Source of the DNA: an uncultured Candidatus Saccharibacteria bacterium
GTDB taxonomy: Bacteria > Patescibacteriota > Dojkabacteria > SC72
Assembly (NCBI GenBank): GCA_964502535.1
Contig: CAZCWY010000006.1
Coordinates: forward strand, 1-22,917
Direction: 5' to 3'
DNA: 22,917 bases
Each line of letters begins with the position of its first letter. The stretch's first letter is position 1. Position numbers and translations under genes: made by a program. Positions 1-22,917 of the stretch are shown one piece after another. Below the pieces are notes generated by a model. It saw only the letters and a program-made list of their open reading frames with translations, did no database searches and was not told the origin of the DNA.

Positions 1-70
1 AATAAAATTAAAATAAACTTATAGTTAACTTTAAAGAGTTTATCAAAAATATTAACTTTTAGCAAAGGGG

Positions 71-1387
71 TTATTTAAGATGAAGATAGAAAGATTTGCT
101 TCCATCGTTATGTACAACTAAGGCATATTTACATGGATATGCAGGAAGGTTAGTTGAATAAATCCCGTAATATACTTTTCCATTAGCAATGGCCTTTACG
201 GGAGCACCTTCACCAGTTAAATATGCCCAGTTTCTTCCAGTACTTCTAATGTAGTTGTCTACATTAGTGCATATTCCTGTTGGAACGGTATATGTTAAAT
301 TACTATCTTGATTACCTCTAGTGGTGCTCACCATGTCCCAAGCTCTGTGAGATGTTTTATATACCTGAGTTATTCTTCCACCATCCAATGGTGCTTTATA
401 TGTTCTGTCTGATACGTATGACCAGTATGATCCACCATTAAGGAAGAGGGAAGGATCTTGTTTAACATTGTTTCTATCACGGATTTCAAAATGTAGATGT
501 GAACCAAAAGAACAACCTGTGTGTCCTTGATATCCAATAATATTTCCAGCAGTTATAACAGTACCATTCCCAAGACCTCCAGAGTTAAATAGGGCAATAA
601 CTAAATCAGAGATCTTTTCATCCATATCTGAAATCATAGCTGTTGTTATAGCAAGATCTTTCTTATACGCTTCTTCTCTTCTTTTCGACTCTGCAAGAAG
701 ATTGTTCTTCTCAATTTTTTGTTGATCTAAATATGCTTTCTCTTCAACTAATCTTTTCTTTTCTGTCTCAACTTCATTTCTTTTCTTTTGTAAATCGGCT
801 TTCTTACTTGCTAGTAAGAGTTCTTCACCCTCCAAAGAAACCATCTTAACTGAGTATTGCTTAAGAGAGTTTTTATCATTTAATCTGGTCTCAACTAGAT
901 ATTTGATTTTTCTTATTATAGAATCTAAGTTTTTAACATCAAAGAGATATTCAAAAGGAGTTACATGAGAGAATTTATACGACTGAGTTACTCTCTCATT
1001 AACAGTCTCTTCCAAGATGTGAATTTCTTGATTTAATACACTAATATCATTTTCTTTAATAGTTATTTCCTCTGCAAGTAGATTAATCTCAATATCTTGA
1101 GCAGTTACTTCTATTCCTAGAGCTTCGATAACTTTTTCAGTTTGAGATATTTCAGTAGTAATATATTTAATTTTTTCATTTAAAGATAACTGTTGATAAT
1201 CTTCATTTTTTAATTTCTTTTGAAGAGAACCCTGACTACTTTCAAGTTTGTTTAATTCTTTCTGTAAACATATATATCTTTCTTGAGCAGGCATACTTCC
1301 AGGACAAACTTCTACAGCCTTTACATTAGCTATTGAAAATAGAAAGGAAAATATAAAAATTGTAAGAATAGCTATATATTTTTTCAT
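71..1387 (-). CDS. Secreted coiled-coil M23/LytM-family peptidase (EnvC/PcsB-like FtsEX partner) with a permuted catalytic domain
   Basis: N-terminal signal peptide (MKKYIAILTIFIFSFLFSIANVKA). About 240 aa of heptad-like K/E/L-rich sequence follows. Then GYQGHTGCSFGSHLHFEIR (the HxH motif of M23), and further downstream SHRAWD (HxxxD), GAPVKAIANGKVYYG and VVHNDGSKSFYLHLK. The start ATG overlaps the ftsX stop (ATGA). Confidence 0.85.
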   Translation of the reverse strand: MKKYIAILTIFIFSFLFSIANVKAVEVCPGSMPAQERYICLQKELNKLESSQGSLQKKLKNEDYQQLSLNEKIKYITTEISQTEKVIEALGIEVTAQDIEINLLAEEITIKENDISVLNQEIHILEETVNERVTQSYKFSHVTPFEYLFDVKNLDSIIRKIKYLVETRLNDKNSLKQYSVKMVSLEGEELLLASKKADLQKKRNEVETEKKRLVEEKAYLDQQKIEKNNLLAESKRREEAYKKDLAITTAMISDMDEKISDLVIALFNSGGLGNGTVITAGNIIGYQGHTGCSFGSHLHFEIRDRNNVKQDPSLFLNGGSYWSYVSDRTYKAPLDGGRITQVYKTSHRAWDMVSTTRGNQDSNLTYTVPTGICTNVDNYIRSTGRNWAYLTGEGAPVKAIANGKVYYGIYSTNLPAYPCKYALVVHNDGSKSFYLHLK

Positions 1388-2316
1388 ATTTGATCTTTAA
1401 GATATTTTTTAACAGCACTTACACTACTAAGGAAACCAATTAGAGAACCAGCAGTTAAATGTATCAGAACATATATTAGGATAAATGTAATATTAGGTTT
1501 AAGTACATAGGAAAGATTAATATCTTTAAACATCTCTGTTATCCAAGTAGAAAACTCTGTACCACTTGAATATATATTGGCAGAGTACCAAGGAATTAAT
1601 ACTATCAAGGTAGCGAGTAATGCTCCAATTAATCCATAGAATGTACCCTCTAGTATAAAGGGAGTACGTATAAACTTATCTGGACTGCCTACAAGATGCA
1701 TTATCTCTATCTCTTCTTGATGTATTTTAATATTAAAACCGATTGTTACTCTAATTAATGCTATTGTAATAATTATCATAGCTGAAATTAAGACAGTACC
1801 ACCTATATTTATTATTCTTGATAGTGTTTTAATATTATTAACAACATCTTTAAAATACATAACATCATCAATATTTGGATTTGTTTCTTTCGCAACATTA
1901 ATATCTTCAATAATGACAAGTAAGGAATCTATATTCTTTGCTCTAATTTCTAAACTAGGTGGAAGGGAATCTGCAGTAACGGTAGATATTAAGTCTGGAT
2001 TATCAGCAAAATCTTGCTTATATACCTCTAATGCCTCCTCTTGGGATATATAGAGTAACTCTTCTATAATCTCTGGATTATTAATCTGATCTCTAAATTT
2101 GAATATCTCACTCTCTTCTGTTCCCTTTTTAAAAAACACTATTACCTGTGCTCTCTGTTCATAGTAATCTACAGTTTTAGCTATGAGTATCGAAGCAGCA
2201 ATAAACACAGAGGTTAGTGTAAATACAATAGCAGAAACTAGAATAGTGGATACTGTTAGCCACTTATTTCTTTTTATATTTTTACTTGTAACGGTAAATA
2301 CTCTTGTATTATTCAT
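1384..2316 (-). CDS. ftsX: Cell-division ABC transporter permease FtsX
   Basis: Topology is one N-terminal TM, a roughly 120-aa extracytoplasmic domain, then three C-terminal TMs. It lies immediately downstream of ftsE with an 8-nt overlap (ATGAATAA). Confidence 0.9.
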   Translation of the reverse strand: MNNTRVFTVTSKNIKRNKWLTVSTILVSAIVFTLTSVFIAASILIAKTVDYYEQRAQVIVFFKKGTEESEIFKFRDQINNPEIIEELLYISQEEALEVYKQDFADNPDLISTVTADSLPPSLEIRAKNIDSLLVIIEDINVAKETNPNIDDVMYFKDVVNNIKTLSRIINIGGTVLISAMIIITIALIRVTIGFNIKIHQEEIEIMHLVGSPDKFIRTPFILEGTFYGLIGALLATLIVLIPWYSANIYSSGTEFSTWITEMFKDINLSYVLKPNITFILIYVLIHLTAGSLIGFLSSVSAVKKYLKDQI

Positions 2317-3256
2317 CTTTCTTCTGACTTAAATAATTCTTAACATAAGAAGCTAATTCTTTGTTTTCTCTTTTTTTTAACTTCATACCCTTTAAATCTT
2401 GTGTAGTAATATTTACTAATATCTCAGGAGATTTAATCGCATATTTTTTTAGTTTCTCTTGTAAAGATTTTGAAAGATGTTCAAACTCTTTAGAAATTTC
2501 TACCTCTTTCTTATCCTCTACTTTTGTTTCAGCTTTGGGAGTTTCCTGCTCCTTTTCTTTAGTATCCTTTTCCTTTGTTTTTGTAACCTCTTTTGCTCCT
2601 GTATCAGAGTGTAATTTTCCATCTTTAATATTTATTGTCCTGTCTGATGTGTTGTTAATTAGATTTAGATCATGAGAAATTACCATTACTGTAGTACCGC
2701 TCTTGTTAATTCTTTTTAGAATATCTAGAATCTGAATTGCATTTTGAGAATCAAGATTACCTGTTGGCTCGTCAGCAATAAAGAGATCTGGCTTATTAGC
2801 TAGCGCTCTTGCAATTGCTCCTCTCTGTTGTTCACCACCGGAAAGCTCCTGAGGAAAAAGCATTCTTCTTTCTCTAAGTCCAACTAAATCAAGCAGATAG
2901 TCAGTAGTATCTATAATTTCTTTATTACTCTTATCTAATATCTCCAAAGCGAAAGCGATATTTTCTTCAAGGGTTTTAGTATTTAATAGCTTTATATCTT
3001 GAAATACTATTCCTAATTTCTGCCTATATGCAGGAAGTAATCTTCTATTAAGTTTGGGGACTTCTATGTCATTAAAGAAAATACTTCCAGAAGTTGGAAC
3101 CTCTTCCCTTATTAGTAATTTCATTATTGTTGATTTACCAGCACCTGATGGACCTATGATAAAACAGAACTCTCCTGGATCTATTCTAAAGGTAACATCA
3201 GAAAGTGCCGTAATATCCTCTTTATATTTCTTTGTTACAGTATCAAAGATTATCAT
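2309..3256 (-). CDS. ftsE: Cell-division ABC transporter ATPase FtsE with a roughly 95-aa K/E-rich C-terminal extension
   Basis: Walker A GPSGAGKST, ABC signature LSGGEQQR, Walker B LFIADEPTGNLD and H-loop ISHD. The ABC core ends near residue 220, and residues about 220-315 are extra. Confidence 0.93.
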   Translation of the reverse strand: MIIFDTVTKKYKEDITALSDVTFRIDPGEFCFIIGPSGAGKSTIMKLLIREEVPTSGSIFFNDIEVPKLNRRLLPAYRQKLGIVFQDIKLLNTKTLEENIAFALEILDKSNKEIIDTTDYLLDLVGLRERRMLFPQELSGGEQQRGAIARALANKPDLFIADEPTGNLDSQNAIQILDILKRINKSGTTVMVISHDLNLINNTSDRTINIKDGKLHSDTGAKEVTKTKEKDTKEKEQETPKAETKVEDKKEVEISKEFEHLSKSLQEKLKKYAIKSPEILVNITTQDLKGMKLKKRENKELASYVKNYLSQKKDE

Positions 3257-3291
3257 GAGCAGTTTATAAGCAGATTAAGTTACGGTATATA

Positions 3292-4374
3292 TTACTGTAT
3301 TCTGAGCTGGGCTTCAAGAAACTCTTCAATATTCCCATCTAGAATACTTTCTGGGTTGCTACTTTCTAAATTACTCCTTAAATCCTTAACCAATTTATAC
3401 GGATGTAGTATGTAGTTTCTTATCTGATTTCCCCATCCAGCTAATTTGTAATCTCCCTTTATTTGAGAAATCTCCTTTAATCTGTTTTCTTCCAATATCT
3501 TCCAAAGTTTACCTTTTAATATTTGCATAGCTTTCTGTCGATTTTGAAGCTGACTTCTTTCCTGAGAGCAAGTAACAGTTATTCCTGATGGAATATGTGT
3601 AATCTCCACTGCGGAGGATGTTTTGTTTACATTCTGTCCTCCAGGACCTCCAGATTTTGTTGCTTTAAATTCTATATCTGTTTCTGGTATCTCAATATCC
3701 TTTTCTAAGTCAGCAAGTATAGGGATAACTTCAACACCTGCAAATGATGTTTGTCTAAGATTTTGGGCATTAAATGGAGATAGCCTAATTAACCTATGTG
3801 TTCCGTGTTCCTTTTTTAATAATCCATATGAATATTTACCAAGAATATCAATAGAAACAGTAGCAATACCCGCCTCATTTCCTTTAACAATGTTAGTAAT
3901 ATTGTACTTCCAACCCATTTTCTCAATATATCTGGTATACATTCTAAAAAGCATCTCACACCAATCCTCAGCTTCTATACCTCCCTGTCCAGCGTGTATC
4001 GAGAGAGTTGCATTACAGATATCATATTTCCCGGAAAGAAATTTTAGAGATTCAAACTGAGATACCTCAAGTTTAATTCTTTGGAAATCTTCAGACAGAA
4101 TATCTTGTTCATTGATACTCGTATCATCAATAAGGGAGAGTAGAGAATTTAAATTGTTTTTTATAGAGTCAATTTTATCAATCTCTTGTTTAATATCAGA
4201 GATTTGTATCAAGACATCTTGTGCATGTTTCTGATTATCCCAAAGGGCCTTATTACTACTTTCAGTTTCTAAAGAAGAAAGGATTTCTTTTTTAGAATCA
4301 ATATCCAAAGACTTCTCAATCTCTAGCACTTTTTCGAGTAATTGTTCTGTATCTCTTTTACTAATATTTCCCAT
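3292..4374 (-). CDS. prfB: Peptide chain release factor 2, encoded as one uninterrupted frame
   Basis: GGQ motif (SGGPGGQNVNKTSSAV) and the RF2-specific SPF tripeptide (RLSPFNAQ). The 360-aa ORF covers the N-terminal region that is frameshift-encoded in many bacteria. Confidence 0.95.
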   Translation of the reverse strand: MGNISKRDTEQLLEKVLEIEKSLDIDSKKEILSSLETESSNKALWDNQKHAQDVLIQISDIKQEIDKIDSIKNNLNSLLSLIDDTSINEQDILSEDFQRIKLEVSQFESLKFLSGKYDICNATLSIHAGQGGIEAEDWCEMLFRMYTRYIEKMGWKYNITNIVKGNEAGIATVSIDILGKYSYGLLKKEHGTHRLIRLSPFNAQNLRQTSFAGVEVIPILADLEKDIEIPETDIEFKATKSGGPGGQNVNKTSSAVEITHIPSGITVTCSQERSQLQNRQKAMQILKGKLWKILEENRLKEISQIKGDYKLAGWGNQIRNYILHPYKLVKDLRSNLESSNPESILDGNIEEFLEAQLRIQ

Positions 4375-4418
4375 TCTTGTATATTATACTATCCTAGTTT
4401 AAAAAATATACAACAAAG

Positions 4419-6071
4419 ATGTTTGGACTATTTGAAAAAAAGAAAAGAAAAGATGGCAAAGATGGAGGAACAAAACAGCTAAGTAAATTTGTTGTGCTTT
4501 TAATACTTGATGGCTTTGGAATACATCCTGATCCAGAAGGAAATGCTGTATTAGGATCTAATACTCCTTTTTTGGATACTGCTTGGACATATGGTAAATC
4601 AACTCTTTTAAATGCATCGGGTACATATGTAGGTCTTCCTTCAGAGGAAGCAGGAAATTCAGAGGTTGGACATCTTAATTTAGGTGCGGGACAGGTAGTA
4701 TATCAATCATATCCAAGAATTAATGATGCAATTTCCACCCACGAATTAGACAGCAATATTGTACTGCGAGATGCCTTTGCTGAGGTTAGGAAGAGAGGTT
4801 CTAGTATACATCTTGCAGGAGTATTAAGTCCTGCTGGTGTACATGGTCATATTAAACATCTTTTTTCTTTAATGGAGATTTGTAAAGCTAATGGTATAGA
4901 TCCATATATTCATATTTTTTTTGATGGAAGAGATACTCCTCCTAAGGATGGATTTCTGTATTTAAATAAATTAAATGAAAAAATCAAAGAGCTCGGAATT
5001 GGAACGATTTCATCTATTCAGGGAAGATTTTATGGTATGGATAGGGATAATCGTTGGGAGAGAATTAAGTTGGCGTATGATGCAATGGTTGGATTGTCTC
5101 CAGACACTTTTCAGGATCCAGTAGTTGCTCTTCAAAGAGCTTATGCAAACAATATAACAGATGAATTTATTAAACCATCCACCCGAGTAGATATCACTGG
5201 TACTCCAATAGGGGCGATAAAATCTAATGATATTCTTCTTCTTTGGAATTTTAGAGAAGATCGTGCAAGAGAATTAAGTAAAGCTTTTATATCAAAGGAG
5301 TTTGAGCATTTTGTAAGAAGAAATTATCCTGAGAATCTATATCTTGTAACAATGACTGGTTATGAACAAGGAATCGATGCACACGTTATCTTCCCTCCTA
5401 AAAAAATTACTCTTCCTGTCGCTGAATATATTTCTAATCAAGGTTTTAATCAATTACACATCTCTGAAACTGAGAAGAATATGCATGTAACATATTTCTT
5501 TAATGGTGGTATCGAACAGCCTCATTTAGGTGAAGACTTTTTTAATATTCCTTCCCCAAGAGTAGAAAATTATGCAACGATTCCTCAAATGAGTTCTCCA
5601 ATAATTAGGGATGAGGTTGTAAAAAGAATTAAAGCATTTGATACATACAAGTACAAATTTATTGTTATTAATTTTGCAAATCCAGATATGTTAGGTCATA
5701 CAGGTGATTACTATGCAACAGTTAAAGGAAATGAAATAGTTGACCAATTAACTGCAGATATTTCTAAGATTACTCTCTCTATGGGTGGAGCAATGGTAAT
5801 TACTGCAGACCATGGAAATTGTGAGACTATGATAAATAGGGTAACTAAGGAGGTTGATATCGCACATACCAACAATCCAGTTCCTTTGGTAGTACTTACA
5901 AGTATGAAGGATATAACTCCAAAACCAGGTGATAAGATGATTAAAATTGGAACTGGACAAAATGCTCATACGACAGGACTATTAGCAGATATCTCTCCTA
6001 CCTGTCTCGGACTTTTAGGCTTGGATATTCCTGACAGTATGACAGGAGTTGATTTAAGAAACATTTTCTAG
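4419..6071 (+). CDS. gpmI: 2,3-bisphosphoglycerate-independent phosphoglycerate mutase
   Basis: LILDGFG near the N-terminus, SEVGHLNLGAGQVVYQ, a NFANPDMLGHTG-type motif and ITADHGNCE. Length is about 550 aa. Confidence 0.95.
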   Translation: MFGLFEKKKRKDGKDGGTKQLSKFVVLLILDGFGIHPDPEGNAVLGSNTPFLDTAWTYGKSTLLNASGTYVGLPSEEAGNSEVGHLNLGAGQVVYQSYPRINDAISTHELDSNIVLRDAFAEVRKRGSSIHLAGVLSPAGVHGHIKHLFSLMEICKANGIDPYIHIFFDGRDTPPKDGFLYLNKLNEKIKELGIGTISSIQGRFYGMDRDNRWERIKLAYDAMVGLSPDTFQDPVVALQRAYANNITDEFIKPSTRVDITGTPIGAIKSNDILLLWNFREDRARELSKAFISKEFEHFVRRNYPENLYLVTMTGYEQGIDAHVIFPPKKITLPVAEYISNQGFNQLHISETEKNMHVTYFFNGGIEQPHLGEDFFNIPSPRVENYATIPQMSSPIIRDEVVKRIKAFDTYKYKFIVINFANPDMLGHTGDYYATVKGNEIVDQLTADISKITLSMGGAMVITADHGNCETMINRVTKEVDIAHTNNPVPLVVLTSMKDITPKPGDKMIKIGTGQNAHTTGLLADISPTCLGLLGLDIPDSMTGVDLRNIF

Positions 6072-6829
6072 ATTCCGAAGAATAGTAAAATAATTCCTAA
6101 TATTATTCTATATACTCCAAAAAATGTAAGCCAATTCTTCTTACTGTATTTTTTGAGTAATATTAATCCAAGATATGTAATAATTCCCGCTATTAATATT
6201 CCAAAAATATCTTTTCCATTCAAAACTCTTTCTGGGTATTCCTTTAAAATTTGATAAATAGGTGCTGCAAGTAACAGAGGTAAACCTAAAAGGAATGAAT
6301 ATTGAATAGCAGTATATTTATTTAAACCTGTAAACATACCAAAAATTGTTGATATTCCAGATCTAGAACCTCCGGGAACTAATGCAAATATCTGACTTAA
6401 ACCCATTACTAAAGATTGTTTCCAGCTAACTTCTTCAAACTCAATTTCACTTGGTTCTTTTCTTCGTTCGATTAATATCATTAGTATCCCCCAAAGAATT
6501 AGAGATATTGCTATAAAGAGGTTTCCTCTTAATTTCTCTTCAATAATGGATTCAAAGAGTAATCCTACAATTCCTGCAGGAATGGTTGAGAGAAGAATTT
6601 TAAGATATAGGGACAATTTCTTTTTTGCAAATATATTTTTAAAAAGAAAATTATAGAAAGATATTAATAGAGCAATTGTAGTACCTAAATGTAAGACAGA
6701 TAAAAGATATGTATCCATTTTAATATCTAGTATCTGTGAGCTTAGAATTAAATGTGCACTGCTAGATATGGGAAGTAGCTCCGTTAATCCTTGTAAAAAG
6801 CCTAGTACTGCTATTTTTAGTGTATCCAT
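6068..6829 (-). CDS. uppP: Undecaprenyl-diphosphate phosphatase (BacA/UppP)
   Basis: Signature motifs ELLPISSSAHL and PGGSRSG in a polytopic membrane protein of about 250 aa. Confidence 0.95.
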   Translation of the reverse strand: MDTLKIAVLGFLQGLTELLPISSSAHLILSSQILDIKMDTYLLSVLHLGTTIALLISFYNFLFKNIFAKKKLSLYLKILLSTIPAGIVGLLFESIIEEKLRGNLFIAISLILWGILMILIERRKEPSEIEFEEVSWKQSLVMGLSQIFALVPGGSRSGISTIFGMFTGLNKYTAIQYSFLLGLPLLLAAPIYQILKEYPERVLNGKDIFGILIAGIITYLGLILLKKYSKKNWLTFFGVYRIILGIILLFFGI

Positions 6830-6875
6830 ATCTTTTAATATGTTATATTATTTACATATGATATATTCTACTTAT

Positions 6876-7562
6876 ATGAAACAAAAAAAGATAGTACAGT
6901 ATCTCTTCTGTATATTCATTTTTATATTATCCTTTATTAAAGTCTCTGCAGCTTCGCCTTCTTTCTCATTCTATCCATCTTCTGGAATCGTTAAAAATAC
7001 ACAAGAAGGATTTACTCTAGATATATTAATAGATTCTGGCACCTATGAACTTAATAAGGCTCGTGCTGTAATTAAATTTGATCCTAAAGTAATTCAACTT
7101 AGAAAAGCATCTAGAAACACCTCTTTGTTTGAAGGGTGGCCAGAGGATCAGAGTAGTACGGATAATATAAATGGGGTTATTATGCTAACAGGAATAACCC
7201 AAGATAATGAGGAAGTACCTTTCTATAAAACAGATACAAGCCCTGATGTATTTGCAAGGTTTGAATTTGATGTAATTACTACTGAAAAGCAAGATTTTGT
7301 ATTAAATTTTGAATTTTCTGGTGAGGATGAAGAGTTAATGTCTGTTTTAATTGATAATGAGAGTACTGAAAACATCCTTGCTATTAAGCCACTCTCTGCA
7401 ATCTTTTCTTTAACGGGAGAAGATATTCCCAAGACAGGAATAAGTATGAGTGCATTGGGTGCAATTTTAGGTGTGTTGCTAATTCTTGTTGGAGGATATA
7501 TTAGAACAAGTAGTAATATCTTCTTTAGAAAACGAACCGGTACAATTGTTCTTTCTGAGTAG
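6876..7562 (+). CDS. Cohesin-like surface protein with a C-terminal sortase-type sorting signal
   Basis: I call the start at the internal ATG (MKQKKIVQYLFCIFIFILSFIKVSA, a signal peptide) rather than the ORF-track start at 6768, which overlaps uppP. The beta-rich body resembles cohesin (FTLDILIDSG..ARAVIKFDPKVIQL). The C-terminus is IPKTG, then a hydrophobic span, then a basic FFRKR tail. Confidence 0.7.
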   Translation: MKQKKIVQYLFCIFIFILSFIKVSAASPSFSFYPSSGIVKNTQEGFTLDILIDSGTYELNKARAVIKFDPKVIQLRKASRNTSLFEGWPEDQSSTDNINGVIMLTGITQDNEEVPFYKTDTSPDVFARFEFDVITTEKQDFVLNFEFSGEDEELMSVLIDNESTENILAIKPLSAIFSLTGEDIPKTGISMSALGAILGVLLILVGGYIRTSSNIFFRKRTGTIVLSE

Positions 7563-7611
7563 TATATATTGAATAGAAATTGGATATCTGGTATCATTTT
7601 TAACATATTCT

Positions 7612-7684
7612 GCCGAGATAGCTCAGTTGGTAGAGCATCTGTCTGAAGAACAGAGGGTCCCCAGTCCGAACCTGGGTCTCGGCA
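7612..7684 (+). tRNA. tRNA-Phe (GAA)
   Basis: Manual cloverleaf: acceptor GCCGAGA/TCTCGGC, D-arm GCTC/GAGC, anticodon arm TCTGT-CTGAAGA-ACAGA, T-arm CCCAG-TCCGAAC-CTGGG. It is 73 nt with no encoded CCA. Confidence 0.9.
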
Positions 7685-7687
7685 TAT

Positions 7688-7761
7688 GCGAGAGTAGTTC
7701 AGTTGGCTAGAACGACACATTGCCAATGTGTAGGTCGCGGGTTCGAACCCCGTCTCTCGCT
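7688..7761 (+). tRNA. tRNA-Gly (GCC)
   Basis: Acceptor GCGAGAG/CTCTCGC, anticodon arm ACACA-TTGCCAA-TGTGT, T-arm GCGGG-TTCGAAC-CCCGT. It is 74 nt and starts 3 nt after tRNA-Phe. Confidence 0.9.
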
Positions 7762-7778
7762 TTTTTCAAATAATGAAA

Positions 7779-8459
7779 TTACTTTCTTAGTCCTTTAATG
7801 AATTTTAATATCTTCTTTTTATGCTTTATAAACGTTTTTATTATTACGTAGAGGATAATAAAGGCTAGTATCCATTTGTTAAACAGATTCACATATTTTT
7901 TAATAGTTTCTAAATCACCTCCAACTCTTAATCCCATATATGCAATTAGAAGTGAATAAACATAGGAGCCTAAAAATACACTTGCAGAAAAAAAGAACAC
8001 ATTAACTCCCAGAAACCCTGCAGCTACACCTGATACAACTCTTAGATATGGAATAAATCGGGATAAAAAGATATATATATGTCCATGTTTAATAATTTGA
8101 TCTGAACTTTTTGCAAAGTTATCATCATTTATTCCCAAAAATTTTCCTTTTCCATTTAGCCATTTATTAATATTCTTTCCAGAGAATATCTTTCCAATGA
8201 AATATGTTGGAAATGCTCCGACAAACTCCCCTGCTGCAGAAGCAAAAGCAATAGACCAGATGCTGTATTCTTTGCTTGCTGCAAGTATTGCCATAACTAT
8301 TTCAGTTGGAAATATTCCAATTGCTGAAATAAATACCCCCCAGTTACCAAACTTTACTAAGATTTCAAATAATTTTGTTATAAAAAAGTCAATCATTGTT
8401 ATATAGAATGTTATCAGAAAATATATTAACTTAAAAATATCTTTTAAAAATATCTTCAA
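7779..8459 (-). CDS. DedA/VTT-family membrane protein
   Basis: Multi-TM protein with DedA-like segments (GIFPTEIVMAILAAS; SRFIPYLRVVSGVAAGFLG). The true start may be the internal Met at MIDFFITKLFE (nt 8396). Confidence 0.7.
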   Translation of the reverse strand: MKIFLKDIFKLIYFLITFYITMIDFFITKLFEILVKFGNWGVFISAIGIFPTEIVMAILAASKEYSIWSIAFASAAGEFVGAFPTYFIGKIFSGKNINKWLNGKGKFLGINDDNFAKSSDQIIKHGHIYIFLSRFIPYLRVVSGVAAGFLGVNVFFFSASVFLGSYVYSLLIAYMGLRVGGDLETIKKYVNLFNKWILAFIILYVIIKTFIKHKKKILKFIKGLRK

Positions 8460-8477
8460 TACGATACACTTTAGTAT

Positions 8478-9254
8478 ATGGAAGAAAATTTTAAAAAGAG
8501 GAGTGTAGTACTTAATAGGGTAAAGAGAGTTCCATTTGTTGTTTTTCTAAAAAGAATTCTTCCACTATTATTATCTATTTTTATTATTTTCCTTTCTTTC
8601 ATCTTTGGTTTATGGAATGTTAAGAAGTTTGATTACAACATCAGTAAACCTAAAAATGTTACCACTGAGGAATTAGATTCTTACCTATCAGTTATTAAAG
8701 GAAGGAATATATTTATATTAAATCCAAATGAAGTTATTAATACAATCTTAAATAGTAATGGATTTGTGAAAGAGGTTACTGTTAAAAAAATATTACCTAG
8801 TACTCTTCAAATAAATATTAAAGAGTATTCTCCTTTCTATATTGGTTATTCTTCTAATAGATGTATTCTTTTTGCTGATACTGGAGAGTTAATTAAAGAG
8901 ATTTGTAAAGAGTGTGAGACAGGGTGTAGGAGGGAGAGTGATACTTCTAAAATGGTATATATTAATTCAAATAGTGTAATTGAAAGTAATGATAGGTTAA
9001 TCTTTTTTGAGGAAATATATAAAGTGGAATCCCTTCTATTTGAATTTAACTATTCAATTTCTACTCTTAGTATTATGGATGGAATCGCAATATTCAAAGA
9101 TACACAAGAGCATTCTTTTACTTTTGATCTTTCTAACCAATTAGAGGATCAATTAGCTAGAATGTATTTGATTGGGACTAAAATTAACAAAGATATGATA
9201 CAATATACTAGTTTAGACTTGAGATTTGAAAGACCCGTGATGAATATTAAGTAG
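8478..9254 (+). CDS. ftsQ: Cell-division protein FtsQ/DivIB (POTRA domain)
   Basis: Short cytoplasmic tail and a single TM (LPLLLSIFIIFLSFIFGLW). POTRA-like segment (NIFILNPNEVINTILNSNGFVKEVTVKKILPSTLQINIKE). It sits directly upstream of ftsA-ftsZ. Confidence 0.75.
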   Translation: MEENFKKRSVVLNRVKRVPFVVFLKRILPLLLSIFIIFLSFIFGLWNVKKFDYNISKPKNVTTEELDSYLSVIKGRNIFILNPNEVINTILNSNGFVKEVTVKKILPSTLQINIKEYSPFYIGYSSNRCILFADTGELIKEICKECETGCRRESDTSKMVYINSNSVIESNDRLIFFEEIYKVESLLFEFNYSISTLSIMDGIAIFKDTQEHSFTFDLSNQLEDQLARMYLIGTKINKDMIQYTSLDLRFERPVMNIK

Positions 9255-9380
9255 ATTTTTATTGACATTACATTAATACTTTGTGAAAATTGTAATTGGT
9301 TCTTGCTAAGTGAGTTCTTTTTGACTATATTATATACAACAAGATATAAATTTAAGTAAAATTTGACTGCTCTTAAATAT

Positions 9381-10670
9381 ATGGCACGTAAAACAATAAC
9401 AGCAATTGATGTAGGCTCATCTAAGATTACAACAGTAATCTCTTCTGTTGAAGATAATCAAACGCCCTCTGTAATAGGAGTATGTTCATATCCAAGTAAA
9501 GGAATTAAGAAAGGTGTAGTAGTAAATATTGATGATGCTACTAATGCTATCTCTGAGAGTGTAATGGCGGCTGAAAGAATGGCAGGTGTTACTGTCTCAG
9601 ATGTATATGTTTCAATTAATGGTGAGTTAGTTACTAGTTTAAATAATAAAGGGGTAGTAGCTGTTGCTAGTGCAGAGATTACAGTAGATGATACATACAG
9701 AGCTATTGAGAATGCTAGAACGCTTTCCTTACCGGACAATTTAAATCCTATTCATATTATTCCTAGAGAGTTTGTAGTTGATAATCAGGGTGGAATTAGA
9801 TATCCAATTGGAATGTCAGGTAGTAGACTGGAGGTTGAAACTCATATAATTACTGCGCCTAATTCGTATTGGCAAAATCTTAAGAAGTGTGTTGAACAGT
9901 TAGGTTTAAATGTATTTGATGTTGTATTTACAGGTTGGGCTTCTTCTTTGTCTGTTTTAACTGATACAGAAAAAGAATTGGGTGTTACTCTTTTAGATAT
10001 AGGTGCTGGTACTACGAGTATTTCAATTTTTGAAGAGGGCTCCGTTATATATAGTGGTACTATTCCCTTAGGTGGTATTAATGTTACAAGTGATATTGCA
10101 ATTGGTTTACAAGTTTCTTTGGAAGATGCAGAAAAGATTAAGGTGCATATGAATGATCTTTTTGAAAACAAAACAAAGTCTAAGAAAGCATCATCTGATT
10201 CTACACCAGCTTTACTTCGAAAGATTGAAGAAGAGGAACCAAAATTAAAAAAGGGTGATGAGATTGATCTTTCTTTCTTGGATATTTCTGGAAAAAGAGT
10301 ATCTAAGGAGATGTTGAAAAATATTGTTGAAGCTAGATGTGAAGAGATTTTTGAAATGGCAAGAGACAATGTAGCGAAAGCAGGATTTAAGATAAATATG
10401 CCTGCAGGAGTTGTTCTTACGGGAGGTTCTTCTTTGCTTAAGGATCTTTCTAAGTTTACACAGGGAATATTTGGAGTAGCTTCTAGAATAGGGTATCCTT
10501 CAGGTTTAAATGGGATGATTGAAGAGATTTCAGATCCTTCTTTTGCATGTGTTCAGGGTTTGGTAAAATATGCACTTGATGATGATGGTGATTCCGAATC
10601 AATAAAGACAAAGAGTAGTAGCACTTTTAAGCATAGAGTAGTAGAATGGTTTAAATCATTAATTCCGTAA
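9381..10670 (+). CDS. ftsA: Cell-division protein FtsA
   Basis: Actin-fold phosphate-1 motif AIDVGSSKITTV, LDIGAGTTSISIF, VLTGGSSLL and a C-terminal amphipathic helix (RVVEWFKSLIP). The ORF track starts at TTG 9363; ATG 9381 gives the canonical N-terminus. Confidence 0.9.
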   Translation: MARKTITAIDVGSSKITTVISSVEDNQTPSVIGVCSYPSKGIKKGVVVNIDDATNAISESVMAAERMAGVTVSDVYVSINGELVTSLNNKGVVAVASAEITVDDTYRAIENARTLSLPDNLNPIHIIPREFVVDNQGGIRYPIGMSGSRLEVETHIITAPNSYWQNLKKCVEQLGLNVFDVVFTGWASSLSVLTDTEKELGVTLLDIGAGTTSISIFEEGSVIYSGTIPLGGINVTSDIAIGLQVSLEDAEKIKVHMNDLFENKTKSKKASSDSTPALLRKIEEEEPKLKKGDEIDLSFLDISGKRVSKEMLKNIVEARCEEIFEMARDNVAKAGFKINMPAGVVLTGGSSLLKDLSKFTQGIFGVASRIGYPSGLNGMIEEISDPSFACVQGLVKYALDDDGDSESIKTKSSSTFKHRVVEWFKSLIP

Positions 10671-10707
10671 ACTGCCTAGAATATAAACTGTAAGGTTAAT
10701 TTAGAGT

Positions 10708-11946
10708 ATGTTAGTTACAACAAATGTAGATCCCGTTGCCAAGATTAAAGTAATTGGAGTCGGAGGGGGAGGCTGTAATGCAATTAACACAATGTTAACA
10801 GATTACGATATCCCAGGTGTTGAGTTTATGGCTTTTAATACAGATGCTCAAACTCTTAAGTTATCTAAAGCTCCTGTTACTTTACAATTAGGGGAAACCC
10901 TTACTAAAGGTCTTGGAGTAGGTGGTAATCAAGAATTAGGGGCACAAGCTGCTGAGGAGAGTTTAGATCAGATTCAGGAGCACCTAGAGGGTGCTGATAT
11001 GGTATTTATCACTGCAGGTATGGGTGGTGGAACTGGTACAGGAGCTGCTCCCATTATTGCAGGTGTAGCAAAAAATATGGGTGCTTTAACTGTTGCAGTT
11101 GTAACAAAGCCTTTTGATTTTGAAGGTAATAGAAGAAGAGAGATAGCAGAAGAGGGTATTAATACTCTTAGAGACAAAGTAGATACATTAATAGTTGTTC
11201 CAAATCAAAGATTATTAGAAATTGCTGATGCAAATATATCCTTTATTGAAGCTATGAAAATGGTTGATTCTGTTTTAGCAGAGGGAGTAAATAGTATTTC
11301 AACATTAATCAGTCAGACTGGATATATTAATGCAGATTTTAATGACGCAAAATCAGTTATGCAAAATGCTGGTACAGCTTTAATGGGAATAGGTAGAGCA
11401 AGTGGAGAAAAGAGGGCAGAATTGGCTGCAAGAGAAGCAACCTCTTCTCCTTTATTGGATATGTCTATTGAAGGTGCAACAGGAGTTCTTTACAATATCG
11501 TAGGTGCTGATTTAACCCTACCTGAGATTAGTATGGTATCTGAATTAATTCAGGAAGCGGTTGATCCATCTGCTAATATAAAGTTTGGTGCTCAAATAGA
11601 TCCTTCATTAGGAGAGGAATTGATAATTACAATTGTAGCTACAGGCTTTGACGAAAAGAAACAAGTATTTACTAAACAACAGAAAGGTGATGAAGATGAT
11701 ACAGATATATTTGGATTAGGAACTGTATCTAACACAATTAATTCTTTCGAAGATGAAAAGCCACAAAAAGAAAATGAAAAGATATTTGATATTCAAGATG
11801 ATGATATACAATCTGACTTAGACAGTGAACAGGATGTGTATAAAGGTGCAACTTTAAAAGAAGAAAATACACCAGATGATGACTTCGATGATCCTTTAGA
11901 CAAGCCTGCTTTTATGAGAAAGATGTTTTCTGGAAAGAAGAAGTAG
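10708..11946 (+). CDS. ftsZ: Cell-division GTPase FtsZ
   Basis: Tubulin signature GGGTGTGAAP, NTDAQ and the T7 loop region. An acidic linker is followed by a conserved C-terminal peptide (DKPAFMRK). Confidence 0.97.
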   Translation: MLVTTNVDPVAKIKVIGVGGGGCNAINTMLTDYDIPGVEFMAFNTDAQTLKLSKAPVTLQLGETLTKGLGVGGNQELGAQAAEESLDQIQEHLEGADMVFITAGMGGGTGTGAAPIIAGVAKNMGALTVAVVTKPFDFEGNRRREIAEEGINTLRDKVDTLIVVPNQRLLEIADANISFIEAMKMVDSVLAEGVNSISTLISQTGYINADFNDAKSVMQNAGTALMGIGRASGEKRAELAAREATSSPLLDMSIEGATGVLYNIVGADLTLPEISMVSELIQEAVDPSANIKFGAQIDPSLGEELIITIVATGFDEKKQVFTKQQKGDEDDTDIFGLGTVSNTINSFEDEKPQKENEKIFDIQDDDIQSDLDSEQDVYKGATLKEENTPDDDFDDPLDKPAFMRKMFSGKKK

Positions 11947-11950
11947 TACA

Positions 11951-12172
11951 GTGATTATTGAAGTTTCTGTTAAAACTTCTGCTAAGGTAAGTAGTATTAA
12001 AAAAGAAGGAATAATCTATTATATTTCTTTAAAAAGTAAGCCTTTTCATAATAGCGCTAATATTGAATTGATAGATGTTCTTTCTTCCTATTTTGATGTA
12101 TTAAAATCCTCTGTTGTAATATTAAAAGGTTTTAAAAACAGAAGAAAGTTAATTGAGATTAAGGGTATATGA
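11951..12172 (+). CDS. DUF167 (YggU-like) small protein
   Basis: The 73-aa sequence matches the DUF167 pattern: V-V-K--A, then KPFHNSANIELIDVLSSYFDVLKSSVVILKGFKNRRKLIEIKG (canonical PP-DGKAN--L---LA--L-V-KS-V-I--G--SR-K-V-I-G). GTG start 4 nt after the ftsZ stop, and its stop overlaps the ftsW start (ATGA). Confidence 0.6.
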   Translation: MIIEVSVKTSAKVSSIKKEGIIYYISLKSKPFHNSANIELIDVLSSYFDVLKSSVVILKGFKNRRKLIEIKGI

Positions 12173-13476
12173 ATCTAATTAAAAAAGAGAAAAAAGGTTT
12201 AAAATTAGATCTATTTATCTTTATACCAACCGTAATTATTTCTATAATTGGGATAGTTACCCTGTTATCAACAACAATTGAAAGTAACGGACAATTTGGG
12301 GATTTAGATATCTTTAATAAACAGATTGTATTTTTAATTATTGGTTTTATAGTTTTTTTTATTACCTCCTTTATTGATATTTCATTATTAAAGTATTCCC
12401 AAATAATAATTCCTATTTATCTTCTTACAATAGTTCTATTAGCTTTAGTATATTTAATAGGACCAGTTATTAACAATGTACAAAGATGGTTAATAATTGG
12501 AGGAGTACAGGTTCAACCTTCGGAGATTGCTAAGATAACGGTTATTTTAACAACAGCAAGCATATTTTCACTCAAGAATAAATATAACCAATGGGTTTTA
12601 CTATTAGTATCTTTAATTCTTTTACTACCAATATTTTTACTAATATATTTTGAGCCAGCAGGAAGTATGTCCTTTTTAACCTTAATTATTTGGTTTATTG
12701 TCGCATTTACAGGCTTAAGTAATCAATTGAGAAATAGCATTGCCTTATTAATAATTGGGCTAATTTCTTCTTCTATGTTTTTAATTAGTTTTACAACTAA
12801 TTGGATATACGTCTTATTTTCTATCTTAGCAGTAATTATCGCTATATTTGGTTTTTACTACAGAAAAAGTTGGAAAATAGTTGTTGTAGTTAGCTTAGCA
12901 ATTGGTTTTCTAATTGGTTCTTTTTCCATACTTCTTTACAGTAACATTTTAAAGGATTACCAGAAGGATAGGATTGAGGCATTTCTTAATCCTACTCAAA
13001 GTAGTAAGGATATTGGATTTAATGTAAATCAAGCGAGAATTGCAATAGGATCAGGTCAGATTTTTGGTAAAGGATTTGGTAATGGAACACAAAGTAAAAG
13101 AGATTTTATACCTGAGCATCAAACAGATTTCATTTTTGCTTCATATGCAGAAGAGTTTGGATTAATTGGTTGTCTTTTCTTAATTACACTTTACGGGATA
13201 TTAATAGTGCGTATTCTTGTTGTTTCTCTTGATAAATCTGGTAATACCCTGTATTCAATAATTCTAGTAGGTATAGCTTTGAAAATTTTATTAGAAATCT
13301 TTATTAATATTGGAACTAATATGGGGGTAATACCTGCAACAGGTATACCACTACCCTTAGTTAGTTCAGGTGGAACAATTACTTTAGTAACACTCTTTTC
13401 TTTAGGAGTAGTTCAAAGTATAATAAGTAGAAGTTCTACCCATAGAACAGAAAAGAGTATAATTGACAATTATTGA
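12169..13476 (+). CDS. ftsW: SEDS-family peptidoglycan glycosyltransferase (FtsW/RodA)
   Basis: About ten TM segments. Conserved SEDS motifs include QPSEIAK, IPEHQTDFIFASYAEEFGLIG and PATGIPLPLVSSGGT. FtsW versus RodA cannot be decided from sequence alone; the ftsW label comes from context. Confidence 0.85.
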   Translation: MNLIKKEKKGLKLDLFIFIPTVIISIIGIVTLLSTTIESNGQFGDLDIFNKQIVFLIIGFIVFFITSFIDISLLKYSQIIIPIYLLTIVLLALVYLIGPVINNVQRWLIIGGVQVQPSEIAKITVILTTASIFSLKNKYNQWVLLLVSLILLLPIFLLIYFEPAGSMSFLTLIIWFIVAFTGLSNQLRNSIALLIIGLISSSMFLISFTTNWIYVLFSILAVIIAIFGFYYRKSWKIVVVVSLAIGFLIGSFSILLYSNILKDYQKDRIEAFLNPTQSSKDIGFNVNQARIAIGSGQIFGKGFGNGTQSKRDFIPEHQTDFIFASYAEEFGLIGCLFLITLYGILIVRILVVSLDKSGNTLYSIILVGIALKILLEIFINIGTNMGVIPATGIPLPLVSSGGTITLVTLFSLGVVQSIISRSSTHRTEKSIIDNY

Positions 13477-13500
13477 TTTATAACTTAAAATCCTTTGGTC

Positions 13501-13833
13501 ATGAATAAAACAGAGAAAAAAGAAAAATTTGCGGTAATCAAGATTTCTGGAATACAATTAAAAGTATACGAAGGAATCGAGTACGAGATAAACAAACTTG
13601 ATGGTAAGAAAGGTGATAAATTAGAAATATCTGATGTATTACTCGTTGTTGATGGTGATGATGTTAAAATTGGGAATCCATTAGTAGAAGGTAGTAAAGT
13701 TTCTCTTGAGATTACTTCCCAAAAGAAAGACAAAAAGATAGACGTATTTAAATATAAAGCTAAATCTAGATATAGAAGAAGCTTTGGATATAGAGCATTA
13801 ATTAGTAGAGTATTAGTAACAAAGATAGTCTAA
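13501..13833 (+). CDS. rplU: 50S ribosomal protein L21
   Basis: FAVIKISGIQLKVYEG...KIDVFKYKAKSRYRRSFGYR matches the L21 pattern. ATG 13501 is preferred over the TTG at 13495. Confidence 0.9.
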   Translation: MNKTEKKEKFAVIKISGIQLKVYEGIEYEINKLDGKKGDKLEISDVLLVVDGDDVKIGNPLVEGSKVSLEITSQKKDKKIDVFKYKAKSRYRRSFGYRALISRVLVTKIV

Positions 13834-14999
13834 TGCGATATTTTTTTGAATGTGGTAACTTTTTTGATTTCTCCCTTGCAGAGCTTTCTGCAGTATTTGA
13901 ATCATTTAATCTCTCCAAAGATAGTATACATAAAGTAAGTAATACAATCCTTTTAGTAGAAAGTAGTACTATTACCTCTTCTCTAATGGAGCAAGTTTTC
14001 AAAAGATTAGGAGGTTTTATTAGATATGGTGAGGTAATAGAGGATTTAGATTCATTTTTAAATCCATATTTTGAAAAGAAAAAAGTAACATATGGAATAT
14101 CAATTTTAGGAGACAACCTTCTTACGATTAAAGATGTCCAAAGATTAGCAAACGAGATTAAGAGAGGATTTAGAACTAACAAAATCGGAGTTAGATTTAT
14201 TCTACCTAAAACAAGAGAATTAAATGCTGCGCAGATATATAACAATAAGGTGTTAGAAAATGGTTTTGAGTTATGTATTTTTCAATCTAACAATGAAAAT
14301 TTGTATGGTAAGACTTTGGGTATTCAAGACATATACTCTTTTGTAAAAAGAGATACTCAAAGGCCAGAGGCTGATTTTGAAATGGGTGTTTTGCCACAAA
14401 AGTTAGCTAGAATAATGTGTAATCTAACAGGAATTAAGGAAGGTATAATATGGGATCCTTTTTGTGGTAGTGGTACTATTTTAATGGAAGCCGCAGTTTT
14501 AGGATTTGATATCTTAGGTACAGATATTGATTTAATAGCACTAGATTCTCTTTCTAAAAATATTCAATGGTTATCAAATGAAAAATTAATTACGGATATA
14601 AAGTACAATATATTTCAATTAGATATTAATAATGTTGAGAGGAAGGTTTTGAAAGATTTAAAAAGAACTCCAATTAATGCAATTGTATGTGAGCCTTTTA
14701 TGGGTCCACCACAAAAAAAAGTTTTAACTGAGTTCAAGGCGAAAGAGTTAATTGAAGATATTACAAAACTATATAACAATTTCTTTAATGTAGTTAATCA
14801 GATGAGTAGTAAAGGATTTAAGATTGTATTAATACTTCCTTCATATAAAACTAAAAAAGGTTGGATAGATATTAATATATCCCAATTTATTGAAAAGAAA
14901 TGGGATGTGTTAAATAGAAGCTATACTAAAGGGGACTTGAAATGGAAGAGGATAAATAGTATTATTGCAAGGAATATTTTCATACTCGAAAAGAGATAG
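13833..14999 (+). CDS. Class I SAM-dependent methyltransferase, Trm11/UPF0020-like (probable RNA methyltransferase)
   Basis: SAM motif I DPFCGSGTILMEAAVLG plus GTDID. Upstream segment LPQKLARIMCNL is typical of the Trm11/TrmG10/RlmL-type family. The motif IV position reads CEPFMGPP instead of (D/N)PP(Y/F). The start overlaps the rplU stop (TAATG). Confidence 0.7.
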   Translation: MRYFFECGNFFDFSLAELSAVFESFNLSKDSIHKVSNTILLVESSTITSSLMEQVFKRLGGFIRYGEVIEDLDSFLNPYFEKKKVTYGISILGDNLLTIKDVQRLANEIKRGFRTNKIGVRFILPKTRELNAAQIYNNKVLENGFELCIFQSNNENLYGKTLGIQDIYSFVKRDTQRPEADFEMGVLPQKLARIMCNLTGIKEGIIWDPFCGSGTILMEAAVLGFDILGTDIDLIALDSLSKNIQWLSNEKLITDIKYNIFQLDINNVERKVLKDLKRTPINAIVCEPFMGPPQKKVLTEFKAKELIEDITKLYNNFFNVVNQMSSKGFKIVLILPSYKTKKGWIDINISQFIEKKWDVLNRSYTKGDLKWKRINSIIARNIFILEKR

Positions 15000-15021
15000 T
15001 TAAATTAATTAATATTGAGAA

Positions 15022-15291
15022 ATGTCACATGTAGTAGGAGCAGGTAGCGTTACAATGGGAGGACATGTTGCAGGTAAGAGACTTGGTGTTAAGAAATACG
15101 AAGGAGAGTTAGTTTCATCTGGTAATATAATCCTTAAACAGAGGGGTTCAGTATATCATCCTGGAAAAAATACATACTCTTCAAAAGATTACTCAATTCA
15201 TGCTAAAAAAGATGGTATTGTAAAATTTAGAAGAATGAGTGGTTTCAAAAGAGGTCAGTACTTCGTAGATGTGGTAGAATCTCTACAGTAG
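15022..15291 (+). CDS. rpmA: 50S ribosomal protein L27 with a divergent N-terminal tail
   Basis: KRLGVKKYEGELVSSGNIILKQRGSVYHPGKN aligns with the canonical L27 core (KRLGVKRFGG...IIVRQRGTKFHAG). Confidence 0.9.
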   Translation: MSHVVGAGSVTMGGHVAGKRLGVKKYEGELVSSGNIILKQRGSVYHPGKNTYSSKDYSIHAKKDGIVKFRRMSGFKRGQYFVDVVESLQ

Positions 15292-15293
15292 AG

Positions 15294-16037
15294 ATGAGTA
15301 AACAAAGATTTATCCAAATAGAGAGTAAGAATGCGTTATTAGAACTACTTCGTGAGGGTAGGGATTTTGAACGCATATATTTAGCTAGTAGTGCTTACAG
15401 AGATGAGAAAACTAAAGAGATAGTACAGTTAGCATCTGAAAAACATATTCCAATTCTTAGAGTACCTAAAAAAACATTAATGAGAAGACTTCGTGCTTCT
15501 ACTTCTGAGAGTGTAGTAGGGATGATGATTTCTCAAAATCAATGGGAGTTAGGAGATCTGTTTAAGAGTATCTATTCTCAAAATAAGATGCCTTTCTTTA
15601 TTATCTTAGATGATCTCAAATATACCCAAAACATTGCAGCAATAATGAGAACTGCATTTGCAACTGGTGTTAATGGAATAATAACTCATCCTAGTGAAGT
15701 TAATCTCGTTACTGATGAAACTATTAGAATTTCAATGGGAGCAGCTGAGCGAATTCCTTTAGTAGAAATGAATCTTTATACTGCAGTTAAAGAATTGAAA
15801 AAAGAGGGGATGAAAATCTTTGGAATTCATATGGAAGGAGAAACATATTACAATGTTGATTTGACTGGTCCATGTGCCTTTATACTTGGTTCTGAAGACT
15901 CTGGTATTTCTACCGGTATGCTTGAAAGAGTTGATCAAAAAGTTTCAATACCTATGAGAGAGGGAATAGGTTCACTTAATGTTAGTGTTAGTGCAGGTGT
16001 ATTAATGTATGATAAGCTAAGACAAGAAGTTAGTTAA
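15294..16037 (+). CDS. SpoU/TrmH-family RNA 2'-O-methyltransferase (RlmB-like)
   Basis: N-terminal SpoU substrate-binding-like region. SPOUT motifs NIAAIMRTAFATG, FILGSEDSGIS and IPMREGIGSLNVSVSAGVLMY. Confidence 0.85.
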   Translation: MSKQRFIQIESKNALLELLREGRDFERIYLASSAYRDEKTKEIVQLASEKHIPILRVPKKTLMRRLRASTSESVVGMMISQNQWELGDLFKSIYSQNKMPFFIILDDLKYTQNIAAIMRTAFATGVNGIITHPSEVNLVTDETIRISMGAAERIPLVEMNLYTAVKELKKEGMKIFGIHMEGETYYNVDLTGPCAFILGSEDSGISTGMLERVDQKVSIPMREGIGSLNVSVSAGVLMYDKLRQEVS

Positions 16038-16905
16038 ATTCGTCAAAGCTTTCTAATCCAAGTTTTTTTAATAAATCTTCTAAGTCATTTTTACTCAAGA
16101 ATCTTATTATCACTCTTCCTCCTTTACTTAATCTTCTTACACTAGTGCTGTATCCAATCTTTTTTGTAAGCATTTCTCCATATCTTAGTAAATCAGGATA
16201 GTCTGTTTGTAGAGTTTTGTATTTAGCACTTTTACCATAATTAATCTTTCTAACGAGTGATTCAGTTTGTCTTACACTTAATCCTCTCTTTATTACAATA
16301 TCAGTAGCTGCTACTAATGATTCATCATCCTTAATACCTAACAGAGCTCTAGCATGTCCCTCTGATATCGTTTCATTGAGTACGACCTCTTTAACAGGCT
16401 CTGGGAGCTTTAAAAGCCTCATCTTGTTTGATATCGTTACTCTATTTAATCCTACCTTAGTAGCTATCTCGTCTTGGGGTAAACCAAATTCATCTTGTAA
16501 TTGAGTAAAAGCATATGCTTCTTCAATTGGATTTAAATCTTGTCTTTGTATATTTTCAATTAAAGCCAATTCTAACATCTGTTGAGGAGAGGATTCTTTG
16601 ATAACGATAGGGACATATTTAAGTCCAGCTAATTGAGCTGCTCTAAATCTTCTTTCACCAGCAATAATTAGGTATTTATCTGAATTCTTATCTTTTGTAA
16701 CGATTAAAGGTTGTATTACACCACTTTCTCTAATGGAATCTGCTAACCCAATTAATTCATTGGGTTCTATTCTCATTCTTGGTTGAAATGGATTAGGTAA
16801 TATCTTTGTTATATCAAACTTCTCTCTATATGAACTTGATGAGTTATCTATCTCATTAGAATCAATTAAAGCTGCTAATCCTTTTCCTAATCTGTTCTCT
16901 TCCAT
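16030..16905 (-). CDS. parB: Chromosome partitioning protein ParB/Spo0J
   Basis: LGKGLAALI N-terminus, the ParB box GERRFRAAQLAG, an HTH region and a C-terminal dimerisation segment. Confidence 0.92.
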   Translation of the reverse strand: MEENRLGKGLAALIDSNEIDNSSSSYREKFDITKILPNPFQPRMRIEPNELIGLADSIRESGVIQPLIVTKDKNSDKYLIIAGERRFRAAQLAGLKYVPIVIKESSPQQMLELALIENIQRQDLNPIEEAYAFTQLQDEFGLPQDEIATKVGLNRVTISNKMRLLKLPEPVKEVVLNETISEGHARALLGIKDDESLVAATDIVIKRGLSVRQTESLVRKINYGKSAKYKTLQTDYPDLLRYGEMLTKKIGYSTSVRRLSKGGRVIIRFLSKNDLEDLLKKLGLESFDEFN

Positions 16906-16922
16906 TTTTAAAGGTTAATAAT

Positions 16923-17714
16923 TTAAAGAAATCTATTAATAAATTCTTTAGCAAGACTGTTGTATGCTATAGCTCCTGATGACTTTTTATCATATTGAAA
17001 TATGGTTTTACCAAAAGAGGGAGCTTCAGAAAGCCTAACATTTCTAGGTACTATGGATTCAAATGCTACTTCTTTGAAAAAATCTCTTACATCTTTGACA
17101 ACATTTGAAGAGAGTCTTGTTCTACTATCAAACATTGTGAGTATTATTCCTCCTAATTTTAAATTAGGATTAACACCCTTAATCAATTTCATTGTATTAA
17201 TTAATTGACCTAACCCTTCTAGTGCAAAATATTCACATTGAATTGGTATAACAAGGTTTTCAGCAGCACTTAAAGCATTAATAGTTAGTAGGCCTAAAGA
17301 GGGTGGACAATCAATTAATACAGCATCAAAATCATTATTAATATCCTCTAATGCTTTCTTTAGTAATGTTTCTCTAGAAATCATGCTAACCATTTCAATC
17401 TCTGCACCCGCAAGTGATAGATGAGATGGTACTAAAAAAAGGTTTGGAGTTGATGTGGAAACAAATACAGAACGAATAGGGGTAGAATTAATAATTACAT
17501 CATAAATATTCTTATAGGGAGCTTGTTGTTCTGTATTCCAACTCTGTTTATCAAACTGTTGAGTAAATCCGATTCCTGATGAGAGATTTGCCTGTGGATC
17601 TAGGTCTATTAATAGTACTTTCTTCCCTTTTTTTGCTAAAGCAGCACCTAGGTTTAAAGTAGTAGTAGTTTTACCTACACCACCTTTTTGATTAGCAATT
17701 ACGAAAATTTCCAT
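16923..17714 (-). CDS. parA: Chromosome partitioning ATPase ParA/Soj
   Basis: Deviant Walker A NQKGGVGKTTT, DLDPQAN and IDCPPSLG. Confidence 0.93.
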   Translation of the reverse strand: MEIFVIANQKGGVGKTTTTLNLGAALAKKGKKVLLIDLDPQANLSSGIGFTQQFDKQSWNTEQQAPYKNIYDVIINSTPIRSVFVSTSTPNLFLVPSHLSLAGAEIEMVSMISRETLLKKALEDINNDFDAVLIDCPPSLGLLTINALSAAENLVIPIQCEYFALEGLGQLINTMKLIKGVNPNLKLGGIILTMFDSRTRLSSNVVKDVRDFFKEVAFESIVPRNVRLSEAPSFGKTIFQYDKKSSGAIAYNSLAKEFINRFL

Positions 17715-17752
17715 ATAGATAATTTACCATGTTTCACAGAGGGAGTCCAATA

Positions 17753-18352
17753 TTAATATGACTCGTGTTGAACAATTCTAAACTCACTGAATGGGAAGTA
17801 AACAATCCAAGCTTTACCCTTAATGGCTTCCTTTTCAATAGGACCAAACACTCTGGAATCTGAACTATTAGTTCTATTATCTCCACATACAAAATATTTA
17901 CCTTCTTCTATTGTAATTGTTTGTCCTTCATGAAGATATTCTCCACCATTTGTAATTACAGATGAGCTAAGATAGTTCGATTCATTGAGCATATCACCAT
18001 TAATGTAAATCTTTCCATCTTTAATCATTACTTCATCTCCTGGAATACCGATAACACGTTTGATAAAGTCTTGTGTATCTGAGAATTTAAAAATAATTAC
18101 ATCACCTCTTTTAGGATCTGATAATCTATATGTAATCTTATTTGCCATTAAAAACTCACCATTTTTGTAGGTAGGATGCATTGAATTACCAACAACCTCA
18201 TGAGGGGTCATTATAAACAGATACAATACTATTGCTAATACTAAAGCAACTAATATCGTTTCAATGAGAGAGTAGATAGCTTTACCTATAGAACCGATAA
18301 ACTCGGTTGCTTTTCTCTGTGGATTTACCTCTTCTGTTGCTAATTCGTACAT
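17753..18352 (-). CDS. lepB: Signal peptidase I
   Basis: N-terminal TM, catalytic Ser box GNSMHPT, Lys box IKRVIGIPGD and GDNRTNSSDSR. Confidence 0.9.
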   Translation of the reverse strand: MYELATEEVNPQRKATEFIGSIGKAIYSLIETILVALVLAIVLYLFIMTPHEVVGNSMHPTYKNGEFLMANKITYRLSDPKRGDVIIFKFSDTQDFIKRVIGIPGDEVMIKDGKIYINGDMLNESNYLSSSVITNGGEYLHEGQTITIEEGKYFVCGDNRTNSSDSRVFGPIEKEAIKGKAWIVYFPFSEFRIVQHESY

Positions 18353-18377
18353 TTAATTGGGGCATAAAAATTATATT

Positions 18378-18450
18378 TACCGCTACGGGGAATCGAACCC
18401 CGGTTTACAGGATGAAAACCTGTCGTCCTAGACCACTAGACGATAGCGGC
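18378..18450 (-). tRNA. tRNA-Glu (UUC)
   Basis: The reverse complement folds as GCCGCTA / GTCT-AGTGGTCTA-GGAC / ACAGG-TTTTCAT-CCTGT / CGGGG-TTCGATT-CCCCG / TAGCGGT-A. It has a G1:U72 wobble, is 73 nt and has no encoded CCA. Confidence 0.9.
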
Positions 18451-18468
18451 ATACTTCTAGTGATTCTA

Positions 18469-18711
18469 CTATAACAAAGGTTTTTTGTTAAGTTCTTTTA
18501 AATATTGTTGCTCTTCTGCAAAAGTAGCTCTTTGATATTCATTGAACTCTTTACTGTAAACGTACCTTCTTTTACACTTACATTCAACTAGATCTCTCCT
18601 CGCTGAGAGTTTTTCTAATTTCTTTGCTTTATCTAATGATGCAGTACAACCTACGCATAATCTTTTTTCAATCAAGACTTTTTGAAATGGTTCTATAAAT
18701 TTGATTCCCAT
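18469..18711 (-). CDS. Hypothetical small basic protein with a CxxC...CxC (zinc-ribbon-like) arrangement
   Basis: 80-aa ORF filling the gap between two same-strand tRNAs. It contains CVGC and, 22 residues later, CKC. No recognisable family. Confidence 0.5.
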   Translation of the reverse strand: MGIKFIEPFQKVLIEKRLCVGCTASLDKAKKLEKLSARRDLVECKCKRRYVYSKEFNEYQRATFAEEQQYLKELNKKPLL

Positions 18712-18740
18712 GATCTATTGTTATTAATATATATATGATA

Positions 18741-18826
18741 TGCCGAGAAGAGGACTCGAACCTCCAAGGGATATTATTCCCACTTGCTCCTAAGGCAAGC
18801 GTGTCTGCCAGTTTCACCATCTCGGC
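18741..18826 (-). tRNA. tRNA-Leu (UAG)
   Basis: Class II tRNA of 86 nt. Acceptor GCCGAGA/TCTCGGC, 3-bp D stem, anticodon arm CTTGC-CTTAGGA-GCAAG, variable-arm hairpin GGGA-ATAATA-TCCC, T-arm GGAGG-TTCGAGT-CCTCT. Confidence 0.9.
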
Positions 18827-18874
18827 TAAACAGACGATACATTTTACTAGAAATAGGGTATTTATACAAAGGAT

Positions 18875-19171
18875 TTAACTCTCTTCAATACTTCCATATA
18901 TTTTTCCATATACTTTTACAAAACCTTTCTCTTTGTATTTGGCGTTTTTTAATACATCTTCCTGTGTTAAAGAAGTATTTGGAGTGTCTTCTCTTAATTC
19001 AGAAAAAGGAATATGTCTTTTCATAGGATTAACACTATCTGTATTAACAGTTTGTAATAGCTTAGCACTATCTAATATCGTTTCCATTTGAGGTGTAAAC
19101 TTCTCTAACTCTTGATGTGTAAGAGAGATTCTAGAGAGTTTTGCAATATGTTCTAATGTTTTTTTATCCAT
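18875..19171 (-). CDS. gatC: Glu/Asp-tRNA amidotransferase subunit C
   Basis: 98 aa. IAKLSRISLTHQELEKFTPQMETILDSAKLLQTVNTDSV matches the GatC pattern. The start overlaps the gatB stop by 8 nt. Confidence 0.85.
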   Translation of the reverse strand: MDKKTLEHIAKLSRISLTHQELEKFTPQMETILDSAKLLQTVNTDSVNPMKRHIPFSELREDTPNTSLTQEDVLKNAKYKEKGFVKVYGKIYGSIEES

Positions 19172-20675
19172 TTAATTTCTCCATTAAAAGTAATCTTGCC
19201 TTATTAGGATCAGCACTACCATTTGATTTTTGCATTACTTGACCTACCAGAAATCCAATTGTAGATTGCTTACCAGATTTAAAATCAGCAACTGCTTTAG
19301 AATTAGTATTAATTACTTCATCAACAATACTATCTAAATTGCTTGTATTTTTTGTACTTTCCTGAGTAGCTTCTTGTACCAATACTTTTAAGTCTTTTTT
19401 CTGTTCTAATGATTCCTTTAATATTGATTCTGCTTTATTCTTTGTCAAAATCTTTTTCTCAAACTCAAGTATTAAATATGCTAAAGATTCTTTTGGTATA
19501 TTTTCTTCATTTATATCAAATTTCTTTTCATTAGCAATTGAAAAAAGTGTACCTGTAATCCAATTAGAGGCTGATTTTGCAGATTTAAGAATGTCCATGT
19601 CCTTAGAAAGCAAAGAAACAAGCTCTTCAAAATAGTTTGATATTTGTAAATTTGCTGTTAATACATCACAGTCATAATCTGAAAGAGAGTAAGTGGTTTG
19701 ATATCTAAGCTTTTTCTCTTCAGGTAATTCAATTATTTCACTGGTAATTCTTTCAATATCATCACTTCCAATCTCTATTACAGGGATATCTGGTTCAGGC
19801 ATATATCTGTAATCATCTGCAGTTTCTTTAGATCTTTGAAATATTGTTACTCCCTTGTTTGCATCCCAACCTCTTGTTTGTTGAATTAATGTTTTTCCAT
19901 TTTCTAAATCAGAAATCATTCTGTTTACTTCGTATTCAATAGCCTTCTCAACTGCAGAGATAGAGCCAATATTTTTTACCTCTGATTTAGGATTTAGTAT
20001 GTAATCACCTATTGGTAAAATTTTTCCATCTTTTAACTCCCATTTACCTTTTTCCTGTATAGAGATATTTGGTTCACATCTCATCTGACCTTTTTCCATA
20101 TCGCCGTCAGAGATATTTAAATATCTTACAATCTGTCTGATTTTGTTTGAATATTCTTTTGCTTGGTAAGCGCTTCTAATATTTGGTTTACTTACTATTT
20201 CAATTAAGGGGACTCCTGATTTATTGTAATCTATGAGTGCATATTCATTAATTCCTTCTGTGTGGTGAGTTGACTTAGCAACATCTTCTTCTTGATGAAT
20301 TCTTTCTATACCAATCTCATATTTTTTTCCATCTTTATCTTTAATATCTATGTAACCATCAGAGCATATTGGTCTTTTATACTGACTTATCTGATATCCT
20401 TTTGGCAAATCAGGGTAAAAGTAGTGCTTTCTATCAAAATGAATTTCTTTTTCAATATCACAATTAGTAGCGATACCTAATAATATGCATAACTCAATAG
20501 CTCGTTTATTTGGAATAGGTAGAGCTCCAGGTAAGCCTAAACATACGGGACACACATGTGTATTTGGTTCTTTTTCAAAGTAATGAGTCGGGCAAGAACA
20601 AAACATTTTACTTTGGGTATTGCTTTGAATGTGTATTTCTAATCCAATTATTACATCATATTTTGAAATTTCCAT
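19164..20675 (-). CDS. gatB: Glu/Asp-tRNA amidotransferase subunit B
   Basis: IGLEIHIQ, CPVCLGLPGALP, DRKHYFYPDLPKGYQISQ and MRCEPNISI, plus a C-terminal YqeY-like tail (GFLVGQVMQKSNGSADP). Confidence 0.95.
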   Translation of the reverse strand: MEISKYDVIIGLEIHIQSNTQSKMFCSCPTHYFEKEPNTHVCPVCLGLPGALPIPNKRAIELCILLGIATNCDIEKEIHFDRKHYFYPDLPKGYQISQYKRPICSDGYIDIKDKDGKKYEIGIERIHQEEDVAKSTHHTEGINEYALIDYNKSGVPLIEIVSKPNIRSAYQAKEYSNKIRQIVRYLNISDGDMEKGQMRCEPNISIQEKGKWELKDGKILPIGDYILNPKSEVKNIGSISAVEKAIEYEVNRMISDLENGKTLIQQTRGWDANKGVTIFQRSKETADDYRYMPEPDIPVIEIGSDDIERITSEIIELPEEKKLRYQTTYSLSDYDCDVLTANLQISNYFEELVSLLSKDMDILKSAKSASNWITGTLFSIANEKKFDINEENIPKESLAYLILEFEKKILTKNKAESILKESLEQKKDLKVLVQEATQESTKNTSNLDSIVDEVINTNSKAVADFKSGKQSTIGFLVGQVMQKSNGSADPNKARLLLMEKLNG

Positions 20676-20713
20676 TACTTAGAATGATATCAAGTAAATG
20701 TAGATATCGCAAT

Positions 20714-21805
20714 TTAACTAAACAATTTTATTTCTTTTTCCACTCTCTCTTGTTCTTGTGTCTCACTGTCTGGAATAAAGTAGTAAGTACCTCTTCCTTT
20801 TCCTTTCTGGGCTATGTATTCTTTCTCTAAGAGAAGTTGTAGATCTCTGTAAGAGGTCATAAAGGAGATACCCATCATCTTCGTGTATTCTTGTCTTGTA
20901 ATCTTAATATTATTATTTAAATATTCAACAACCTTTACCTGTCTAGGATTTAGTTCATTATCTAAGAATTTTCTAATGTTTACTTTTTTGTCATATTCTT
21001 TTGTTAATTTCTTAGAAACATCTATTACAGTTAAAGAAAGGGAGTAAAGTATTGCTTCTATGAATATGGTTATATCTCTTTTACCTTTAGAGATTTTAAA
21101 AGCAGATTCAATATCCTCACTAATTGTAAAGAAAGCCTTTCCAAAAGGTATTATATTATGTGGATTTAAACCGTATGCTTTACTTAAAAGTTTTAATGTA
21201 AGAATTGCAGTAATCTGATTACCTCCATAGAAAGGTGCCTTGTCTATTAGTTCATATAGCAAGATACTTAACTGTATTAATTTGTGTGTACCTACTGAAG
21301 AGTTAGTAATCCAATTAAAAAGATCATTAAAGTGATACCTCATATCAATATTAGGATAGTAGTCTCTTTGGTTGTACCAGGTATCATATAGTTCAAATGG
21401 TTTTTCTGAGAATGTTTTTATTCTTCCCAGATCCCACGGTTCTACAATATCTTTCATCAATATTTTATTTAAATGAGTACAAAGCTCTATGGAGGGTTTT
21501 AGATTACTTTTAACAGAGTAGGTATTGATAAAGTCTTGAGTATTCTTAAAGTTAGTAAATATTTTTAATTTCGCTTTGTATGATGGAGTTACTTGTCCTC
21601 TTTGCACAGTTAATGCTTTGTTGTAACCAATGGGGTATGCTATTAACTCTCCTAATTTATCTATTTCTTCTGCACATATCTGTTCTCTACTTTCTTCGAG
21701 TAATGGACTTGGTACAACAATATTTTTAATTTCAGACACAGCAAGCTCATATCTTACTATGTAATTGAGAATTAGGTTTGTAATTGTATATTTAGGTATT
21801 TCCAT
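20714..21805 (-). CDS. Fic/Fido-fold protein with a degenerate active-site motif and a C-terminal winged-helix domain
   Basis: The Fic-motif position reads APFYGGNQITAI (canonical HPFxxGNGRxxR). The C-terminal wHTH (ITRQEYTKMMGISFMTSYRDLQLLLEKEYIAQKGKGRGTYY) is typical of long Fic proteins. Confidence 0.7.
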   Translation of the reverse strand: MEIPKYTITNLILNYIVRYELAVSEIKNIVVPSPLLEESREQICAEEIDKLGELIAYPIGYNKALTVQRGQVTPSYKAKLKIFTNFKNTQDFINTYSVKSNLKPSIELCTHLNKILMKDIVEPWDLGRIKTFSEKPFELYDTWYNQRDYYPNIDMRYHFNDLFNWITNSSVGTHKLIQLSILLYELIDKAPFYGGNQITAILTLKLLSKAYGLNPHNIIPFGKAFFTISEDIESAFKISKGKRDITIFIEAILYSLSLTVIDVSKKLTKEYDKKVNIRKFLDNELNPRQVKVVEYLNNNIKITRQEYTKMMGISFMTSYRDLQLLLEKEYIAQKGKGRGTYYFIPDSETQEQERVEKEIKLFS

Positions 21806-21820
21806 ATCTTTAATAATAAA

Positions 21821-21893
21821 AGCTGGTGGGCGGAATCGAACCGACGACCTATCCCTTACGAAGGGAATGCTCTACCAACTGAGCTACACCAGC
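21821..21893 (-). tRNA. tRNA-Thr (CGU)
   Basis: The reverse complement folds as GCTGGTG / GCTC-AGTTGGTA-GAGC / TTCCC-TTCGTAA-GGGAT / GTCGG-TTCGATT-CCGCC / CACCAGC-T. It is 73 nt. Confidence 0.9.
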
Positions 21894-21938
21894 AATCGTA
21901 ACAGTAATTGTAACAGAGTAAGAAAGTATATTCAACTC

Positions 21939-22529
21939 TCAATCTTGACATGTGCCAGAGCAAGCACAATTAGGAGGAACTTCACCTTCAATAGCATCTG
22001 GAGAAATTGCTCTTTTAAATATTTTTAAATTTTGATCTTTTCTTAAAAAAAGAGTACCTAATTTACCTCCAACAAGATCTAGTGAGTAGAATTCTTTTAA
22101 ACTATTGAAATCTAAATTTGAGATTCCACTCATATAATCGTTACTGCTAAATTCCTCTAAAGTATACAGTCCAATATTAGTGGAAGATATTTTAAGTTCA
22201 TTGGAGTGAAGCTGATTTTTTACAGGATAAAAAGATATCTTTACATTACGGTATCCTTGTAGATACCATTCACCAATAATGTCAGGTATTTCAGTATTAA
22301 AAAATTCATTAGATCCTAAAGAAGAGTTTAAATTGTACCTGTTAATGGTGGAAGAATGATAATTAATAATAGGTATATCTTCTAAATCGTTTATATTTTT
22401 ACTATTAGAAATCAAGTTTTTTACATATAGGACAAATAAAAGAAGGAATAAACAAGCAAAAATAAGAAGTATATAAAATCTTCTTTGGAAAAACATTTTT
22501 GAAAAAGTTTTGTTTAAAATGTTGTTCAT
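21939..22529 (-). CDS. Hypothetical N-terminally membrane-anchored protein with a Cys-rich C-terminus
   Basis: 196-aa ORF with one TM (FYILLIFACLFLLLFVLYV), an N/S-rich extracytoplasmic body and the terminal sequence PPNCACSGTCQD. No recognisable family. Confidence 0.5.
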   Translation of the reverse strand: MNNILNKTFSKMFFQRRFYILLIFACLFLLLFVLYVKNLISNSKNINDLEDIPIINYHSSTINRYNLNSSLGSNEFFNTEIPDIIGEWYLQGYRNVKISFYPVKNQLHSNELKISSTNIGLYTLEEFSSNDYMSGISNLDFNSLKEFYSLDLVGGKLGTLFLRKDQNLKIFKRAISPDAIEGEVPPNCACSGTCQD

Positions 22530-22546
22530 AATTAAAAATCAACAAA

Positions 22547-22619
22547 AGCGAGAGACGGGACTCGAACCCGCGACCTTCTCCTTGGGAAGGAGACATTCTA
22601 CCAATTGAACTACTCTCGC
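22547..22619 (-). tRNA. tRNA-Gly (CCC)
   Basis: The reverse complement folds as GCGAGAG / GTTC-AATTGGTA-GAAT / TCTCC-TTCCCAA-GGAGA / GCGGG-TTCGAGT-CCCGT / CTCTCGC-T. Its acceptor and T stems are identical to those of tRNA-Gly(GCC) at 7688. Confidence 0.9.
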
Positions 22620-22662
22620 AATTGCAAGATTTTAATATTATTCAAATCAAAATACAATACTA

Positions 22663-22893
22663 TTACAGTATCGCTGATTTAATATCATTCCAATCCTGAT
22701 TTAAGCGTAAACCAATCTGTTTAGCTGTATCAGATGTAACATCGGAATCATTCTTTATCTCATCAACTACTTCCATTACTAATTTCTTGTAAGCATCAAA
22801 ATCTATCTTTTTACCAGCAACCTTAACTTCTTTAATCTTTTTTTCAACCTGCTTTCTTGCAGAGAAGTAAAGATCTTGAGCTTTATCTCCCAT
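22663..22893 (-). CDS. Hypothetical small helical, charged protein, possibly 5'-truncated by the window edge
   Basis: 76-aa ORF from ATG 22893. The frame stays open upstream to nt 22917 (DIKKLALD-M...), so the true start may lie outside the window. No family recognised. Confidence 0.4.
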   Translation of the reverse strand: MGDKAQDLYFSARKQVEKKIKEVKVAGKKIDFDAYKKLVMEVVDEIKNDSDVTSDTAKQIGLRLNQDWNDIKSAIL

Positions 22894-22917
22894 GTCTAAT
22901 GCTAATTTTTTAATATC

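Follow-up and report, generated by a model that had tools for sequence, protein, structure and literature searches.

A probable circular permutation of the M23 peptidase domain, shared across Dojkabacteria, in the coiled-coil protein that partners FtsEX

The window, that is, the whole 22,917-nucleotide stretch of DNA that was analysed, has a G+C content of 31.6% and carries on its minus strand ftsE, ftsX and a gene encoding a predicted cell-wall hydrolase, with prfB located upstream of the three. An ftsQ-like gene, ftsA, ftsZ, ftsW and parAB share the window, which places the hydrolase in a cell division setting. From the N- to the C-terminus, the protein comprises a putative signal peptide, a coiled coil similar to those of EnvC, PcsB and RipA, and an M23 domain whose two parts lie in swapped order. 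The features of the locus are listed below.

2,309 to 3,256, minus strand: ftsE, 315 aa, ABC ATPase with a K/E-rich C-terminal extension of ~95 aa; overlaps ftsX by 8 nt
1,384 to 2,316, minus strand: ftsX, 310 aa, with FtsX_ECD and FtsX permease domains; overlaps the hydrolase gene by 4 nt
71 to 1,387, minus strand: coiled-coil hydrolase gene with the swapped-order M23 domain, 438 aa; its ATG overlaps the ftsX stop codon (ATGA)
1,316 to 1,387, minus strand: putative signal peptide or membrane anchor, residues 1-24 (MKKYIAILTIFIFSFLFSIANVKA), from reading of the sequence
584 to 1,288, minus strand: coiled-coil stalk, residues 34-268, with long helices at 69-139 and 154-268 (AlphaFold2 secondary structure)
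443 to 580, minus strand: segment A, residues 270-315 (GNGTVITAGNIIGYQGHTGCSFGSHLHFE...DPSLF); Pfam profile positions 57-96; hhalign template columns 105-152, probability 98.8
491 to 499, minus strand: HxH motif, H297-L-H299; H297 invariant, H299 at least 90% conserved
398 to 442, minus strand: linker of 15 aa, residues 316-330 (LNGGSYWSYVSDRTY); AlphaFold2 pLDDT 97-98, delimited by hhalign
74 to 397, minus strand: segment B, residues 331-438; hhalign template columns 25-103, probability 98.4; zoocin A chain positions 11-90
335 to 349, minus strand: HxxxD motif, HRAWD, H347 to D351; on the canonical H-x-G-i-D in the hhalign output
215 to 325, minus strand: family-specific insert of 37 aa, residues 355-391, containing a helix at 374-383; a gap in hhalign
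80 to 82, minus strand: H436 of Y-L-H-L, two residues before the C-terminus; invariant

Canonical M23 domains display, from the N- to the C-terminus, the motifs HxxxD, YxHL and HxH. In the hydrolase the order is HxH, HxxxD and YxHL, which departs from the collinear order of Peptidase M23 (PF01551). Segment A corresponds to the canonical C-terminal third of the domain (the V-x-x-G-x-x-I-G hairpin, G-x-T-G, HLHFE and DP..F), and segment B to the canonical N-terminal two-thirds (P-l-x-G-x-iTQ, HxxxD, GxPVxAxxxGxV, vvHxDG and YxHL). The linker connects what would be the C- and N-termini of a canonical domain. Segment B itself runs through KAPLDGGRITQVYKTSHRAWDMVS, the 37-aa insert, GEGAPVKAIANGKVYYG and ALVVHNDGSKSFYLHLK, the insert being placed between D-M-V-S and GEGAPV (GEGAPVKA). 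It is missing from the short-type homologues P0085, P0098, P0103, P0105, P0108 and P0115. The chain terminates in ...FYLHLK, with the stop codon at 71-73, and H436 is presumably the second catalytic histidine, equivalent to LytM H260. A sequence-only reading of this DNA had located HLH at nt 491-499 and HxxxD at nt 335-349, and had described this segment order with a linker of ~15 aa; motifs, coordinates and order (residues 270-315, 316-330 and 331-438) were all correct, and the insert of ~40 aa that it reported after HxxxD measures 37 aa. An alignment with zoocin A placed HxxxD opposite 'STGRNWA', within the insert. This placement was rejected in favour of H347-D351, because profile-profile alignment with hhalign puts HRAWD on the canonical motif and residues 355-391 then form an insertion.

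The Pfam profile PF01551 (curated cut-off, 28.7 bits) matched the hydrolase with 47.9 bits (E 1.5e-12), well beyond what chance would give, in two stretches, the best of which aligned residues 272-312 to profile positions 57-96 of 96, i.e. the start of the domain to the end of the model. Two partial matches in swapped order were what the earlier reading had anticipated from such a search. A phmmer search of PDB sequences with the C-terminal 176 aa gave the same picture: query positions 100-175 aligned to positions 11-90 of the zoocin A chain (5kvp) and positions 14-44 to 99-129, and lysostaphin was likewise matched in swapped order. We rebuilt the canonical order by hand, placing segment B before segment A, and repeated the searches. 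The Pfam profile now produced a single continuous match over positions 10-96 with 60.3 bits, versus 50.5 bits in two pieces for the native order, and removing the 37-aa insert as well raised the score to 65.9 bits over positions 2-96. Every match to PDB M23 enzymes became one stretch across the artificial junction with a better E-value, which went from 1.4e-7 to 1.8e-10 for zoocin A and from 2.6e-6 to 3.8e-9 for lysostaphin.

Profile-profile comparisons were carried out with hhalign, using 26 diverse family members and 60 canonical M23 domains. In the native order, query columns 5-55 aligned to template columns 105-152 (probability 98.8, score 101) and query columns 62-164 to template columns 25-103 (probability 98.4, score 90.5). 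The re-ordered profile yielded a single alignment of query columns 2-153 to template columns 30-152 (probability 99.9, E 1.3e-31, score 185). The break between the native pieces falls at the adjoining template columns 103 and 105; therefore, no part of the domain has been duplicated and none lost. The cut lies in the loop linking the YxHL strand to the V-x-x-G-x-x-I-G hairpin. The abutting pieces and the single full-length match after re-ordering bear out two earlier claims, namely that this is a clean circular permutation, neither a truncation nor a duplication, and that the protein ends at the point where a canonical domain would run on into the segment that here comes first. That an ordinary collinear M23 domain was simply misread is hardly conceivable, given that Pfam, phmmer and hhalign searches in the native order always split into two swapped matches, and that Foldseek finds no M23 structure in the PDB.

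A search of 5.8 billion proteins retrieved 115 homologues, ~430-460 aa long and sharing as little as 25% identity; ~55 further family members came from a profile search of 1.84 billion cluster representatives (50% identity). Mapping both half-profiles on the 257 proteins retrieved showed the A-B order, with the HxH half first, in ~170, and the same coiled coil was present in every full-length protein with this order. The rest were tandem canonical M23 proteins (B-A-B-A and similar). Among the 170 permuted proteins, 141 end exactly one residue past Y-x-H-[LIMV], and 162 end 1-3 residues past it. Nearly all homologues are labelled Dojkabacteria/WS6, a class of the candidate phyla radiation, and the closest ones are labelled candidate division WS6 or Candidatus Dojkabacteria. 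The motif [QE]GHTGCSFG occurs in 25 species-level genomes, among which the same labels predominate; some metagenome-assembled genomes with this motif are labelled 'uncultured Candidatus Saccharibacteria', which we take to be a generic label.

The end of the gene lies only 70 nt from the window edge, so that a frameshift, a premature stop, a mis-assembly or truncation of an ordinary gene at the contig end has to be considered. Such an artefact is next to impossible, since homologues on long contigs have the stop at the same position, with a conserved SurA-like gene downstream, and at least 115 independent sequences from many samples are involved. Moreover, the DNA beyond the stop does not encode another M23 segment: in the 29 loci that we fetched, each hydrolase gene has a single HxH segment, and none occurs past its stop. 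The sole extra weak match to an HxH segment in these loci, in locus L014, corresponds to an upstream tandem paralogue. An assembly or frameshift artefact had been named as something that would overturn the permutation, and with an order common to ~170 homologues it does not apply.

Locus L014 (contig CAYVBS010000001.1) has two coiled-coil paralogues with permuted M23 domains in tandem after ftsX, at 2571..3863 and 3926..5278. One is a 430-aa protein of a 'short' type that lacks both the 37-aa insert and a histidine at position -4 from the aspartate (...TGTRYAIDITS...), and the other is a 450-aa copy of the window type. At loci L030 and L031, ftsX is followed by the short type alone.

Gene order was preserved along with domain order. 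The ftsE, ftsX and hydrolase genes were collinear in every locus with enough upstream DNA, with a paralogue in between at one locus, and the linkage holds for the most distant members (P0115, P0110, P0105, P0103 and P0085). The gene that follows the hydrolase is the SurA-like gene. Adjacency to ftsEX is a characteristic of the EnvC/PcsB/CwlO/RipC class, and here it extends to the 4-nt overlap with ftsX. The ftsE-ftsX-hydrolase set is a translationally coupled operon across Dojkabacteria. A survey of homologues had been proposed to see whether the permuted form is conserved and always next to ftsEX, and it is so in every locus with upstream DNA. An FtsX search aimed at sister lineages returned only Dojkabacteria among the 120 matches listed.

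The full-length AlphaFold2 model, built on 111 aligned sequences, had a pLDDT of 88.5, with 94-98 in the C-terminal domain. At the N-terminus, it shows a helix at residues 2-16 followed by a low-confidence stretch. Modelled alone, the 172-aa domain formed one compact unit (pLDDT 94.4, pTM 0.89), and its beta strands match the strand positions of the homologous M23 segments. A Foldseek search of the PDB with this domain model retrieved no M23 structure (best E-value, 0.2), as would also happen with an incorrect or non-M23 model. Foldseek aligns structures in chain order, so this outcome is expected for a topology that is not collinear. In the BFVD, the domain model had a single match, A0A510E7V3_3 (E 5e-5, 189 aligned columns, TMq 0.42). 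This entry is one piece of a very large phage protein, in which neighbouring M23 domains or another case of permutation may be present.

An alternative is that the two segments are what is left of two degenerated tandem M23 domains and share no joint fold, a pseudo-permutation without a functional fold; the frequency of tandem M23 proteins and the lack of an M23 structural match would fit it. We regard this as very improbable. On the M23 profile, the two segments complement each other exactly and without overlap (t25-103 and t105-152), and together they supply one full set of catalytic residues. In addition, AlphaFold2 predicts one compact domain with a pTM of 0.89, and the arrangement is under strong purifying constraint over ~170 sequences. 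We thus consider it probable that the M23 zinc peptidase domain of this FtsEX-associated coiled-coil protein has undergone a genuine circular permutation, shared by the whole lineage.

Both halves of the domain are homologous to M23 enzymes such as lysostaphin, LytM, zoocin A and ShyA (PF01551), with HxxxD, HxH, YxHL, GxPVxA and the VxxGxxIG hairpins present, and after re-ordering, the sequence can be aligned over its whole length to both the family profile and solved enzymes. The differences are the permuted chain order, cut in the loop after YxHL, the 15-aa linker joining the old termini, the 37-aa insert after HxxxD, and the Dojkabacteria family motif GHTGCSFGSHLHF, which replaces GxTGxSTGPHLHF. 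We know of no permuted M23/LytM domain, and a full-text literature search found no description of one, the terms 'circularly permuted' and LytM co-occurring in one general review of hydrolases (PMC6403190). What is already known is circular permutation as an event, the M23 enzyme class and the FtsEX context. No NCBIfam model was found for the protein. Tools bound to domain order return a weak or partial M23 match for such proteins ('faint' or 'weak' in precomputed Pfam tables), and Foldseek returns none. M23/LytM enzymes (lysostaphin, LytM, ShyA and EnvC) are central to cell-wall remodelling and to lytic-enzyme engineering. A natural, conserved permutation would mean that the M23 fold tolerates a cut beside a catalytic histidine.

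In LytM and lysostaphin, zinc is bound by the His and the Asp of HxxxD together with the second His of HxH; the first His of HxH and that of YxHL are catalytic. By homology, we take H347, D351 and H299 to be the zinc ligands and H297 and H436 to be catalytic. The sequence-only reading had stated that the metal and catalytic residues are retained, and all five are indeed present. The homologue alignment shows no variation at H297, H436 and Y434 and at least 90% conservation at H299 and D351. The protein thus shows, besides a profile score above the PF01551 threshold, HxxxD (H347-RAW-D351), HxH and the catalytic His of YxHL. The loss of zinc-ligand or catalytic residues that marks dLytM factors such as EnvC, NlpD and DipM is not observed; because all five residues are present, we did not file the hydrolase among them.

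The position of the first histidine relative to the invariant aspartate varies in the family: it is -4 in ~84 proteins and -6 in ~46, while the rest have another spacing (including -5) or no such histidine. In M23 enzymes, the H-x-G-i-D spacing is normally rigid, and variable spacing is unusual. As judged from the alignment, the geometry at the first histidine may differ between subgroups. In some variants the histidine lies further away, with an inserted Cys-containing loop; the corresponding region of the hydrolase is residues 341-351 (nt 335-367). Since the spacing varies and the short-type subgroup lacks the histidine at -4, some family members are possibly inactive.

The same drift in spacing and the short-type paralogue without this histidine would also fit a catalytically dead LytM factor, similar to EnvC or DipM, that activates another hydrolase, and EnvC, the best-studied FtsEX partner with a LytM domain, is exactly that (PMC11627006). 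Nevertheless, HxxxD, HxH and the YxHL histidine are all found in the hydrolase and its close relatives, and the invariance of H297 and H436, together with the conservation of H299 and D351 in at least 90%, is hard to explain without catalysis; in EnvC, the zinc ligands have been lost (PMC11627006). A dead regulator is accordingly an unlikely reading. With its catalytic and metal residues conserved, in contrast to those of EnvC, the hydrolase is likely, on homology grounds, an active endopeptidase controlled by FtsEX.

The stalk was compared with known FtsEX partners. Foldseek matches of the full-length model in the PDB were dominated by the coiled coil and comprised FtsEX-EnvC (8tzl_E), EnvC (6tpi_A), RipA (6ewy/9hmx) and PcsB (4cgk). 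As these include EnvC, RipA N-terminal domains and PcsB, the stalk is of the type found in FtsEX partners, and it is presumed to be the FtsX-binding module. The overall architecture is that of the EnvC/PcsB/CwlO/RipC class: a predicted export signal, a long antiparallel coiled coil and a C-terminal cell-wall domain. EnvC (6tpi, 8tzl), the best Foldseek match of the full-length model, also shares the gene linkage to ftsEX and the succession of a long antiparallel coiled coil and a LytM-type domain. However, its LytM domain is collinear and has lost the zinc ligands, and it acts as an amidase activator that a restraining-arm helix keeps closed (PMC7668044, PMC11627006). The Dojkabacteria protein differs in keeping the catalytic residues, in its permuted domain and in a stalk helix that runs straight into that domain.

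In PcsB, CwlO and RipC/RipA, as predicted for the protein described here, the hydrolase activity resides in the coiled-coil protein that FtsEX binds (PMC11627006). Several homologues are called 'CwlO-like' in JGI labels, two carry a Pfam CC_PcsB domain, and the stalk matches RipA and PcsB structures. Unlike the M23 metallopeptidase of Dojkabacteria, PcsB is a CHAP protein, and CwlO and RipC are NlpC/P60 cysteine peptidases. In one branch of the candidate phyla radiation, the partner of FtsEX would thus be a metallopeptidase that looks active, in contrast to the cysteine peptidases and the inactive LytM adaptor known so far.

In the AlphaFold2 model, the last stalk helix stops at residue 268 and the HxH hairpin begins with its first strand at 276, in agreement with the earlier claim that the junction with the coiled coil has shifted to the strand leading into HxH. 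The chain ends two residues past the catalytic H436. Because the new termini of a circular permutation are spatial neighbours, the stalk would be tethered right beside two active-site strands. The AlphaFold2 secondary structure contains no apparent separate restraining helix or arm.

Structural work is actively addressing how FtsEX passes ATP-driven motion on to its hydrolase partner. Known FtsEX partners are autoinhibited, and ATP-driven movement of FtsEX frees them (PMC11627006, PMC7668044). By analogy, the hydrolase would be exported, and its coiled coil would bind the FtsX extracellular domains in the manner of EnvC, PcsB, CwlO and RipC. ATP-driven movements of FtsEX would activate the protein as a peptidoglycan endopeptidase, which would split the septum itself, as a hydrolase and not as an amidase activator. 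Stalk movement could act straight on the active-site strands, with no separate restraining helix; this is conceivable because the helix ending at 268 joins the HxH hairpin within ~8 residues and the chain end lies beside it. Judging from the model, direct mechanical gating through the point of stalk attachment is plausible. We are doubtful of the stronger proposal that the permutation is an adaptive rewiring of mechanotransmission, in which the chain enters at the HxH hairpin and leaves at the catalytic histidine of YxHL, so that the coiled coil pulls or twists the active-site strands without a restraining helix or an occluding pro-segment. To our knowledge, direct mechanical gating has been described neither for an FtsEX partner nor for an M23 enzyme. 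If adaptive rewiring were true, this would be an M23 hydrolase gated mechanically, a mode of control new for FtsEX partners. The family would also offer a ready-made test case for FtsEX mechanotransmission, in which the stalk is joined at another point of the same fold.

Many of the best representative matches are tandem M23 proteins (B-A-B-A), and the permuted profile matched several of them in one stretch over their internal A-to-B junction: P0148 at 132-277, P0155 at 320-482, and likewise P0168. Unlike the hydrolase, these proteins keep complete collinear domains, and none of them has the Dojkabacteria coiled coil. Since tandem junctions match the permuted profile in one stretch, a route by duplication and then deletion from a tandem M23 protein is plausible, and the sequence comparisons make it the likely one. 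The route remains a conjecture, given that the 257 retrieved proteins include no tandem M23 intermediate with the Dojkabacteria coiled coil and that the search of 5.8 billion proteins found no canonical-order protein with a detectably related stalk. Among the proteins P0146-P0257, many contain between two and four canonical M23 domains in tandem (from B-A-B-A to B-A-B-A-B-A-B-A), and some exceed 1000 aa.

Several further observations concern the protein and the window. Conserved cysteines occur just past the signal peptide (C28-P29 and a Cys at position 40; residues 28-40, nt 1268..1306) and within the active-site motif GHTG-C-SFGSHLHF (residue 292, nt 512..514), and they may have a disulfide or metal role. 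The ORFs at 6768..7562 (+), 20714..21805 (-) and 21939..22529 (-), of 264, 363 and 196 aa, had no Pfam match at E <= 0.001. The division and segregation cluster occupies 8478..13476 (+) and 16030..17714 (-) and comprises genes for an FtsQ-type POTRA protein, ftsA, ftsZ, ftsW/rodA, parB and parA. The release factor gene at 3292..4374 (-) is an uninterrupted single ORF of 360 aa with PCRF and RF-1 domains and an SPF motif, which identifies it as RF2-type. It apparently lacks the programmed +1 frameshift that is common in bacterial prfB. Finally, the lysine/glutamate-rich extension of FtsE, of ~95 aa, spans residues ~220-315 (2309..2600, minus strand), past the ABC ATPase domain. Matches by tblastn reach residue 315 in many Dojkabacteria loci, but FtsE is only 216 aa long in the distant locus L002.
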